IMG/VR virus record: IMGVR_UViG_3300045988_098116
Location: 1-64,000 of that record
Direction: 5' to 3' (one strand)
DNA: 64,000 nt
DNA from: a virus
In this document: positions 1 through 64,000 of the stretch, one piece after another
Layout of the letters: each line of letters starts with the position of its first letter
Position numbering within the stretch: position 1 is the stretch's first letter
The notes under the pieces: generated by a model
The model's input: the letters and a program-made list of their open reading frames with translations, nothing else
Database searches by the model: none
Told to the model about the DNA's origin: nothing
Program-made: the position numbers and the translations under genes

Positions 1-55
1 CAAACGAACCGATAAGTTTTATGCCAAAAATGTGCAAACCCCTTGAAACAACAAG

Positions 56-86
56 AAATCCCGCAGCCTCAACGACTGCGGGATTT
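56..86 (-). terminator. GC-rich hairpin just downstream (minus sense) of the tRNA 3'-end fragment
   Basis: Inverted repeat AAATCCCGCAG-N9-CTGCGGGATTT. In minus sense it is followed by T-rich cttgttgttt. Confidence 0.4.
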
Positions 87-95
87 CCCTTCATT

Positions 96-120
96 TGGCA
101 GCGGGAGAAGGATTCGAACG
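96..120 (-). other. Isolated tRNA 3'-end fragment (T-loop, T-stem 3' strand, acceptor 3' strand, CCA); candidate att core or prophage junction
   Basis: Minus sense reads CGTTCGAATCCTTCTCCCGCTGCCA. No matching T-stem 5' strand, D arm or anticodon arm lies upstream, so it is not a complete tRNA. Confidence 0.5.
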
Positions 121-268
121 CTCACTTTTTCTTATAAACCCGCTGCGCCACAGCACTTTTGAAATCCGTGTGCATTTTCGTGTGTAAAATCGAATACTTG
201 CAAACCTGCTCAACACGTCATGTCCGTTGTCGAATAATGTAAAAATACATTATATAATATATGGTGTC

Positions 269-898
269 TCATTCCTCACACCACCACACCGTTTCTCTTC
301 TGGCTCCCGCCACGGCGGCCTCCTCATGGGTCATCAGTATGTCAACGTGTTTGCCTATTACGCCAACGTCCAGGGCGATGTATGTCTTGTCTCCGATGAT
401 GACTGTGCTGCCGGTCGGTATCACGTCCGGGTCGGTCGCTACGCAGGAGCCGGGATATACCCACTGGCCGCTGGCGGTCAACACACGGCCGAACTCGTCC
501 TGGTTCATGTGTGCGTACTTCTCAACGCAGTCTGCACAGTAGCCGGTAATGATGCAGTCCTCCAGCACGTTGCTTTTGGCCTTGACGGCTTCCAGTATGC
601 GTTCCGACTCATCGGGATCCTCTTCTACGATTGTATCATGGCTGTCAACATCTTCGCCCCACTCCACCCGCAGGACGGTATGCGGCGTGTCCGCGCTGGC
701 TCTCCACGGTGCGATCAGCGCAAAGATCAACAGCGCCAGCAGCATGAACTCTAACAGGAAGTGTGTCTGCTCCCGACGCACAACGCGCCGGTACTCTGCC
801 CGCATAGCCACGAACGGTCCGGGGCATAATCCGAACTCCCCGGCACGGGCAATGTTCTCGCTCATTGTTTTATAGACTATCTGTTCCCTTTTGGTCAT
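269..898 (-). CDS. 3D-domain (RlpA/MltA-like double-psi barrel) cell-wall-binding protein with N-terminal membrane anchor
   Basis: C-terminal GSCVATDPDVIPTGSTVIIGDKTYIALDVG...HVDI is 3D-domain-like. Hydrophobic helix LLEFMLLALLIFALIAPW. GAGGAG RBS upstream of the ATG. Last gene of the leftward operon. Confidence 0.75.
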   Translation of the reverse strand: MTKREQIVYKTMSENIARAGEFGLCPGPFVAMRAEYRRVVRREQTHFLLEFMLLALLIFALIAPWRASADTPHTVLRVEWGEDVDSHDTIVEEDPDESERILEAVKAKSNVLEDCIITGYCADCVEKYAHMNQDEFGRVLTASGQWVYPGSCVATDPDVIPTGSTVIIGDKTYIALDVGVIGKHVDILMTHEEAAVAGARRETVWWCEE

Positions 899-913
899 TG
901 ATTATATCGCTCC

Positions 914-1321
914 TCACGAATAGTACAGGTTTACCCGGCGGTCAGCGCAGTGCTTGAATATTGCTTTCCAGTGGTCAAACATATTGTAGAGTTTCATTAC
1001 GTGGTAATTGTGCCCCATCATATCGGACTTCAAATCCTTCATGGCGTTGTATATCTTGCGACACTCCTGCGGAGTGAATTTGCCTCCGCAGTCTGAATGA
1101 AAAATCAGGATGTCCAGGTCGTCGTTGCAGTGCGCGTTCCAGTATTCTGCTTCTGCATCAGAGAAGGGCGCACCGCGGAGCATATTTCTCTTGAAAATGT
1201 TGTGGCACTGCTGGCCGTAGGCAACCTTTATCAGTTCAAGGATAAACGTGCCGTATGTAAGATACCCACAGTCAAAACCAGTCTCATTGGTCAACCCTTT
1301 CGCACGAGCGCAAAGTCCCAT
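914..1321 (-). CDS. hypothetical protein
   Basis: 135-aa ORF. AAGGAGG RBS about 9 nt upstream. TAATG stop/start overlap with the upstream small ORF. Confidence 0.7.
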   Translation of the reverse strand: MGLCARAKGLTNETGFDCGYLTYGTFILELIKVAYGQQCHNIFKRNMLRGAPFSDAEAEYWNAHCNDDLDILIFHSDCGGKFTPQECRKIYNAMKDLKSDMMGHNYHVMKLYNMFDHWKAIFKHCADRRVNLYYS

Positions 1322-1464
1322 TATTCTTCGCCCTCCTTCTCTTTCTCCTCATACAGCGGGCACCCGCAGTTTACAAAATCGGCGCAATACGGGCTGTCCC
1401 CGTTGAAGCACGCCCAAGTCCACTCCTCGTGCCACTTGCAGCCAACACAGCATTTGCTTTTCAT
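1321..1464 (-). CDS. small Cys-rich protein (47 aa, MKSKCCVGCKWHEEW...)
   Basis: Translated by hand and below the ORF-track cutoff. ATGA overlap with the upstream gene and TAATG overlap with the downstream gene. Eight Cys residues. Confidence 0.45.
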   Translation of the reverse strand: MKSKCCVGCKWHEEWTWACFNGDSPYCADFVNCGCPLYEEKEKEGEE

Positions 1465-1664
1465 GTCCTCACCTTCTTACTCAGTCTGTTCCAGCTTGCC
1501 GTAGCGGCACTCTGGCTCCACCCAGACAAGGTGAACCCACAGCTCGCGCAGCGCACATAGTACCGTTCCGGCACATGAATACCGATTTTGCGCTCCCCGC
1601 TGTCTCTTCCGCAGTGGGGACATACCTCCAGTTTCCCACCGGGTTTTCTGTTGTACTGATTCAC
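1461..1664 (-). CDS. Lar-family-like zinc-ribbon protein (restriction alleviation-like)
   Basis: CPHCG...YYVRCASCG...ASWNRL pattern typical of the Lar family. GTG start in a GTGA overlap with the upstream gene. Confidence 0.55.
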   Translation of the reverse strand: MNQYNRKPGGKLEVCPHCGRDSGERKIGIHVPERYYVRCASCGFTLSGWSQSAATASWNRLSKKVRT

Positions 1665-2029
1665 TGCTCGTCCTCCTTCCGCAGAATAACAACGCCAGCG
1701 AGTTTCCCAGTGTCAGCGAAATATTCCGCGCCACAGCAGGTCTTGAAGATATGGGCGTGCCACCCAGCTGCGTCCTCTCCATAGACGAGGCCGATAACTC
1801 GTTCCGGCTCGCGAAAATCTCCGGTCTGTATCATCAGCGCTGCCTTATACCGCGTCTTGTCATCAGGTAGTTTTTGTATGCAGTTCCCCTTGTTGGGGGG
1901 AGAACCGTTCAAGGGCTTGTTGGGCTGATAGCCTCGCCCATTGTCCGTTGAAACGATGTCGATAAATGCGGCACCAGCCAGAACGAGGCCCAGAACGAAG
2001 CCGACAAGGACGCCAAAAAAAGTTCCCAT
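1661..2029 (-). CDS. membrane-anchored hypothetical protein
   Basis: N-terminal TM helix FFGVLVGFVLGLVLAGAAFI. GAGGAGAA RBS. Confidence 0.65.
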   Translation of the reverse strand: MGTFFGVLVGFVLGLVLAGAAFIDIVSTDNGRGYQPNKPLNGSPPNKGNCIQKLPDDKTRYKAALMIQTGDFREPERVIGLVYGEDAAGWHAHIFKTCCGAEYFADTGKLAGVVILRKEDEQ

Positions 2030-2042
2030 TATGCTTTTCTCC

Positions 2043-2468
2043 TCACATAGTCACGATTCTTGTCCCCAGCGTTTTTGACGCCGGGGAGTTGATATACTCG
2101 TCGAAGGTCATTCCATCCTTAAACACAGGCTCCGTCCAGTCTCTACCGCACACATAACACTTGTGGTAGATCTCCGTTCCGTGGTCTTGAATAAGTCTCA
2201 GATTATGCTTTAGGCAACACGCCTGTGGAGTATGCCTTTCAATCTTTGCGTTTGCTTTGATTATGCCCTCCGCAACGCTCTGCCAAAGACGCACCATACG
2301 GTCGTCCTCTGTGCGGCACCAGATAAATCGTCCATTTCCACCGGAGCCTCCTGAACCGGGCGTACATACACCGGATCCAGGCTCGCAGCCGGCACCACCA
2401 TTGGCGATGTATACCGGACCAACTCCACCGGCTCCGCCTGTTCCGAGATCTTCTATCTTTCTTTTCAT
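2043..2468 (-). CDS. hypothetical protein with glycine-rich N-terminal segment and Cys cluster
   Basis: Start taken at MKRKIEDLG (AAGGATGTGGTGAAG upstream). GGAGGVG...GSGGSGGNGRFIWCR resembles the C-terminal motif of the glycine-rich tail paralogues at 32157-35271. Confidence 0.6.
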   Translation of the reverse strand: MKRKIEDLGTGGAGGVGPVYIANGGAGCEPGSGVCTPGSGGSGGNGRFIWCRTEDDRMVRLWQSVAEGIIKANAKIERHTPQACCLKHNLRLIQDHGTEIYHKCYVCGRDWTEPVFKDGMTFDEYINSPASKTLGTRIVTM

Positions 2469-2470
2469 CT

Positions 2471-3151
2471 TCACCACATCCTTACCTGTGCCGTATGCTC
2501 CGCAAACCGCTGCTCTTGCAGTTGGAAGTATGTCTGCTCGATCTCGCACCCCACAAATTCAAAGCCGAGGTTGTAGGCCGCTATCCTGCTGCTTCCACTG
2601 CCGAGGTGCGTGTCCAGTATACGCCAGCCTTCTTTGGCGTACTTCATCAGTAGCCACTCGTACAGCGCCACAGGTTTCTGCGTAGGATGGATACGCTTTT
2701 CGTTCAGTGCCTTATTCCCCTGCTGCGTTATGCCGTCCGTGATGCTTTTTCCTTGAAACATCCCATTCCACATATAGCGAAAGATACGAACGCTATCGTG
2801 GCAGTTTGTCGCCGCGATCTCGCAGTCCGAAAAAGAACTGTTTTCGTTACACTTGTCCCAAACGATGCGCCCCGGAGGAAAAACAACATCAAAGTAATTG
2901 CATCCCCATACGATATATTTTTTCGCCACGCGCACCAATTCGGAAAAGTAGTCGATGCCTGGCACGTCCCACTTCGGTGATATGGGATAGTCCCGGTGTA
3001 CGCCGATGGGGCTGACCTTGCAGCCGTAATACCCTCTGCGTTCCGGGCCGGTAAAGTACGGCGGGTCTACGATAGCAAGGTCAAACGCCTTATCCGGTAG
3101 CGTCCGCATATACTTCATGCAGTCTACGTTCAATGCAATTTGTTCTGCCAT
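2471..3151 (-). CDS. DNA methyltransferase, N6-adenine/N4-cytosine class (DPPY)
   Basis: IVDPPYF (motif IV), then HPTQKP and LDTHLGSGSS (motif I), i.e. beta-class order. Internal start MAEQIALN with GGAGGG RBS is preferred over the track start at 3346. Confidence 0.85.
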   Translation of the reverse strand: MAEQIALNVDCMKYMRTLPDKAFDLAIVDPPYFTGPERRGYYGCKVSPIGVHRDYPISPKWDVPGIDYFSELVRVAKKYIVWGCNYFDVVFPPGRIVWDKCNENSSFSDCEIAATNCHDSVRIFRYMWNGMFQGKSITDGITQQGNKALNEKRIHPTQKPVALYEWLLMKYAKEGWRILDTHLGSGSSRIAAYNLGFEFVGCEIEQTYFQLQEQRFAEHTAQVRMW

Positions 3152-3317
3152 TTCTACTCCCTCCGTTCCGTTTCGCCCTGCTGCAACACGACGGTGCTGC
3201 TGGGCGGTGTCCCCACAGTCTGAAATGGACAGGCGGTGAGGGCGCATACGCACTGGCTGTTCATGTTCTTTACCATGTAGGGACATTTTGTGTTGCAACA
3301 GTTCGTGCTCACCATGC

Positions 3318-3845
3318 TCACCTCCGACACAGCGCCACACCCGCAAAATTGATGCCTGGACGTAGATTTTCCCAGTAGATGAAATTGCCGTAGTATACCA
3401 TCAAGTTGCCAGTGCCCACGTTCATCACAGGGTGCTTCTTCGAGGGATTATGCAGTTTGAGAGATTCTATATCGGCATCGCTTAAAGGTTTTGCTTCGTG
3501 CTGAATATCGCAGTTGTCAACAACATACCTTGGAAGTTCGTCATAAAAAAGGTCATCATAATCTACGATAGGAACTCCATACGTCCGTGCAGTATCTATT
3601 TCCACGGACATCTGCTTGCTCCATCCGGGGGCAAATATAGCTATGTCGGCGGTACTTAGAGCCTCAATTACCTTTGCGAGAACATAAAGTGGATTCCCTT
3701 CCGCGGAGGTGCTAATAGCAGATGCGCTGACCACCTCGATGTCCTCGTCATAGCGTTCCTTTAATTTGGACACTATCCGCGCTTCTTCTTCCCTTAAACC
3801 GTCAGTGGTCTTTCGCTCTGGCGGCTGGCTAATAAACACCTTCAT
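3318..3845 (-). CDS. nucleoside 2-deoxyribosyltransferase-like (DUF4406-like) protein
   Basis: MKVFISQP start with AAGGAG RBS and ATGA coupling. ADIAIFAPGWSKQMSVEIDTARTYGVPIV resembles the DUF4406 core. Confidence 0.6.
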   Translation of the reverse strand: MKVFISQPPERKTTDGLREEEARIVSKLKERYDEDIEVVSASAISTSAEGNPLYVLAKVIEALSTADIAIFAPGWSKQMSVEIDTARTYGVPIVDYDDLFYDELPRYVVDNCDIQHEAKPLSDADIESLKLHNPSKKHPVMNVGTGNLMVYYGNFIYWENLRPGINFAGVALCRR

Positions 3846-4096
3846 TTTCCCAAAAACTCCTTCCAATTCTTATCCAGCCCCTTCGCCCGCAGCGTTCTGC
3901 CGTTCATGGTGTACTGGCGCATCCGAAGCATAAGGCTTTCCTCGTGACAGCGGTCGCAGTAACCGTGCGTGGCTATGTCCTTCATGCGGTTCCTCTGCTG
4001 CTCGTGCGTCAGGTACACGATGTACTCCGCTTCCATCTCCTTGATGCACTTGGGGCACAGCTTGGCGGTGCGGACCGTCCAGATGGCCTTATCCAT
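3842..4096 (-). CDS. zinc-finger hypothetical protein
   Basis: CPKC...CDRCH pairs. GAGGA RBS. Confidence 0.6.
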   Translation of the reverse strand: MDKAIWTVRTAKLCPKCIKEMEAEYIVYLTHEQQRNRMKDIATHGYCDRCHEESLMLRMRQYTMNGRTLRAKGLDKNWKEFLGK

Positions 4097-4100
4097 TTAG

Positions 4101-4451
4101 TCAGTCCTCATCCATCATCCAGCGCATCATAACGGCAACGATCTTGACATTATCCTTGTAATTGTCCAGAGAATCGTTGAAGATGATATTTTTCTTTCCG
4201 ATGTATTTTGCGTAGTCGTACTCCAATTTTGCGCCCTTGCTCTCCTGCCATCCGTGCTGAAAAAGCACCACGTCCGCGCTATCCAGCATAGCAAAGCATA
4301 TACGCATATAGTCCGCTGGCTTCATGCCCTCCGGCAGCTCCGCCGGATTTAGGACGGTGTGACCTTCTTCCTGCAGCATGGCCACCGTAGCCTTGAACTG
4401 TGCCTTATAGTTCGGGTTTCCCGTGATCCTTCCAGCTATGTAGATTTTCAT
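4101..4451 (-). CDS. nucleoside 2-deoxyribosyltransferase-like (DUF4406) protein
   Basis: MKIYIAGRITG...ADVVLFQHGWQESKGAKLEYDYAKYIGKKNIIF. Paralogue of 3318-3845. Confidence 0.7.
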   Translation of the reverse strand: MKIYIAGRITGNPNYKAQFKATVAMLQEEGHTVLNPAELPEGMKPADYMRICFAMLDSADVVLFQHGWQESKGAKLEYDYAKYIGKKNIIFNDSLDNYKDNVKIVAVMMRWMMDED

Positions 4452-5020
4452 TTCTCCATTTCCTCCTCCAGTTTGTCCAGCGCCTTTCCGATGAGTTTCC
4501 AGCGGTCAACGCCTATGTCCCGCGCCTCCAGCAGACCAAGCCGCACCACGTCAGGGGCCACCTTGCCGCCGGTAGCGTCGGACACTCTCTGCGCCCAGCC
4601 CAATTTTGTTCTCTGCTGGTAGGCTTGCAGCCGTATAAAAACCTTCCGCTTGATCTCCGCCATCGATCCCTTTGGCTTAAACGGCGTGGCGGGTTCGGTC
4701 GGCTGCGGTGCTGGATCTTGCTGGGCTTCGTTGCCATCCCGCTGTTCGCTTTCCTCCTGTACCTGCACAAACGTGCCAATGGGAAGTATATCGTCCTTGT
4801 TGAGTATCTTTATCGCCGGTACGCCCTCCGGCACGACCGTATAGATGGTGTCCTCATTCTCCACGCCCAGCGCAGGGAACTCCTCAACGGCGTAGGACGT
4901 GACTTCCTCCGGCAGCACCAACACGCCCCGCACCAGCCCCTCTATGATATGGTTGGTCACGCCCTGCGCTATCTGCATACCGCCCTTCACGCGGACGATC
5001 AGCACCTTTCGTTCCGTCAT
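4448..5020 (-). CDS. hypothetical protein
   Basis: 190-aa ORF, overlap-coupled on both sides. Confidence 0.65.
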   Translation of the reverse strand: MTERKVLIVRVKGGMQIAQGVTNHIIEGLVRGVLVLPEEVTSYAVEEFPALGVENEDTIYTVVPEGVPAIKILNKDDILPIGTFVQVQEESEQRDGNEAQQDPAPQPTEPATPFKPKGSMAEIKRKVFIRLQAYQQRTKLGWAQRVSDATGGKVAPDVVRLGLLEARDIGVDRWKLIGKALDKLEEEMEK

Positions 5021-5691
5021 TTCTGTTTCTCCTTTCGCAGTTCATTTACAGCGTATACAAGCTCATTGATCTTGCATTGCTGGGCATATAGCCAGCCACC
5101 ACTACGCTCATTCCAGATATTCCCTTTTTCCACTTCTTTCAGTGGCTCGATTTCATTCAGTTTTTGTGCTTTTTGTACTTCGCTTGCGTTCTCCCACCGT
5201 CCGATGCGCTTATAGCCCTTGAAGCCGTTTTCCGCCTCGTACTTGGTGATGCAGTCCTCCTCACCGTCCGTAAAATGTACAATCGGCTCATAGAACCCAC
5301 GCTCCCGGCATTTCTCACACCGGCAGATGCTCTTGATGTACCCCACCCGACCATCCACGGTTTCCACAAAGTCGCCCTCGTGCAGGTTCCCCGGCATCAT
5401 CAACGGTTTCGTGGAGCTCATCTTGTCGAGCTCGTCCTTTTCTGCATATCCGCAATCCCTGACCGCTCTTAGCCACGCAAAATCGTACTTGCCAATGCGA
5501 GTAAAATTCTTCGGCAGATCCTCTATATTGCCACTCCAGCCCGTCTGCGTCCCATCGTCCCACTTGAAAATGAAACTGTGCGACCGCCCAGGCCGCAGGT
5601 AAGACGACACATATCCGGTAAGCGTTTTGGATGATGTGCCATCGGCACGTTCCAACCTCACATAATCTCCCATATGAAAGGTGTATATCAT
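5017..5691 (-). CDS. hypothetical protein
   Basis: 224-aa ORF, overlap-coupled. Protein-like composition. Confidence 0.65.
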   Translation of the reverse strand: MIYTFHMGDYVRLERADGTSSKTLTGYVSSYLRPGRSHSFIFKWDDGTQTGWSGNIEDLPKNFTRIGKYDFAWLRAVRDCGYAEKDELDKMSSTKPLMMPGNLHEGDFVETVDGRVGYIKSICRCEKCRERGFYEPIVHFTDGEEDCITKYEAENGFKGYKRIGRWENASEVQKAQKLNEIEPLKEVEKGNIWNERSGGWLYAQQCKINELVYAVNELRKEKQK

Positions 5692-6215
5692 TTCTGCTCG
5701 ACCTCCTTCAGCACTTTCTCCGCCTTCTCGCGGGTGAGGAAAACAGTTCGACCAATGGCAAACCGCAGGGGCGTGATAGCCGGCGCAAGGGTGTCCGTAG
5801 CCAGAACCGCGCTCACTCCCGGCTTTGAAAATCCGTTCACTCTGAACTCAATAGCGGTTTTCTCTACGACCTCACCGCAAAAGATCGTATATACCTTGGC
5901 ACCCACCCTGAATGGAAGTACCACCAATCTTTTCTCTTTGCCTGCCTTGCAGATTTCTCGTATCATATCGATCCCACCGCACTCCCCAACAACAGTGCAA
6001 AGGTCGCTCCAGTCTTTAATCAACTCAGACACTTCCTCCGGTGTCAGCCCCGTGTCCTCGTAGGCGGCAAGGCGATCCTTGAGGCGATTGCGGCAATACA
6101 GCGCAGTACAGTCAGCCATCGGCTTACCATGCTTACCCGTCCAATCCGCTTCGCACTTCTGGCAGTTCATCATTGCCTGTCCATCGGTGTTGCGCTTCGT
6201 CATTCTTTTATTCAT
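5688..6215 (-). CDS. hypothetical protein
   Basis: Start at MNKRMTKRN (GGAGGAG RBS, ATGA overlap with the upstream gene) preferred over the track start at 6236. Confidence 0.65.
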   Translation of the reverse strand: MNKRMTKRNTDGQAMMNCQKCEADWTGKHGKPMADCTALYCRNRLKDRLAAYEDTGLTPEEVSELIKDWSDLCTVVGECGGIDMIREICKAGKEKRLVVLPFRVGAKVYTIFCGEVVEKTAIEFRVNGFSKPGVSAVLATDTLAPAITPLRFAIGRTVFLTREKAEKVLKEVEQK

Positions 6216-6844
6216 TTTTGCTCCTCCACATAGCACCAGCTCTGCGGCGCGTGCTTAATATGACCGCCATTTTCGCATGATGCACACCCAAATTCATCAC
6301 ACACTTTGTCTATGCAGTTTTCAAACGGGCGCGAAAACTTGCTCAACTCCTTCGGCGTATCGTAGATTTTCAGGTTGGAGATATGCCAGCCGTAGCCCTT
6401 TGCCCCCTTCAGATACTCGTGCATATCTTTGAGGGTAAGGCACGACTGCCGCGCAACATCGTTTGTTGTCGGCTGATCCTCACCTTTGACATAATAGCTG
6501 CCGCCGGGTGAGCGCGTTTCCAACTCATATATCAGGTCGCAGGTAAACTCTCCGATGACCTTGCCGTTTAAGAAATTGTCTTTCGTGTAGTTTTCACACA
6601 GCATTAGTTCTATGCTGTAGCCGTGTTTAATGCCCTGATCTGGGTGGCGATACAATTCATCGCTGTTCAGCACATGACAACCACAGATGGTCTGATACCT
6701 GACACTTGCTTGCGTGCAGTAGATATAGCACTTAAACGGCGTTTCCAGCTTCGGGCGGGTCTTTCGCACCTCGATAGTCTTTTCGCCTCTGGCAATCTTC
6801 TCACACCACTTCGGGCGGATGCTTATCATCACGGCCTTGCTCAT
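6212..6844 (-). CDS. ASCH (PUA-like) domain protein
   Basis: MSKAVMISIRPKWCEKIARGEKTIEVRKTRP is ASCH-like. GGAAGGAGG RBS. ATGA coupling. Confidence 0.65.
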   Translation of the reverse strand: MSKAVMISIRPKWCEKIARGEKTIEVRKTRPKLETPFKCYIYCTQASVRYQTICGCHVLNSDELYRHPDQGIKHGYSIELMLCENYTKDNFLNGKVIGEFTCDLIYELETRSPGGSYYVKGEDQPTTNDVARQSCLTLKDMHEYLKGAKGYGWHISNLKIYDTPKELSKFSRPFENCIDKVCDEFGCASCENGGHIKHAPQSWCYVEEQK

Positions 6845-7341
6845 GCCTTTTCCTCCTTCCACGGCGTATCCACGCACTCCGGCTTCTTGCAGCGCATCTC
6901 GATTGCCCACAAAATGTTCCACGCCGCCGCCAGCAGATGATCCTCGTCCTCCTGCCCGTCCAGATACTTCGCCGCGTGGCGCATGGCACTGTCCATCAGG
7001 CTGCTGGTGGGGATCCCTTTATCGACGTTATGCGTCCCATACTTGAGTGCCCCTGCCTCGCAGTGCTTGCTTACCTCTATGATCGCCGCCCACGGCAGAA
7101 GATCCATGCGGCCTTTCCCGCTGTGCATATCCCGCTGCGCCCCGGTGCTGAAGGTAGTACGCTCCCCGCTGTCCTTGATACCGCCCATCACTGCCGCTTT
7201 TGACTTTTCGGCAGACTTTTCAAGAATCTCAAGGCGCTGAAAGCCGCCCCACGCAATCTCTCGGCGGCAGTCCGGGCAGAAAAGATGTGAGCCGGATGTT
7301 GTCGCATCAAAGTCCTTTCCGCATCTTCCGCATACGCTCAT
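6841..7341 (-). CDS. protein with dATP/dGTP diphosphohydrolase N-terminal-like (DUF5664) domain and N-terminal zinc ribbon
   Basis: GRMDLLPWAAIIEVSKHCEAGALKYG...MRHAAKYLDGQEDEDHLLAAAWN matches the DUF5664 pattern. CGRCG...CPDC at the N-terminus. Confidence 0.65.
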   Translation of the reverse strand: MSVCGRCGKDFDATTSGSHLFCPDCRREIAWGGFQRLEILEKSAEKSKAAVMGGIKDSGERTTFSTGAQRDMHSGKGRMDLLPWAAIIEVSKHCEAGALKYGTHNVDKGIPTSSLMDSAMRHAAKYLDGQEDEDHLLAAAWNILWAIEMRCKKPECVDTPWKEEKA

Positions 7342-7565
7342 TTATTTTCCTCCTGTTTCAATATCCCCATATCAACGCATAGGCCGATCAGTTTGTCATC
7401 GTTCAGTTCTACGGCACGCTTCGCAATTTCTGTGAGATAGCCGTTCAGCATAGTAAGCCCGATGCCTATTCCAAAGGCGTTTTCTCTTGCCGCCCGGCTC
7501 CTGCTTGCACTCACCGTCCTGTCGATCTCCTCGACCAAGTTGTTGTAGTTCATTTTCACTCTCAT
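7338..7565 (-). CDS. hypothetical protein
   Basis: Start at MRVKMNYNN (AAGAGGAA RBS, ATGA overlap with the HNH gene stop) preferred over the track start at 7616. Confidence 0.55.
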   Translation of the reverse strand: MRVKMNYNNLVEEIDRTVSASRSRAARENAFGIGIGLTMLNGYLTEIAKRAVELNDDKLIGLCVDMGILKQEENK

Positions 7566-8032
7566 GGCTGTTCCTCTTTCAGTTCCTTGTGTCGTTTTTG
7601 GTGGCAGTTGCGGCACAGCGAAACGAGGTTCTGTGCCTCGTCCCCGCCGCCCTGCGCCACCGGCAGTATGTGGTGTACTTCCATGTTCCCATCGTCAATG
7701 GGTATTGCCATGCCGTGCCGGTTGATAAAGGCGTGGAACTCTCCGCAGTCCTGACAGGTGAAGTTGTCCCGATACAAAATGCGGAGCGAATACGGATCCC
7801 GTCCACGGTTCCACACCGTCAGGTTGTCGAACTGAGCACGGCACTGGTCGGAGCAGAAGCGGCGCCGTTTGCTTTTTACCTCTCCGCCGCACCACGGACA
7901 CTGACCGGGCTTTTCGTACTGCGGCTTATCGAAAAACACGTTTTCTGCACCATACATCTTCACAGCTTCGTACAGAGGAGGAAATGGCCTTCGCTTGCCA
8001 TGCAACTCCCAGTAGCGTTTGTATTTGCTCAT
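7562..8032 (-). CDS. HNH endonuclease
   Basis: CQDCG...HHILPVAQGGGDEAQNLVSLCRNCHQKRH. Confidence 0.85.
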   Translation of the reverse strand: MSKYKRYWELHGKRRPFPPLYEAVKMYGAENVFFDKPQYEKPGQCPWCGGEVKSKRRRFCSDQCRAQFDNLTVWNRGRDPYSLRILYRDNFTCQDCGEFHAFINRHGMAIPIDDGNMEVHHILPVAQGGGDEAQNLVSLCRNCHQKRHKELKEEQP

Positions 8033-8072
8033 TCTTCAATTCCTTTCGGTCGTTCCAACGGTCTATCCATTG

Positions 8073-9170
8073 TCAATACCTCACTCCGATGTAGTCCAGC
8101 ACCCTTGCATAGCCCAGTCCGTCTTTCGTGGGCTTCCACAGCCCGTCCGTGTCAAACGCCCCGCCGCCGATGCAGAACTGGTAGTGCTTCGGGTGCGTCA
8201 GTTTCATGCGTTCAAAGCGGTTGACGCCTTTTTCGAGGTGCGCCCCAAACCCGCAAAACATACATCCCGTCCTCTGGCATCCCGTGCAGTGCAGATTGCA
8301 GTCGATCAGCGTCGCGCCGTAGTCGTTCTCGCCGTCGCTGGCTACGATGTCTCCGTACACGCTGGCGTAGGGTAGTTGGTGGTCTACTATAAACCGCAGC
8401 ACATCTTGCTCCGTCCAGAAACTCATGGGCTTAGATAAGGGACGCTTTCCTTCAAAGGCGTTGCAGCCGGTTTCGCGCCATTTTTGCATCCGCAAAAGAC
8501 TTTCCTCCGCCATTGTTGCCGTCGTGGGTTTGACAGCCGCTCGGTGCTCATAGCTCTTTGCTGGGGACTTTTTCATAATTCCACAGCATTTGTCTGATAT
8601 GAGAAATGGAGCCGAAAGCAAATACTCCCACTTTTCACAGTTGTACATACTCTTTTCCCCATCAACACGTAAGACTTCACCACGCAATAGCTTCATACTG
8701 CGGCTCTCCGGTGATCGCCGCGCGGTTTCTATCCGGTGCGCCACATCTTTTCCTATGACGCTATACCCGTACTTCGTCACCACCTGCCGAATGTTCATCT
8801 TCGGGCGTAGACGGTGAATGTTTACGATCACGCGGGGAAACTCCCTCCGCAGCCACGCGGCGTACTCATTCACGAACTTCTGAATTTCAGGGTATTCCAA
8901 CCCCGTGTTCACAAACACCAGATTTAGCTCCCAGGGCGGTGTCCTGAAGCTTGACAGGTACCGAGCCGCCAGATACGCCAGCACCGTGCTGTCCTTTCCG
9001 CCGGAGAAACTGACATAGCACTGCCCGCCCCATGCGGTGTACCATTCGTCCAGCTTTTCGTAGGTCAGTATCTCCTTGTCCTGCACGTCCAGCGCCATCA
9101 GCTTCTTTGCCGCCTCATTCGTCAGCGGCTGGTTTATCCGTCCCATGTATCTCGTTCCCACTCCCATCAT
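8073..9170 (-). CDS. phosphoadenosine phosphosulfate (PAPS) reductase family / DndC-like ATP pyrophosphatase with C-terminal Cys cluster
   Basis: PP-loop YVSFSGGKDSTV. C-terminal CNLHCTGCQRTGCMFCGFG looks like Fe-S cluster ligands. Confidence 0.85.
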   Translation of the reverse strand: MMGVGTRYMGRINQPLTNEAAKKLMALDVQDKEILTYEKLDEWYTAWGGQCYVSFSGGKDSTVLAYLAARYLSSFRTPPWELNLVFVNTGLEYPEIQKFVNEYAAWLRREFPRVIVNIHRLRPKMNIRQVVTKYGYSVIGKDVAHRIETARRSPESRSMKLLRGEVLRVDGEKSMYNCEKWEYLLSAPFLISDKCCGIMKKSPAKSYEHRAAVKPTTATMAEESLLRMQKWRETGCNAFEGKRPLSKPMSFWTEQDVLRFIVDHQLPYASVYGDIVASDGENDYGATLIDCNLHCTGCQRTGCMFCGFGAHLEKGVNRFERMKLTHPKHYQFCIGGGAFDTDGLWKPTKDGLGYARVLDYIGVRY

Positions 9171-9484
9171 AGGCAGAACTGTAGATAGTCCTGCAAAGTC
9201 TTTTTCGCACGGTTCACGCTCCGGCTGACCGTGCTCTTATTTACGTCGTGCACCGCTGCGATCTCCGTCACGCTCATACCGCCATCGTACATCTCGCTCA
9301 GGTACATCCACTGATCGTCTGTCAATTTCAGCGCCGCTTTCGGGAAGTGCCGCCGCAGCCGAAGCAGGGCGCCGAGGTTCGCGTCCCTGTTCAGCAGCAT
9401 TTCATCCACCCTGCCGCCCAGCACTTCGTCCAGCAGGACGTCCGTCGCCACATCTCCCATCCTCCGCATAGTCACCGAAATCAC
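9167..9484 (-). CDS. sigma-70 region-4-like HTH DNA-binding protein
   Basis: GMSVTEIAAVHDVNKSTVSRSVNRAKKTLQDYL. The track start is GTG; the ATG at 9469 (MRRMGDV) is an alternative start. Confidence 0.6.
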   Translation of the reverse strand: MISVTMRRMGDVATDVLLDEVLGGRVDEMLLNRDANLGALLRLRRHFPKAALKLTDDQWMYLSEMYDGGMSVTEIAAVHDVNKSTVSRSVNRAKKTLQDYLQFCL

Positions 9485-9490
9485 CTTCCC

Positions 9491-10042
9491 TTATACCTCG
9501 TCACCCCAGCAGTCCCAGCCGTCCACCTGTTGGCGGGCAAACAGTTCGATGCGGGGTATATCTCCCATCAGTTCTACGATCCGGTCTCTCACCTCATCCG
9601 GCTTCCTGCTGTGCTCCCGCACGTGGCTCAGCACCACACTGTGTACGCCCTTACTCACACGCTTCGGCTTGCCCCTTGTCGCCAGCAGGCACAGCTCCGC
9701 GTTGGCTCGGGTCCAGAAACCCAGACCCCAAAACAGCCCGTCCGACTTCCTGTTCTGCTTTACCCATGTAAACGCGCAGGTCTTGTAGGTAAAACCCCAC
9801 TTACGGATCGGCTCCAAGCCTTCCTCCAAACAAGGCATAGTCACCCACAGAAACAGTACGCAGTCCTCCGCCGCTATGCCCTGCACCGGCAGCGCCTGTA
9901 TGTCCTCTTTCCTCATGCAGGCATAGTGGCTTTGCGCTGACTTTTTCTCTGTGCCTTTGGGGCTGTACGTTTTGAACGTCCACGGAGGATCCGCGTAGAT
10001 CACGTCGTACTTCTTATCAGTATCCAAAATGTCTACTACCAT
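9491..10042 (-). CDS. MT-A70 family N6-adenine DNA methyltransferase
   Basis: VIYADPPWTF, WVTMP, HSRKPDE. ATG at 10042 with GAGGGAG RBS; the track start at 10048 is TTG. Confidence 0.9.
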   Translation of the reverse strand: MVVDILDTDKKYDVIYADPPWTFKTYSPKGTEKKSAQSHYACMRKEDIQALPVQGIAAEDCVLFLWVTMPCLEEGLEPIRKWGFTYKTCAFTWVKQNRKSDGLFWGLGFWTRANAELCLLATRGKPKRVSKGVHSVVLSHVREHSRKPDEVRDRIVELMGDIPRIELFARQQVDGWDCWGDEV

Positions 10043-10064
10043 ATCCAAAACACTCCCTCAATAT

Positions 10065-10083
10065 AACTTGCCGGCCACTTGCT
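10065..10083. repeat. ACTTGC-N5-ACTTGC paired direct half-sites (copy 1)
   Basis: AACTTGCCGGCCACTTGCT. Half-sites are 11 nt apart. A near-identical copy lies at 10325-10343. Confidence 0.5.
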
Positions 10084-10103
10084 CCCGGCCCTTTGGCAAC
10101 CGA

Positions 10104-10127
10104 TAGTCTAATCGCCGTGTCAAGGGA
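10104..10127 (-). promoter_or_regulatory. TCCCTTGACACGG box followed by TAGACTA (minus sense), upstream of the MT-A70 gene
   Basis: Minus sense reads TCCCTTGACACGGCGATTAGACTA. The exact 13-mer is shared with 14318, 22581 and 23939. Confidence 0.55.
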
Positions 10128-10150
10128 AGCAGAAAAACTTTTTCACCCCC

Positions 10151-10168
10151 ATATAACATCCGTGTCAA
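10151..10168 (-). promoter_or_regulatory. Partial box copy (TTGACACGG followed by TATATG)
   Basis: Minus sense reads TTGACACGGATGTTATATG, about 40 nt upstream of the full box. Confidence 0.4.
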
Positions 10169-10324
10169 CACCATGCCGCCACCATCGCACCACCGCCGCA
10201 CAAAGGCCGTACCTTCCCCTCACATATATGGCGCTTGCGCCCGCCGAAATTTTTATTTTTCGCCCTCCTCCTTTTGACCGTTTCGTTTTTTCGGCCCGGT
10301 TTCAAAACCACCCCCCCTACCCCT

Positions 10325-10343
10325 AACTTGCCGGTAACTTGCT
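10325..10343. repeat. ACTTGC-N5-ACTTGC paired direct half-sites (copy 2)
   Basis: AACTTGCCGGTAACTTGCT; 17 of 19 nt identical to 10065-10083. Confidence 0.5.
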
Positions 10344-10460
10344 TGAGAAACGCGGATTGGTGTGCCGGAGTGGAGAACATGGGAGCGGGGAGGAGAGTTG
10401 CGTAGCAGGGAGAAAAGGCTTTGCCCTTCCGGTTTGTAAACCTCCCCCGGGTTGCCGTCC

Positions 10461-10503
10461 TGGTGGTGGTCAGGTGGTGCCGGTGGTGGTCAGCGGGTGC
10501 CGG
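10461..10503. repeat. Tandem direct repeat TGGTGGTGGTCAGGTGGTGCCGG / TGGTGGTCAGCGGGTGCCGG
   Basis: Two adjacent units read directly from the sequence. Confidence 0.7.
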
Positions 10504-11235
10504 GACCGTCCATTTCCGCCGGATTTTGCAGGAAAACCGCCCGCCGCTGGGGTGCTTTCCTTTCCATATTGTCCTAATATGTAAAGGAATGTTGCGATTT
10601 TTGCAAGTTCTCTTTCATTTCGTCCGCTTTCGGCTTCTGATTTGACGATTTCCGCCGGTTTTGGCTGTTTTATCGGTGGTGGCTGCCGTCTGCCGAATGG
10701 TCAGGGCATGGAGCCGGGGCACCCGCCGCCGCTGCCGGTCCCCGTCGGTCAGCTGTTCAGCCCGGAACATAGGCCGCCGGGCGACTCTCCTTCCCTCCCC
10801 TCGCCGCCGCTCTTTTCTTCCGGTCAGTGCTTCCCGCTGGTGGTCTCCGTCCTTCTCCGTTGTTCTCCTGCTTCGGGTCTCCCGCTGGGGTTTTTGGTGC
10901 TCGTTTCTGCTCCGCTGGGTATGGTTGTATACGGGGGTATATTCTTCTTTATTCAACCGCGCCCGGAATTAACGCGCGCGCACGCGTGAGGGGGTGCCGC
11001 TGCTCTTTCCCGTTTCTTTGCCCTCTGTGTGGCTGCTGACGGCGTTTTTCTCTGGGGGTCGGTGTGGGGACATTCCTTCAACGCCCGGAAAGCGTGGCGG
11101 GGCGTTTCTGTTCGATTTCTATATTTCCTGTGGCATTGTCAAAAATCCGCACGGGCATAAAATTAGCACCGCCGGGGCGGTTTTGGTTCCGTCCTGGCGG
11201 TGCTGGTTTGGGCTTATTCGGTTGTCTGTTCTGGG

Positions 11236-11511
11236 TCAGGCGGTGACGATCTCGGCGGGGCTGGGGCTGCCGTGGAAGTCTCCGGCCCACGCTTGATATA
11301 TTGCGCCGTGTTCCCCTACTGCCGTTACCCATCCGCGCACGGTGGCGGCCAGGCGGCACGGGACGCGGGGCCAGCGGCGGCCCACGTCAAGCCAGATTTG
11401 CAGGCCGTCCGCTGCTGCGGCTCTGATCTCCGCGGCGGTGTATAGCTGCGCTTTGCCCTCTGGGGCGATGTTGTACAGGGTTCCCGGGCTGGTGGTGTTG
11501 TTGGTCGTCAT
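11236..11511 (-). CDS. hypothetical protein
   Basis: Start at MTTNNTTSPG with GGAAGGAGA RBS. The track N-terminal extension is low-complexity. Confidence 0.55.
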   Translation of the reverse strand: MTTNNTTSPGTLYNIAPEGKAQLYTAAEIRAAAADGLQIWLDVGRRWPRVPCRLAATVRGWVTAVGEHGAIYQAWAGDFHGSPSPAEIVTA

Positions 11512-11554
11512 GGTGCCTTGTCTCCTTCCTGCGCCCTGCTGGGCGCGTCCGTGG

Positions 11555-12157
11555 TTAGTCTTGGGCGTTGTCCTGCTGCGCGTGGTAGCGGTCCCGCATG
11601 GCATACAGGCGGCGGGAAATGGTGGACCGGTCAACCATCAGCGCGGCGGCTATCTCTGCCGTAGTGTACCCGCGGGCGGTCATTGTCAGCGCTACGCGGT
11701 CCACCTGATCCCGGGCGACGCTCTCCACGCTCTCCCGCAGGATCGCGGCGGCCTCCGGGCTGGGTGCTATCGCGTCGCAGTCCGTCCCGGCCTCGGTGTC
11801 GATCTGCCAGCGCTCGGCGCCGTCGTCGTCAATGGTGGCGGATATGGCGCGGGCGTGTCTCTGCTCGGCCCTGCTTATGCTGTGCGCGGCCTGGGCTGCT
11901 GCCCGGTACAGGATCACCGCCAGCGGCGCGGGCGCGTCCTGGGCCTCGTTACGATCCAGCGCGGCGCCCATCCGAGTCCAGGCGTCAGCGGCTACGGTCT
12001 GCGCGTCGTCCTCGGTCTCGATCCACGCGGCGCCGGTCTGGTTGCGGGCTTCGGCCTTCCGCCGCACGGTCCAGGCCATCGCCACAAGCGCGTTATACTG
12101 TTGTTCCCCGCTCATGCTCTCCCACTCGGCGCGGGCGGTCTTGGTGTTCTCGTTCAT
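11555..12157 (-). CDS. sigma-70 family (ECF-like) sigma factor-like protein
   Basis: Region-2-like EDDAQTVAADAWTRM and region-4-like RVALTMTARGYTTAEIAAALMVDRSTISRRLYAMRDRY. Start at MNENTK with AGGAGGG RBS. Confidence 0.6.
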   Translation of the reverse strand: MNENTKTARAEWESMSGEQQYNALVAMAWTVRRKAEARNQTGAAWIETEDDAQTVAADAWTRMGAALDRNEAQDAPAPLAVILYRAAAQAAHSISRAEQRHARAISATIDDDGAERWQIDTEAGTDCDAIAPSPEAAAILRESVESVARDQVDRVALTMTARGYTTAEIAAALMVDRSTISRRLYAMRDRYHAQQDNAQD

Positions 12158-12173
12158 TGTCTGTTGCCCTCCT

Positions 12174-12941
12174 TTAGTAGTTTTCGGCGTTCTTCTGTTG
12201 CCGGTAGTATTCGCGGCGTGCTGCGTCGTAAGCGCTCCGCTGGGTGGCGTTAAAGCCGCAGGCGGCGAAAAGCTCGGCGCGGTCGGTGTAGTCCTCCACG
12301 TTGGAGCAGTTGCCAAAACATGAAATTACGTCATAGTCCGCTTGCCAGTTGATCCCGTATTCGTGATTATACATTTCCGACAGAAACGCGCTTTTCCAGT
12401 ATTCCGCGTTTTCTTTGTTGCACTGTTCGGCCTCGTCAAGCCCTCGCAGCAGCTCCGCGCCGCGTTTCACAAAGTCGGCGTTTTCCGGGGCATAGTACGC
12501 CATGAAAACCGGGGAAAAAACCATCTTTTCCGTTTTCTTCTCGATCTCCGCCCGCTCCGCGTCGCTGCCGATGAAAAACGCGGAAATATACGGGCGGCGC
12601 ATGGCGTAGTAGTTGCGGATGTAGTAGGATTTGGCGGTGTAATCGTCGTAGCTGTTCACGGTCTGCAACTCCTCATCCGTGAAAAGTTTTCCGGAAAGCT
12701 CCCGGCGGTAAAGCTCGCGCAGCTCGTCCCGGCTCTTGCCTTTGTGGTGTAGTTCGTAGTCGTTCGCGTATTTAATGTGCTGGCCGTCGGCGGTGACGCA
12801 GGCGGAAAAACCGAAATAACCGCCGAAGTCGATATAATAGACCGTGTGCCCCTTGATCGTCTCCACTTCATCCGCGAAGCTGGCCAGATCCGCCGCGCTC
12901 ATGCTCTCGATGTCCTTGATAGTGTAGTTTTTGAGCTCCAT
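12174..12941 (-). CDS. hypothetical protein
   Basis: 255-aa ORF. AAGGAGG RBS. Y/E/F-rich, protein-like composition. Confidence 0.7.
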   Translation of the reverse strand: MELKNYTIKDIESMSAADLASFADEVETIKGHTVYYIDFGGYFGFSACVTADGQHIKYANDYELHHKGKSRDELRELYRRELSGKLFTDEELQTVNSYDDYTAKSYYIRNYYAMRRPYISAFFIGSDAERAEIEKKTEKMVFSPVFMAYYAPENADFVKRGAELLRGLDEAEQCNKENAEYWKSAFLSEMYNHEYGINWQADYDVISCFGNCSNVEDYTDRAELFAACGFNATQRSAYDAARREYYRQQKNAENY

Positions 12942-13008
12942 TTTTTTAGTCCTCCTTGTAAATAATAGTTATGGGGCGGGGCTGATACGCTCAACCCCTC
13001 CGGAAGCG

Positions 13009-13410
13009 TCAGGCGCTGCGCCGCTGCTTGGCCTCCATCAGGTCGAAAAGCTGGGCCTTCAGCCGGTTTACTTCGGTTTCAAGTGCTTTTCGCTTCGCCC
13101 TCTCCGCCTCCAACTGCTGGCGGCAATCGTCCCGGACGGCCTCCGCCGCGCTCCTGCCCTTGCTGTTGGCCTTGTTCAGCTTCCGCGCCTTGTCAAGAGC
13201 GGATCGCGCTTTGTCGCGCTGGGCTTCGGCCTCCTGGCGGCGCTGGCGCTCCTTCTCGCAGTCGGCGGCGTTTCGCATCATCGCGCCACAGTTCAAATAG
13301 CCGGTGCGGAAATTCGCGTCATGGATAAACCAGTTTCTAATTGTAGTCCGCGCCACTTCGTCATCGATCTTCTCGATCTCTAACAGGGCCTCAAGTTCTA
13401 CCTTTGTCAT
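13009..13410 (-). CDS. coiled-coil hypothetical protein (first gene of the leftward operon)
   Basis: ATG at 13410 with GGAGGT RBS (the track start at 13425 is TTG). The C-terminal half is heptad-like and R/E/K/A-rich. Confidence 0.65.
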   Translation of the reverse strand: MTKVELEALLEIEKIDDEVARTTIRNWFIHDANFRTGYLNCGAMMRNAADCEKERQRRQEAEAQRDKARSALDKARKLNKANSKGRSAAEAVRDDCRQQLEAERAKRKALETEVNRLKAQLFDLMEAKQRRSA

Positions 13411-13461
13411 CGTCTGTACCTCCAAAAAATTTTTTTGCTTTGCCTTTGCTTTACATATAGA

Positions 13462-13490
13462 ATTATAATACTAAAACATGATAATATCAA
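13462..13490 (-). promoter_or_regulatory. Leftward sigma-A-type promoter
   Basis: Minus sense TTGATA-N17-TATAAT, about 50 nt upstream of the 13410 start. Confidence 0.6.
13479..13489. promoter_or_regulatory. Operator-like 11-bp palindrome TGATAATATCA
   Basis: Perfect palindrome overlapping the -35 of the leftward promoter. Confidence 0.5.
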
Positions 13491-13512
13491 TATGTAATAT
13501 TATACAAGAAAA

Positions 13513-13523
13513 TGACAATATCA
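13513..13523. promoter_or_regulatory. Operator-like site TGACAATATCA
   Basis: 10 of 11 match to the palindrome at 13479, 34 bp away, just upstream of the rightward -35. Confidence 0.45.
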
Positions 13524-13532
13524 TTGTAAAAA

Positions 13533-13561
13533 TTGACAAAATCAAAAAATCGTGTTATCAT
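13533..13561 (+). promoter_or_regulatory. Rightward sigma-A-type promoter
   Basis: TTGACA-N17-TATCAT. Confidence 0.65.
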
Positions 13562-13591
13562 GTGCACAATTTCAGCCCGTGCCGGTAGACT
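13562..13591 (+). promoter_or_regulatory. Second promoter-like element GTGCAC-N18-TAGACT
   Basis: About 35 nt align with 27040-27071 and share TGCCGGTAGACTATA. Confidence 0.35.
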
Positions 13592-13625
13592 ATATAGCGA
13601 CACGGGCACAAAAAGAGGTGATACA

Positions 13626-13871
13626 ATGGATGCAAGCCGCGCAACCCGTCATTTGCTTGTAGATTCCGGCATCCGTGAAGCCGAACTTGCAAGACGTATC
13701 GGCATAGCCCCGCAAAACCTAAACACCCGGTTAAAATCTCCGCAAAACTGGCGCGTTGATGACCTGGGCAAAATTGCGGCCGCCTGCGGTGCCCGCTTTG
13801 TCTGCGGGTACGAGACCAGCGCCGGGGATTTTATCGAGATTACGCCGACCGCCGACGCCCCCACCACCTGA
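13626..13871 (+). CDS. XRE-family HTH transcriptional regulator (Cro/CI-like)
   Basis: REAELARRIGIAPQNLNTRLKSPQNWRVDDLGKIAAACG. AGAGGTGA RBS. The internal ATG is preferred over the track start at 13533. Confidence 0.75.
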   Translation: MDASRATRHLLVDSGIREAELARRIGIAPQNLNTRLKSPQNWRVDDLGKIAAACGARFVCGYETSAGDFIEITPTADAPTT

Positions 13872-13908
13872 ACAGCAGCCCCGGAAAAATGCGGGGCAAA
13901 ACACGAAC

Positions 13909-13942
13909 AGCGCCCCCGGAGATTTTCCGGGAGCGCTTTTTT
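13909..13942 (+). terminator. Rho-independent terminator
   Basis: AGCGCCCCCGGA-loop-TCCGGGAGCGCT followed by TTTTTT. Confidence 0.65.
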
Positions 13943-13974
13943 CATGCCCGAAACCGGGCGGAAAGGAAAACACC

Positions 13975-14151
13975 ATGCAAGGCAAAAGAATCAAGCAGTT
14001 CATCAAGTGCGGTCACACGATTAAGGACGAGTTCTTCGAGGGGGTGAGTGGCCCCCTCTGTAAGGAGTGTTTGAAAGATCTGATGGTCTATAACACGCTG
14101 AAATCCATGGGCTTTGTCAAGGAAATGAAGAAGGAGGCCGCCGCCCTATGA
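13975..14151 (+). CDS. small hypothetical protein (58 aa)
   Basis: ATG preceded by GGAAAGGAAAA. In frame with track ORF 13756-14151. Confidence 0.5.
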   Translation: MQGKRIKQFIKCGHTIKDEFFEGVSGPLCKECLKDLMVYNTLKSMGFVKEMKKEAAAL

Positions 14152-14249
14152 CCGTCTTTTCCTACATCGTCACCGCCACCGGCGCCGCCACCCTGGCGGC
14201 GCTTTTTGTTCGCCTGCTGGACCGAATCGACCAGCCCCGCAAACGCTGA
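14148..14249 (+). CDS. small hydrophobic peptide (33 aa, MTVFSYIVTATGAATLAALFVRLL...)
   Basis: Hand-translated. AAGGAGG 11 nt upstream. ATGA overlap with the previous gene. Confidence 0.4.
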   Translation: MTVFSYIVTATGAATLAALFVRLLDRIDQPRKR

Positions 14250-14317
14250 ACAGCCGCCGCGCCGCCTCTGGGGAGTTGGGCGCACCAGCTCCACCCCATC
14301 GAAAAAAGTAAATTCGT

Positions 14318-14341
14318 TCCCTTGACACGGGGAACAGACTA
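14318..14341 (+). promoter_or_regulatory. TCCCTTGACACGG box followed by AGACTA
   Basis: Exact 13-mer, about 20 nt upstream of the RBS of the 14362 gene. Confidence 0.55.
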
Positions 14342-14361
14342 CACAACAGGAGGAACACAAA

Positions 14362-15642
14362 ATGAACACCAACAAAACCGAATCCATCCGCTTTTTCTGG
14401 AACGGAATCAAGGTAAACGGCGGAAAACTGATCCGCTGTTTCTACTTCACCGACAGCAAAAGCGACAGCGTGACCATCAGCGCCCGCGATTATGACCACC
14501 TCCCCCGCGACCTGTTCACCGTCAAGAACGAAACCGACCTTTACACCGACTATTTCGACAGCGACAGCGCCACCTTGACCCCGGCGCACCCCCTCTATAA
14601 GTACGCCCGCGCCGCCGCGCTCAAATCTGCCATGCGCGGCGAGCCTGAGTATATCGCCAAGCTGGAACAGGACGCCCGGGACGCCCAGCAGCCGGGCCGC
14701 TACCACTGGCGCAAGCCGGAGGACATCCGCGCCGAAATCGACCGGCGGCAGGCACAGCTTGACCGCAACGCCGCCGAGCTGGCCACCCTGCCCAAAGGCC
14801 ACCCCACCGCCGCCGACGTGGAAGCCGTCCACGAGATGAACACCGCCGCCGAGTCGGCGCGGCTGGCGCGTGAACACGCCGAACAGCTGGAACGCCGGGA
14901 AAAGGCCATCCGCACCCGCAACGAAAACCGCGCTTTCATCGAACAGACCGCCGCCGCACACCCCATCAAGGACGGCGCCCCGGTCGTCACCGTGGAATGG
15001 AGCGAAAACGGTGCTTTTGATGATGGTATGAAATTCTCCGTCGCCGCTGCCGAGATCATTTTCAAGACGCTGGACGAGCAAAACTATAACGACCAGGAAC
15101 GCGGCTATGACAAAACCAGCTTTTCCATCACCTACACCAACGCCGACGGCGAGCAGGACACATATAAAGGCCGCTATGACCTGGGCGACAACGAGGGCGG
15201 ACTCATCGCCCACATTCGCAGCTTTGGCGCGTTCCTGCGCGACAAGGGCAACTTTGGCAGCGGCAAGCCTACCGACGAGGACAAGGAGACCGGCGCGGCC
15301 ATCGTCACCGTAGCCGACCTGCTGGAGCAGTACACCGAGGGCGGGCGCGTGGTCTCCGTCATGCCCGCGCCCTGGCTGGAAGAATACAAGCGCCGCAAGG
15401 CTGAACAGGCACAGCAGGAGCAGGAACAGGCCCGCCAAGACTTCGCCGACATTCTGGAATCGGTGCAAATGCTGACGGATGAACAGCTTGAACGCGCCGT
15501 TTTTGCCATCAGCCCCACCGATAAAGAGAAAATCGACGTGGCTCGTTTTTTCTTGCAGGAACTCAGCCGCCGCGACGAAGCAAACGCGCTTGCGGTGTTC
15601 CGCCGCTGGAAGCGCGGCGAGTCTCCCGAACAGCCAGACTAA
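14362..15642 (+). CDS. hypothetical protein (426 aa), acidic and coiled-coil-rich
   Basis: CAGGAGGAA RBS and protein-like composition. The longer opposite-strand ORF 14170-15684 is a GC shadow. Confidence 0.75.
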   Translation: MNTNKTESIRFFWNGIKVNGGKLIRCFYFTDSKSDSVTISARDYDHLPRDLFTVKNETDLYTDYFDSDSATLTPAHPLYKYARAAALKSAMRGEPEYIAKLEQDARDAQQPGRYHWRKPEDIRAEIDRRQAQLDRNAAELATLPKGHPTAADVEAVHEMNTAAESARLAREHAEQLERREKAIRTRNENRAFIEQTAAAHPIKDGAPVVTVEWSENGAFDDGMKFSVAAAEIIFKTLDEQNYNDQERGYDKTSFSITYTNADGEQDTYKGRYDLGDNEGGLIAHIRSFGAFLRDKGNFGSGKPTDEDKETGAAIVTVADLLEQYTEGGRVVSVMPAPWLEEYKRRKAEQAQQEQEQARQDFADILESVQMLTDEQLERAVFAISPTDKEKIDVARFFLQELSRRDEANALAVFRRWKRGESPEQPD

Positions 15643-15707
15643 ACCAAACCGGGGCGGCATCCGCCGCCCCACGCACAAAACCAAATCACAAAACGGAGGT
15701 GCACACC

Positions 15708-16073
15708 ATGAAAACAGCTGGATACTGGTCTTGCAGAAATGAGATCATCAACGCGCATCTTTCTATCCCGCACAAATACGAACCGTTCACGGAGATTTTC
15801 GACGTGGAGCAGCTCGCCGCCATCCGTGACAAATACGGCGTTGACCTTTACCGCGAGTGCTACGCCGATGCAACGCACGAGGTCATGGAGGCCGCCAACG
15901 TCACAACCCATCTTCGCGCCCTTGGCGTAGAATGTAAGCCGATTTTTACCCCGGACGACTGCCATGTGAACTATATCGCCGTGTTTTCCCTTGGCAACAC
16001 GGCCGCCCAGCGTATCAACGAGATCGCCCGCAAGGCTAATCTTTGCGTCCTGTTTCAGTGCCCAACCCATTGA
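15708..16073 (+). CDS. hypothetical protein
   Basis: ATG at 15708, 7 nt after GGAGGT. The track start at 15699 is a GTG inside the RBS. Confidence 0.65.
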   Translation: MKTAGYWSCRNEIINAHLSIPHKYEPFTEIFDVEQLAAIRDKYGVDLYRECYADATHEVMEAANVTTHLRALGVECKPIFTPDDCHVNYIAVFSLGNTAAQRINEIARKANLCVLFQCPTH

Positions 16074-16097
16074 CCCCGCAAATCAGGAGGTAAAACC

Positions 16098-16274
16098 ATG
16101 AACACCTACCAGCGCGGCAAGGACGCCGCCCGCGCCCAAGCCATCCAATGGCAAGCCGACTTTCCCGACCGTTCCAAACCGTTGGCGGCCATCGCTGCCG
16201 AACAGAGGCACCTTGAACAGCTGGCCCGCCGCTATGGTCTGGTCCGCGAGTTCCGAGAAAACGCCATCATCTGA
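16098..16274 (+). CDS. small hypothetical protein (58 aa, MNTYQRGKDAARAQ...)
   Basis: Hand-translated. CAGGAGGT RBS. Confidence 0.5.
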   Translation: MNTYQRGKDAARAQAIQWQADFPDRSKPLAAIAAEQRHLEQLARRYGLVREFRENAII

Positions 16275-16295
16275 ACAACGAAAGGAGAAATCACC

Positions 16296-17126
16296 ATGCC
16301 CACCATCAAGTATCCCATCCCGGAGGCGGCCGCCGCCCGCACCTACTGCGACGCCATCGCCGCCAATGCCGCCGTTTTGAAAGACGTTATCACCGGCGAC
16401 CCCACCGGCGACACCGCTACCAACGCCATTTCCGCCATCCGCCACAGCCTGGACGAGCTGGAAGCCTACGCCGAACAGCGCCGCCAGGAAAACAGCGAAC
16501 AGCGCGACGATACCCCCTATAAGCACGTTTATTTCCGCCTGAACTCCGGTTATGTATGGGGCAAGGGAATGGACCAGGACAAGACCGAGAATTTCTATAG
16601 TGACATTCTGGGCCTGTTCGCCGCCGAGGGATGGACCATCAAAGAACCGTACCGGAACGGCAGCGGTGCCACCGTCGCCAACGGAAACAGCTCCCTTTAT
16701 ATCCACCCGCAGGCGGTCAGCGGCTACGTCACCGAGGAATTGATCCCCGCCGTTTCCGCCGCGCTGGAACACGGCTGCACCTTCCAGCACTACGCCACCG
16801 ACATCTACGAGACCGCCTACAACTGGACGGCGCAGCAGTACCGGGACTATCTGAACAGCAAGCGCGGCGACATAAACGCCGCCCTGCTGGAGGCGTTCAA
16901 AACGCCCCGGCGCAACCTCTATAAATTTGACTACAACGCCCTGCCCGTGGTCATCAGCAAATTCCACGTCCAGCGCCTGGACGGCCAGAACGGCCATTGC
17001 ACCGGCGACATCACCGAGCAGGTGATCCGCGAAATGTTCACCGCTCTTGTGAACACCGGCAAGATCGACCGGGGCGAGACCAAGAACGGCGCCGCCTACC
17101 GCACCGCGCCCCGGCGGCGCACCTGA
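16296..17126 (+). CDS. hypothetical protein
   Basis: 276-aa ORF. GAAAGGAGA RBS. Confidence 0.7.
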   Translation: MPTIKYPIPEAAAARTYCDAIAANAAVLKDVITGDPTGDTATNAISAIRHSLDELEAYAEQRRQENSEQRDDTPYKHVYFRLNSGYVWGKGMDQDKTENFYSDILGLFAAEGWTIKEPYRNGSGATVANGNSSLYIHPQAVSGYVTEELIPAVSAALEHGCTFQHYATDIYETAYNWTAQQYRDYLNSKRGDINAALLEAFKTPRRNLYKFDYNALPVVISKFHVQRLDGQNGHCTGDITEQVIREMFTALVNTGKIDRGETKNGAAYRTAPRRRT

Positions 17127-17143
17127 CGAAGAAAGGAGCCCCC

Positions 17144-17365
17144 ATGCCCACACGAATCAAGACCCGCACCGCGGCCACGGAGCAGGAGCGCCAGCAGCTC
17201 CTCTCCGCCGCTGCCGCCCTCCGCACCGCCGCGCCGTACCTCAACGCCGAGCAGCGACAGCGCGTCTGTCAGGCAGCGAACAACTGTATTGAACAGCACC
17301 GCCGCACCATCCACACCGCCGAGCTGGCCGCGCTCATCGCCCAGCGCGACGCCCTCACCGCCTGA
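17144..17365 (+). CDS. small hypothetical protein (73 aa)
   Basis: GAAAGGAG RBS. In frame with track ORF 16997-17365. Confidence 0.5.
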   Translation: MPTRIKTRTAATEQERQQLLSAAAALRTAAPYLNAEQRQRVCQAANNCIEQHRRTIHTAELAALIAQRDALTA

Positions 17366-17401
17366 ACACCAAACCAAAAATCTACAAGGAGGCCACCGCC
17401 C

Positions 17402-19300
17402 ATGTTTACCTACGCCACCAAGAAAAACCATTATGGAGATGAACACATCGCCGTTTCCGCCCACGGCGCCGAGATCGCCACCATCAAGGCCAGATCTTAC
17501 TACGGCAACACGGAATATATTGTCAGCGCCACCACCGGAGGCGACGACCGCGGCGACTACCTGGGCCGCGCCTCCACCATCGCGGGAGCGAAAAAGAAGA
17601 TCCGCGACTGGTACAGTGAACACAGCGCCGCCGTGACCACCGCCGCAGCGAACAGCCGCGCCGCCGATCTCCGCCGCCTGCCGTCCTTCGACAACAGCGG
17701 CTTTTACCCCACGCCCTCCAAACTGGCTGGGAAAATGCTCTCCTGCGTGGACTGGGCAAATGTCTTTTCCATCCTCGAGCCCTCCGCCGGTAAAGGCGAC
17801 CTTGCCGATGCCGTTACCGCTTTCGTCCGCAGCTACAGGAACAGCCGCCGTATCTCCTTCAACGAGAACAACACCTACATAGACTGCATCGAGCGCGACA
17901 GCGACCTTGCCGCCCTCCTGCGCGGCAAGGGGCTGCACGTGGTCCACGACGATTTTCTCACCTTCCGCAGCTTCAAGCAGTACGACCTCTGCATCATGAA
18001 TCCGCCTTTCGACAGCGGCGACGAACACCTTTTGCACGCCCTCTCCCTCATGGAGCGCGGCGGCCAGATCGTCTGCCTGCTGAACGCTGAGACCATACGC
18101 AACCCCTACACTAACCGCCGCAAAATTCTTTTGCAACAGCTGCACGAACACAACGCCCGCATTGAGTTCATTGAAAACGCCTTCCGTCATGCCCAGCGCC
18201 CCACCGACGTGGAGATCGCGCTGGTCTATGTGAACATACCGAAAAAAGAAATCCCCAGCGACATTCTTTCCTCCCTCCGCCGCGCCCACGAAAAGAGCAC
18301 CCCAAGCAGCGAACAAGCCACCGACCTTGCCTCCGCCGACTGGCTGCAGAACATGATCGATGGCTATAACTTCGAGGCCGCCCTGGGCGAAAAGCTTATC
18401 AACGAGTTCGCCGCCCTCCGCCCCTACATGGACCCCGGCAGAGATCACGGAGAACCCCTCCTGTCCCTCAAGGTGGGCAACAGGAACACCGGCAACAACG
18501 CCACCATGCTGAACGCCTACCTTTTCGGTCTCCGCGCCAAGTATTGGAGCAATCTCCTGCGCCGTCCGGAGCTCACCGACAAAATGACCTCTGTCATGCA
18601 GCAGGACTATTACGGCAAGGTCAATTCTCTTTCCGAGTACGATTTCTCCCGGTACAACATCGAAACCGTCATGCGGGAGATTGCCCACCAGCTCTCCCGC
18701 GGCGTCGAGGATTCCATCCTTGATCTGTTTGACACCTTCTCCGCCAAGCACTCCTGGTACCCGGAGTGCGCCAACAACATCCATTACTATAACGGCTGGG
18801 CGACGAACAAGGCCCACAAGGTGGGTATGAAAGTCATCATCCCCTCCAACGGCTGCTGCGCCAGCTGGGGCCGTGAAAAGCTGGACAGCTACCGGGTGAA
18901 CAGCCTAATCTCCGATCTGGAACGCGCTATGAACTATCTGGACCGCGGCGAAACTACTTTCCACACACCCATAGATCGCGCCGTCCGCATCGCCAACATG
19001 AACGAAATGAACAAGGCGGATTTCACCTATTTCACCTGCACCTTCTACAAAAAGGGCACCTGCCACATCAAGTTTAAGCCGGAGGCGTCCCGCATCATCG
19101 ACCGTTTGAACATCTTTGCCGGTCAGAAAAAGAACTGGCTGCCGCCCACCTACGGCAAAAAGCACTACGCCGACATGACCGCCGAAGAACAGGCCGTCAT
19201 TGACGACTTCCAGGGTGCGGACAGCTACGAAAAGACTATCGCCGACCCGTCCATGCTCATCACCTCCGGCAGCGCCCTCATGGCGCTGCCCGGAATGTGA
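17402..19300 (+). CDS. N6-adenine DNA methyltransferase (NPPF class) with large C-terminal DUF4942-like domain
   Basis: ILEPSAGKGDL (motif I) and DLCIMNPPF (motif IV). CAAGGAGG RBS. Confidence 0.85.
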   Translation: MFTYATKKNHYGDEHIAVSAHGAEIATIKARSYYGNTEYIVSATTGGDDRGDYLGRASTIAGAKKKIRDWYSEHSAAVTTAAANSRAADLRRLPSFDNSGFYPTPSKLAGKMLSCVDWANVFSILEPSAGKGDLADAVTAFVRSYRNSRRISFNENNTYIDCIERDSDLAALLRGKGLHVVHDDFLTFRSFKQYDLCIMNPPFDSGDEHLLHALSLMERGGQIVCLLNAETIRNPYTNRRKILLQQLHEHNARIEFIENAFRHAQRPTDVEIALVYVNIPKKEIPSDILSSLRRAHEKSTPSSEQATDLASADWLQNMIDGYNFEAALGEKLINEFAALRPYMDPGRDHGEPLLSLKVGNRNTGNNATMLNAYLFGLRAKYWSNLLRRPELTDKMTSVMQQDYYGKVNSLSEYDFSRYNIETVMREIAHQLSRGVEDSILDLFDTFSAKHSWYPECANNIHYYNGWATNKAHKVGMKVIIPSNGCCASWGREKLDSYRVNSLISDLERAMNYLDRGETTFHTPIDRAVRIANMNEMNKADFTYFTCTFYKKGTCHIKFKPEASRIIDRLNIFAGQKKNWLPPTYGKKHYADMTAEEQAVIDDFQGADSYEKTIADPSMLITSGSALMALPGM

Positions 19301-19330
19301 GCGAACACCACACGAAAGGAGCACCACACC

Positions 19331-20077
19331 ATGACCCCCGAAAAGCTTTTGGAAAACCTCTACGCCATCGCCTATTCCCTCCCGAAACAGGAACGCCGCT
19401 TTTTCTGCGCCCTGGAACCCTCCATCGACCCGAACACCCACGGGAAGATCAACGCCGGCTACCAGCTGGCGCTCCTGGTCCGCGCCATCCACACCGACAT
19501 GGCCAAGCAATACAAGCGGGACGACAAGCGCCGCACCAGTGCTATCGCCTTGCGGCGCCTGTACAACGCCTCCGTTTCTAAGAAGGAATGGGTCCGTCCC
19601 CATTTCGCCGGCGCGTTTCTGGACGAACAGGGCCGCCAGTACATCACGGACGGCTTCACCCTCCTGCGCCTGAACACGCCCTCCACCGCGCTGCAATGGG
19701 CGCCGCCGCCTAACGACCCTCACGTCTACGACACCATACCGGAGCTGCTGAACAGCGACGGCGCCACCATCACCCTCAACCTACCAACTGCCGCCGAGGT
19801 ACGCGCCAAGATCGCCAGCGACCGGGCAAAATACAAGGCCGAGTCCCACCCCGCAGGGGACACGCTCTCCACCTGCTTCAGCTGGGGCGACGGTCTGCCA
19901 ATGGTCAACGCCCTTTATCTCTTGGACATTCTGGAGGCGCTTCCCGGCTGCACCGCCGCTTGCCGCCCCGGTGAGCTGTCCATCGTCTATTTCCACAGCC
20001 CGGACGGCGACGCACTCATCATGCCCATCCGCAGGCACATCGCCAACAGCACCGACGAACAGGAGGAACGGGAATGA
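19331..20077 (+). CDS. hypothetical protein with DnaN (beta sliding clamp) C-terminal-domain-like segment
   Basis: VNALYLLDILEAL...ALIMPIRR resembles the clamp domain III motif (FN.SYLLDVLNAL...VVMPMRL). GAAAGGAG RBS. Confidence 0.6.
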   Translation: MTPEKLLENLYAIAYSLPKQERRFFCALEPSIDPNTHGKINAGYQLALLVRAIHTDMAKQYKRDDKRRTSAIALRRLYNASVSKKEWVRPHFAGAFLDEQGRQYITDGFTLLRLNTPSTALQWAPPPNDPHVYDTIPELLNSDGATITLNLPTAAEVRAKIASDRAKYKAESHPAGDTLSTCFSWGDGLPMVNALYLLDILEALPGCTAACRPGELSIVYFHSPDGDALIMPIRRHIANSTDEQEERE

Positions 20078-20265
20078 AAAACAAATTCTGCCCCTACAAA
20101 AAGACCTGCCGCGACATCTGCTACGGCGAGACTCCTTGTGCATTTGCACAAGCCTTTGACGGCCTCGCCCGCAAGATCGACCGCAAGACCGTCTGCATAG
20201 ATTCCCTACGCGCTGAAAACGCCGCACTGAAAGCACGGCTGGAACAGGAGGAACACAACGTATGA
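20074..20265 (+). CDS. small hypothetical protein
   Basis: 63-aa ORF, ATGA-coupled. Confidence 0.55.
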   Translation: MKNKFCPYKKTCRDICYGETPCAFAQAFDGLARKIDRKTVCIDSLRAENAALKARLEQEEHNV

Positions 20266-20573
20266 GCCACATCTGCAAAATGACCGGCATGGAGGCCGTG
20301 CTGCCCTGCGCCGCCCCTCAGTGCCCCGCCTACGGCGATTGTGCATCTGCCTATGCCAAATCCCAGCAGGGCTTCCATCTGGAACGGCACCCCAAAACAA
20401 ACCTTGAACACTTCCGCGAGATGACCGCCGAGCAGTTGGCGGAGTGGATCATGTGTCCCTACTCCGCCGACCCCGACCTCTGCCTCGACGAGGATTGCGT
20501 CAAATGCTGCACCGACTTCCTTAACGCCCCCTATGACGGCTTTGACCTCGACCCCGGCGAACAGGACCCGTAA
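20262..20573 (+). CDS. Cys-rich hypothetical protein
   Basis: 103-aa ORF, overlap-coupled. Confidence 0.55.
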   Translation: MSHICKMTGMEAVLPCAAPQCPAYGDCASAYAKSQQGFHLERHPKTNLEHFREMTAEQLAEWIMCPYSADPDLCLDEDCVKCCTDFLNAPYDGFDLDPGEQDP

Positions 20574-20580
20574 CATACGA

Positions 20581-20609
20581 ACAGGAGCGCCAAAAACGCT
20601 CCTGTTTCG
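20581..20609 (+). terminator. Hairpin terminator
   Basis: ACAGGAGCG-CCAAAAA-CGCTCCTGT followed by TTCGT. Confidence 0.5.
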
Positions 20610-20694
20610 TCGCAATCCCCACAGAACGCCCTTGCTATTGCCGCTTGAATGTGCTATTCTGACGACAAGAACAGCAAGGAGGCCAATACCGCCC

Positions 20695-21144
20695 ATGACA
20701 CGAGAGGAATTTATTTTTGCCGCCCACAGCATCCTGCCCTACAGTTTCGAGGACACCAACATCGCCCTGGACCGTGCCTTTGCCGCATCACCGGAGAAGC
20801 AGGCATACACGCCCCACGACGTACAGGCGCTGGACCTCGCCCTCCGCCTATCCGGGGCAGCGCCCGAGTTGTCCGGCATCGTCATGGACGAGCAGGACAT
20901 AGAGGCGCTTTCCGATCCGGAACAGCAAATGACCGCTGCGCAGTTCATCGACGAGGCGGAGCGCCAGGGCTTCCCCCGTCGCCTTGCGGAGCTGGTGACG
21001 CAGCACAGTGAACAGGAAACCTACGACATCGCCGACCTGGACGGACTTGGCATTCTCGATCTCGTCATCACCCCGGACCGCTACGACGACCCGGAGATCC
21101 ACAAAATCATGCAGGCCATTTTCTCCGTTTTCGACGGGGAATAA
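20695..21144 (+). CDS. acidic hypothetical protein
   Basis: Start at MTREEFIF with AAGGAGG upstream. The track N-terminal extension crosses the terminator. Confidence 0.6.
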   Translation: MTREEFIFAAHSILPYSFEDTNIALDRAFAASPEKQAYTPHDVQALDLALRLSGAAPELSGIVMDEQDIEALSDPEQQMTAAQFIDEAERQGFPRRLAELVTQHSEQETYDIADLDGLGILDLVITPDRYDDPEIHKIMQAIFSVFDGE

Positions 21145-21175
21145 TGATACATAAAATCGAAAGGGGAACAAAACT

Positions 21176-21664
21176 ATGACTACAAACTACACCTGCCCGG
21201 AGTGCGGCGCCACCGTTACCCAGGAACAGCTCAGCATCAAGGGGATGTGCCCGGAGTGCGGCTGTCCCTCATCTGCCATCTACGCCGCCCAGCAAAAAAA
21301 GGACGCGCAGGAACGCCGCGAAAACGCCGCCAAGGAAGAAGCCGCAGCCGCCGCGCTGCCCAGGACCTCCGACATTCGCTACAAAACCGGAGCCGCCCAT
21401 ATGCTGGAGGTGTTCGCGTACATCGTCTGGGTATGCGGCGGTATCAACGTTATCGCCATCGCCATCTCGGCCAGCCAGCTTCGTTATTCCTACTATTCCT
21501 CCGGCGCAACAGGCACCACGCTGTTTTTCCTGGCGGTTGCCGCCGCGGTATCCGCCCTGGTTTTCGGCGGCCTGCTCTACGGCGCATCCAAACTGCTCAT
21601 TGACGTTCACGCCGCCCGCGTAAACCTGGAACAGCTCAACAAAAAGAAGGAGGCGCAGCAGTAA
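21176..21664 (+). CDS. zinc-ribbon membrane protein
   Basis: CPECG...CPECGC at the N-terminus, then two or three hydrophobic helices. Confidence 0.65.
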   Translation: MTTNYTCPECGATVTQEQLSIKGMCPECGCPSSAIYAAQQKKDAQERRENAAKEEAAAAALPRTSDIRYKTGAAHMLEVFAYIVWVCGGINVIAIAISASQLRYSYYSSGATGTTLFFLAVAAAVSALVFGGLLYGASKLLIDVHAARVNLEQLNKKKEAQQ

Positions 21665-22125
21665 TGGCCCTAAAGACCTGTCCCCACTGCGGCCACAGCG
21701 TAAGTGACCAGGCCATAAAGTGCCCCTCTTGCGGCAAGGACCCCCGTTATACAGACTTCCAGCTGGAACAGCAGGAACAGCAGCGCAAGAAAAAGCGCAG
21801 AACCGTCGGCATCATCGTCGCCATCCTCGTAGTGATTATCGCTACCGTCTGCGCTATCTTTCTCCCGAACAGGATTCGCTATCAAAAAGGAATTGCTTGC
21901 CGCGAAGCTAAGGACTACGAAACTGCAGTTGATATTTTTAATTCTCTTGGCAGTTACAGAGATTCCGACCAAATGGCACTATTATCCATGATGGATTACA
22001 TTTTTGCCCACCCCACCAGTAATGATCCCATATCAGTAAAGTACGCCGAGCGGTTAATGGAGGCCGGGTATGCTACATCTCTCCCATCAGACAATCCCAG
22101 GGGCACGATTACCCATTCTTCTTAG
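21664..22125 (+). CDS. zinc-ribbon membrane protein
   Basis: CPHCG...CPSCG followed by TM helix VGIIVAILVVIIATVCAIFL. Confidence 0.65.
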   Translation: MALKTCPHCGHSVSDQAIKCPSCGKDPRYTDFQLEQQEQQRKKKRRTVGIIVAILVVIIATVCAIFLPNRIRYQKGIACREAKDYETAVDIFNSLGSYRDSDQMALLSMMDYIFAHPTSNDPISVKYAERLMEAGYATSLPSDNPRGTITHSS

Positions 22126-22136
22126 TACAAAAGCAA

Positions 22137-22172
22137 AACCCCGCACGGCATCAGCCGTGCGGGGTTCTTTTG
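22137..22172 (+). terminator. Rho-independent terminator
   Basis: AACCCCGCACGGC-ATCA-GCCGTGCGGGGTT followed by CTTTTG. Confidence 0.75.
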
Positions 22173-22187
22173 CCCATAAAATTGTTC

Positions 22188-22216
22188 TTGACATTTTGCG
22201 TTCCATAAACTATAAT
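22188..22216 (+). promoter_or_regulatory. Consensus sigma-A promoter
   Basis: TTGACA-N17-TATAAT, exact consensus hexamers. Confidence 0.75.
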
Positions 22217-22249
22217 CTAATTATCGGAACGCAGAAAGTGAGGTGTAAC

Positions 22250-22423
22250 ATGAGTCCGAAAACCGGGCGCCCGAAGTCTAAGCACCCAAAGAATGTTGAC
22301 GTTAAAGTTCGTTTCGACGAGCTTACGCACGAAAAGTTACTGGCGTATTGTGAAGAACACAACATAACCAGAACCGAAGCATTACGGCAAGGTGTGCAGT
22401 TACTTCTGACGCAAAAAAAATAA
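22250..22423 (+). CDS. ribbon-helix-helix (CopG/Arc-like) DNA-binding protein
   Basis: VDVKVRFDELTHEKLLAYCEEHNITRTEALRQGVQLLL. GTGAGGTG RBS. Confidence 0.6.
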   Translation: MSPKTGRPKSKHPKNVDVKVRFDELTHEKLLAYCEEHNITRTEALRQGVQLLLTQKK

Positions 22424-22514
22424 ATGTCTCGCCTCCACCCTTCCACAAGCGAAGCGAAACACTTATCCGCCAGCACCGCACGGGCGCCGTCTAAATCTTA
22501 TTATAGACGCCGCC

Positions 22515-22550
22515 CCTGCGAAAGTCAACAGCTTTCTGCAGGGGATTTTT
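22515..22550 (+). terminator. Hairpin plus T-tract terminator
   Basis: CCTGCGAAAG-TCAACAG-CTTTCTGCAGG followed by GGATTTTT. Confidence 0.55.
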
Positions 22551-22580
22551 GCGCTCATTTTTGGAAATCCACCCTCGGAA

Positions 22581-22603
22581 TCCCTTGACACGGCGTATAG
22601 TAT
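22581..22603 (+). promoter_or_regulatory. TCCCTTGACACGG box followed by TAGTAT
   Basis: Exact 13-mer, about 40 nt upstream of the antirepressor start. Confidence 0.55.
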
Positions 22604-22642
22604 GCTGACTACCAAAGATAAACCGAAAGGAGATTTTCACAG

Positions 22643-23455
22643 ATGAACGACCTCGTGACCATCGGCAACACCCAGTTCACTGCCAAGACGCTGGACGGCA
22701 AGCCTGTTCTCACCTTCCATGACATCGACGCCATCCACCACCGTCCCGAAGGAAGCGCCAGAAAGCGCTTCAACGACAACCGTCAGAGGTTTGTAGAGGG
22801 CGAGGACTACATGAAAATTTGCGCGTCCGAATTTCGGACGCACTTCGATGGACTTTCCAGCAAGGCCACCGAGGACGTATACCTTCTTACCGAGTCCGGC
22901 TACCTGATGATCGTCAAGTCCTTCACCGACGATTGGGCCTGGGAGGTACAGCGTCGCTTGGTCAAGACCTATTTCCGCGCCAAGGAGCTGGCTGCCGAAA
23001 AGCCCAAGCCTATGTCTACCAATGATTTGTTTGAGCTGCAGGTAAAAATCAACCGCGAGTACGAGAACAAGATCAATGCGCTGGAGGAACGCGCCGAAAG
23101 CGCCGACCGCAAAATCAGCACCATCACCGACGTGTTCGCTGCCCCTCCCACCGACGAGGAACGCTGGCGTGACGTGATGAACCGCAAGGTACGCACCATG
23201 TGCGAGGAGTACGGTCTGAACTACCACACCACCATCGGTGAGATGTACGCCGAGTTGGAGCGCCGTGCCCATGTTAATCTCTCCGTCCGGCAGAAGAACC
23301 TCCGTGAACGTATGCGTCTCGGCGGCGCGAAGTACGCCCAGCGGGAAGCCGTCAGCAAACTGGTGGTCATCTCCCAGGATGCAAAACTTCGTTACATCTA
23401 CGAGGCTATTGTCCGCGAGAAGGGCGCCCAACTTGCCGCCTCCCGTATGCACTGA
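22643..23455 (+). CDS. phage antirepressor-like protein (ORF6N / ORF6C domains)
   Basis: N-terminal ...RKRFNDNRQRFVEGEDYMKI...LLTESGYLMIVKSFTDDWAWEVQRRLVKTYF matches the ORF6N pattern. GAAAGGAGA RBS. Confidence 0.7.
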   Translation: MNDLVTIGNTQFTAKTLDGKPVLTFHDIDAIHHRPEGSARKRFNDNRQRFVEGEDYMKICASEFRTHFDGLSSKATEDVYLLTESGYLMIVKSFTDDWAWEVQRRLVKTYFRAKELAAEKPKPMSTNDLFELQVKINREYENKINALEERAESADRKISTITDVFAAPPTDEERWRDVMNRKVRTMCEEYGLNYHTTIGEMYAELERRAHVNLSVRQKNLRERMRLGGAKYAQREAVSKLVVISQDAKLRYIYEAIVREKGAQLAASRMH

Positions 23456-23516
23456 TTACACATTATATACCCACATTCACATCATACACCATTTATACAG
23501 CAGGAGGAAATTTATC

Positions 23517-23735
23517 ATGACAGTCCTTGAAGCGTGCGCCATGCTGGAGCTTGGCGACGGTATCAAACCCAATATTGAACTCACATTCGGCTCTTGCGGC
23601 GTTCCGTTCAACCCACAAAACGGCCTTGAGATGATGGCCTACGGCGATTTCCTCATCGAAACTTGCCACGTCTGGGAGGGCGGTGTCAACCTCGTCCTCA
23701 AGCAGCAGTTCTGCAAAAAGAACTGGAACGCATAA
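23517..23735 (+). CDS. small hypothetical protein (72 aa)
   Basis: CAGGAGGAAA RBS. In frame with track ORF 23238-23735. Confidence 0.55.
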   Translation: MTVLEACAMLELGDGIKPNIELTFGSCGVPFNPQNGLEMMAYGDFLIETCHVWEGGVNLVLKQQFCKKNWNA

Positions 23736-23747
23736 GGAGGGCACAGC

Positions 23748-23912
23748 ATGATCCCCTCCAACATCAATTTGGGCGATACCGTCACCCGCCGCATCGAGGC
23801 CACAGACCGCAAGGCCACCGGAACAGTCGTTTACATCCACCCGGAGGGCCGCTACTACACCGCCGAATTTGACCTCGGTCTCTACAAAATCCGCGAGTCC
23901 TTCAACACCTGA
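23748..23912 (+). CDS. small hypothetical protein (54 aa)
   Basis: Hand-translated. TAAGGAGGG RBS. Confidence 0.5.
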   Translation: MIPSNINLGDTVTRRIEATDRKATGTVVYIHPEGRYYTAEFDLGLYKIRESFNT

Positions 23913-23938
23913 AAATTCTTTCAAAAACTTTCAGAAGT

Positions 23939-23962
23939 TCCCTTGACACGGGGCGCATACTT
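23939..23962 (+). promoter_or_regulatory. TCCCTTGACACGG box followed by ATACTT, heading the tRNA/ncRNA locus
   Basis: Exact 13-mer. No ORF follows for about 1.5 kb. Confidence 0.55.
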
Positions 23963-24169
23963 AAAATTGCCGAAGGGGAGACCCCTTCCCCGACGGCTTC
24001 GGTGTACCCCCCGAATTATATAAGCCCTTCCGTAAGAAAGGCTGCACCGGTCTTACATCCATTCTTCCGGTGTTCCCAGCGCAATTCTGGCAGGAACGCG
24101 GTCACGGGGGCGCAAGCCCCTCTGTCGCACGTCAGCTCGCCCACCAGGACGTAAACAAGGTGGGGGTCC

Positions 24170-24245
24170 GGTGTCGTAGCTCAGCTGGCAGAGCAGCTCA
24201 TTCGTAATGAGCAGGTCGTGGGTCCGATCCCCACCGATACCTCCA
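24170..24245 (+). tRNA. tRNA-Thr(CGT): tRNA-Thr (anticodon CGT), CCA encoded
   Basis: Hand-folded cloverleaf: GGTGTCG/CGATACC acceptor, GCTC/GAGC D stem, GCTCA-TTCGTAA-TGAGC anticodon arm, GTGGG-TCCGATC-CCCAC T arm. The T loop is TCC rather than TTC. Confidence 0.8.
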
Positions 24246-24419
24246 ATTCTACGTGGACACCGCGAGTGACGAGCGTATAGCGGAACAGCCGTATGGGTGA
24301 TGCGAAGTCCTGAAGTAAGCCCCTCAAGCCTCGATGTTGTAATTGCGCCTGTGATCTGCTGGCAAAAGCGAGGCACGGAAAAGATCTGGCGGCTCGGAAA
24401 GACGAGCAACCCCCTCAAT

Positions 24420-24510
24420 GCAGATGTACCTCAGCCGTGGAAGAGGGTCTGATCGTAGCGTAAAGCGCGAGCTCGGAAAGTCGCAGGTTCGAATCCTGCC
24501 GTCTGCACCA
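24420..24510 (+). ncRNA. tRNA-like element (91 nt) lacking a normal anticodon loop
   Basis: Has the acceptor (GCAGATG/CGTCTGC plus ACCA), U8, a D arm (CCTC..GG..GAGG) and a T arm (GCAGG-TTCGAAT-CCTGC). The anticodon-stem position (TCTGA/TCGGA) encloses 20 nt that fold into GCGT-AAA-GCGC. Confidence 0.55.
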
Positions 24511-24836
24511 TAGGCGTGACCTCTTGCCTCGCAGCCGCACGGAGCGTAAGCCTGCGGAAGTGGTCTTTCCTGTGCGCTGTACGAAAGCGGCAGGACGAAG
24601 TAATTTATGTATTGGCTGGCACCGGCTTTGTAAAGATGAACGGATGCGACCGACGTACCGGCGCAGGGCTGAAAAGTTCCGTGGTTGGTTCGGGTGCCGG
24701 CGTGTGCGGCGAAAATCCGAGGCGATAACCTATAGATGTGGAAGCGGCGTGGTGGCGGCTGTCTTTGGACAAGGCCGCCGTGTAGGTCAGTAGCCATCCG
24801 CACCGGCACCCCGCCAACTGTGTCCCCGCAAAATTT

Positions 24837-24913
24837 GCAGCGTTAGTGTTCAACGGTCAGCACACCAGCCTTCCAAGCTGGGAGTGGCGGTTCGAATCCG
24901 CTACGCTGCTCCA
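24837..24913 (+). tRNA. tRNA-Gly(TCC): tRNA-Gly (anticodon TCC), CCA encoded
   Basis: GCAGCGT/ACGCTGC acceptor, CCAGC-CTTCCAA-GCTGG anticodon arm, GGCGG-TTCGAAT-CCGCT T arm. Confidence 0.8.
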
Positions 24914-25083
24914 TGCCCGCCTGATGGATGACTTCCCCCGTCAGGAATGAAACCTCCGCATCTGGCAGCGGTGTCGCCGGGTCGAACCAGCCGGTAGCAT
25001 GATTTGGGCGTGACAGCGAACGAAGGACGCCCCACCCCATCGGGGAGGCGGGCATCCCCCAGCCCGTCCTCCCCACTCTCTAC

Positions 25084-25231
25084 GCAGGAGCGCCGTTGGG
25101 GCGCTTGCACGGCACACACAGAGATCTCCTTTCTGCTGCTGTTGTTCGGACACATCAACACCTCCAATGTTCATGTTCTATTTTCCGTGCGCCGGCAAGC
25201 CATGCGGGTTCGACTCCCGCCTCCTGCTCCA
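25084..25231 (+). ncRNA. tRNA-like element (148 nt) with a 72-nt insertion in place of the anticodon loop
   Basis: GCAGGAG/CTCCTGC acceptor plus TCCA and GCGGG-TTCGACT-CCCGC T arm. The GCACGG (25107-12) / CCGTGC (25185-90) helix encloses a lower-GC insert. The D region is a CGCC-GTTGG-GGCG hairpin without U8/A14. Confidence 0.5.
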
Positions 25232-25404
25232 TCGGACGCGATAGGCGTCCGCGGTCCAGATAGGACCTCCTTTATAAATGCTGCGGCTGTAAGAAGCAGC
25301 ACCGGGTTTTGTTCATTTTCCCCGGCTCCTGTTGGAATACAGGCAGGCCAAGCGATTTCTCCTTCCGGGCGGCGCGGTCTGGGCAGCCCGCCGCCCAACC
25401 CCCT

Positions 25405-25480
25405 GGGGGATTAGCTCAATCGGCAGAGCAGGCCGCTCATAACGGCCCGGTTCCGGGTTCAAGTCCCCGATCCCCCACCA
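25405..25480 (+). tRNA. tRNA-Met(CAT): tRNA with CAT anticodon (Met, or Ile2 if lysidinylated), CCA encoded
   Basis: GGGGGAT/ATCCCCC acceptor, GCTC/GAGC D stem, GGCCG-CTCATAA-CGGCC anticodon arm, T arm with one mismatch. Confidence 0.8.
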
Positions 25481-25538
25481 GCCGCAAGGCGATAAAACGT
25501 TTCAGTCTGAAATCTACAACAGAAAGGAGGCACATTCC

Positions 25539-25814
25539 ATGACCAAGAGCGAGTTTATTTCTACTCTGGCAGCAGCGACCGACATGAAGAAGTCCGACGT
25601 CGAGCGCGTGATCGCCGCCGCTGCCAACACCCTTACCGGCGTCATGCGCTCCGGCGACAGCGTGAATATCTCCGGCTTCGGCATCTTCACCAGCAAAGTC
25701 CGCGACGCGCACCCCGGTAAGAACCCCGCTACCGGCGAGGCCATCACCGTCCCCGCTAAGCGCGTGGCCATCTTCAAGCCCGCAAAACAGCTCAAGGATG
25801 CCGTCAACAGCTGA
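25539..25814 (+). CDS. hup: HU/IHF-family histone-like DNA-binding protein
   Basis: MTKSEFISTLA...GDSVNISGFGIFTSKVRDAHPGKNPATGEAITVPAKRVAIFKPAKQLKDAVN. GAAAGGAGG RBS. Confidence 0.9.
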   Translation: MTKSEFISTLAAATDMKKSDVERVIAAAANTLTGVMRSGDSVNISGFGIFTSKVRDAHPGKNPATGEAITVPAKRVAIFKPAKQLKDAVNS

Positions 25815-25854
25815 CGGCGCAGGGCCGTACCCACACAAAATATCCCACATTACG

Positions 25855-25889
25855 AGCCGGACGGCACACCGCCCTCCGGCTTGTTTTGT
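25855..25889 (+). terminator. Rho-independent terminator after hup
   Basis: AGCCGGA-loop-TCCGGCT followed by TGTTTTGT. Confidence 0.6.
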
Positions 25890-25895
25890 AAACTA

Positions 25896-25919
25896 TATTT
25901 CCGTTGCGTTTTGAATATT
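25896..25919 (+). repeat. 24-nt element TATTTCCGTTGCGTTTTGAATATT (copy 1), 3 nt upstream of a TATAAT
   Basis: Identical 24-mer at 49101-49124. TATAAT at 25923-25928. Confidence 0.7.
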
Positions 25920-25959
25920 TCCTATAATCCACACACAAACCACGAAAGGAGTAATTCCC

Positions 25960-27015
25960 ATGATCTACTTCGACAACGCCGCCACCACACCGGTGCTTCC
26001 CTGCGCGTGGGAGGCCATGCAAGCCGCGCCGGAGGCAAACCCATCCAGCAGCCACGCCGCAGGGCGTGAGGCAAAAGCCGCGCTGGAAAACGCCCGCGCC
26101 GCCATCGCCCGGTGCCTCAACTGTGCTCCCTGCGAGGTCTACTTTACCTCCGGCGCCACGGAAAGCTGCAACTGGATGGTCAAATGTCTCCGCATAGAGA
26201 CAGACAGCATCATCTACAACGACACCGTTCACCACGCCGTCAGCGGGGGCATCCACGCCTATTCTTCCCCCAATGCGCCCCGCGGAAAGCCCTCCGCCGT
26301 CCTTTCTCTCGTCAACAATGAAACCGGGCAGATATGCGATGTGGACGCTTTCTGCCGCAAAAACCGTCCGCACCGCATCGGCATAGACGCCACCGCCGCC
26401 GTAGGCCACATCCCCGTGGACTTCAAGGCGCTGGGTGCGGACTACATGGCTTTCGGCGGCCACAAGTTCGGTTCCCTCAAGGGCATAGGCGCGTTGATTG
26501 TCAAGGAGGGGTGTCCCATCGCCCCCATGATCTTCGGCGGCGCACAGGAGCGCGGTATGCGCGGCGGCACGGTCTCCGTCCCCCTTGTCAGCTCTATGGC
26601 CGCCGCCCTCACCTGGCGCTCCCTCCACATGGAGGAAAACGAGAAAGCTATCCGCGCCGTCGCTCAAGAGCTTATCATTTCCCTTGGTTGCCACCGTGTG
26701 GATTTCGACATCAATCTGCCCGGCGGCAAAAGCAGCAAGGATTGCGCTCCCCACATCCTCTCCATCCGTTTTCCCGGCGTCTACGGCGCTGCCCTCGCCG
26801 CCGCCCTCAGCGTAAACGGCGTCATGGTGTCTACCGGCTCCGCCTGTTCCTCCGGCGACAACGCCGCCTCCGCCAACCTCATGGCCAGCGGCCTTACCGA
26901 GCAGGAGGCACTGGAGACCATCCGCTTCTCCTTCGACTGGTACAACACCACCGCCGAGGCATCCGAGGCCGCCGGCATCATCGCCGATATTGTCCCCACA
27001 CTCCGTCGCGGCTAA
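25960..27015 (+). CDS. cysteine desulfurase (NifS/IscS-like, aminotransferase class V)
   Basis: MIYFDNAATTP, GGHKFGSLKGIG (PLP lysine), SACSSG (catalytic Cys). GAAAGGAG RBS. Confidence 0.85.
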   Translation: MIYFDNAATTPVLPCAWEAMQAAPEANPSSSHAAGREAKAALENARAAIARCLNCAPCEVYFTSGATESCNWMVKCLRIETDSIIYNDTVHHAVSGGIHAYSSPNAPRGKPSAVLSLVNNETGQICDVDAFCRKNRPHRIGIDATAAVGHIPVDFKALGADYMAFGGHKFGSLKGIGALIVKEGCPIAPMIFGGAQERGMRGGTVSVPLVSSMAAALTWRSLHMEENEKAIRAVAQELIISLGCHRVDFDINLPGGKSSKDCAPHILSIRFPGVYGAALAAALSVNGVMVSTGSACSSGDNAASANLMASGLTEQEALETIRFSFDWYNTTAEASEAAGIIADIVPTLRRG

Positions 27016-27039
27016 ATTTTGAAAATTTTTTCAAATCCC

Positions 27040-27069
27040 TTGCACAAAATCCGCATTTGCCGGTAGACT
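27040..27069 (+). promoter_or_regulatory. Promoter-like TTGCAC-N18-TAGACT preceded by TCCC and an A/T inverted repeat
   Basis: TCCCTTGCAC resembles the box. Shares TGCCGGTAGACTATA with 13579-13593. Confidence 0.45.
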
Positions 27070-27104
27070 ATACTATGACAAAATTCTGTAAGGAGGACAC
27101 CACC

Positions 27105-27389
27105 ATGTCTATCAGCCCTGAAAAACTCAAGCAGTACATCTCCCTCAAGGAAGCGGCCCTCACCCTGCGCCCCGACTTCGCCGTGGACTTCAACGATCCC
27201 AAACCCGAAAGCGAAGCCGCCACAGTCTCCGTTGTGCTCCATACGCCGTTCATCGGTCTGGACAGGACAAAAACCGCCATCGCTTCCCTGTTCACATTCT
27301 GCGACACGTTCATTGTCGCCGACAGCGATGTGATCCACAATATCGTCCGCTTCACCTTTGGCGTGGACGGTATGCAGAAGGAGGAATGA
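27105..27389 (+). CDS. hypothetical protein (94 aa)
   Basis: TAAGGAGGA RBS. In frame with the tail of track ORF 26334-27389. Confidence 0.6.
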   Translation: MSISPEKLKQYISLKEAALTLRPDFAVDFNDPKPESEAATVSVVLHTPFIGLDRTKTAIASLFTFCDTFIVADSDVIHNIVRFTFGVDGMQKEE

Positions 27390-27393
27390 CCCC

Positions 27394-27567
27394 ATGCTCG
27401 TCACCAACGTGATAAAGCGCGAATACCCCTTCACCGTCCGCCGCAAGCGGGACGGCGAGATTATGACCATGCTCATCACCGCCGAAAGTGAGTCCGCCGC
27501 CCGTCTGCTGCTTCCCGACACCGTGGAGCTGGTGGGACCACGCGAACCCCACAGGAAGGAGGAATGA
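27394..27567 (+). CDS. small hypothetical protein (57 aa)
   Basis: GGAGGAA RBS. Confidence 0.5.
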   Translation: MLVTNVIKREYPFTVRRKRDGEIMTMLITAESESAARLLLPDTVELVGPREPHRKEE

Positions 27568-27574
27568 CCCCATT

Positions 27575-28576
27575 ATGCCAAGACCCGCCCCTCAAATCAT
27601 TGGGAAAAAGTTTGGACACCTTACCGTCGTCAAAAAAGCCGAAGAAAAAGGCCGTACAAGATACCTTTGCCAGTGCGATTGTGGCAACAGCGTCGAGGTC
27701 TTTGCATCGAGCATTATAAGTGGTCACACGAAAAGCTGTGGCTGTATAAAGCGCGATCAGCCTGCGCATAACTTCTTCGATATTACCGGGATGAAGTTCG
27801 GGCACCTCCATGTGCAAGGTGTCGACCACAAATTTAACGGGAGGGTTTATTATAAATGTCTGTGCGACTGTGGGAAAGAAATCGTTGTTCTCGGAAACTC
27901 TTTGAAGCGTGGTGCTACACACAGTTGTGGATGCGCACGATCTCAGGCGATTTCAAAAAAAATACGCACACACGGCGAGTCCTCCACACGGTTATTCCGG
28001 GTTTGGACCGGCATGAAAAACCGATGCTATAACAAAAACGAGCCGTCCTACCAGAATTATGGCGCTCGCGGAATCGGTGTATGCTCGGAATGGTTAAACA
28101 GCTATGAAGCGTTCCGAGACTGGGCTTTAGCAAACGGCTACGACGAAAATGCGCCCTACGGGGAATGTACGCTTGACCGAATTGACACAAACGGAGATTA
28201 CTCTCCGGGGAATTGCCGTTGGGCAGATCTTACAGTTCAGGCCAACAATAAGACTACCAGCCACTTTATTGACTTTCGCGGTGAGCGCCATACCATAGCA
28301 GAGTGGAGCAAAATTTTGGGCATCCCAAAGCATATTATAAACACTGGGCTCCGTGCCGGTAAGCCTTTTTCGGAAATCATTGAGCTACCACATATTAGGA
28401 GAACCTATATAACACTTGGTGGAAAGACTCTCTCTATTTCGGCATGGGAACGCGAAATGAATCTTGCGCAAAAAACTATTTCGCGGCGATTAAAGCAAGG
28501 GTGGAGCGCCGAGGATGCAATATTAACACCCTCAGCCAAAAAGAAAAAGGAGTGTGCAAAAAATGGGCAGAAGTAG
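27575..28576 (+). CDS. DNA-binding protein with duplicated CxCxCG zinc modules and an AP2/HNH-associated-like domain
   Basis: Two FGHL..V...CxCDCG...SCGC repeats, then LDRIDTNGDYSPGNCRWA. AGGAGGAA RBS. Visibly lower GC than its neighbours. Confidence 0.6.
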   Translation: MPRPAPQIIGKKFGHLTVVKKAEEKGRTRYLCQCDCGNSVEVFASSIISGHTKSCGCIKRDQPAHNFFDITGMKFGHLHVQGVDHKFNGRVYYKCLCDCGKEIVVLGNSLKRGATHSCGCARSQAISKKIRTHGESSTRLFRVWTGMKNRCYNKNEPSYQNYGARGIGVCSEWLNSYEAFRDWALANGYDENAPYGECTLDRIDTNGDYSPGNCRWADLTVQANNKTTSHFIDFRGERHTIAEWSKILGIPKHIINTGLRAGKPFSEIIELPHIRRTYITLGGKTLSISAWEREMNLAQKTISRRLKQGWSAEDAILTPSAKKKKECAKNGQK

Positions 28577-29606
28577 CCGTGCAGAAATGAAATTGTGCCA
28601 AGCAACAGATTCCTACATCAAAAACTGCGCCGCCACCGGCGCTTCTCCCCGCACCGTCGAGGCGTACACCGCCACGCTGGAGAACTTCGTCAACTTCTTC
28701 ATCGAGTCCAAAGAGAATTACGCCGACCCCTCCTACGCCACCATCCTTTTGTGGCGCGACAACCTGATCGACAGCGGCTGCAGCAACTACACCGTCGCCC
28801 TCTACGTCAACCGGCTCCGCACCTTTTTCGACTACGCCAGCGACCCCGAGTGCGGCGGCTGGTACGCCAACAATCCTGTCTCCCGTCGCCTGACGCCCGA
28901 CACCCGCAAGACCGCCCGTCGTCCCTACGATGTGCTTCTCACCGACCAGCAGGTGATGAAGCTTTGGCGCAACGACAAGCCCGCCACCGCCAAGGCGAAA
29001 ACATGGCCCCGGAATTACGCCATCGTCATCATGCTTCTAACCACCGAGCTCCGCAACGCCGAGCTTCTGGACCTCACCCCGGCGGATCTCCACTGGGAGG
29101 ACGGCGAACTCTCCGTCGAGAGCGGCAAGGGCAGTAAGTTCCGCCGCATCGAATTTCCCGACATCGCCCAGTCCGCCGTCCGTATCTATCTGGCCAGCGG
29201 CATCCGCCCGAAGGATCTTCCCGACACAGCGCCCCTGTTCGGCAATACCGCGCCAAAGGGTTCCTTCGGTCCCCGCACCGGCGATGAGAACCGCGAGTGG
29301 CAGCGCGGCTCTCGTCAGTGGCTCTCCACCCTTGTGGAATCCCACGTCAGGGCAGTCACCGGCGTTCCCGACATCCGCAGCCACGACCTGCGCCATGTAG
29401 GCGCCCGCATCGACCTCAACGCCGGTATGAAGCAGGAGGAGCTTCAGTCCAAGCTGGGTCACACCAATCCCAACGTTACCCAGCGCTATTCAGGCCGTCT
29501 GCTTTCCCGCACCGGCAAGCGCTCCGCCGCCCTCGTTCTCGAAGCCCGTGAGCGTCAGGCGGACATCAATGCCAACATTTTGGCCGGGAGGGTACAAAAT
29601 GCGTAA
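28563..29606 (+). CDS. int: tyrosine recombinase / phage integrase
   Basis: C-terminal HDLRHVGAR...LGHTNPNVTQRY, and an N-terminal SAM-like core-binding domain (TVEAYTATLENF). ATG at 28563 with AAGGAG RBS; the track start at 28554 is GTG. Confidence 0.85.
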   Translation: MGRSSRAEMKLCQATDSYIKNCAATGASPRTVEAYTATLENFVNFFIESKENYADPSYATILLWRDNLIDSGCSNYTVALYVNRLRTFFDYASDPECGGWYANNPVSRRLTPDTRKTARRPYDVLLTDQQVMKLWRNDKPATAKAKTWPRNYAIVIMLLTTELRNAELLDLTPADLHWEDGELSVESGKGSKFRRIEFPDIAQSAVRIYLASGIRPKDLPDTAPLFGNTAPKGSFGPRTGDENREWQRGSRQWLSTLVESHVRAVTGVPDIRSHDLRHVGARIDLNAGMKQEELQSKLGHTNPNVTQRYSGRLLSRTGKRSAALVLEARERQADINANILAGRVQNA

Positions 29607-29706
29607 AGATTTGTCACCCGCCATTGACGCGCCCGCCCGTTTGTGCTACAGTAAATGTGATGCAGCCCTCCCTTTACACACAGGTTGCGTCTCCCACTTT
29701 TCAAGC

Positions 29707-29765
29707 CCTCCCGCCGCCGAGTGTTACCCCCCTTCACTCCCGGCGGGAGGCATCTTTCTATTTCG
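29707..29765 (+). terminator. 10-bp-stem hairpin plus T-rich tail downstream of int
   Basis: CCTCCCGCCG-N24-CGGCGGGAGG followed by catctttctatttcg. Confidence 0.4.
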
Positions 29766-29770
29766 CCCGT

Positions 29771-29797
29771 AAACGCCCTCTGCGGCGTTTCTTTTTT
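29771..29797 (+). terminator. Rho-independent terminator
   Basis: AAACGCC-CTCTGC-GGCGTTT followed by CTTTTTT. Confidence 0.6.
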
Positions 29798-29828
29798 ACC
29801 CGTCAATCTACCCTCCTGTTAAAGTAGA

Positions 29829-29875
29829 AAGCCCCCTGTGACACTCTGTGCGCCGCAGGGGGCTTATTTTTATTT
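29829..29875. terminator. Bidirectional hairpin between the convergent int and endolysin genes
   Basis: AAGCCCCCTG-N17-CAGGGGGCTT with a T-run on the plus side. Confidence 0.55.
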
Positions 29876-29915
29876 CTCCGGTCGTTTTTGTCCTATCGCC
29901 TTATGCGCTCCGCGG

Positions 29916-31190
29916 TCACTTCACGATCTCCCACGTGCCGCTTTTCCCGTCCGCGCTCCGCGTCACCTTCACGGTGTACGTTTCGGTCACGGCCGGCTGT
30001 TCCGGTGTCTCCGGCTGTTCCGGCTCCTGCGGCTTTTCCGGCTCCACATATTCCAGCCCGCAGAACTCGCACAGCGCCTTGCAGTCCGCCACAGCGCAAT
30101 CCTCCATGTGCTCGTGGAACCACGCCGCGTCCTCCGGGTTGTCGTGGTACACGTGCTCCTGGTACACGGCGTAAGCGTTGGTGTCGTCCAGCTCGTGCAG
30201 GTCGCTCCGCGTCGCGGTCCGGCAGCCGTGGGGGTAGATGGCCTTGCGGTACTTCACCATCAGCTCTGCCAGCTTCTTCCCGTTGGCGCTGCTGGGGTGG
30301 TACATGGACAAAAATCCCTTTACCGTGCCGTGCCCGGTGGGGCCGTTGGTGCTGCCGTTGGTGTGGGACACATAGTGCACCTTTGCGCCCCACTCGTTGC
30401 TCTCCTTGATGGCGCGGTACATATAGTCCGGGCCGTACTCGTCGCTCATGGGCGTCCGGCGGGGACCGCGCATGATGTCAAAGCCGCACCGCTCCAGCAT
30501 GGGCTGCAAAATATCCAGAAACTCATTGTTTTCGAGAGTTTCAAAACATTGCTGGCCATCGGGACGCTTATAGCAGCACTGGTTGGCCTTGTGGTACGCC
30601 GGGGACAGATAGATCTTCGGCTTCTCCGCCGGCGCGTCCTCGTCGCTCTCCTGATAATCCGGGTAGCCGAAGGTGTACGAGGACTTCACGCTGGCGTACT
30701 CCTTCTCGTACACGCCGCCGCCGTTGACCACCACGCCGCTCTGCGGGCTGGTGTTGCCCTCTATGGTGCGGAAGCCCTTGCCCACGATCTCCGTCACAAT
30801 GCCCGTGTGATCGTCGCCGAAGAATACCTGTGCGCCCACCTTCGGCGTAGTGCCCAGCTGCCCCGCAGCCTTGAAGTACCGCTTCAGGTAGTACACGCCC
30901 GCGCCCAGACTGTCATCCGGCAGGTTCTGCAGCCGCTTCGCCTCTGCTACGCCGAACGCCTGCACGTTCACCCACGCCACGAACGTGGTGCACCACGGGT
31001 ATCCCTGCTTTTTCCCGTTGTAGAAATGGGGGATGGCGTCAATGTCCCGTGCGTACTTCGTGAAGTTCTTGTCCCCTGCGTTGGCGGTCTTGCTGTCGAG
31101 ATAGTGTGTCTCCGGCGTGTCGTTGGAAGCCTTCTCAAGATAGCCCAGCTCCTCCCGGGCTATCTTGATGACCTTACTGGCGCCGTTCAT
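29916..31190 (-). CDS. endolysin: CHAP peptidase plus N-acetylmuramoyl-L-alanine amidase, with a C-terminal extension
   Basis: CHAP-like GYPWCTTFVAW...GDDHTGIV...IEGNT. Amidase-like YLSPAYH...HYVSHTNG...VYQEHVYHDN. Overlap-coupled to the holin. Confidence 0.85.
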   Translation of the reverse strand: MNGASKVIKIAREELGYLEKASNDTPETHYLDSKTANAGDKNFTKYARDIDAIPHFYNGKKQGYPWCTTFVAWVNVQAFGVAEAKRLQNLPDDSLGAGVYYLKRYFKAAGQLGTTPKVGAQVFFGDDHTGIVTEIVGKGFRTIEGNTSPQSGVVVNGGGVYEKEYASVKSSYTFGYPDYQESDEDAPAEKPKIYLSPAYHKANQCCYKRPDGQQCFETLENNEFLDILQPMLERCGFDIMRGPRRTPMSDEYGPDYMYRAIKESNEWGAKVHYVSHTNGSTNGPTGHGTVKGFLSMYHPSSANGKKLAELMVKYRKAIYPHGCRTATRSDLHELDDTNAYAVYQEHVYHDNPEDAAWFHEHMEDCAVADCKALCEFCGLEYVEPEKPQEPEQPETPEQPAVTETYTVKVTRSADGKSGTWEIVK

Positions 31191-31408
31191 GCTGCTTCCC
31201 CCAGGTCCTTCTCCTTCTTATAGCTGGCGCTGGAAATGCCCAGCACAGCACCGAGGAAAACGGTGATGCAGGAGATGGTGCTCACGATCTGCTCCGCATA
31301 GGGCCAGCCCCAGATACCGGCCAGACCGGAGTACAGCGCCGCAATAGCGGGCAGCACGATGATAACGCACCACTTGATGATGTCATACATACGATTGCTC
31401 AGCTTCAT
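31187..31408 (-). CDS. holin
   Basis: 73 aa, two hydrophobic helices and a charged C-terminus, immediately upstream of the endolysin. Confidence 0.75.
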   Translation of the reverse strand: MKLSNRMYDIIKWCVIIVLPAIAALYSGLAGIWGWPYAEQIVSTISCITVFLGAVLGISSASYKKEKDLGEAA

Positions 31409-31427
31409 AGTTACTTCCTTTCCGGCT

Positions 31428-31736
31428 TTACGCCTCTCGCTTGATGGGCAGCTTCCTTACTTCCTCCATGACCCGTTTTGCACTGCCGTTGCCGCCCATC
31501 TTTTCATACGGCTGGTACAGATAGTCATTGAGGTTTTCGTACTCATCCTGCGTGACGTACCCTCTCGTCACGTACACCATGCCAAGATGGATGATGCGGT
31601 CATGCGCCAGACCCACCAGCATCTTCCGCTCCGCGTTGTTCTTGTCCGCACGCTTCGATACCAGTGCCCACAAACCGCTGCTTGTCAGCACCGCTACCGC
31701 CAGCGGTACGGCGATCTGCTGTACCCACGGTTCCAT
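31428..31736 (-). CDS. membrane-anchored hypothetical protein (lysis-cassette associated)
   Basis: N-terminal TM IAVPLAVAVLTSSGLWALV. Position next to the holin. Confidence 0.6.
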   Translation of the reverse strand: MEPWVQQIAVPLAVAVLTSSGLWALVSKRADKNNAERKMLVGLAHDRIIHLGMVYVTRGYVTQDEYENLNDYLYQPYEKMGGNGSAKRVMEEVRKLPIKREA

Positions 31737-31838
31737 TCGCCGCGTTCTCCTCTCAAATTATTTTTGCACCCTCGACACCCTTCGACCGTTTCTGACACGC
31801 CACCTGTGCTATCCTGCTTGCAGAAAGGAGGTGTTCCC

Positions 31839-31964
31839 ATGCCCGAGTATTTCACCCTGTTCAACGCCGTCACCGACGCCATTGCCCAGCTTGAAAAGGC
31901 CGTTGCCGCACTTAAACAGGCACAGATCCGTGCCGAGGAAGCCTACATCCAGCGGGGGGAGTAA
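31839..31964 (+). CDS. small plus-strand ORF (41 aa, MPEYFTLFNAVTDAIAQLEKAV...)
   Basis: Strong GAAAGGAGGTG RBS 6 nt upstream. Sits alone on the opposite strand inside the late region. Confidence 0.45.
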   Translation: MPEYFTLFNAVTDAIAQLEKAVAALKQAQIRAEEAYIQRGE

Positions 31965-31976
31965 TCTCCCCGCCCT

Positions 31977-32132
31977 TTATTCTGCGTACACGCTCTCGAT
32001 CAGCGCACACAGGTCCGTGTACTGCTCGTCCGTGATGCGCCCCACGGCGAAAAATACGTCGCACTTCTGCTGCGCCTCCTCCCGGGTCTTGTAGAACCGC
32101 TTGTTGATGAGCTTCGTCATAATGTTGTACAT
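31977..32132 (-). CDS. XkdX-like small tail-fibre-associated protein (51 aa)
   Basis: Hand-translated MYNIMTKLINKRFYKTREEAQQKCDVFFAVGRITDEQYTDL... with AAGGAG RBS. Pattern resembles the XkdX family. Confidence 0.5.
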   Translation of the reverse strand: MYNIMTKLINKRFYKTREEAQQKCDVFFAVGRITDEQYTDLCALIESVYAE

Positions 32133-32156
32133 AGTCGTTCTCCTTTCAGTTTGTCG

Positions 32157-32963
32157 TTACGCTTCCTTGTGCAGGCGGATGCACACGATGCCCGAGCCGC
32201 CGGCAGCACCTTTTGAGCGCCCTTGGGGCGAATCAGAAGCAGTACCGCCCCCTCCACCAGAGCCCGTATTTTCCTGACCAGAGGTTGCCTCTCCAGCGAT
32301 ACTTCCACCATTTCCTCCCCCGCCTTCGCCCCCAACACCTGCGGTACCTTGGCCGTTCCTATCGTACGTAGAGCCACCGCCACCTCCGCCGGCATAAAGC
32401 TTACCGGTAGTCTCGCCAAACTCTCGTGTAGTAGTGCCTTGTCCAGAACCGCCTGTGGAATAATTGTTATATGTGTTTCCTCCGCTGGAGCCGTCGGAGC
32501 CACCATTAGCTGCATTTTTTGTAGCCGTCGTGTTAGTTGTTCCACCAGCTCCTCCACCAGAGCCACCAGGGCTGCCAATGTAATATGAACCTGAATTCCT
32601 ACTGCCGCCTTCAACAGAGCTGCCAAAAGCAGACGTAGAGCCTCCGGGGTTTGATGGGTCAGTATAAGAAGCACTTTCTGCACCACCGCTTCCAATGATT
32701 ATTTGATATCCCTGTTTCGCCATTGGGATTATATTGGTTAGCGTTTTTGTAAACCCGCTACTGCCACCAGCTCCACCATTGCCGCCGTTGGACGCTGCTC
32801 TCCCACTGGCCCCTCCCCCAACAAGGAATACATCAATAGGTGTTTCCTTCTTGAACGTAATCACACCACTGGTCAGCAGCTCTACCACACCATCCTCAAG
32901 CCGTTCGTTGTACGTTCCGGTGTACTCAAACTCTAACCGTTTAGCAGTACCCCCCCCCCGCAA
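32157..32963 (-). CDS. glycine-rich tail-distal protein, paralogue 3; its family-type ATG at 32985 is out of frame because of a G10 tract
   Basis: The body aligns with 33268-34389 and 34429-35271 (LEFEYTG..., ...GGSGIVCIRLHKEA). The track start is TTG. The upstream ATG encodes MIIGKALIAGGG and then hits a stop. Confidence 0.7.
   Translation of the reverse strand: MRGGGTAKRLEFEYTGTYNERLEDGVVELLTSGVITFKKETPIDVFLVGGGASGRAASNGGNGGAGGSSGFTKTLTNIIPMAKQGYQIIIGSGGAESASYTDPSNPGGSTSAFGSSVEGGSRNSGSYYIGSPGGSGGGAGGTTNTTATKNAANGGSDGSSGGNTYNNYSTGGSGQGTTTREFGETTGKLYAGGGGGGSTYDRNGQGTAGVGGEGGGGNGGSIAGEATSGQENTGSGGGGGTASDSPQGRSKGAAGGSGIVCIRLHKEA
32950..32959 (-). repeat. Homopolymeric G10 tract (C10 on the plus strand) at the 5' end of paralogue 3
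   Basis: Counted directly. The in-frame paralogue at 35234-35242 has G9. Confidence 0.85.
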
Positions 32964-32987
32964 TTAACGCTTTGCCGATAATCATGC

Positions 32988-33254
32988 TCATCCGATAACC
33001 TCCATATCCGCCTGATAGATGGTTTCCACAGCCTCGCCCAGCTGCTGCGTCAGGCTGTCTATCTCCTTGTTGGCCTCCTCCAGTGCCGTCAGAACCTCTT
33101 TGCCGTCACGGTAGAACTTCCCCTCCGTGTACGTGTCGCCCATGCCCACAGGCCGGTCGCCTGTGTACACCGCCGAGGGAAAGAACTGCTCGTTCCGCTT
33201 GTCCATTTCGATGATGTTCGTAACAACACCGTTTTCCACTAATGCGTATCTCAC
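32988..33254 (-). CDS. hypothetical protein (tail-fibre region)
   Basis: 88-aa ORF between the glycine-rich paralogues. Confidence 0.6.
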   Translation of the reverse strand: MRYALVENGVVTNIIEMDKRNEQFFPSAVYTGDRPVGMGDTYTEGKFYRDGKEVLTALEEANKEIDSLTQQLGEAVETIYQADMEVIG

Positions 33255-33267
33255 TTAATCACGCTCC

Positions 33268-34389
33268 TTAATCCGAAATCTTGGTGGCGTTTGCGGTGAA
33301 CCATGCGTAGAACTCCGGAGAAACTACTTGATAGCGATTCCAGAATTTTATGGTTTTTGCTGTTGATTGCCTCCACATGTTATGTGTAAAGTCATATACC
33401 AGTACATAATTTGTCGACAAATCACCGGAGTTATGCCCAAAGCACAGATCGGTTGTGCCAGAGAATGCTCTTGCGCCCATCACGGCATAAAGGCTGGAAC
33501 CGGCATAGACAAATGTCCCGTCATAATCGAAGTTCTCTGTAAACAAAGCGCTCGGCATGGTAAGTGTGTCATTAAACCTCCACGTTCCACTCAGCACGTT
33601 CTCAGTGGGGTCGTCTTGGTGCAGGCGGATACACACGATACCGCTGCCGCCAGCAGTCCCTTGACCGCCGGTGCCTCCACCACCAGCAAACCCTTTCCCG
33701 CCGCCGCCACCGCCACCGGTATTAGCTGTAGCGTCAGTTGTGGAATTCCCGTTTGCACCGCCCCCTTCACCGCCAGCTCCCGCAGTTCCATAGTTTCCGT
33801 ATATTCCTTGACCGCCGCCACCTCCACCGGCATACAGTTTTCCGGTTGCTTCGCCAAACTCTCTTGTGGTGGCGCCTTGCCCTTTCCCAGGGTTTCCGGT
33901 TGTTGCGCTACCGACATTGCCACCATCAGCTCCGTTTGACCCTCCATCACCAGCGTTTGTTTGCCCGCTTGCAGAAACGCCGCCTTTACCGCCGCCAGAG
34001 CCGCCGTTAGCAACAGTTCCACCTGTAACTGTGTAACCAAAAGCCGAAGTCTCCCCGCCGGAGTTGCCACCACCGGTGCCGCCCGCGCCAATAACAACTT
34101 GGTATGCCACCCCTTTTCGCAACAAAGCGTTTACAATAGTTCTTGTGCATCCACCGCTACCTCCGGCTCCGCCGTTGCTGGATGTTCCAATAGACACACC
34201 ACCGGCACCACCGCCAACCATGAATACATCCACATACGTATCCTTTTTCATCGTAAGGATACCGGTTTCCAAAAACTCCACTACACCGTCTGCGGTACGC
34301 TCATTGAATGTACCGCCCGTGTAGGTGAAATCCAGCCGATTGGCAATTCCGCCGCCCCCTGCTGTCACCGCTCTGCCTGTAATTGCCAT
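33268..34389 (-). CDS. glycine-rich tail-distal protein, paralogue 2 (with extra C-terminal domain)
   Basis: MAITGRAVTAGGGGIANRLDFTYTG..., repeated GGxGG blocks, ...GGSGIVCIRLH, then a 110-aa non-Gly domain. Confidence 0.75.
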   Translation of the reverse strand: MAITGRAVTAGGGGIANRLDFTYTGGTFNERTADGVVEFLETGILTMKKDTYVDVFMVGGGAGGVSIGTSSNGGAGGSGGCTRTIVNALLRKGVAYQVVIGAGGTGGGNSGGETSAFGYTVTGGTVANGGSGGGKGGVSASGQTNAGDGGSNGADGGNVGSATTGNPGKGQGATTREFGEATGKLYAGGGGGGQGIYGNYGTAGAGGEGGGANGNSTTDATANTGGGGGGGKGFAGGGGTGGQGTAGGSGIVCIRLHQDDPTENVLSGTWRFNDTLTMPSALFTENFDYDGTFVYAGSSLYAVMGARAFSGTTDLCFGHNSGDLSTNYVLVYDFTHNMWRQSTAKTIKFWNRYQVVSPEFYAWFTANATKISD

Positions 34390-34428
34390 ATAAACCTCCG
34401 TTCCCGACCTCCGAAACGGAGGCCGTGT

Positions 34429-35271
34429 TTATTCTTTGTGTACGCGCATACAGATGATGCCCGAGCCGCCGCTTCCGCCCGAGGTACTGTCGCTGGGAGA
34501 ATAGGCGTAATTAAAACCACCGCCTCCGCCTCCACCAGTATTAGGAGTTCCGTCCCCAGCAGAACCACGGAATTTTGCACCATTGCCACCGCCGCCTGCG
34601 CCACCGGCTCCGGAGTCTGCATTATATCCGTCGTCGTATGTAGCGCCACCGCCGCCGCCGCCGGAATACAATTTCCCGGTAGTCTCGCCAAACTCCCTTG
34701 TAGTTGTGCTCTGTCCGGTTCCGCCTGCGCCACCGCCATTGGCACCGGAAGCACCATCAGAACCACCGCCCCCGCCAGGTGCACGACTGGCACTATTCGC
34801 ATAGCTGCCTCCACCACCGCCAGAGCCGCCGTTGCCACCTTCCCTGGTACTGGTTGATGCGTGTTTTCCACCCTCCGATGCTGTAAAAAACCCATCGGAT
34901 CCAGTGATAGATGTTGTCCCTCCGTCTGTGGGGCTCGCTCCAGTTTTTGTCGACCCCCCTGTGCCACCAGCCCCAATAACTATGTTATAAGTGCCTTTTC
35001 GAAGTAGGGTATTCAAAACCGTCTTTGTGTAGCCTCCACCACCCCCACCGTTACATAAAGCTGATAGTTGGCCGTTTTGTGCGCCTCCACCGCCGCCGCC
35101 CACAAGAAACAGGTCCGTGTACACGTCCTTCTTGATGGTCAGCACGCCGGTAGACAAAAACTCCACAACGTTGTCCTCTGCGCGGCGGATGTACTGCCCG
35201 GAATACTCGAAATCAATATCCGGTGCTACACCACCCCCCCCCGCAATTTGCGATTTACCGATAATAACCAT
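34429..35271 (-). CDS. glycine-rich tail-distal protein, paralogue 1
   Basis: MVIIGKSQIAGGGGVAPDIDFEYSG... ...GGSGGSGIICMRVHKE. Confidence 0.75.
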   Translation of the reverse strand: MVIIGKSQIAGGGGVAPDIDFEYSGQYIRRAEDNVVEFLSTGVLTIKKDVYTDLFLVGGGGGGAQNGQLSALCNGGGGGGYTKTVLNTLLRKGTYNIVIGAGGTGGSTKTGASPTDGGTTSITGSDGFFTASEGGKHASTSTREGGNGGSGGGGGSYANSASRAPGGGGGSDGASGANGGGAGGTGQSTTTREFGETTGKLYSGGGGGGATYDDGYNADSGAGGAGGGGNGAKFRGSAGDGTPNTGGGGGGGFNYAYSPSDSTSGGSGGSGIICMRVHKE

Positions 35272-35273
35272 CG

Positions 35274-35672
35274 TTAGCTTACCTCCTTTACTTCGTACAC
35301 CGTCACCTGAACGATCAGGTCAGCGGTGGGTTTCTCGCCCACAGCCACGGCGGTGAACGTCCCGTTCTCGTTCTTGATGTAGATGGCGTTGGTGCTGTCG
35401 TCCAACATCTGCTGGATGACCGTATCATCCGCTTGGATGTCCACCTGTGTGGTGGCCGTGCCGCCTGTGATGCTTACCCCCTGGCTGTACGGGCTTGCGC
35501 TGCCTGTCCAGCCCGCCGCCGTCAGCGTCAGCGTCAGCTTGTCTATCTGCTCCTGCTTGTCCGGCACAGCGCCGCTCAGTTCCTCCACCTCGTTGCACAG
35601 CGCGTTCAGGTTCTCCGCGTTCAGTGCAGGCGGCGCACCGTTGTTCCATCCGGGGTTCTTGTAACCTGCCAT
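35274..35672 (-). CDS. tail-fibre-associated hypothetical protein
   Basis: 132-aa ORF. Position between the baseplate and glycine-rich genes. Confidence 0.6.
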   Translation of the reverse strand: MAGYKNPGWNNGAPPALNAENLNALCNEVEELSGAVPDKQEQIDKLTLTLTAAGWTGSASPYSQGVSITGGTATTQVDIQADDTVIQQMLDDSTNAIYIKNENGTFTAVAVGEKPTADLIVQVTVYEVKEVS

Positions 35673-35696
35673 ATCGTCCCTCGCTCCTTTCGTCCG

Positions 35697-37775
35697 TCAA
35701 TTTTTTGCTACGGTCCACAGGGCGTCGCCCTGCCGTATCAGTATCTGTGCGCCCTCCGCGCTCCCGGTCTCAGCCCACGGCACCGCGCAGATCAGCGCCT
35801 GCTGCCGCGTGTTGTCCTGCGTCTCGCAGGTGATCTCCGCGTTGACAAATACCCGCAGCACCTCGCCCTTTCGGTTTTTCAGGAATAAGGTGTTCTGCGT
35901 CAGCGCCAAAGCAAACAGCGCGTCCCGCTTCGCCAGCGTGTCGCTGTACTCCGCATTGGCGCCCACCTCGCCGATATAGCCGCTCAGCTCGCCGCTTTGG
36001 TACAGCTGCGGTACCATCTGTACCGTGGGGTATCGGGTGAAGTTTTCCAGCAGCGTCGGTCGGTTGTTGTTGCTCACCGTCCCGCTCTCCACGTTCAGGC
36101 TGAACCGGAATAGCTCCTCCACCCGGTATACGTTGTCGCCGTCCTCCGCGCAGGAGAGTATCGTCCAGTCCCACAAGCACACCGTCACCGGCTGGCTGGG
36201 CAGCGCCGTGGTCACAAAGGATCTCTCCCCCACGCCGAATACGTAGTAGGTGTACGTTCCCTGCGAGGCCGCCGCGCAGTCGATCACGCTGCGCTCCGCG
36301 TACCCTACGTCCGCCACGTGCACCAGCGACGCTGCGCCCTCCTCTCTGCGGTATACGGCCCAGCCCGTCAGCGGCTCCTCCGCCACGATGTTGCCGCCCC
36401 GCAGGTCTGTGGCGAAGTCCGCCAGCAGCAGCGTCCTGCCGCCGAACTCCGGTGTGTACCCCGCTGCGCTCATCAGTGCCGTCACCACCGTGTCCGTCAA
36501 CTCGCCCTCCTCTATCCACAGGTAGTCGCACACCTGTGCGCCAACCAGCTTCACGTTCACCACGGTCATGTCCGCCATCACCGCGTCAGCCATGTATTTC
36601 AGCACCGAGAATTGGCTGGCCCGGGGGAATAACCGCACCGACGGTTCCAGACTCTCCGCCGGGAATAGTCCACGCTCATACCGCCGCCGCACATACAGTT
36701 TTCCGCCCGTCAGCGCCACCGTCAGCTCGTCCTCCGGGGCAAAGGCAGCGTCCACCCGGCCTATCTCCGCGCCGCCCTGCATAGCCCGCACCGCCGTTGT
36801 GCTCACCGTCACCGTCAGCGACTTTCCGTCCGCGCCGGTCAGGTTGAATAGCGTCGCCGGCAGCGCCTTGACCGTTCCCTTCCATACGATGCTTATGGGC
36901 GTCGTCAGCGCCATCGCTTCGCCCGTCACCGTGTCCCATGTCACCGTGGATCCGGTGCTCAGGTTCAGCTCCCCGTTTCGGATGGTGTATTCGCCCTCCG
37001 CCGTGCCCGGTATGTCGTAGGCGCCCGGCCACGACACCAGCACGCCGCTTTGCTTCCGCTTTACGCACGTCACCACCGCGCCGGTATAATTGCTGGCGCT
37101 GTATTGCACCGCGAACTGTACCCAGCCCGTGTCTGCCACCACGCCGTTGCTGGTCTCCACCCGGCACCGCACGGCGTATTCCTGCCCGGTGAATAAGCCG
37201 TCGTAGTAAAACGCCAGCTGTGCCGTCGCCACGTTGCCCGTGTCGTACAGCACGTCCTCCGTGTCCATTGCCGGTGCAATCTGCCACCGCGCCCAAATAA
37301 TGGGGTCGCCCTGCGCCTGCGAATAGCTGGCCGTCCACGTCATCTCCTTCGCCGCCACCGGCTTCGTAAAGTCGTTGATGGTCAGCACCGGTGCGCTCCG
37401 GCACACGAATACCGATGCGCTCTGCTGCGTCACGCTGTCCGCGTCTGTCCACCACTGGGTGATGAGCAGCTTGTAGCTGTTTCCGTTGGTGATTCCCGCC
37501 GCAGCCAGCGCCGCCGCCGTGATCGTGTAGCTGAAAAACACCACATCGCCCTTGGCGTTTCGCCCGTAAAAGGGGCAGTTGTCCGTCCGTTTTCCCGAGT
37601 CGTACAGCTGTGCGCTCTCCGCCGTGTTGGCCAGAATTTTTATCTCAAACGCCGTCATGGCGTTCTGTCCGTCCACCTGCCAGGTCACGGTCATGTTTTG
37701 GCTTGCATCCACCGTCCCGTTGCCCAGCGCTCCCAGCGTGGAGGGCGTGATATTTGTAGGCATAAAAAGTGCCAT
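35697..37775 (-). CDS. large tail/baseplate structural protein (692 aa)
   Basis: Size and synteny downstream of the tape measure. Beta-rich composition. Confidence 0.65.
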   Translation of the reverse strand: MALFMPTNITPSTLGALGNGTVDASQNMTVTWQVDGQNAMTAFEIKILANTAESAQLYDSGKRTDNCPFYGRNAKGDVVFFSYTITAAALAAAGITNGNSYKLLITQWWTDADSVTQQSASVFVCRSAPVLTINDFTKPVAAKEMTWTASYSQAQGDPIIWARWQIAPAMDTEDVLYDTGNVATAQLAFYYDGLFTGQEYAVRCRVETSNGVVADTGWVQFAVQYSASNYTGAVVTCVKRKQSGVLVSWPGAYDIPGTAEGEYTIRNGELNLSTGSTVTWDTVTGEAMALTTPISIVWKGTVKALPATLFNLTGADGKSLTVTVSTTAVRAMQGGAEIGRVDAAFAPEDELTVALTGGKLYVRRRYERGLFPAESLEPSVRLFPRASQFSVLKYMADAVMADMTVVNVKLVGAQVCDYLWIEEGELTDTVVTALMSAAGYTPEFGGRTLLLADFATDLRGGNIVAEEPLTGWAVYRREEGAASLVHVADVGYAERSVIDCAAASQGTYTYYVFGVGERSFVTTALPSQPVTVCLWDWTILSCAEDGDNVYRVEELFRFSLNVESGTVSNNNRPTLLENFTRYPTVQMVPQLYQSGELSGYIGEVGANAEYSDTLAKRDALFALALTQNTLFLKNRKGEVLRVFVNAEITCETQDNTRQQALICAVPWAETGSAEGAQILIRQGDALWTVAKN

Positions 37776-37796
37776 ATCGTCCTTCCCTCCTTCCGT

Positions 37797-39071
37797 TTAT
37801 GTCTTTGTCTCCGTTTTCAGCGGCCACACCGTCACCGTCGCCACCGGGAAGTCCGCCACGCTGGTGGCGGATATGGTCATTTGCCCCTCTCCTGTCAGCG
37901 GGCGGGAAAAGCCGGTGATGAGATGCCGCTCCGTGGGGCTCCCCTGCTTGTCCCGGCGCACCAGCGTCACAAGCTCGTTCTCCTTAATGTGAAAGATCTG
38001 CCCGCAGCTGATGTCCACGCTCTTCTGCAGCACCGTGGACCGCTTTAGCTCCCACTCTGCCCTGTCCCGGCACATGGTCTCCGTTGCGTAGCCGCTCTCC
38101 TCCGCCCACACCGTCTTGCGGCCTATCAGCTGCACGTTGGTATCGCTCATGGGGTCGTTGTTGGTGGCTCTCGCCCCCGGCTGGCTGTTGTCGTCCAGCG
38201 CCGCCCCCAGCACGATGTAGTCGTTGTACACCTCGGTGTTTTGCGCCGTGTATGTCATGCCCAGCAGCGTCGCCTCCCCCATCGAGAAGGCGTAGCTGAC
38301 GGGCTTTTCACTGTCCAGCAGGTCGTCCTGGCTGGGGTCTATCCGCAGCCGTCCCGTGGCGTCGTAGCCGATCCATGCGTTCAGCATCTCCGCAAAGCCC
38401 AGTATCACCTCCGCGTATGTGCCGCTTCCCGGATCCACCTCCAGCGTGTACGGCGCGTCCACCAGGTTTACTTCCGTGCCGTCCGTCAGCTTCTGCTTCT
38501 TGCCGTTGTAATACTCCGTGTACACCGGGGGGATGGGGTCCACCTTCCGCCCGTTTCCCTTGTCGTCCTGCAGCAGGGCGTTGATCTGCTGAAAGATGTT
38601 CACGTTCAGCTTTCCCTTATAGGTGCCCTCCAGCTTGCCCCACAGCGTCCCGTCCAGATTGGCCCACTTGTCCACCAGCTCGTACTGCATCAGCCGCCGT
38701 CCCGGCTCCACCGTTTCCTGCGGACTCTGTATCAGGAAAACGCCCTGCTGTATGTAGTAGTCCTCGCCGTTTGGCAGCACCAGCCCCTCGTCCAGCGCGA
38801 TCTCCTGCCCGAACCACAGGTGGTTTACGTTGTAGTCGAACGCGCCGTCCACGTTCCCCAGCATCACACTGGCCGTTCGCCTTACCCCGTTTTGCAAATT
38901 CACCGTCAGCGCCCCGTCCGCAACAAAGGCGCCGCTGTGCTTATTTCGCGGGTTATTGTCCACGAAGAACGCCGTGCTCCCGTCCGGGTTCAGAAAGCGC
39001 AGCCGGCACAGCTTCTGAAACCGGCCCTTCAGCGCTCTCAGGTACGCCAGATATTTCTCCTGCTCCGTCAT
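37797..39071 (-). CDS. tail/baseplate structural protein (424 aa)
   Basis: Synteny downstream of the tape measure. Confidence 0.65.
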   Translation of the reverse strand: MTEQEKYLAYLRALKGRFQKLCRLRFLNPDGSTAFFVDNNPRNKHSGAFVADGALTVNLQNGVRRTASVMLGNVDGAFDYNVNHLWFGQEIALDEGLVLPNGEDYYIQQGVFLIQSPQETVEPGRRLMQYELVDKWANLDGTLWGKLEGTYKGKLNVNIFQQINALLQDDKGNGRKVDPIPPVYTEYYNGKKQKLTDGTEVNLVDAPYTLEVDPGSGTYAEVILGFAEMLNAWIGYDATGRLRIDPSQDDLLDSEKPVSYAFSMGEATLLGMTYTAQNTEVYNDYIVLGAALDDNSQPGARATNNDPMSDTNVQLIGRKTVWAEESGYATETMCRDRAEWELKRSTVLQKSVDISCGQIFHIKENELVTLVRRDKQGSPTERHLITGFSRPLTGEGQMTISATSVADFPVATVTVWPLKTETKT

Positions 39072-39087
39072 GGCACGTGCCCTCCGT

Positions 39088-39291
39088 TCAGCTGCGCTTA
39101 CGCTTCTTCCTGTCCTCCGCCGCCGTCAGCGCGTCGCACTCCTCGTCCGTGGCCGCCCTGATCTTCCGTATATCCGGGTTTCCCTTGCGGTACTGGCTTT
39201 CACGGGTGATGTAGTACCGTCCCGTGATGCCCGTTATCGGTATTTCTCTGCCGCTTTTCATCACCAGGATGTGCCGTGTCTTTTTCGCCAT
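39088..39291 (-). CDS. small hypothetical protein
   Basis: ATG at 39291 (MAKKTRHIL) with GAAAGGA RBS. The track start at 39312 is GTG. Confidence 0.5.
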   Translation of the reverse strand: MAKKTRHILVMKSGREIPITGITGRYYITRESQYRKGNPDIRKIRAATDEECDALTAAEDRKKRKRS

Positions 39292-39308
39292 AGTCCAGCC
39301 GTCCTTTC

Positions 39309-39614
39309 TCACATATTCCGTCCGTCCGCATACATGAAAACCATGTGGTTCCCTGCGTTCTTCCCCTCGCCGAATACCAGCACCACCACCTGCGCCCCCA
39401 CCGGGGCCGCCGCCATCGTGCTCACATAGGGGAGAAAGCTCTCCGTTTCGTCAAAGGGGCGTTTTACGCCGATTTTCCCGTCTGCCGCCGCGGTCGTCAC
39501 CTGCGCCCGGTACTGCCGTACCATATCCGTCTGCGTCTCCCGTACCCGCCGCACATAAAAGTTGTCCCACAACCGCTTTGCCAGCTCCGCCAGCGTCTTT
39601 GCGTTCTCGTCCAT
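39309..39614 (-). CDS. hypothetical tail protein
   Basis: 101-aa ORF immediately after the tape measure. Confidence 0.6.
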   Translation of the reverse strand: MDENAKTLAELAKRLWDNFYVRRVRETQTDMVRQYRAQVTTAAADGKIGVKRPFDETESFLPYVSTMAAAPVGAQVVVLVFGEGKNAGNHMVFMYADGRNM

Positions 39615-39618
39615 GCTT

Positions 39619-42600
39619 TTATCCTCCGTAGGGCTTCACGTTGTGCGCCATCCGGCACATCTGCGCCACCGTCAGGTGCTCCGCCTGCTGCTCCGTCAGC
39701 GTGATGCCCTTCACGTTGTAGGTGGGCCCGCTGTGGTCGCTGTAGCTGCGGTTATCGCTGTCCCCCGCCACGCTGCGGCTCACCGGCGTTTCGCCGTACA
39801 ATCCGCCCAGCTCGTTCACCCTGGCCCTGAACCGCGCATCCGCCGACGGCTTCAGCATCTTCGCCGTCACGTCGGGCGGCAGCACCATCTCGTCGTCCAC
39901 CGTGGCCTTTATGCCGCCCAGCCCGTGCAGCACACCGCCGCTGTCGTACTTTTTCTTCCGTCCCCCGCTGACGGCGCCGATAATGCTTCCTGACACGACG
40001 CTGGATTTGCCTACCGATCCGCCTATCGCCCCGGCGATCACTCCCGACAGGGCGCTGTCCGCCGCTGGGGATTTCTCACTTCCGCCGCCCAACGCTCCTG
40101 CCGCAGCGCCGCCCACGGCACCCGCAGCGGCTGCCGCCCGCGCTGCCGCGATTTTGGCCGCCGCCTTCTCATTGGCCGCTACTTCGTCCTCCAGTATTAT
40201 TTTTTCCTGCTCAACCGTCTCTCTCAGCGCGTTGATGTATTCCTCCAGCGCGTCAATTTTCAGCTGGTACGCCGCCTCGATGGCCTTCTTCCTCGCCTCC
40301 AGCTCCTCAATGGCGAGGTCCAGTTCCATCTCCCTCTCATAGTCCCGCAGGTCCTTCTTCGCGTCCGCAAGGTCCTCCTCGGCCTGCTTCACCTTCTCCG
40401 GGTCCGCGATCCACTCCCACTGCCCGGACTCGGCGTTGTACATCCGCACCGTGCGCTCGTTCCGGGCGTTCAGCAGCGCGTCCTGCTTCCGCATGACCTC
40501 CAGCCGCAGCTCCTCCAGCTTCTCGGCCCGGTCTATCTCCTCGTTCTGCTTCTTCAAGGCATTGATTTGCGCGTCTATGGCCGCCAGCTCCGCGTCCCGC
40601 TGCTTTTCCAGCGCGTCGATCTCGTCCTGATACTTCTTTTTCGCCGCGCTGCTGCCGGAGGACCCGCCGCCGTAGCCACCACCGCCAGACGTCACTTTGC
40701 TCGTCGTATTGCCAATAGACCAAGACAAATACCGTTGCATCTCAGACAGGTACTTGGCCTCAGCTTGCTTGCGGCCCATTCCCTGCTGCATATACGCCTG
40801 AATCGTGCGTTCACGATTTCGCACTTGGTCGGCAGAACTCATGTTCGTGCCAAACACGGCATTCATCTGGGCGGCGGTAAGCCCCGCTTGATAACCAAGG
40901 GCTTGCAGGGCGGCAATCTGCTGACTGAAATTTAGGTTTGTCTTGCTTGCCGTGATCTGTGCCGCCACCAGGTCGTACAGCGCTTTACCCGTATACCCTG
41001 CCTGCTGTGCCTCGGCCAGCAGTCCATTTACCACCCTTTGCGATTCGGCTTGCTGCCTGACCTCGGCCGACATCAAATTCTCAAGAGCCGTCTTTTGGAT
41101 AATGTACCCATCAGCCGTCTGTGTCGCCGCAGACGCCAGTTGCGGGTATAGGCTGATTAGCCGCTGATACTCGCTTTCTGTAAGCGCGGTAGATTGCGCC
41201 ACCTTGTTGTATGCCTCAACAAGCAGCTCTTGGCCATTGACCGCACGGTCAAACGCCTGTTGCAGTTCCTCATAGGCCGCAATCATATTTTTCTGCTCGT
41301 CGGTCAGCGATTCGCCATTCGCCTCGAGTACGCGCAGCCATTCGACCTGTGTGGCAATTTCGGCGTTCATGCTGTCAAAATGCGCACGTTGCTCGTCGGC
41401 TATTTCACCTGTTTTATCAAGCTGATTGGCAAACGCCTTCAACTGCTCTGTCGCAACCTTATACGCATTTTCGCCAGACCGCGTAATCTCGGTGGTTACA
41501 GTGACCGGAGTTACTGTGCCAACAAATTCTTCCTCTGTCTTATATTCGCCAGTATGGAATATGAAGTTGTCGCCCGTTTCCTTGTCGGCCTTTTTCTTGC
41601 GCTCCTCATCAAGCAAATCAAGTTGCTTTTCAAGCTCCTCATTTTCTTTTTCAAGAGCGGCCTTTTCATTTAAGATTTCGCTTGTCCGCTCGTTCCACGG
41701 CATTGCGTTGATTTCTTCCAGCCGAGTCTTGTTGGTTTGAAGCTTGTCGTTGGCATCCGCGATCTCTGCATCAAAATCGGCGATAGACTTTTGCGACGCC
41801 TTCACAACTTCCAGCACAACCCCTATTGCCGCGCCCGCGGCCATAATGCCCAGCACCCACGGGTTCAGCGATCCCAAGCTAAGTGCCGTCGCCGCTTTTT
41901 TTATGGCGTTGATCGCCGCAACGACACCTACCAGTGCTGCAGACACAGCACCCGCCGTCACCACAGCACGCCCGAAGTCCGTGTCCAGCATCTCCACCAG
42001 CCCGATCACGCCGTCCAGCGCACCCTTTATGGTGTCCGTCTCCACCAGGTGGCTCACAAACTCCGTCCAGCTTGCGGTGAGCTGCTTGCTCTTGGCCTCC
42101 CAGCTGTCCAAATAGATCTCGTTTTCTCTCAACGCAGAACCCGCGCCGTCGGCGTAGTCCTGCATCATTTTTTCAACAGTGTCCCAGTTGCCCATCAGGG
42201 CGGTCAGGATGTTGGCCTGTCGCTTTCCAGCCAGCGCCTCGGCTATCGCCGACTGCGCCACCGTGTCCAGCGTGTCCCACTTCCCTGCAAGGTCACTCAA
42301 CACCGCAGAGGACTCGCGGAGCTGCCCGTTCGCCATCGTGCTGATACCGGCGTACTCTCGCAGGGCATTGGACGCCTTTGCGATGCTCTCTCCGTCTATC
42401 AGCTCTCCGTCCTCGGTCTCGCCCTTGATCTGGCGAATGTTCATCACGATGGTACGCAGGCCGCGGGATATCTCCGAGCCGCTGCGCTGCGTGGCCGCAA
42501 CACCTGCGCCCACCAGTGCAGAGAACGTCTGCACGGACTCACCGGCCTCCGCAAACACGCTGCCCGCCACGGTGATACCGCTGGTCAGCGCTTCCATGTC

Positions 42601-43749
42601 CACGGCGTTTTTGTTGGTGATCTCGTTCAGGCCGTCCATGACGGTCATCAATTCGCTTTCGCTGCCGTTCAGTTTCCACGCCGCGTCTACCGCAAGCAGG
42701 AACTTTGCGGCGGTGTCCTGCGAAATATCACCGATGTTTGCCAGCAGAGTGCCCAGCTCCGCCATGCTGTCCAACTGGTCATCCAGATAACCCGCACGAG
42801 CGAAGGTGGTGTACATGGCGGTTATCTCATCCGCCGTCCTGCCGTATGCGCTGGCGAGACTGTAAGCGTTCTCCTCCAGCTCCTTCATCTGCGTGTTGGA
42901 GTAGTCCGTGACCTTCTGCACGTTGACCATTTCCGTATCAACGTCCTTGAGGGTATTTATCGCCTCGCGAAAAGATCCAATCACCTTGGAGATCATGTCG
43001 CCGAATATCTGCCACGCGGCCATTTTCAGCAGGACTCTGCCAATACTGTCGCCCAGCAGCGAGTTTTTCTTCGCCGCATCCACCGCGCCGTTAGCCAGTT
43101 TGTACACTTCGCCGGTGCTCTCATTGATGGCAAAGGTGAAGTTGTCAGTCGTGCCTTTGGCTCCGTTTACCGCCGCAGAATAGGTCTGGAATACGCCCGC
43201 CGCGTTCCGCACGTTGCCGGTCGCTTTGACCGTTGCGCCGGACATTCCATCCAGCGAAGCTATCCACTCCTTGGCCTCCGCCGCATTGCCGCTGAACGTT
43301 CCGATGTTGGTTCCCATTGAACCGAGAACGTTCTGTATCTTCTGCGCTTCCGCTGCGGCTCTGTTCGCTTCAGCGTCCTGCGCTTTCTGTGCCGCCTCCT
43401 GTGCTTTTGCCTGTACCTGTGCGGCACGTTCAGCAGCCTTCGCCACCTTTTCGTAGTTCTGGGTGACTTTCTCCTGCGTGACTTCCAGATTTCCGGTTTC
43501 CTTGTTCAGCCGCCGCGTAACCTGTACCGTTTCGCCAAGTTTGCTGTTGTACTGCTGCACAGCTCCCGTCAGCTGTCCGCCACCATCGAAGGTCTGCGTC
43601 ATCTTGGAGAGGTTTTGCGATGTGGCTTTTATCTTTGCTATGACCGGCGTAGTGTCTATGTCGATCTTTATGGGTGTAGACTCCAGCCCGGAGATCGCGC
43701 TTTTCAGTTCAGTAAAGTCGGGCTTTGCCGTTACCTTAAAAATCGCCAT
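39619..43749 (-). CDS. tail tape measure protein (1376 aa)
   Basis: Length, long alpha-helical/coiled-coil composition, internal hydrophobic segment and Gly-rich C-terminal region. ACGGAGGT RBS. Confidence 0.9.
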   Translation of the reverse strand: MAIFKVTAKPDFTELKSAISGLESTPIKIDIDTTPVIAKIKATSQNLSKMTQTFDGGGQLTGAVQQYNSKLGETVQVTRRLNKETGNLEVTQEKVTQNYEKVAKAAERAAQVQAKAQEAAQKAQDAEANRAAAEAQKIQNVLGSMGTNIGTFSGNAAEAKEWIASLDGMSGATVKATGNVRNAAGVFQTYSAAVNGAKGTTDNFTFAINESTGEVYKLANGAVDAAKKNSLLGDSIGRVLLKMAAWQIFGDMISKVIGSFREAINTLKDVDTEMVNVQKVTDYSNTQMKELEENAYSLASAYGRTADEITAMYTTFARAGYLDDQLDSMAELGTLLANIGDISQDTAAKFLLAVDAAWKLNGSESELMTVMDGLNEITNKNAVDMEALTSGITVAGSVFAEAGESVQTFSALVGAGVAATQRSGSEISRGLRTIVMNIRQIKGETEDGELIDGESIAKASNALREYAGISTMANGQLRESSAVLSDLAGKWDTLDTVAQSAIAEALAGKRQANILTALMGNWDTVEKMMQDYADGAGSALRENEIYLDSWEAKSKQLTASWTEFVSHLVETDTIKGALDGVIGLVEMLDTDFGRAVVTAGAVSAALVGVVAAINAIKKAATALSLGSLNPWVLGIMAAGAAIGVVLEVVKASQKSIADFDAEIADANDKLQTNKTRLEEINAMPWNERTSEILNEKAALEKENEELEKQLDLLDEERKKKADKETGDNFIFHTGEYKTEEEFVGTVTPVTVTTEITRSGENAYKVATEQLKAFANQLDKTGEIADEQRAHFDSMNAEIATQVEWLRVLEANGESLTDEQKNMIAAYEELQQAFDRAVNGQELLVEAYNKVAQSTALTESEYQRLISLYPQLASAATQTADGYIIQKTALENLMSAEVRQQAESQRVVNGLLAEAQQAGYTGKALYDLVAAQITASKTNLNFSQQIAALQALGYQAGLTAAQMNAVFGTNMSSADQVRNRERTIQAYMQQGMGRKQAEAKYLSEMQRYLSWSIGNTTSKVTSGGGGYGGGSSGSSAAKKKYQDEIDALEKQRDAELAAIDAQINALKKQNEEIDRAEKLEELRLEVMRKQDALLNARNERTVRMYNAESGQWEWIADPEKVKQAEEDLADAKKDLRDYEREMELDLAIEELEARKKAIEAAYQLKIDALEEYINALRETVEQEKIILEDEVAANEKAAAKIAAARAAAAAGAVGGAAAGALGGGSEKSPAADSALSGVIAGAIGGSVGKSSVVSGSIIGAVSGGRKKKYDSGGVLHGLGGIKATVDDEMVLPPDVTAKMLKPSADARFRARVNELGGLYGETPVSRSVAGDSDNRSYSDHSGPTYNVKGITLTEQQAEHLTVAQMCRMAHNVKPYGG

Positions 43750-43768
43750 ACGCTACCTCCGTTTTGTC

Positions 43769-43797
43769 TTGCATTGTCTTTATATTTGTGGTATAAT
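43769..43797 (+). promoter_or_regulatory. Sigma-A promoter with extended -10 for the plus-strand cassette
   Basis: TTGCAT-N17-TATAAT with TGG immediately upstream of the -10. Confidence 0.65.
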
Positions 43798-43821
43798 TTC
43801 AGGTGAAAGGAAGTGATTTTT

Positions 43822-43965
43822 GTGTCTGAGAAAACCGAGTCTTACACGTTCCGCATCCCCTCTGACTTGCGGGAGAAATTGGAACTCCGCGCCGCTAATG
43901 AGGGGCGTTCCCTGTCTAACCTCATCATCTTCCTGTTGAAAAAATCCGTTGCCGCAAAGGGGTGA
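43822..43965 (+). CDS. Arc-like ribbon-helix-helix protein (47 aa)
   Basis: Hand-translated VSEKTESYTFRIPSDLREKLELRAANEGRSLSNLIIFLLKKS. Matches the Arc/Mnt pattern. GTG start after GAAAGGAAGTGA. Confidence 0.6.
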   Translation: MSEKTESYTFRIPSDLREKLELRAANEGRSLSNLIIFLLKKSVAAKG

Positions 43966-43969
43966 TCTC

Positions 43970-44182
43970 ATGGATTTCTTTGAAAGCATGGCCTTGTCTG
44001 GCGGCGATCCCGCGGTGGCTGCCGGTATGCACACAGCCGCCAATTCATCTCCCGAACGTCCTGCACCCGCTGGGCGCCGCGGTCCTCCGCCTCCCGGTGT
44101 GACAATTCCCCCGAACGCCTACGCCATTTACTCTCGTTCCGGGAAGTATCTCGGCTGGGCTTACCATGAGGAGAAACTATGA
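43970..44182 (+). CDS. small Pro/Gly-rich hypothetical protein (70 aa)
   Basis: ATG after AAGGGGTGA. The C-terminus (YAIYSRSGKYLGWAY) resembles a degenerate GIY-YIG first motif. Confidence 0.4.
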   Translation: MDFFESMALSGGDPAVAAGMHTAANSSPERPAPAGRRGPPPPGVTIPPNAYAIYSRSGKYLGWAYHEEKL

Positions 44183-45111
44183 GCAGCGGCATCTATGGCA
44201 TCCACAACCTCGTCAATGACAAGTGGTATGTGGGTCAGGCGGCAAACATCCGTATGCGTTGGAACGCTCACCGGAGTTTGCTTTCGCGGGGCGCTCGTGA
44301 TTCCATCCACTTGCTTCGCGCATGGAGAAAGTACGGTGCCGATGCCTTTGAATGGGTAGTCCTTGAAGAGTGCCCTGTGGAAGAACTTGATCAAAAGGAA
44401 ATTGAGTGGATCAATAGAAAAGACTCATATCGTAACGGCTATAACCGCACCGTAGGGGGCGGCGGTTGCCGGGGGTTTTCGATGCCCGAAAGCGCAGTAC
44501 AATCCAAATCAGAAATTACTAAGGCGTATTGGGCAGACCCTGTTCACCGCGAGTTTCGCTTGGCTCGTATGCACGAGACTATGACTACTCCCGAATACCG
44601 AGCCAAATTGTCCGCCGCTGGTCAGCGGAATTGGAACGACCCCGCTTTCCGCGATGAATCCTTACGCCGTATGCAGGACGGCGCTCGTGACCCCGAGAAG
44701 AAAGCTAAACGCTGCGCGGCTATTGCCGCTTCTCTGCAACGCCCATCTACCCGCGTTCTGTTATCTGAAAGTTCTAAAAAGAACTGGCAGTCTGAAGAAT
44801 ATCGGGCGAAAATTTCTGCCAAACGTTCGGAGTGGTTAAATGATGAGTACCGGGAAACTATCAGGCAGAAATCTCTTGCCCGTTGGCAGGACCCTGCGGA
44901 AAGGGCCAAAATGTGTGCCGGGGATTCTCGTGCTGCGCGGAAGCGTGCGCCCCGCGTTGTGTTGGTTGAAACCGGTCAGGTTTTCGAGTGTGCCGCCGAG
45001 GCGGCGGAGTTCCTTGGGCTGAAAAATCACTGCCATATTGGTTCCGTGTGCCGTGGTAAGCGGAATGTGGCCTACGGCTACCACTGGCGCTACGCAGACC
45101 CGGAAGATTAA
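44179..45111 (+). CDS. GIY-YIG homing endonuclease with NUMOD-like DNA-binding repeats
   Basis: SGIYGIHNLVNDKWYVGQA...R...H...EWV...E...NGYN. Repeated ...YR.K.S.. modules. C-terminal HTH-like VFECAAEAAEFLG...YGYHWRY. GAGGAGA RBS. Confidence 0.85.
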   Translation: MSSGIYGIHNLVNDKWYVGQAANIRMRWNAHRSLLSRGARDSIHLLRAWRKYGADAFEWVVLEECPVEELDQKEIEWINRKDSYRNGYNRTVGGGGCRGFSMPESAVQSKSEITKAYWADPVHREFRLARMHETMTTPEYRAKLSAAGQRNWNDPAFRDESLRRMQDGARDPEKKAKRCAAIAASLQRPSTRVLLSESSKKNWQSEEYRAKISAKRSEWLNDEYRETIRQKSLARWQDPAERAKMCAGDSRAARKRAPRVVLVETGQVFECAAEAAEFLGLKNHCHIGSVCRGKRNVAYGYHWRYADPED

Positions 45112-45647
45112 TCCCAATCGTCCTCTTCCCGTATCATCCCGGTATCTTCCGCCAGCTCCAGTGTGGGGTCCGCTCCGTTCATGGCCCGCACCAGTGTTTC
45201 TTCCGCCCTGCCGTCCAGCATCTCCTCCACGAAGTTGCGGAAAAAGGGTCTGTTCTTTGGCCGTCTGCCCCAGTTGTACGCGGGGTCGTTTTTCTCGATC
45301 CGGTTCACCAGGTCGTCCCCGTCCACATGGGGGGTTATGGGTTCTCCGTTGCCGTCCGTTGCGCCGCTGGGGTGATACAGCAGCGTCAGGTTCATGCCGC
45401 CGTCCCGCTCATCCGAATACACCGTGGCGCTGGCGTTCATGTCCGCCAATCCCTTCGTGCCGCGCCGGCGCACATACTCCTCCGGCACCAGCTTGTCGTA
45501 TACGTCCTCTACCACGTGCTCCCGCAAGCACTGCCGCATTTCCTCCGCCAGTGCGGGGCGCGATGCGCGAAAGGCATCCTTTACCTGCTTTTCCAACGCC
45601 GCCATGTCCTGCTCAAACCCGCTGAACTGCCCCACCAGCTTCGCCAT
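45108..45647 (-). CDS. hypothetical protein between the major tail and tape measure genes (tail chaperone position)
   Basis: 179-aa ORF. Called on synteny only. Confidence 0.55.
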   Translation of the reverse strand: MAKLVGQFSGFEQDMAALEKQVKDAFRASRPALAEEMRQCLREHVVEDVYDKLVPEEYVRRRGTKGLADMNASATVYSDERDGGMNLTLLYHPSGATDGNGEPITPHVDGDDLVNRIEKNDPAYNWGRRPKNRPFFRNFVEEMLDGRAEETLVRAMNGADPTLELAEDTGMIREEDDWD

Positions 45648-45711
45648 GTCTCGCGCCTCCCCTCTCTCACATACGCCAATGCGCTGTCTTGCTTCAGCGC
45701 ACTCGCGTCTG

Positions 45712-45749
45712 CCCCCTCCCCCGCCTTGCGGCAGGGGAGGGGATTTTTT
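45712..45749. terminator. GC-rich hairpin directly 3' of the major tail gene; T-tract on the plus side
   Basis: CCCCCTCCCCCGCC-TTGC-GGCAGGGGAGGGG followed by ATTTTTT. Minus-sense loop is GCAA. Confidence 0.5.
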
Positions 45750-45756
45750 GTTGTCG

Positions 45757-46872
45757 TCAGGCTTCCTTCACGCTCACAGCGCACTGGTCGGTGTAGGTCG
45801 TGTCCTCGTACACAAAGGTCACGGTCATGTCGCAGTCGCCAGCAGTGGCTCCTGCGGAGATCAGTCCGCTTGCGTTCACGGTGGTGCCGCTGGGTGCGCC
45901 GTTCAGGCTGTAGGCGCACTTGGCAGGATCCAGCACCGCCAGCTGGCCGTTCTCCAGCACCGCCTGGGGCTTCACCTGCGCCGTGCCGCTGACGGGGACG
46001 TTGATAACGCCGCCGATGGCGGTCACGATGCCCGTCACTACCTCAGCGCCGTTGTCCGGCACGTACACGTACCAGCCCAGGGTGCCGCCGGCGCAGTCCT
46101 CGCACTTGTCAGAGATCACGCTCTCGTCCGTGCTCAGTGCGCGTCCCACGATCTGCGTGGTGTCGTAGTTGCTCTGGCTGCCGGTCACGGTGGCGGTGTC
46201 CGCCTGCAGCTTCAGCGGTACGTTGATGTACAGCCAGCCCTGGCGGGTTCCCTCGTTGGTCTTGGCGTTTACGTTGCCGTACACCGCCAGCTGGGCGGTG
46301 AAAAGGCCCACCTTGCCGTTCATGCCGGTGTTCAGCTTGCCGCACATGGCGCTGAGCTTGTTCACGAAGTACCACACCTTGTACTCGGTGCCGCTCACCG
46401 CGGTAAAGCCGCTGATGGTGCCGTCCGCCGCGATCTCATAGGCGATGCCTCCCTGCTGGATGCCGGAAGCCTTCTTGGTCTCCTGCACATAGGCGTAGGG
46501 CTTTGCCATCGCATACTGCGCCACAGGGGCGCCGTCGGTCACGTCCACCTTCAGCACGGTGCTGTTTGCTGTCACCACCTGGCACACCGGGGCCACAGCG
46601 TTGTAGGTCACAGCGCCGCCCACGCCCGCCATCTTCGTCCGCAGGTCGAAGTTGGCCTGAGTGAAGTTCACCTGGATGTCCGGGTCGCTCTCGATGATGG
46701 TGGCAATGCCGTTGTTCAGTCCGGCACGCAGGGGATCGCCGTTCACGGTCACGGTGATGTTGCCTTCCTGGAACTTATTGCTGCTCAGCAGGATCTGACC
46801 GGTTTCCATGTCGGCGAACTGTGCAGCGCAGATGCCGCGGGTATACAGTCTCGGATCGGTAAAAGTAATCAT
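45757..46872 (-). CDS. major tail protein with C-terminal Ig-like (Big_2-type) domain
   Basis: Start at MITFTDPRL with AAAGGAGTG RBS. Position upstream of the chaperone and tape measure. C-terminal AYSLNGAPSGTTVNASGLISAGATAGDCDMTVTF. Confidence 0.6.
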   Translation of the reverse strand: MITFTDPRLYTRGICAAQFADMETGQILLSSNKFQEGNITVTVNGDPLRAGLNNGIATIIESDPDIQVNFTQANFDLRTKMAGVGGAVTYNAVAPVCQVVTANSTVLKVDVTDGAPVAQYAMAKPYAYVQETKKASGIQQGGIAYEIAADGTISGFTAVSGTEYKVWYFVNKLSAMCGKLNTGMNGKVGLFTAQLAVYGNVNAKTNEGTRQGWLYINVPLKLQADTATVTGSQSNYDTTQIVGRALSTDESVISDKCEDCAGGTLGWYVYVPDNGAEVVTGIVTAIGGVINVPVSGTAQVKPQAVLENGQLAVLDPAKCAYSLNGAPSGTTVNASGLISAGATAGDCDMTVTFVYEDTTYTDQCAVSVKEA

Positions 46873-46894
46873 TCCGCTTTCACTCCTTTTTGAT

Positions 46895-46937
46895 ATAAAA
46901 AATGGAGGCAAAGCCCCGGTTTCCCGTTGGCTTCGCC
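46895..46937 (-). terminator. Hairpin plus T-tract (minus sense) just upstream of the major tail gene
   Basis: Minus sense GGCGAAGCC-N13-GGCTTTGCC followed by TCCATTTTTTAT. Confidence 0.4.
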
Positions 46938-46983
46938 CCACTTGGCGTTCCGCCCTGCCCGCTTGCAGGGCCTATTCCCTTCT

Positions 46984-47790
46984 CTATGCCTGTCCCATGC
47001 CACGTGTCGCTTCCTCCACGGGCCGCAGTGCCGTGTTGCCGTCGCTTCCCCGGTCATAAAACAGGCTCGGCCACGGGTTGCCCCGTTTCCACTGTGTTCC
47101 TCTCGCCTCCGCGATGGTGCAGGTCATGTACCCCAATATCCGCTGCCACGTTTTTGCTTTCGTTTGCAGCTTCAGCAGTGGCCACGACTCTATTTCCGTC
47201 TCCTCCGCGTGTTCCAGCGCGGCCACCGTCGCCACCCGTTCCCACGCATCTCCGCTCAGTTTTGCGCCGCCGTTCATCTCCGCCAGCTCCCGCTGCGCTT
47301 CCACCAGTTCCGGGTTGGCCTCCGGCGGCGTCAGCTCAATTCCGTTCTGTGCGGCGATGATCTCCCGAAGGTACTGGAACTGCGCCGGCGTAATGCGCCA
47401 CAGCTCCTCTCCGTGCAGCACGAACTCCACCGCCGTCAACCGGCTGGGGTCTTTCGTGTCCACCTTGCAGCGAAACGCCTTCAAGCGCTCGTCCAACGGC
47501 TTTCCTCTCCCCAGCCGCAGGGAGAGCGCCAGCATCAAAAGCGCCCTTGACAGCAGCCCCACTGTCTCCTCTCCGCGCCCCATCGCGTCGTACTCCATCT
47601 TGTAGTAGGCCGCCAGCAGCGGCATCACAGCATACGCCACAGGGAGGCTCTGCTGCACGATGTCAATGCCCGGTCGCGCCAACTCGAATGTCTCCATCTC
47701 CTCCACAAGGATGGGGTACAGCGTCAGTCCCTCCGCCTGTACTTCCTCGTACCTGCGGCAGGCCCTTTCTATGCTCTGTGAGATCGGCAT
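46984..47790 (-). CDS. hypothetical structural-module protein (268 aa)
   Basis: ORF in the late operon. Confidence 0.6.
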   Translation of the reverse strand: MPISQSIERACRRYEEVQAEGLTLYPILVEEMETFELARPGIDIVQQSLPVAYAVMPLLAAYYKMEYDAMGRGEETVGLLSRALLMLALSLRLGRGKPLDERLKAFRCKVDTKDPSRLTAVEFVLHGEELWRITPAQFQYLREIIAAQNGIELTPPEANPELVEAQRELAEMNGGAKLSGDAWERVATVAALEHAEETEIESWPLLKLQTKAKTWQRILGYMTCTIAEARGTQWKRGNPWPSLFYDRGSDGNTALRPVEEATRGMGQA

Positions 47791-47963
47791 ATCAGCTCTT
47801 TTCCTCCCTCACGAAACACCTTTACGATAATAGCCTTGACTTCATTTCCCGGCTCCAGCACCATGCACCGGCAAACTTTTTTCCATTTTTCATCCATAGC
47901 AAACGTAGCCAGCTTTCCGCAGTACGGACACGTTGCTGTTTTATAGAAAATTACTCTGTTCAT
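47769..47963 (-). CDS. small zinc-binding hypothetical protein
   Basis: CPYCG...CRC. 64 aa. Confidence 0.5.
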   Translation of the reverse strand: MNRVIFYKTATCPYCGKLATFAMDEKWKKVCRCMVLEPGNEVKAIIVKVFREGGKELICRSHRA

Positions 47964-47997
47964 AATTTCTATACTCCTTATTGATTATGCAGTTTTC

Positions 47998-48300
47998 TTA
48001 TAAATGGATTCCCGCCTGTACCAGCAGCGCCGTCACCGCGCCGCCCAGTACCAGCCACACCAGTTTCTCTACCACGTCGTTCCACCGCTTTGCCGGCAGG
48101 TTCGTCAGGCTCTTTACGTCCTTCTTGACCTCCGACAGGTCATCCCGCATATTCTTCTGTTCCCGGGTCATCAGCGCCACCGAGGTCGCCAGTTCGTTCA
48201 TCGCTTTCTGCCACTCGGCCAGCTCGTTTATGCGGTGCGTGTTGCTTTTGCTCCGCTGTTCCACCTCCGTCAGCCGGTGGTCAAAAGTCACTTCATCCAT
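47998..48300 (-). CDS. coiled-coil protein with C-terminal TM helix (XhlA-like topology)
   Basis: Start at MDEVTFDHRLTEVEQ with GGAGGG RBS. C-terminal LVWLVLGGAVTALLVQAGI. Confidence 0.5.
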   Translation of the reverse strand: MDEVTFDHRLTEVEQRSKSNTHRINELAEWQKAMNELATSVALMTREQKNMRDDLSEVKKDVKSLTNLPAKRWNDVVEKLVWLVLGGAVTALLVQAGIHL

Positions 48301-48320
48301 CTGCGCCGCCCTCCGTTCTC

Positions 48321-49016
48321 TCAGAATGTAGTCACGACGCTTTCTTCGTCGCTGTCCGCCCAAGCAAGGCTCATGTGTACGCGCCGTCCCACGTTCATTC
48401 CCTGGTCGTATATGGCATGGGATCCGTTGTCCGTATGTGCCCCTCTGTCAAAGGTCATCACCCCGGCTCCGCCTATGTTCACGCCGTTCAGTGCCTCAAT
48501 GATGCACTGCTCCATGTCATAGCTGCGGGAGTAATCGTCCGTCCGTGTGGTGGTCTCGTGTCCGTAGTTGCACAGTATGTCGAAGTATATTCCTACCGCC
48601 GCTGTAAAGGGTGTCTTTGGAATCACCCGCCCGATGTACACCTTTACCACCGTCTGCGCCATGCTCTGCGCCTGTCCCCAGTATTCCAGCGGGAATAGCC
48701 TGTACCCCTTGGGGTGCTTTGCCTTCTGCTCCTCCGTGTCCACCGCCGGCGACTCACCGTCAAACACAATGCTCAGCTTTTCCTCCGCCGTGGGCAGGGG
48801 CTGGGCCAGTGGGTTCGCCCCGTCGCAGCAGATGTACTTCATCAGCCGCACCCTGGGTCTTGCGTTGTCGTCCACGGGCGTGTACCCGTTCCTGTCCGGC
48901 AGGTCCAGCAGGTAGTTCACGATCTTTTTCGGTATCTTCTCCGCACCCTTAAAGGTGCCGTAACCGGTTTCCACACGCTCAAATGGATAGTAGGGGCTGT
49001 CGAAATCTGTGTTCAC
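48321..49016 (-). CDS. hypothetical structural protein (231 aa)
   Basis: GTG start after GGGGTGAGGG. First gene after the 106-nt internal intergenic region. Confidence 0.6.
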   Translation of the reverse strand: MNTDFDSPYYPFERVETGYGTFKGAEKIPKKIVNYLLDLPDRNGYTPVDDNARPRVRLMKYICCDGANPLAQPLPTAEEKLSIVFDGESPAVDTEEQKAKHPKGYRLFPLEYWGQAQSMAQTVVKVYIGRVIPKTPFTAAVGIYFDILCNYGHETTTRTDDYSRSYDMEQCIIEALNGVNIGGAGVMTFDRGAHTDNGSHAIYDQGMNVGRRVHMSLAWADSDEESVVTTF

Positions 49017-49067
49017 GCCCTCACCCCGCTTTCCGTTTTCCTAATTGTTTCACATGAAACATTGTAT

Positions 49068-49124
49068 TATTCGTTGCGTTTTTGATATTTTTGCAACTTT
49101 TATTTCCGTTGCGTTTTGAATATT
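49068..49124 (+). repeat. Two tandem copies of the TYCGTTGCGTTTT(T)GATATT element; the second is an exact 24-mer copy of 25896-25919
   Basis: 49068-49089 TATTCGTTGCGTTTTTGATATT and 49101-49124 TATTTCCGTTGCGTTTTGAATATT. Adjacent inverted repeat GTTTCA-CA-TGAAAC at 49049-49062. Confidence 0.7.
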
Positions 49125-49680
49125 ATTTTGTTCCCTTCTGCACCTGTTCCGCCAGCTCCACCAGCTCCTTCATGCTCTCCGGCGTCATGGCCGCCGCGCT
49201 GCTCATGGCCATCCGCGCCACCACATCGTTCATCACCGCCAGATTGGCGTTGATCTCCGTGTTCAGCATCTTCTCCAGGTCCCGGTAATCCGCCAGCAGG
49301 TCATACGCCTTGTCCCGCAGGGCGTCGCTCTGCTTCTTCATCCGGTCGATCTGGTTGACCAGCTGCACACCGCCCACCAGGTCGTAGTCGTCGGCGCTCA
49401 TCAGCCACTTGTCCTCCTCGCAGCCCTCAAAATCCAGCCGCAGATACGCCCGCGACAGTATGCCCATCAGGTAGCGCCGTTTCCGCTGTCCGTTCTCCCG
49501 GTACATGGGCGGCACGTCGCCCCGGAAGCGCTCCCCGGTATCCACCACCACCCGGTCAATGCACCTCTCCGCGCAGTGGCTCACGATGGCCGCCTTCTCC
49601 ATCAGCGGCACATAAGCGTTGGCCTTGGCGAATACCTCCTTCATGGTAATGGGCTTGCGCTCTTTAATGCTGTTTTCCAT
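49123..49680 (-). CDS. hypothetical structural-module protein
   Basis: Start at MENSIKERK with AAAGGAGCAGGAGAG upstream. The ATG at 49704 is an alternative. Confidence 0.6.
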   Translation of the reverse strand: MENSIKERKPITMKEVFAKANAYVPLMEKAAIVSHCAERCIDRVVVDTGERFRGDVPPMYRENGQRKRRYLMGILSRAYLRLDFEGCEEDKWLMSADDYDLVGGVQLVNQIDRMKKQSDALRDKAYDLLADYRDLEKMLNTEINANLAVMNDVVARMAMSSAAAMTPESMKELVELAEQVQKGTK

Positions 49681-49725
49681 CTCTCCTGCTCCTTTCAGAT
49701 TCATAATGGAAATTCCCTCACGTAT

Positions 49726-49905
49726 TTACTTTTTCTCCATACAGCGCAGTGAGCAGTGCCGCCACTGCGCTGCGTTTTCGTACCGTCCGCTGTCCGGGCA
49801 GTGGTACTGGTAGCAGCAGAAGTCGTGCTCTCCCGTCTGCTTCCTGCACCGTATGATGATCTCCCCTACCTTCCGGTAGGCGCTCTCACATATCGGCTTT
49901 GCCAT
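49726..49905 (-). CDS. small Cys-rich protein (59 aa)
   Basis: MAKPICESAYRK...CCYQYHCPDSG...CSLRC. C-terminal part of track ORF 49726-50328, whose N-terminal part is a shadow of the next gene. Confidence 0.45.
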   Translation of the reverse strand: MAKPICESAYRKVGEIIIRCRKQTGEHDFCCYQYHCPDSGRYENAAQWRHCSLRCMEKK

Positions 49906-49910
49906 CGTTC

Positions 49911-51230
49911 TTACCACCCCTCCAGTGTGATGTCCGCGCTCACGCTCTTGCCCTTGCAGGCTGCCGTAACCGTCAAAGGCTTTACGCTCCCGCCCCAGCA
50001 GTACACGGTGGCGGTGCTGCCGTCCACCTCTGCGGTGTAGCTGTCCTCCGCCGCCCCGGTGAAGGTCCATTCCACCGCGTCTCCGGTCTCCGCGCCGTTC
50101 TCGGTGTATATGGCCGTCAGCACGGTCTTGCCGTAGGCTTCCAGTCTCTCCACCGGATCCGTCTGCCAGTGTACGCCGCTTACGCTCTCTGCCACCGTCA
50201 CGGCATAGGTGCCGTAGTGCTCCTCGTTCTGCACCAGCACCGCCGTGATGGTGCACTCTCCCTCGCCCACCGCCGTCACGTTTCCCGTGGGGTCCACCCG
50301 GCATACGCTCTCGTCGCTGCTGTACCACAGATAGCGGGTGGGGTGTTCTGTGTCTCCGTCCGCCGCCTCTCCGTTTCGCAGGGATGCGGCGGTAAACTTT
50401 GCCTTTTCTCCCGTGCTCATGGCCGCCCTGCCGCTCACGTTCACCTCCCAGGTGAAGGGATAGGCGTTGGCCACCCGGCGAACCAGGTCGTCCTTCTCCC
50501 TATCCGGCTCCGTCATCCGCGCCGTAAACCGCAGCAGCCGGCAGCTCTCGTCGTCTCCGGTGAACTCCTGCGCCACGTCCGCGTAGCCGGTGATCTGATA
50601 CGCCATCCGCCCCAGGATCAGGCGGCTGTTCACATCCAGGTTTTTCGTTTCGCCGTTGCGCTGTATGGTAATGTTGAAGTACCCCTGCATGATGAGCATG
50701 GTCTCCTGAAAGTCGTTGGCGTTGGCGTTCAGTTTCACGTTTTCCACCACCATCGGTTCCTTCAGCACGTTGCCGTACCAATCCAGATGGTTCCATGTGG
50801 CGTTGCACCGCCTTATGATGCCCCCGCCCACGGCAGAGGATATGTTGGCCGGGTTCGTCACCAGCCATGTGGAGCCCATTGTCTCCATTTTTGCGCCCTC
50901 CGGCACATATTCGATGCGCCGGTTTACAAACAGAACTTCCTTATAGTTGTCTATGGGCCGGTCTATGGCGTTGCCCTTCTTCCGCGCATCGGCAAGGCGT
51001 ACCAGCTGTTCGCTCCACTCGTAGAAGTTGTTGGGGTCGCTGTCCAGCCCCTGCACCCGGCACGCGGTGTAGTCGCTGGCGTATTTGCCGTATGTCTGCA
51101 CGAATCGCGCCGTTGGATCTCCAAAGTAGGGGTTGCGCCTGTCGTTGTACTGTGCGGGGCGGTTGGTGGGTGCCTGCGGTCTCTCCGCCATTGCGGCGAT
51201 ATTGCCAAGATTGTTCTTTACGTCCGCCAT
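49911..51230 (-). CDS. structural protein with C-terminal Ig-like (Big_2-type) domains
   Basis: RYLWYSSDESVCRVDPTGNVTAVGEGECTITAV and a second Ig-like repeat. Confidence 0.65.
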   Translation of the reverse strand: MADVKNNLGNIAAMAERPQAPTNRPAQYNDRRNPYFGDPTARFVQTYGKYASDYTACRVQGLDSDPNNFYEWSEQLVRLADARKKGNAIDRPIDNYKEVLFVNRRIEYVPEGAKMETMGSTWLVTNPANISSAVGGGIIRRCNATWNHLDWYGNVLKEPMVVENVKLNANANDFQETMLIMQGYFNITIQRNGETKNLDVNSRLILGRMAYQITGYADVAQEFTGDDESCRLLRFTARMTEPDREKDDLVRRVANAYPFTWEVNVSGRAAMSTGEKAKFTAASLRNGEAADGDTEHPTRYLWYSSDESVCRVDPTGNVTAVGEGECTITAVLVQNEEHYGTYAVTVAESVSGVHWQTDPVERLEAYGKTVLTAIYTENGAETGDAVEWTFTGAAEDSYTAEVDGSTATVYCWGGSVKPLTVTAACKGKSVSADITLEGW

Positions 51231-51249
51231 CGCCCGTCACCTCCCCGTT

Positions 51250-51972
51250 TCACAGGAACTGGTATCGTCCGTACCCGCCCCGGCCTCTCTGCACCGTGTT
51301 CAGGAACGTACAGTCCTGCTCATACTTGTGCATCTCGTCCATCAGCCTTGCCCGGTTCTTCTCCTGCTTCGCGGCGCCCTCCTTCATATAGGTGCCCTCG
51401 TTCACCGTGTCAAAGCTCGCGTCCTTTATCTTCATTTGGTCGTTCAGCCAGTTGCGGAAGAACCGCTCGTCCCATACGCTTGCCACGCACAGCCCAAGTA
51501 TTCGCTTCTGCTCCATTGTCAGCTCGTGACCAAATTCACCGTCTGTGTAAAAGTCCAGCGTGTAGTTTATTCCCGCCATGTCCTGCATAGGGAACGTCAC
51601 CACGCCTGTTTCGGCGTTGTAGCTCGCCCCGGTGTACGGCACCGCCGTCATGCCGCCCGTCACATCCTGCTCCACAATGGCGCAGGAAAACAGCTCGTAG
51701 CCCACCATTCCGGTGTCCACTTCCGTTTCTCCCACCAGGCTGTCCTCGCTGCTGGTCCAGTAGTAGTCGCCGTAGCTTGGCTGTACCAGCCCCTCACCCA
51801 GATACGCTCTCATCTGCACCGGCAGGGAGAATAGGGGGATGGCGTTCACCATATACAGGCTCATCCTCCGCAGGAACGCCGCCGGGTCGTTGGCTGCCTC
51901 CTCCTGCAAGCGCACGTCGTCTATGGCCACCATCGCGTGGTTCGATATGACCTCGCTCCACTTCGTCCCCAT
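51250..51972 (-). CDS. hypothetical structural protein (240 aa)
   Basis: ORF in the late operon. Confidence 0.6.
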   Translation of the reverse strand: MGTKWSEVISNHAMVAIDDVRLQEEAANDPAAFLRRMSLYMVNAIPLFSLPVQMRAYLGEGLVQPSYGDYYWTSSEDSLVGETEVDTGMVGYELFSCAIVEQDVTGGMTAVPYTGASYNAETGVVTFPMQDMAGINYTLDFYTDGEFGHELTMEQKRILGLCVASVWDERFFRNWLNDQMKIKDASFDTVNEGTYMKEGAAKQEKNRARLMDEMHKYEQDCTFLNTVQRGRGGYGRYQFL

Positions 51973-51984
51973 GTTCTCCCCTCC

Positions 51985-52512
51985 TTATGCCGGAATATAG
52001 ATCGTTATCAGTTCTCCCGCCGTGCCGTCCGTCAGTGCCACGCCGTCCGCGCCGGTCGAATTTCCGCCCAGCCCCTCCACCAGCGGCGCGTTGCTGGGGT
52101 ATGTGCTCCTGCCGGGGTACAGATTGCTGCTGGGCATCAGTCCCGCCTTTTCCGCCTGTGGATACAGGCTTTCCGACGGGTACAGTGTCGCCGAAGGGAA
52201 TAGCCCTTTCGTGATCTTTACAAAGTCTCCCACCTGTACCACGGAGCCGGGAGCCACCCGGTAGGTCGCCTCCCAGTCTCCGTTTCCGTACAGGTACAGG
52301 GCGTAGCCTTCGCCCTCCGCCAGTGGGAAGCGCATCTGCCCGATGTTCGGGTAGGTGGAGTTGTTTATCTTCAACCCCGCTTTCCACTTTTCCAGCGCTC
52401 CGGGCGCACCATTGACTTGCATGAACCGTGCCGCGCCTCCCTCGGCCAGCGGCACCTGCACGACGGAGACGCCCGTATAGGTCACGCCGTTGATCTTTAC
52501 ATCTCTCGCCAT
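51985..52512 (-). CDS. hypothetical structural protein with (S/T)LYP repeats
   Basis: ATLYPSESLYPQAEKAGLMPSSNLYPGRSTYPS. Confidence 0.6.
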   Translation of the reverse strand: MARDVKINGVTYTGVSVVQVPLAEGGAARFMQVNGAPGALEKWKAGLKINNSTYPNIGQMRFPLAEGEGYALYLYGNGDWEATYRVAPGSVVQVGDFVKITKGLFPSATLYPSESLYPQAEKAGLMPSSNLYPGRSTYPSNAPLVEGLGGNSTGADGVALTDGTAGELITIYIPA

Positions 52513-52530
52513 GCGTTTTGTTCCTCTCCG

Positions 52531-52716
52531 TCAGGCTATCGTCATCACGCTGCCCGCCACACTGATCTGCGGCGTTGTCATCGTTCCTACGATGGGTGCC
52601 CCTCTTTTGTCGTGGGCGGTAGCGCCTTTCGCCAGTGTGTTGGCCGTCACGCTGTCCATTGACAGGTCCAGCTTCACCGCGCCGTCCACCACGACCTTGT
52701 TTACGTTTTTCGCCAT
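52531..52716 (-). CDS. small structural protein, paralogous to the N-terminus of 52745-53332
   Basis: MAKNVNKVVVDGAVKLDLSMDSV...KGATAHDKRGAPIVGT aligns with MANQYINKVILNGQVKIDLTADSV...KGITAHDKTGATITGT. Confidence 0.55.
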   Translation of the reverse strand: MAKNVNKVVVDGAVKLDLSMDSVTANTLAKGATAHDKRGAPIVGTMTTPQISVAGSVMTIA

Positions 52717-52744
52717 CGCCCTTTTACCTCGTTTCCTCCGCTTC

Positions 52745-53332
52745 TCAGGCGCCGATGGTCAGCGTCACGCCGCCGGCCTCGTTGTCCGTCTCGCTCACGG
52801 GGATAGCGTTCACCGTCACGCTGGACAGGCAGTTGAACCCCTCGTCGGGCAGGACCTCCTGGCTGGCAAAGGTGGGGGTCACAGTCTTGGCCTGTGCCTT
52901 CATGTCCTCGCTGCCGGACATGGTGCCCTCCACGCCCAGAATAGTCACACCCTCGCGGATGTTGGTGGCGATGAGCTTGGCCTGCTCCGCCTCGGCGATC
53001 TGCACGGTGCCGCTTCCGTCGTGGAAGCCCAGGGGCACGGTATACACCTGCGCCTTGGTGGTGATGCTGCCAGCCACAGCGCCGTTGTTGGGCATCGTAC
53101 CAGTGACCTCCGCGCCCTTCACAAATGCGGTCTTGCCCAGCAGGATCTCCGCAGCGGACGCGGTAGCGCCGGAGGTATCCGCATCAAAGGTACACGTACC
53201 CGTGATGGTCGCACCCGTCTTGTCGTGGGCAGTAATGCCCTTGAGCAGCTTGGCAGGCACCACGCTGTCGGCGGTCAGATCGATTTTTACCTGTCCGTTC
53301 AGAATTACTTTGTTGATGTACTGATTAGCCAT
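52745..53332 (-). CDS. hypothetical structural protein
   Basis: Start at MANQYINK (AGGAGA RBS) preferred over 53341. Confidence 0.6.
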   Translation of the reverse strand: MANQYINKVILNGQVKIDLTADSVVPAKLLKGITAHDKTGATITGTCTFDADTSGATASAAEILLGKTAFVKGAEVTGTMPNNGAVAGSITTKAQVYTVPLGFHDGSGTVQIAEAEQAKLIATNIREGVTILGVEGTMSGSEDMKAQAKTVTPTFASQEVLPDEGFNCLSSVTVNAIPVSETDNEAGGVTLTIGA

Positions 53333-53624
53333 ACTCCACATCTCCTATCGTTAAAGTTTTTCCGCCGGCGGCATTACTGACTTCGTACTGGGGAATTTTC
53401 TTCACCGTCACATCGTCGTTCATGCGTTTGGCTTTTGTATGCAGCACAACAGGCTTGTCCACCTGTGGTGTTACCTCATATTCGCCCTCGTAGGTGGGGA
53501 TGATCTCTCCCCCGGTCTGTATCACTACATCCCGTATTTCTATCTCCACCACGGGCTGCCCCACCGGGGCGGTGCTGGCGTTGGCGTTCTTCTTCTGTTC
53601 CGCCGCGAACTGCTGCAGCGCCAT
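53325..53624 (-). CDS. hypothetical structural protein
   Basis: 99-aa ORF. The C-terminus (GGKTLTIGD) is similar to the ends of neighbouring proteins. Confidence 0.55.
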   Translation of the reverse strand: MALQQFAAEQKKNANASTAPVGQPVVEIEIRDVVIQTGGEIIPTYEGEYEVTPQVDKPVVLHTKAKRMNDDVTVKKIPQYEVSNAAGGKTLTIGDVEYG

Positions 53625-53933
53625 TTACATCACCCCTTTGGACCGGCTTGCGGAGACGTATATGGTCTTGCCCTTTGCCCCCACCACGCTCTCGTCGTTG
53701 AATTTTATCCGCGCCTGCACCGGGGGCGTCCTCCCGGCCTTAAAGGCGAAGGTCTGCTCCTGCGTCAGCGGAAACAGCCACTGTCCGTTCTCCTCGTCGT
53801 AGCGCACCACGCCGGGGTACGTCCTCGTCAGGGTCCCTATGGTGATCTCCAGCCGCAGTACCATCTCCGGCGTTATCAGCAGTTCCCCCTGCCGCAGCAC
53901 GATGGGCAGCGAATAGGCGTCGCCCTGCATCAT
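53625..53933 (-). CDS. hypothetical structural protein
   Basis: 102-aa ORF. Confidence 0.55.
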   Translation of the reverse strand: MMQGDAYSLPIVLRQGELLITPEMVLRLEITIGTLTRTYPGVVRYDEENGQWLFPLTQEQTFAFKAGRTPPVQARIKFNDESVVGAKGKTIYVSASRSKGVM

Positions 53934-53976
53934 GGCCGTTCCCTCCTTCCGCTTTTATGGTCAAGAACTCCCTTTC

Positions 53977-54810
53977 TTACTTGGTGTCCTTTTCGTTCAT
54001 GTCCTCGATAATGGCAATGAAGTCGCCCTTCTCGTGGCCCTTGCGCTTGCTCAGCGCGTTCAGCTTCACCGTGCGCTCCCGCGTCACATACCGGCTGCCC
54101 TGGCGGTAGGCGTCGGCGTACATCTGCGCCGCCATCACCTTGTGCCCCTCGCACAGTGCCGGGTAGATGTTCAGCAGCTGGTCCCCCAGCTCCACCAGCT
54201 TGGCAAAGGCTCTCTTGTCCAGCACCTCACCCGGCTTGTAGTCCACACCCAGCGCCTCGCGCTCCTCGTCCGTCAGGCCGCTTACCACCAGCAGCCACCG
54301 CTGCGCCATGAACCGGCGGTTCATCTCCGTCAATATGCGGCTCAGGTCCGGCTTCGGCACGTAAAAGCTGCCCGTCTTGCCCACGATATTTCCGTACATT
54401 CCGCCGTCGCCGAACTGCACCACGTTGTCGTCCGCCACCGGCGCCATCCACAGGAAATGTACCTGCTCCGCGCTGGTACTCACCTGCACGATCTGCGGCG
54501 CCGTCTGCTGGGGAATGTTTTTCAGCGCCTCCGCCACGGCGGCGGCAGCGGCCTCCTTCATCATCTGCTGCACCTGCTCCGCGGTGTACATCACCGGCGC
54601 GGCGGGCTGTTCCGGATATGCCTTGCCGCCCTCCCTCACATTGGAAGAAGTCGCTTCCTGCGCGTCCTTGCTTTCCGCCGTGTTCGCGTCCGCAGCGTTG
54701 TCCTCCGCTTCCGTGCTCTGCTGGGCCGCCAGCATCACCTGGTCGTTCTCGCTCTCCTCCGCCGCGATCTGCGCGGCCAGTCTGTTTCCGCTTTTTCTCT
54801 GCTTACCCAT
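53977..54810 (-). CDS. hypothetical structural-module protein
   Basis: Start at MGKQRKSG with AAAGGAGCAGAAAGC upstream. Confidence 0.6.
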   Translation of the reverse strand: MGKQRKSGNRLAAQIAAEESENDQVMLAAQQSTEAEDNAADANTAESKDAQEATSSNVREGGKAYPEQPAAPVMYTAEQVQQMMKEAAAAAVAEALKNIPQQTAPQIVQVSTSAEQVHFLWMAPVADDNVVQFGDGGMYGNIVGKTGSFYVPKPDLSRILTEMNRRFMAQRWLLVVSGLTDEEREALGVDYKPGEVLDKRAFAKLVELGDQLLNIYPALCEGHKVMAAQMYADAYRQGSRYVTRERTVKLNALSKRKGHEKGDFIAIIEDMNEKDTK

Positions 54811-54936
54811 GCTTTCTGCTCCTTTCAGATTCCTTTCATGGTCTGTTTCTATCTGCCGCAATGCGTCAAGGCTCCCACCGCTGCCCCGTTTACACGTCGG
54901 CGCATTGCATACCCGCGGCTTCGCCGCACAGCCTTA

Positions 54937-55012
54937 TGGCGGAAACGGCAGGGTTTGAACCTGCGCCCCTCTGATTAACAGTCAGATGCTCTGCCAACTG
55001 AGCTACATTTCC
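54937..55012 (-). tRNA. tRNA-Asn(GTT): tRNA-Asn (anticodon GTT), CCA encoded
   Basis: Minus sense: GGAAATG/CGTTTCC acceptor, GCTC/GAGC D stem, TCTGA-CTGTTAA-TCAGA anticodon arm, GCAGG-TTCAAAC-CCTGC T arm. Confidence 0.85.
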
Positions 55013-55072
55013 GTATGGGGCTTGCGCCCCCATAAACTCCCTTTCGGGCGAAAACGATCCAACGTTTTCATC

Positions 55073-55147
55073 TGGCACGGACGCGAGGACTCGAACCTTG
55101 AACTGCGGTTTTGGAGACCGCCGTTTTCCCGGTTAAACTAAATCCGC
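55073..55147 (-). tRNA. tRNA-Trp(CCA): tRNA-Trp (anticodon CCA), CCA encoded; some stem mismatches
   Basis: Minus sense: GCGGT-CTCCAAA-ACCGC anticodon arm, GTTT/AAAC D stem, TTCGAGT T loop. Acceptor has one mismatch and two G-U pairs. Confidence 0.7.
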
Positions 55148-55153
55148 ATATCC

Positions 55154-55178
55154 GGGGAGGGGCTTTCGCCCCTTCCCC
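55154..55178 (-). terminator. GNRA-capped GC hairpin directly 3' of the capsid gene (stabiliser or attenuator; no T-tract)
   Basis: Minus sense GGGGAAGGGGC-GAAA-GCCCCTCCCC. Confidence 0.4.
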
Positions 55179-55191
55179 AGTGTGGTTTCCC

Positions 55192-56409
55192 TTACACGGT
55201 GAAGTGCGCGATCTTGGACGCGAACGTGGCCACAGAGTCCAGAGCGATGGTCAGGTTCAGGCCGATCTCGAAATCCCCGGTGCGGGTGGGATCCATCTCA
55301 ATAGAGATGGGCGTTCCGCTGGTGTAGCCGATGGTCAGCGGCTTTCTGCCGTTGCCAGCCAGCATCCAGATGTCGTTCTCGCTGAGCATGGTCTCCACGG
55401 TGGTGTTCTGAGTGCCGGGGATGATAACGTCCCGCATGGGCATCAGGCGCACCGCCATGAACTCGCCCAGGTAGCCGGCCTTGGTGTAGTCGGCGCCCAG
55501 CAGCGTGGCGATAGCGGCGTCCATGTTCACGTTGGTGGAGCCGGTCACAGTGTTGGGCAGTACCTTGCTCAGGGCCACGGTGCCGCCGGTGGCAAACACG
55601 TCAGAGATGGTGGTGTTGTTCAGCGCGGCGATCTTGTTGGCGCCCTTCACCCAGTTCTGGTTGTTGAAGGTGAAGTTCAGGTTGGTGGGGATCAGGCTGG
55701 TGTCCTCCGTGGCGGTGGTCATGGCCTCATTCCACATACCCATGGTCTTGGCGTACATACCCGCCACCATGTTGGCGAAGAAAACGCCGAAGTCCATGTT
55801 GGCGCCCACCAGCTGCATCCACTTGGCGGTGATCCAGCAGCTCTTGGGGGTGGGGTTCAGCGTGTAATCGCGGGAATAGAAGCGGTTACGCGGCACGCTG
55901 CGGCTGGCTCCCCAGCTGGAGTCCTGGAAAACGGGGATGTCGTTGCTGCCGATGCTCACGGCGTAGGTCTGGCCCAGCTCGATCTCCACGGTCTCGGCGA
56001 AGTCGCTCAGCGCCTCGGAGTACACGGCGGGCAGAATGGGGATGATGACCTCCTGCCAGATGCCCTGCAGCACGGCGTAGAAACGGGCGTTGCCGTAATA
56101 CTCGCCGCCGTTGCGCTTGAACTCCTCCCAGCTCTCGGGGGCCTTCTTGCCAGTGCTGGCGCAGGCCAGCTTGGCGGCGTACAGCAGGCTCTCCCGCTGG
56201 AACTGCTCGTTCAGCTGCTTGTAGCCCCGGTCGTTCATGGTGCGCTGCACGGGGGTGTTCTGCCCCTTGGCGCTCAGAACGGCCATCTTGCCCTTCAGGG
56301 CGTGTTCATAAAACAGCACGCGGCCCTTGGCCACGATGTCCTCGCGCTGGTCGTTTCCGTTGATGGCGAAAACCTCGTTGGAAACGCTGTTCAGGTTCAG
56401 CTTTGCCAT
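55192..56409 (-). CDS. major capsid protein (putative)
   Basis: 405 aa. Position after the protease/scaffold gene and a small head protein. Followed by a strong hairpin. The opposite-strand ORF 55111-56475 is a shadow. Confidence 0.6.
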   Translation of the reverse strand: MAKLNLNSVSNEVFAINGNDQREDIVAKGRVLFYEHALKGKMAVLSAKGQNTPVQRTMNDRGYKQLNEQFQRESLLYAAKLACASTGKKAPESWEEFKRNGGEYYGNARFYAVLQGIWQEVIIPILPAVYSEALSDFAETVEIELGQTYAVSIGSNDIPVFQDSSWGASRSVPRNRFYSRDYTLNPTPKSCWITAKWMQLVGANMDFGVFFANMVAGMYAKTMGMWNEAMTTATEDTSLIPTNLNFTFNNQNWVKGANKIAALNNTTISDVFATGGTVALSKVLPNTVTGSTNVNMDAAIATLLGADYTKAGYLGEFMAVRLMPMRDVIIPGTQNTTVETMLSENDIWMLAGNGRKPLTIGYTSGTPISIEMDPTRTGDFEIGLNLTIALDSVATFASKIAHFTV

Positions 56410-56432
56410 TTCTTACTCACTCTCCTCTCTTG

Positions 56433-57026
56433 TCACGCGGTCACGGTGCTGACCTTGCAGGCCCACACGTCGTAGTACACGAAGCTCTGCCCGGCGCCCT
56501 CGGTGAAGTTGCCGGTGCCCTTCAGCTTGAAGTAGATGGCGCCGGTAGCAGTGGGGGCGGCAGCGGCGGGCACCAGCAGACCGTTGGCGATGGTGAAGAT
56601 GGTATTCTCGCCGATGGCGGTGCTCAGGTTGCCCTCGCCGAAGCGGTAGGCGTGCTTGCCGTCAAACACGATCTCGGTGAAGGTGCCGTCCCGGCCCGCA
56701 GGAACGCCCAGCCCCAGCGTGGCGGTGCCCACGGCGTAGTTGTTGCCGTTGCGTCCGCCCAGCGTGGGCCACTCGTAGGTGTTGCAGGCGTACACGCCGG
56801 TGTCGGCGTTGGCGGCAGCGCCCGCAGCGTTCATGTAAAAGGCGTTCTCGTTCTTAACGCCCTTGAAGCCCGCACAGGGCAGCTGCTCGCCGCGTACCAC
56901 CAGCAGACCAGCGGAGCAGTCCGCATCCGCATCGGACACCTGATAGCGTCCCGTGATGTTGCACAGTTCGTTGTACTCGTTGTTGGTGATCCGCGGCTCA
57001 AACGCGGTTTTCTCAATGTATGCCAT
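56433..57026 (-). CDS. head-associated protein (decoration or scaffold position)
   Basis: 197-aa ORF between the protease/scaffold and capsid genes. Confidence 0.55.
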   Translation of the reverse strand: MAYIEKTAFEPRITNNEYNELCNITGRYQVSDADADCSAGLLVVRGEQLPCAGFKGVKNENAFYMNAAGAAANADTGVYACNTYEWPTLGGRNGNNYAVGTATLGLGVPAGRDGTFTEIVFDGKHAYRFGEGNLSTAIGENTIFTIANGLLVPAAAAPTATGAIYFKLKGTGNFTEGAGQSFVYYDVWACKVSTVTA

Positions 57027-57049
57027 GTTTGTTCACTCTCCTTTTCGTT

Positions 57050-58444
57050 TTACTTGCCGGCATCGATGCCCCACTTGTTCAGCAGAGCGTCCACACCCTC
57101 GCTTCCCTCGCCGCTGTTGCCGGCGATGTGCTCCCAGGCATAGGTGGTCTTGCGCTTCTGTGCGCTGCGCTTGTCGCTCTCCATCACGGCCTCGCCGCAC
57201 ACGGCCAGCACCGCCTCGCGCACCAGCTTCTCGCCCAGCCACGCACCGTCCTTGTCGCAGCTATTGGCGTACAGTCCGGCCTCGATGTTCTCGTTCACGG
57301 CCTTGATGGCGTCCTCTGCCACCTTTTCCTCGCGGTTGGCGTTGAAGGCGTCCAGCGTTGCCTTGGCGGAAGCCTTGCAGGCACTCAGCCGGCGCTTGCT
57401 CTCCGCCTCCTGCATGGCGCTGATCTGCTCATTGGCGGCTTCCAGCCTGGCGTTCAGGCTCTTCACATCGCCGTCGGTCTCCTTCACGGAGGCCACGGTG
57501 TAGTCCACCACGTCCGCCACATCGGCGTTCAGCTCCACCTCGCCCACGCTCAGCACGATGTGCGCTGCGCAGGGCATGATCTTTCTGGCGATCACCTCTC
57601 CGTTGTCGTCAGCGTTAAAGGTGTAGCCGAAAAGATTGCCGGAAGCGTCCAGCAGTGCCACGTTCAGCCCGTCCTCGCTCATGGAGAGCACCTTGTGGTT
57701 GGGGAACTTGGTCTGCATCTGCTCCATCGCTCTCTTGTTCATGTTGCTTTTCACTCCTTTTTTTGTGTTTTTGTCGGGTTCCTTGCCGTCGCTGCCCTCT
57801 GCGGCTGTGTGCAGCGACGCGGCCCGCAGTTTCAATTCCTTAAATTCCTCCTGCATGGCCGCCAGCTTTGCGATGCTCGCACCCGGTATCGCCGGGTTTA
57901 CCCTGTCGCCCAGAATGGTCACGCCTATGCCCGACCATTTGGTAAACACGTCCACATCGCCCTCTTTGTGGCTCTCCGACACCATCGTCTCGGCGGAAAC
58001 GTCCATCGTGCCCTGTTCCACGATCTTCCGCGTCAGCTCCGGGGCGTAAAAAGCAAATAGCCGTCCCTTCGCTCTGAGCCATGTATGACCGCCCCTCTCC
58101 ACAAGGGTAAAGTCCTTTTCGTCATCGGACAGCGTTCCCACGATGCGCTCCGCCGTCCCCTCCATGAAGGATTGGTACTCCTCCCCGGTCTTGGGATCCC
58201 GGCGCTTGCTCATGTTGTGTCCGTCCCCCACCTGCTGCCCCACATAAGCGATCAGGATGGGCTGCCCGATGAAGGTCTTGTAGTAGTCCCGCAGGTTGCG
58301 GTAGTCCCACTTGTTCCGGTTCTCGCCTTCGCGCATGACCCACAGTTCCACGCCGAACTCATATTCATTCAGCCGCTGCATCACCCGCAGGGTGCCGCTG
58401 GCGCTCACCTTTTTGGGCAGCGCTTTGGTTTTCAGCGTGCTCAT
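57050..58444 (-). CDS. prohead protease-like N-terminal domain fused to a coiled-coil scaffold-like C-terminal region
   Basis: N-terminal ...GQPILIAYV...VSAETMV...GVTILGDRVNPAIPGASI resembles U35/HK97-type proteases. Coiled-coil C-terminal half. Synteny. Confidence 0.5.
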   Translation of the reverse strand: MSTLKTKALPKKVSASGTLRVMQRLNEYEFGVELWVMREGENRNKWDYRNLRDYYKTFIGQPILIAYVGQQVGDGHNMSKRRDPKTGEEYQSFMEGTAERIVGTLSDDEKDFTLVERGGHTWLRAKGRLFAFYAPELTRKIVEQGTMDVSAETMVSESHKEGDVDVFTKWSGIGVTILGDRVNPAIPGASIAKLAAMQEEFKELKLRAASLHTAAEGSDGKEPDKNTKKGVKSNMNKRAMEQMQTKFPNHKVLSMSEDGLNVALLDASGNLFGYTFNADDNGEVIARKIMPCAAHIVLSVGEVELNADVADVVDYTVASVKETDGDVKSLNARLEAANEQISAMQEAESKRRLSACKASAKATLDAFNANREEKVAEDAIKAVNENIEAGLYANSCDKDGAWLGEKLVREAVLAVCGEAVMESDKRSAQKRKTTYAWEHIAGNSGEGSEGVDALLNKWGIDAGK

Positions 58445-58977
58445 TCGTCCTCACCGCCTTCAAACAGTTCTCTGCACCAGCTGTCAAAGGTGGCGCGGCT
58501 CATGCCCCCCTGGTCCCACATGGTCCAGGCATCCAGCAGCTTGCGCCTGTCGTCGGTGTTGGCGATCTGCAGCTCCTCCGCCTTCAGGGAAAGCGCGTTG
58601 AACTCCCCATCCGCCGTGGCGCGGATAAATCCGCCCAGTGCCTCGTTGACACCGTCCACAATGGCCACGCACACTTCGAATACCCGGTCCAGGTCGTTGT
58701 CAAAGTCCTCGTCCAGCTCCGGCGTACCCGGGTACATCAGCCGCAGGTGGTAGTCGTGGGGTATCTCCGCGAACTCGTCTATCCGCTCAGGCTGCTTATG
58801 CTCCAGCTTGTGAATCGCATCCGACAGAAACGGCATACCCATGTCGCACAGCACCCGGTCCTTGATGTCCGCAAACCACTTTTCCGCATTGCCGTATGCC
58901 TCCATCACCCGGCGCATCGGCTCCCGCATAGGTGCGAACCGCGGGTTATCCCAGCTGGCGTATTCCTGTGCTCTCAT
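58441..58977 (-). CDS. hypothetical head-module protein
   Basis: Start at MRAQEYASW with GAGGGAGTGAGGA RBS. The track N-terminal extension crosses a terminator. Confidence 0.55.
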   Translation of the reverse strand: MRAQEYASWDNPRFAPMREPMRRVMEAYGNAEKWFADIKDRVLCDMGMPFLSDAIHKLEHKQPERIDEFAEIPHDYHLRLMYPGTPELDEDFDNDLDRVFEVCVAIVDGVNEALGGFIRATADGEFNALSLKAEELQIANTDDRRKLLDAWTMWDQGGMSRATFDSWCRELFEGGEDE

Positions 58978-59008
58978 GTCCTCACTCCCTCTCTCCGCAA
59001 AATAAAAA

Positions 59009-59055
59009 TGGGGCCGCAGCCGGTGTTCTCCACCGGCGCAGCCCCATTCGGCTTT
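59009..59055 (-). terminator. Strong rho-independent terminator inside the head module
   Basis: Minus sense GGGGCTGCGCCGGTG-GAGAA-CACCGGCTGCGGCCCC followed by ATTTTTATTTT. Confidence 0.7.
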
Positions 59056-59197
59056 CCCCGCAGCCCCTTTGCCGCGGTTATCCACTTTTCACGGCCATTG
59101 TGCCTACCTCAATACCCCGCGCATCCGCGCAAGCCTTCGGTCACAGCAGCCGCATTCTCTGTTTTAATTCCCCACTGTCGCAGGGGCTCTCGCCGCC

Positions 59198-59368
59198 CTA
59201 TCGGTCTGTCGGCATCGGCAGTGCCGGGCCTTTCTTTTTCTTCACCGTGTGTACGGTGTGTGCCTTTATGGCCAGTCCCTCAGCCGTCCGGCGTATCTCC
59301 ACGTCGTTCCCCCGGGCCAGCTCCCGGTTGATCTCGTGCAGGTCGTCCGCCGTCAGTATTGCCGTCAT
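59198..59368 (-). CDS. small hypothetical protein (56 aa)
   Basis: Hand-translated MTAILTADDLHEINRELARGNDVEIRR.... Weak RBS. Confidence 0.35.
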   Translation of the reverse strand: MTAILTADDLHEINRELARGNDVEIRRTAEGLAIKAHTVHTVKKKKGPALPMPTDR

Positions 59369-59380
59369 GCCCATTTCTTC

Positions 59381-61171
59381 TCAGCCTCCCGCGTCCTCTG
59401 ACGCTTCCTGTCCCTCGGTCCCCGGCGCCCCTTCCGATGCCGGTCTCCCTCCGGGGTTCATGTCGTGGGCCGCCTGCGGCGGCAGTCCGCTTTCGCTCTG
59501 CTTGGCGTTGTAGCTGGTCACAAGGGGCAGCCGCAGGTCCATAATGCCGCTTTCTTTCACCGCACGGCTGATGGCCATGTCGTCCATCACGCTCATGTCC
59601 AGCATCGCCATGTAAAGCATGGTCTGGGGCAGTATGCCCAACGTCATGCCCTGTCTGGCGTTTTCAAAGGTCTTTTCGTCCTCCGCGATGTTGCCAAACA
59701 TGGTGAATCTCCATGAATACTTCAGGTTCAGCCCGTCCATGATGCCCTGCATCATCCGCTCGTAGCAGCGGTATATCTGCTCGGCGAACTTGCTCTCTAT
59801 CTGCAAACTGATGTTCGCCACGCCCGCCCGCGGCTCGTCGCTGGTGGGGATCAGTGCGCTCAGCCCCGCCTTCGCCATGGTGTAGCCGTACCCTGCTGAG
59901 CTTATCTTCGTAGCGCTGGGCGCTTCCGCCAACTGGTGCAGCTCCATGTTCCGCAGCGGCGCGGCGTACCAGCCTATACCGCTGGTGTTGTTTTCCGCCA
60001 GCTCGTCGTAAAACCGTGTGCGGAAAAGCTCCCACCCCGCGTTGCTCAGCTTGTAGGCATCGGACAAATTGCGGTTGTTGTCATCCGCGTACTCTATCTC
60101 GCCCGTCAGCAGGGAGATCAGCGGGTTCTGCACCAGCTCCAGCTGTATCTGCTCGTACTGCGCGATCTGTATAAACGATAGGAAAAGTCCCGTCAGCGGT
60201 GATACCACCGCCGTCTGCGCGTCGTCTATCTCAAAGGGGTAAACAGCGTCCACCGGCAGCGTCACCCAGTAGCACCATTTCCCGTTCTGATAGTACACGT
60301 CCGGGTCTCCCGGCAGCACGCCGCCGTCCTGCTCCGCTGCTGTTTTCAGTTCTGTAAAGCGGTTCATATTGATGGTGTTCTTCGCCGCGTATACATACCG
60401 GGTTCCCGCGCCCTTGGGCGGTCTCGCCGCCACCTGGGTGAATATGCCCCAGTAGGGCTTAAACAGCTCCCCGAACTGCGCCGGCTCACATCCCGGCTTC
60501 AGAAAGTACATCATGTTAAAGGCCACGGTGTACTTCGACACGCTGTTGAACCCCACGATCTTTATCCAGTCGCTGGGCAGCTGCTGCATAAAAGCGTAGT
60601 TCACCTTGTTGTGGGGCTTGTCCACGCTCACGCGGGGGTAGTAGAATACTTTGCCCTCCTGCACCGCCTGCCCCGCCAGCTTGTGGGCCGTGGTCTTTAC
60701 GTCCAGCTTGCGCCGCAGCTTCTCCAGCAGCTTCCACTCCCGCCAGAACTCGTCGTTCTTCGCCGTGTCTTTATCGGTGAACTCCGGGGCGATGTAGCTG
60801 TGATACGTCAGCAGATCCTGGTACATCTTCCGGGTGTGGAAAAGCGGATAGGCCGTAAATTCCAGCCCGTGCTCCACCTGCCGCAGCCCCTGCTCGTTGC
60901 CAAGCGGGGCGGTCAGCATCTCTGCCACCGTATTCTTGGTATAGTCCTCCGGCAGCGATGAGATGGCCTGCACCCTTCGGTTCTGTATGTAGGGGTTCAC
61001 CCGTGCCGACTGGCTCATGCTCACCCGGCTGAAGGCGCTGGCCAGCGCCCCTGCCGGCATATTGCCGTACTGCTCCGCCAGCGCGTTGAAGCGCTGAAAT
61101 ATCTCCGGGTAGGTGCCGCAGGCTACGCTCTGCAATTCACTTGTCAGGTTCCTCCGCTTCTCCTGCTCCAT
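59381..61171 (-). CDS. portal protein (putative)
   Basis: 596 aa, immediately downstream of the large terminase gene and a small ORF. Confidence 0.65.
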   Translation of the reverse strand: MEQEKRRNLTSELQSVACGTYPEIFQRFNALAEQYGNMPAGALASAFSRVSMSQSARVNPYIQNRRVQAISSLPEDYTKNTVAEMLTAPLGNEQGLRQVEHGLEFTAYPLFHTRKMYQDLLTYHSYIAPEFTDKDTAKNDEFWREWKLLEKLRRKLDVKTTAHKLAGQAVQEGKVFYYPRVSVDKPHNKVNYAFMQQLPSDWIKIVGFNSVSKYTVAFNMMYFLKPGCEPAQFGELFKPYWGIFTQVAARPPKGAGTRYVYAAKNTINMNRFTELKTAAEQDGGVLPGDPDVYYQNGKWCYWVTLPVDAVYPFEIDDAQTAVVSPLTGLFLSFIQIAQYEQIQLELVQNPLISLLTGEIEYADDNNRNLSDAYKLSNAGWELFRTRFYDELAENNTSGIGWYAAPLRNMELHQLAEAPSATKISSAGYGYTMAKAGLSALIPTSDEPRAGVANISLQIESKFAEQIYRCYERMMQGIMDGLNLKYSWRFTMFGNIAEDEKTFENARQGMTLGILPQTMLYMAMLDMSVMDDMAISRAVKESGIMDLRLPLVTSYNAKQSESGLPPQAAHDMNPGGRPASEGAPGTEGQEASEDAGG

Positions 61172-61508
61172 GCGCCGCCTCCTCGTCTATGCGGGAGCGC
61201 TCTTTTTCCAGCTCCCTCTCCCACGCATCCAGCAGCTCGTTCAGCCGCTTCTGCGTGTCAGCCCTGTTCTTTTTCACCCCGTCCGCCAGCGCCGCCGCGA
61301 TGCAGTCCGCCAGCCACAGCCGGTCTCGCTCCGTCAGGCGTTTCAGATCCGCGCCTTTGATCTCCACCGTCTGCATTTTTTTCGGCGCCGTAGTGCGGTA
61401 CAGCAGCATATACCCCGCCGTTATCCGTACAAAGCGCTCCTTTTCCGCCAGCGCCACCGTTTCACCTGTCACCCGCGCCGCGTACAGTCTGTACTTCCTT
61501 GCCGCCAT
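61137..61508 (-). CDS. hypothetical protein between terminase and portal
   Basis: 123-aa ORF overlapping the portal start. Confidence 0.5.
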   Translation of the reverse strand: MAARKYRLYAARVTGETVALAEKERFVRITAGYMLLYRTTAPKKMQTVEIKGADLKRLTERDRLWLADCIAAALADGVKKNRADTQKRLNELLDAWERELEKERSRIDEEAAHGAGEAEEPDK

Positions 61509-61509
61509 T

Positions 61510-63366
61510 TCAGCATATCCTCCCGCCGCGCCGCGCCGTCACCGTGCGGCCTCCCGCGCCGGCTGCCGCCGCTCTGTGCGGTGCCGCGGCACGGTTTTTG
61601 TATTTTGCCAGTTCCGCGTCCCAGTCGCTCTTATGCCGCACCGCCTGCGCCAGCTCCTCGCGCTCCAGTATCTGCGCCACCCGCAGCGCATATTTCAGTG
61701 CCGACCATATATCGCGCTGTATGTGCTTGGAAATGCGTTCTTCCTTCTGCGTCGTGCCGCTGGCCACCTTTTTCAGGTTCTGTATCTGCCCCACCAGTTC
61801 CCGGGTCTTTATGTAGGGGTCTGCCAGCATGGCATCCATGCTGTCGTCCTTGATCCGGTGGTACTTCTTGTAGTTCTCCACGCCCTCGTTCACGTTAGAG
61901 CACAGCAGTTCCACATTCCGGTTCTCAAATTGCAGCTCCGCGTACCGCACCATCTCCGCGTCCGGGTCCGTCACGCCCGCGCCGCCCGCCTTGATGGGGT
62001 ACAGGCATGGCACGGCGTTTTCCTGTTCCAGTTCCGTGAAGCTTGCGTGGTTCCTTACGCACAGCGGCGCAAGGCCGTCACCAAGGTCCATCATCAGGTT
62101 CTCCACCACGCTGGTGCCGTACTGCCATGCGTCTATTGCCAGGTATGTCGCGGCCCCTCCGTCGTAGCAGAAGCGGCTCCACACGTCCTTGATCCGCTGC
62201 GCCTGCATCATGCTCTTTACCGGTGGGTTCCAAACGTCCACATACACCACCTGCTTCAGGTAGCGGTCCCGCTTCAGCCAGTCCGTTTGACGTGTGCATT
62301 TCAGCACCACGCAGGCGCATTTTGCGTTCTTCTTGTCGTCGGCGTAGGATACGTCGTACCCCACGATATAGATCACGTCCTCCGGCTTCAGTTTGTTGCC
62401 TATGTCGTAGGCGCAGTGCCGGTTCTCCGCGATCATCAGTTTGCGGCACTCTGTCAGCACCTCGTCCCGCACGATAGGATTGCTGTCCGCGCCGGTGTAC
62501 CGGCTTTCGAACTCGCGCATCCACTTTTCCGCCGTGCATTTTCGCTTATACTTCAGCGCCCATGTGAAAGGCCGCATCTGCTGCAGTATCACGCACTCCC
62601 ATGAAATGTCATAGGCAAAGGCGCTCTCGCCCGCCAGCATGGCTTTCATGTTCTCGCACCGCGTTTCGTAGGCGTGGTTTTGCTTCCGCCCCGCGCTGGT
62701 GATGGCGTGGTCCTTATACGGGATGTAGTTGGGATCCGGCTTGCCGTTCACATTATGCGTCAGACGCACCGCCGGCAGCACCACCGTGGTATACTCATTG
62801 AAGTCAAACGCCGGGTTCTCCTCCTGTGCGTACTCCTCCGCCGTCACGTCATGCAGGTTGTCTCCTCGCATGGCAGATATGTAAAAGGCGCTCCCGCAGT
62901 CGGTCTCTATCTTAAAGTCGTCCTTGCTCTCCGCCGTCACCCGCCACTGTTTTGCCAGCGCCGGGTAGTCGTGCTCTATCTGGCGGAAGGTCTTGCTGCC
63001 TATTGTCGCCATTTGTTTGTATGCTGGGCCATAGTAGGCGCTCTGCGTCCCCGGCCACACCAACCCGTTTACCAGCGCATACTTGAACTTCGTGTTGGTC
63101 TTTGTCATGCCGCGGGTGCCCGTAAACGATGCCGAGGCTTTCCGGGCGTATACCCGCATCATCACCCGCTGCAGCAGTTCTTCATTCCCAAAGTCCGCCT
63201 CTGTGCTTCTGAATACATCGCACGCCTTATCCGGGTACCAGCGGAATACCCACATAATAAACGCCCAGAAGGCATCCTCATAGTTCTCGTATCTGCGCTC
63301 CTGCGTGGGCTTTTTTGTCACCCAGCCCAGGCCCGCCACATATGCTTTACCCGTTCGCCTCGCCAT
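61510..63366 (-). CDS. terL: terminase large subunit
   Basis: 618 aa. Walker-A-like GTRGMTKT. C-terminal nuclease-like VGYDVSYADD. Position upstream of the portal. Confidence 0.75.
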   Translation of the reverse strand: MARRTGKAYVAGLGWVTKKPTQERRYENYEDAFWAFIMWVFRWYPDKACDVFRSTEADFGNEELLQRVMMRVYARKASASFTGTRGMTKTNTKFKYALVNGLVWPGTQSAYYGPAYKQMATIGSKTFRQIEHDYPALAKQWRVTAESKDDFKIETDCGSAFYISAMRGDNLHDVTAEEYAQEENPAFDFNEYTTVVLPAVRLTHNVNGKPDPNYIPYKDHAITSAGRKQNHAYETRCENMKAMLAGESAFAYDISWECVILQQMRPFTWALKYKRKCTAEKWMREFESRYTGADSNPIVRDEVLTECRKLMIAENRHCAYDIGNKLKPEDVIYIVGYDVSYADDKKNAKCACVVLKCTRQTDWLKRDRYLKQVVYVDVWNPPVKSMMQAQRIKDVWSRFCYDGGAATYLAIDAWQYGTSVVENLMMDLGDGLAPLCVRNHASFTELEQENAVPCLYPIKAGGAGVTDPDAEMVRYAELQFENRNVELLCSNVNEGVENYKKYHRIKDDSMDAMLADPYIKTRELVGQIQNLKKVASGTTQKEERISKHIQRDIWSALKYALRVAQILEREELAQAVRHKSDWDAELAKYKNRAAAPHRAAAAGAGGRTVTARRGGRIC

Positions 63367-63985
63367 CGGTGTTCACATCCTCTGCGTCCGCTTTCGGCTT
63401 ACCCGGATTTTTCTTCTTTTTCACCGGGCGCATCCGCACCAGCCCCAGCTTTTCGTAGGCTTCTTTCTCCGCCTCGTTTGGTTTCTCTGCAAACTCGCCC
63501 AGATTGTCCTCCAGCCGCATCTCGTCCGGCAGCTCTGTCAGCTCCGGCAGTCCGTCGTTCTGCCGCATCCGGTTTTCGTTTATCAGTATCATCTGGTCTG
63601 CGGCATCCCGCGTGTAGGGGTACTTGCACGGCCTTCCGAAGAATATGCGGAACGCCTCGTCCGGTTCGCAGGGTTTCCCGTTTTTCAGCAGTCCCGCCCG
63701 CTCCAGCGCCACCACCATGTTGTCCAGCCGCAGGTCCTCCACCGGCTTCGTGTCCTTCTTCCGCAGGTTTTCCGATGCCAGATTCTCCTGTATCATGCTG
63801 GATAGCTTCTTGGCCTTGTCTATGGCGCCCATCTCCGCGGCGTCGTTCATCTGCTTCGTCCACTTCGCCACGTTCCGCAAGATCAGCTGCTGCTTGGCGC
63901 TCACCGCCTGCTCCCCGCCAAAGTCGGCGCACAGCGCGTTGTAGATGCGGTCAAACTCGTTGTAGTCCTCGCTGGTGTAGGGCAT
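63347..63985 (-). CDS. terS: terminase small subunit (putative, by position)
   Basis: 212-aa ORF overlapping the terL start. Basic C-terminus. Confidence 0.4.
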   Translation of the reverse strand: MPYTSEDYNEFDRIYNALCADFGGEQAVSAKQQLILRNVAKWTKQMNDAAEMGAIDKAKKLSSMIQENLASENLRKKDTKPVEDLRLDNMVVALERAGLLKNGKPCEPDEAFRIFFGRPCKYPYTRDAADQMILINENRMRQNDGLPELTELPDEMRLEDNLGEFAEKPNEAEKEAYEKLGLVRMRPVKKKKNPGKPKADAEDVNTDGEANG

Positions 63986-64000
63986 TTTCCCCGTTCCCTC

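What the first reader, a model, noticed from the sequence alone, without database searches (positions are those of the whole stretch)
25084..25231. Second tRNA-like element: acceptor/T-arm/CCA frame around a 72-nt insertion
GCAGGAG (25084-90) pairs perfectly with CTCCTGC (25221-27), followed by T plus CCA. The T arm GCGGG-TTCGACT-CCCGC is canonical. The anticodon-arm position is a 6-bp helix, GCACGG (25107-12) with CCGTGC (25185-90), enclosing a noticeably less GC-rich 72-nt insert. The D region is a compact CGCC-GTTGG-GGCG hairpin without U8 or A14. The result is a cloverleaf-like frame carrying a cargo segment. I considered tmRNA and rejected it: there is no G3:U70 pair and none of the three plus-strand frames has a stop inside the insert, so there is no stop-terminated tag ORF. 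Two such elements interleaved with genuine tRNAs argue for function rather than accident.
Basis: seen in the sequence. Interest (0 to 1): 0.65.

Follow-up and report, generated by a model that had tools for sequence, protein, structure and literature searches.

The report
Phage tRNA-shaped RNA with anti-SD-like cargo
A common human-gut phage carries, inside its tRNA gene array, a gene for a tRNA-shaped RNA whose anticodon arm is replaced by a long arm displaying pyrimidine-rich words identical to the ribosome's anti-Shine-Dalgarno tail; it looks like an undescribed family of phage small RNAs, function untested.

Summary
Window 25084-25231 (+) has a perfect 7-bp acceptor stem, U73, CCA and a canonical T arm. 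ARAGORN and Rfam do not call it.

Related gut-phage contigs carry about eight types at the same slot, between tRNA-Gly(UCC) and tRNA-Met/Ile. They share the frame: acceptor, 3-bp D hairpin with a GG loop, an anticodon-position helix and a T arm. Compensatory changes support the frame (16 pairs against 8.0±1.5 in shuffles).

The inserts differ in length and sequence (roughly 30-130 nt). They are G-poor and keep CACCUCC and CCUUUCU(G), the two halves of the Firmicute 16S 3' tail, in predicted unpaired loops.

It is not a tmRNA, an intron-bearing tRNA or a minus-strand ORF.

Best reading: a tRNA(Gly)-derived scaffold that RNase P and RNase Z excise from the array transcript. The scaffold presents anti-SD-like loops that pair with ribosome-binding sites. 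No specific target was found and expression is untested. One close relative, MT835520, lacks the element through a clean 216-bp indel.

The parts
25084..25231 (+). Whole tRNA-like element (148 nt), called TL2 here
   Evidence: Sequence; fold; model R1 scores 189 bits and R2 finds one copy per related phage
25084..25090 (+). Acceptor stem 5' strand, GCAGGAG
   Evidence: Pairs with 25221-27. Pairs 3:70 and 5:68 change on both sides in other types (GCGGAAG/CTTCCGC)
25092..25102 (+). Mini D hairpin GCC-GUUGG-GGC; the loop always contains GG
   Evidence: 3 bp kept in all 21 distinct frames; loops are GTTGG, ATTGG, GTCGG, GCTGG, GTCAGG, GTAGG, AGGT, AGGG and AAGG
25103..25113 (+). Anticodon-position helix, 5' strand (GCUUGC-A-CGGC)
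   Evidence: MFE and alignment fold. Six different sequences keep a 5-8 bp helix here in the other types. Ten pairs in helices 3 and 4 show both-side changes
25114..25190 (+). Cargo: G-poor, pyrimidine-rich distal arm. It replaces the anticodon loop and is variable between types
25123..25135 (+). GAUCUCCUUUCUG word. UCUCC (25125-29) forms a predicted hairpin loop; CCUUUCU starts at 25128
   Evidence: Unpaired probability 0.99 for UCUCC. CCTTTCT and CTTTCTG are each shared by 4 of 8 insert types; 0 of 500 shuffles reach this
25159..25165 (+). CACCUCC word, identical to the 16S rRNA anti-SD heptamer. It sits in the loop of hairpin 25152-25176
   Evidence: Unpaired probability 1.00. CACCTCC is shared by 4 of 8 insert types; 0 of 500 shuffles reach this
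25191..25200 (+). Anticodon-position helix, 3' strand (GCCG-GCAAGC)
25201..25203 (+). Short variable region (CAU; 1-3 nt in other types)
25204..25220 (+). T arm GCGGG-UUCGACU-CCCGC
   Evidence: The second pair is C-G in 14 and U-A in 7 of 21 sequences
25221..25231 (+). Acceptor 3' strand CUCCUGC, discriminator U, CCA
   Evidence: Some other types end A-CAA instead
25042..25074 (+). Leader hairpin GGGGAGGCGGGC/GCCCG(U)CCUCCCC, 9 nt upstream of the element
   Evidence: -27.2 kcal/mol, z = -6.1. L056 has GGAGAGGCGGGC/GCCCGCCUCUCC, a compensatory change
25233..25267 (+). Two trailer hairpins (25233-51 and 25253-67). The second is followed by UCCUUUAU
   Evidence: z = -3.6. L022 has GGGCGC/GCGCCC where the window has GGACGC/GCGTCC. 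The second hairpin is the only terminator-like hit
25045..25260 (+). 216-bp block (leader, element, trailer) missing from the otherwise 90-99% identical phage MT835520

Best explanation
The element is a gene for a stable, tRNA-shaped small RNA. It belongs to a family confined to one clade of temperate human-gut phages.

The frame is a 7-bp acceptor stem, a 5-bp T stem with a canonical T loop, a 3-bp D hairpin with a GG loop, and U73-CCA. It derives from a tRNA(Gly)-like gene. It keeps what RNase P, RNase Z or 3' exonucleases and the CCA-adding enzyme recognise: the 12-bp acceptor/T minihelix and the D/T elbow. The RNA would therefore be cut out of the polycistronic tRNA-array transcript and would be as stable as a tRNA.

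The anticodon stem is extended into a long arm. Its distal part is G-poor and displays, in loops, pyrimidine words identical to the two halves of the Firmicute 16S rRNA 3' tail (CACCUCC and CCUUUCU). I infer that these loops pair with purine-rich Shine-Dalgarno regions (AGAAAGGAGG-type) of mRNAs and so modulate translation initiation. This would work like C-rich-loop sRNAs of Firmicutes and like the RNase-P-processed C4 antisense RNA of phage P1.

Shown here: the sequence features, the conserved frame with covariation, the variable cargo, the conserved exposed words, the position in the array and the prevalence. Inferred: transcription, processing, stability and SD pairing. The target or targets are unknown.
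For: Frame: perfect acceptor and T arm. The unconstrained fold keeps them (z = -3.1), as do 9 of 11 homologue folds.

Family: models R1 and R2 find exactly one copy, at the same slot, in 30 of 30 IMG/VR contigs of the clade and in 25 of 25 sampled assembly contigs. There are about eight types of 104-195 nt.

Covariation: acceptor pairs 3:70 (A-U to G-C) and 5:68, T-stem pair 2 (C-G to U-A), and six unrelated anticodon-position helices. 98.3% of cells are paired. 16 pairs have both-side changes, against 8.0±1.5 in shuffles (0 of 500) and 1-4 in slid controls.

Elbow determinants: the D loop always has GG and the T loop is TTCRANY.

Cargo: the most shared 7-mers among the 8 insert types are CACCTCC, CCTTTCT and CTTTCTG, each in 4 of 8 types (0 of 500 shuffles). 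The top 6-mers are ACCTCC, CCTTTC and TTTCTG, each in 5 of 8 (P = 0.01). Local alignment to GATCACCTCCTTTCT beats shuffles in the window (p = 0.008) and L092 (p = 0.0075), with p = 0.04-0.06 in three others. The words are predicted unpaired (0.84-1.0 in 7 of 8 types, against an insert mean of 0.42-0.72).

Context: the element has the same orientation as the flanking tRNAs, in a 1.6-kb noncoding array. Phage genes use strong SDs; the HU gene has (C)AGAAAGGAGG in all relatives.

Precedents: T4 rnaC in the T4 tRNA cluster has a canonical T arm and its role is unknown. RNase P processes phage regulatory RNAs such as C4.
Against: There is no expression or processing data.

The pairing energy of each insert with its own HU RBS is not better than that of composition-matched shuffles (p = 0.03-0.97). 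A duplex scan of the 64-kb window found no outstanding target. SD pairing capacity is thus largely a property of composition.

Two types (L070/L115 and L056) lack an exact CCUCC.

The types share ancestry, so k-mer sharing is not fully independent evidence.

The whole array, spacers included, is 97-100% conserved among window-type phages. Conservation there is not specific to the element, and the insert is its least conserved part.

MT835520 lacks the element. Several types lack an encoded CCA and have A73.

The alignment used for pair counts was fitted by the model. The scans that found members fixed much of the frame sequence.
Confidence: 0.45

Rival explanations
1. Frame-first decoy. The functional part is the tRNA-like frame, which titrates or distracts a tRNA-binding host factor: a tRNA-targeting defence nuclease or toxin, GlyRS, the CCA-adding enzyme, or a T-box. 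The long arm is mainly a spacer that prevents decoding.
For: The frame is far better conserved than the cargo. The acceptor G1-C72, C2-G71, G/A3-C/U70 plus U73 resembles bacterial tRNA-Gly identity (my knowledge) and matches the phage's own tRNA-Gly(UCC), which is GCAGCGU...U73. The same arrays hold many other tRNAs with aberrant anticodon arms, which suggests pressure on that arm.
Against: It does not explain why unrelated cargos keep CACCUCC and CCUUUCU exposed in loops. The discriminator and CCA are not conserved: four types end A-CAA. No defence or toxin partner was identified.
Confidence: 0.15
2. Protein sponge. The G-poor, C/U-rich unstructured cargo binds a pyrimidine-preferring protein (Rho via a rut-like site, ribosomal protein S1, or a phage protein) rather than RNA.
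For: Inserts have C well above G: 31/19, 28/16, 23/11, 21/7 and 31/11. They have high predicted unpaired fractions. Pairing to an RBS is no better than composition predicts.
Against: The words conserved across types are specifically the two halves of the 16S 3' tail, not generic YC repeats. The inserts of the shortest types (41 nt in L026) are much shorter than a typical rut site (my knowledge).
Confidence: 0.12
3. Decaying or neutral tRNA relic. A tRNA-Gly duplicate lost its anticodon arm and hitch-hikes in a recombination-prone, highly conserved array with no function of its own.
For: Conservation is array-wide, not element-specific. MT835520 does without it. Some members lack CCA. The array is a hotspot for indels and endonuclease genes.
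Against: There are compensatory changes in three helices and six different anticodon-position helices. Exactly one copy is present in 55 of 55 sampled contigs of the clade, across about eight types. The loop words are conserved and exposed.
Confidence: 0.12
4. Intron-containing tRNA. The insert is spliced out to give a functional tRNA.
For: The insert sits where tRNA introns sit. At a relaxed threshold (-ps80) ARAGORN can force 'intron' models.
Against: ARAGORN at default thresholds finds nothing, even with introns allowed. The forced calls give eight different anticodons for eight types. Rfam finds no group I intron or any other family at E<=10. The inserts, roughly 30-130 nt, are mostly below known group I sizes (my knowledge). 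The D arm is reduced in all types and the variable region is only 1-3 nt.
Confidence: 0.04
5. Miniature tmRNA or trans-translation RNA.
For: It has a tRNA-like acceptor and T arm, with a long helix replacing the anticodon stem, as in the tmRNA tRNA-like domain.
Against: Pair 3:70 is A:U or G:C, never G:U. There is no stop-terminated tag frame. ARAGORN tmRNA mode is negative even at -ps80. No Rfam tmRNA model matches this locus at E<=10. At 104-195 nt it is far below tmRNA size.
Confidence: 0.02
6. The CCUCC and CCUUUCU words are ribosome-binding sites of a small ORF on the minus strand (GGAGG-N5-ATG at 25165-25153).
For: The minus strand reads TTGGAGGTGTTGATG, followed by an open frame (24901-25167).
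Against: Among near-identical variants the ORF length varies (42, 43, 62, 71, 85, 90 aa) because of frameshifting indels. L046 loses the ATG frame. L070, L115 and L081 have no such ORF. Other types give unrelated peptides of 7-62 aa. Observed substitutions are non-synonymous.
Confidence: 0.01

Closest known systems
Bacteriophage T4 species 1 RNA (rnaC), and rnaD, in the T4 tRNA cluster
   Same: A small stable RNA of about 140 nt encoded inside a phage tRNA gene cluster, on the same strand as the tRNAs. It has a canonical T arm (CCGGG-UUCGAAU-CCCGG) and a 3' acceptor-like end. Its biological role is unknown (PMC3014915).
   Different: There is no sequence or model homology: R1 hits only T4 tRNA-Leu. 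rnaC has two large hairpins instead of a mini D hairpin plus one long arm. No anti-SD-like words were looked for or seen in it. The host is a proteobacterium.
C4 antisense RNA of phages P1/P7 (Rfam C4 family)
   Same: A phage regulatory RNA whose precursor is an RNase P substrate (Hartmann et al. 1995, cited in PMC4919922). From my knowledge, its loops pair with the ribosome-binding region of a phage mRNA. This is the mechanism I propose here.
   Different: No Rfam match at E<=10. C4 is about 77 nt, lacks a full T arm and elbow, and has a defined cis-encoded target. No specific target was found here.
tmRNA (tRNA-like domain)
   Same: Acceptor stem, T arm and 3' CCA, with a long helix taking the place of the anticodon stem.
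   Different: No G3:U70, no tag ORF, no pseudoknots, and about half the size or less. It is not detected by ARAGORN or Rfam.
Engineered 'tRNA scaffold' for recombinant RNA expression (Ponchon and Dardel; PMC3753655 listed)
   Same: The design is identical: the cargo RNA is inserted in place of the anticodon stem-loop of a tRNA, so that the chimera is processed and stabilised like a tRNA.
   Different: That is a laboratory construct. This would be a natural counterpart, with a reduced D arm.
C-rich-loop sRNAs of Firmicutes (RsaE/RoxS and the UCCC-motif Rsa RNAs of Staphylococcus; my knowledge)
   Same: Exposed C-rich loop motifs that pair with the G-rich Shine-Dalgarno region of target mRNAs.
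   Different: Those are chromosomal, terminator-ended sRNAs without any tRNA-like frame. There is no homology.

Membership tests
Canonical tRNA (Rfam RF00005 / ARAGORN) | 7-bp acceptor stem, 5-bp T stem with a T-loop consensus, discriminator plus CCA | tested here: met
   7 bp + 5 bp in all types
Canonical tRNA (Rfam RF00005 / ARAGORN) | D arm of 3-4 bp with U8, A14 and an 8-11-nt loop; 5-bp anticodon stem with a 7-nt loop and a readable anticodon | tested here: not met
   The D hairpin has 3 bp and a 4-6-nt loop, 1 nt after the acceptor. The loop position holds about 30-130 nt. Forced ARAGORN calls give eight different anticodons
Canonical tRNA (Rfam RF00005 / ARAGORN) | Reaches the model or score threshold | tested here: not met
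   No RF00005 hit at this locus even at E<=10, and no ARAGORN call
tmRNA | G3:U70 alanine identity pair | tested here: not met
   A3:U70 in the window type, G3:C70 in the others
tmRNA | Internal tag reading frame ending in a stop codon; pseudoknots; detection by ARAGORN or Rfam tmRNA models | tested here: not met
   No stops in the insert; ARAGORN -m is negative at default and at -ps80; no Rfam tmRNA hit at this locus
tRNA with group I intron | Group I catalytic core in the anticodon loop; splicing restores a 7-nt loop | tested here: not met
   No Intron_gpI or other Rfam hit; no consistent anticodon. Splicing itself cannot be tested here
C4 antisense RNA (P1/P7) | Match to the Rfam C4 model | tested here: not met
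   No hit at E<=10
C4 antisense RNA (P1/P7) | RNase P generates the 5' end; loops pair with a target RBS | not testable with these tools
   Needs in vitro processing and binding assays. No specific complementary target was found in the window
T4 rnaC-like stable RNA of phage tRNA clusters | Encoded within a phage tRNA cluster on the tRNA strand, with a tRNA-like T arm and 3' end | tested here: met
T4 rnaC-like stable RNA of phage tRNA clusters | Sequence or structure homology to rnaC | tested here: not met
   R1 does not hit rnaC or rnaD
RNase P / RNase Z / CCA-enzyme substrate class (tRNA-like minihelix plus elbow) | 12-bp coaxial acceptor/T stack, T-loop consensus, D-loop GG for the elbow | tested here: met
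   All 21 distinct frames. Actual cleavage cannot be tested here
Bacterial Y RNA / YrlA tRNA mimics | Match to Rfam Y-RNA-type models; linkage to an Rsr/Ro gene | tested here: not met
   No Rfam hit. The neighbouring genes scanned are ORF6N, HU, a class-V aminotransferase, HNH and an integrase

The most novel reading that the evidence does not exclude
The RNA is a portable anti-Shine-Dalgarno. It is a tRNA-shaped molecule that carries the ribosome's own mRNA-recognition sequence at the tip of the arm where an anticodon should be. It may act as an abundant competitor that masks SD sequences. More radically, it may dock in a ribosomal tRNA site through its acceptor/T elbow and reach the SD of the bound mRNA. 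Either way the phage would reprogram which messages are initiated. Its hypervariable arm would reflect an arms race or host adaptation.
Probability: 0.2. Interest if true: 0.85.

Novelty: new variant of a known kind. Interest (0 to 1): 0.62.

Why it matters
Phage tRNA clusters have been known since T4 to hold tRNA-like stable RNAs of unknown role. This family offers an informative example.

It provides a natural experiment: one conserved tRNA frame with about eight swapped cargos that all keep exposed anti-SD-like words. It also provides a natural knockout, MT835520.

It is abundant. The adjacent HU gene is found in more than 1000 assembly blocks of human-gut data.

If the scaffold idea holds, it is the natural counterpart of the engineered tRNA scaffold. 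It would be a new way for phages to make stable regulatory RNAs from tRNA operons. If the anti-SD reading holds, it is a new way for phages to interfere with translation initiation.

It also shows that standard tRNA and ncRNA annotation (ARAGORN, Rfam) misses such genes.

Tried and rejected
1. Target search. An RNAduplex scan of both strands of the 64-kb window with the two loops and the whole insert gave only the trivial antisense self-match and generic purine-rich sites.

2. HU RBS as a specific target. The RBS is invariant, (C)AGAAAGGAGG. Pairing is not better than with shuffled inserts.

3. Minus-strand ORF. Rejected because of frameshifts and non-conserved peptides.

4. Intron-tRNA and tmRNA. 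Rejected.

5. Element-specific conservation. Not found: the whole array, including spacers, is 97-100% identical. Spacer 24511-24836 shows no excess structure (z = 0.15).

6. CCTCC count alone is uninformative. It occurs 222 times on the plus strand of the window, because many genes lie on the minus strand.

7. Promoter scan of 23700-25900. No sigma-70-like site.

8. Wider searches. The frame pattern in metagenomes mostly returned archaeal intron-containing tRNA-Leu/Ser. In 185k species genomes it returned one phage-like contig, L115, plus five ordinary tRNA-Leu false positives. More distant phages (CysDes 25-48% identical) have no TL2, only other odd tRNAs.

9. Host identification failed. Portal tblastn hits only MT835520, and the assembly contigs are metagenomic.

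10. Literature searches found no description of such an RNA.

Full report
OBSERVATION. GCAGGAG (25084-90) pairs perfectly with CTCCTGC (25221-27), followed by U25228 and CCA (25229-31). The T arm is GCGGG-TTCGACT-CCCGC (25204-20). A compact CGCC-GTTGG-GGCG hairpin follows the acceptor. GCACGG (25107-12) is complementary to CCGTGC (25185-90). The 72 nt between them are 43% GC, against 74% for the frame, and carry no stop codon in any plus-strand frame. The 148-nt RNA folds without constraints into acceptor, small hairpin, long arm and T arm (-55.7 kcal/mol, z = -3.1, 0 of 200 shuffles as stable). ARAGORN does not call it. Rfam does not call it either, at gathering thresholds or at E<=10 over 23900-25560. 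Both tools do find the flanking tRNA-Thr (24170), tRNA-Gly-UCC (24837) and tRNA-Met (25405). Rfam also calls the other odd element at 24420-24507 a tRNA (47.5 bits).

THE HELIX AT THE ANTICODON POSITION. The MFE, the alignment fold of 16 variants and all homologue types place the helix directly after the D hairpin. G25103-C25108 pairs with G25195-C25200, extended past a bulged A25109 by C25110-C25113 with G25191-G25194. Three nucleotides (CAU) then lead into the T stem. Only the GCC/GGC core of the D hairpin is conserved.

RELATIVES. The closest GenBank record, faecal phage MT835520, is 90-99% identical around the locus. It lacks window 25045-25260 exactly: a 216-bp block made of a strong leader hairpin, the element and two trailer hairpins.

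A scan of IMG/VR for the T-arm plus acceptor 3' strand found 24 contigs with near-identical copies (97% mean identity). A covariance model built from these (R1) was run on related phages fetched through the neighbouring cysteine-desulfurase gene. At the same slot it found diverged elements of 195, 131 and 104 nt.

Pattern scans with the family's 5' signature and T arm added further types from IMG/VR and from metagenomes. Most metagenome hits were archaeal intron-bearing tRNAs and were discarded. Among 185,579 species genomes only one contig, a 69-kb phage-like contig binned in a MAG, carries a member. It is therefore not a host gene.

In total there are about eight types. Further sampling through exact-protein look-ups returned only these same types. 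Model R2 finds exactly one copy in 30 of 30 IMG/VR contigs of the clade and none in MT835520. All 25 sampled assembly contigs also carry one. More distant phages (desulfurase 25-48% identical) lack it.

THE FRAME IS UNDER STRUCTURAL SELECTION. All types keep the following features:
- a 7-bp acceptor stem;
- one unpaired base;
- a 3-bp hairpin whose 4-6-nt loop always contains GG;
- a helix of 5-8 bp that starts 0-1 nt later and ends 1-3 nt before a 5-bp T stem;
- a T loop of TTCRANY.

The acceptor changes from GCAGGAG/CTCCTGC to GCGGAAG/CTTCCGC, so pairs 3:70 and 5:68 change on both sides. The second T-stem pair is C-G or U-A. The anticodon-position helix has six unrelated sequences: GCTTGC/GCAAGC, CTCGA/TCGAG, GTCGT/ACGAC, AAACGACA/TGTCGTTT, AAGTGG/CCGCTT and GAACGGC/GCCGTTC.

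On a model-fitted alignment of 21 distinct sequences, 98.3% of cells pair. Sixteen pairs show changes on both sides, against 8.0±1.5 in shuffles (0 of 500) and 1-4 when partners are slid. Two caveats apply. The alignment is fitted to the model. The scans that found the members fixed part of the frame.

The retained features are the 12-bp acceptor/T stack, the T loop and the D-loop GG. From established knowledge, these are what RNase P, RNase Z and the CCA-adding enzyme read.

THE CARGO. Inserts differ in length (roughly 30-130 nt beyond the shared helix) and cannot be aligned as a whole. They are all G-poor and C/U-rich.

An unbiased count of k-mers shared among the eight insert types puts CACCTCC, CCTTTCT and CTTTCTG on top. 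Each occurs in 4 of 8 types, and no 7-mer reached 4 in 500 shuffles. ACCTCC, CCTTTC and TTTCTG each occur in 5 of 8 (P = 0.01). Joined, these words read CACCUCCUUUCU(G). From my knowledge, that is the 3' tail of Firmicute 16S rRNA (GAUCACCUCCUUUCU), the anti-Shine-Dalgarno region.

Local alignment of each insert to that tail beats mononucleotide shuffles for the window (p = 0.008) and L092 (p = 0.0075). It is marginal for three types (p = 0.04-0.06) and not significant for three. In the window the words are GAUCUCCUUUCUG (25123-35) and CACCUCC (25159-65). Both sit in hairpin loops. Across types the CCUCC-like words have predicted unpaired probabilities of 0.84-1.0 in 7 of 8, against 0.42-0.72 for the inserts overall.

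LIMITS OF THE ANTI-SD READING. I could not find a specific target. A duplex scan of the window gave nothing beyond generic purine-rich sites. The invariant RBS of the downstream HU gene, (C)AGAAAGGAGG, pairs with the inserts no better than with shuffled inserts. Two types lack an exact CCUCC. The types are related by descent. The raw count of CCTCC is uninformative, because the window's plus strand is full of it (222 occurrences).

CONTEXT. The window is a temperate tailed phage with a portal, a tape-measure protein, an integrase and a CHAP/amidase lysin in relatives. Its GC content is 58%. The host is unknown and no isolate relative exists. The element lies in a 1.6-kb noncoding array (23913-25538) between a 54-aa ORF and an HU gene. 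Downstream lie a class-V aminotransferase/cysteine desulfurase, an HNH endonuclease gene that MT835520 lacks, and the integrase. The whole array, spacers included, is 97-100% identical among phages whose flanking genes are 79-91% identical. High conservation of the window-type copy is therefore not evidence by itself. The argument rests on the comparison between types. The exact HU protein occurs in 1089 blocks of the assembly collection, so the phage group is very common in human gut data.

MECHANISM. My best account (confidence about 0.45 for the whole chain) has three parts.
- It is a real structured RNA gene. This is shown as far as sequence comparison can show it; I would put it at about 0.85.
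- The tRNA(Gly)-derived frame serves as a processing and stability handle. The array transcript would be cut by RNase P at 25084 and by RNase Z or exonucleases at the 3' end, with CCA added where it is not encoded. This is inferred, at about 0.6.
- The exposed anti-SD-like loops pair with Shine-Dalgarno regions to modulate initiation. This is inferred from conserved words and accessibility, at about 0.35.

RIVALS.
- A frame-first decoy for a tRNA-binding enzyme or defence nuclease (0.15).
- A pyrimidine-tract protein sponge, for Rho or S1 (0.12).
- A neutral tRNA relic (0.12).
- An intron-bearing tRNA (0.04). ARAGORN finds nothing at default thresholds, and its forced calls give eight different anticodons.
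- A mini-tmRNA (0.02). There is no G3:U70, no tag frame and no model hit.
- A minus-strand small ORF behind the GGAGG words (0.01). Frameshifting indels make its length 42-90 aa among near-identical variants, and other types have unrelated peptides or none.

COMPARISON WITH KNOWN RNAs. The nearest precedent by setting is T4 species 1 RNA (rnaC). It is a 139-nt stable RNA in the T4 tRNA cluster with a canonical T arm, and its role is still unknown (PMC3014915). It is not homologous.

By proposed mechanism, the nearest are the RNase-P-processed C4 antisense RNA of P1/P7 (reference in PMC4919922) and the C-rich-loop sRNAs of Firmicutes. Neither shares the frame, and Rfam gives no match. By design, it is the natural counterpart of the engineered tRNA scaffold.

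Full-text searches found no description of a tRNA-shaped phage RNA with anti-SD-like cargo. I file it as a new variant of a known kind: tRNA-like small RNAs of phage tRNA clusters. It is not a member of any named family.

VERDICT. This is a real, conserved and previously unannotated RNA gene family with an unusual architecture and a suggestive cargo motif. Function and expression are untested. Interest 0.62.

Noticed in passing
window 24420-24510; L119 2890-2971, L042 4364-4440, L123 2770-2851, L056 8097-8178: The other odd element, in slot 1, is a near-canonical tRNA (Rfam 47.5 bits) with a 19-20-nt anticodon loop. In relatives this slot holds tRNAs that share the acceptor GCAGAYG/CGTCTGC-A-CCA and the T arm. 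They carry different, often oversized anticodon arms: an 82-nt 'Gly-CCC', a 4-nt anticodon GGTA and an 82-nt 'Cys'. Here too the frame is conserved and the anticodon arm is swapped.
   Followed up: partly
L117 3418-3492, L122 3420-3493, L123 3419-3490, L125 3420-3491, L115 3930-4005: Some arrays carry an extra tRNA-like gene between tRNA-Gly and the element. ARAGORN reports 2-nt or 4-nt 'anticodons' for it (ga, tgac).
   Followed up: no
window 27488-28576 (HNH endonuclease); L122 2759-3172 (PDDEXK_5); L123 2033-2731 (HNH_3): An HNH endonuclease gene is present in the window but absent from MT835520 (an indel of about 1 kb). In other relatives endonuclease genes sit inside the tRNA array itself. 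The region is a hotspot for mobile endonucleases, as with segB in the T4 tRNA cluster.
   Followed up: partly
window 23913-25538 compared with 25960-27015: The whole noncoding tRNA array, including 170-330-nt spacers, and the HU gene are 97-100% identical among phages whose flanking genes are only 79-91% identical. Spacer 24511-24836 shows no excess fold stability (z = 0.15). Why the spacers are so conserved is unexplained; a recent sweep or recombination of the module is one possibility.
   Followed up: partly
window 25960-27015: A class-V aminotransferase/cysteine desulfurase (NifS/IscS-like) gene follows the tRNA array and the HU gene in all relatives. It is possibly linked to tRNA thiolation.
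   Followed up: no
L158 1266-1366, L164 841-941, L167 612-712 and about 10 other loci: More distant phages (desulfurase about 44% identical) carry a 101-nt tRNA-like gene. It has an 8-bp acceptor, a 4-bp T stem, a 4-nt D loop, a 9-nt anticodon loop (ACUCACACC) and a long variable arm. This is a tRNA-Sec/allo-tRNA-like architecture.
   Followed up: no
window 25262-25275: Just downstream of the element, GGACCUCCUUUAUAA is another stretch matching the 16S 3' tail (ACCUCCUUU). It overlaps the 3' arm of the second trailer hairpin. It is retained in MT835520, which lacks the element.
   Followed up: no
window 24480-24684: A second faecal phage record, MT835513, shares only this stretch at 90% identity: the 3' end of the slot-1 element plus the following spacer. 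This suggests exchange of array pieces between otherwise unrelated phages.
   Followed up: no
L071 650-784, L094 10615-10749 compared with L042 and L026 types: The L071/L094 type looks chimeric. Its 5' half matches the L042 type and its 3' half matches the L026 type (shared TTTTTGCGCGTCGCCGTT, GTGGG T stem and ACAA tail). This implies recombination within the element.
   Followed up: partly
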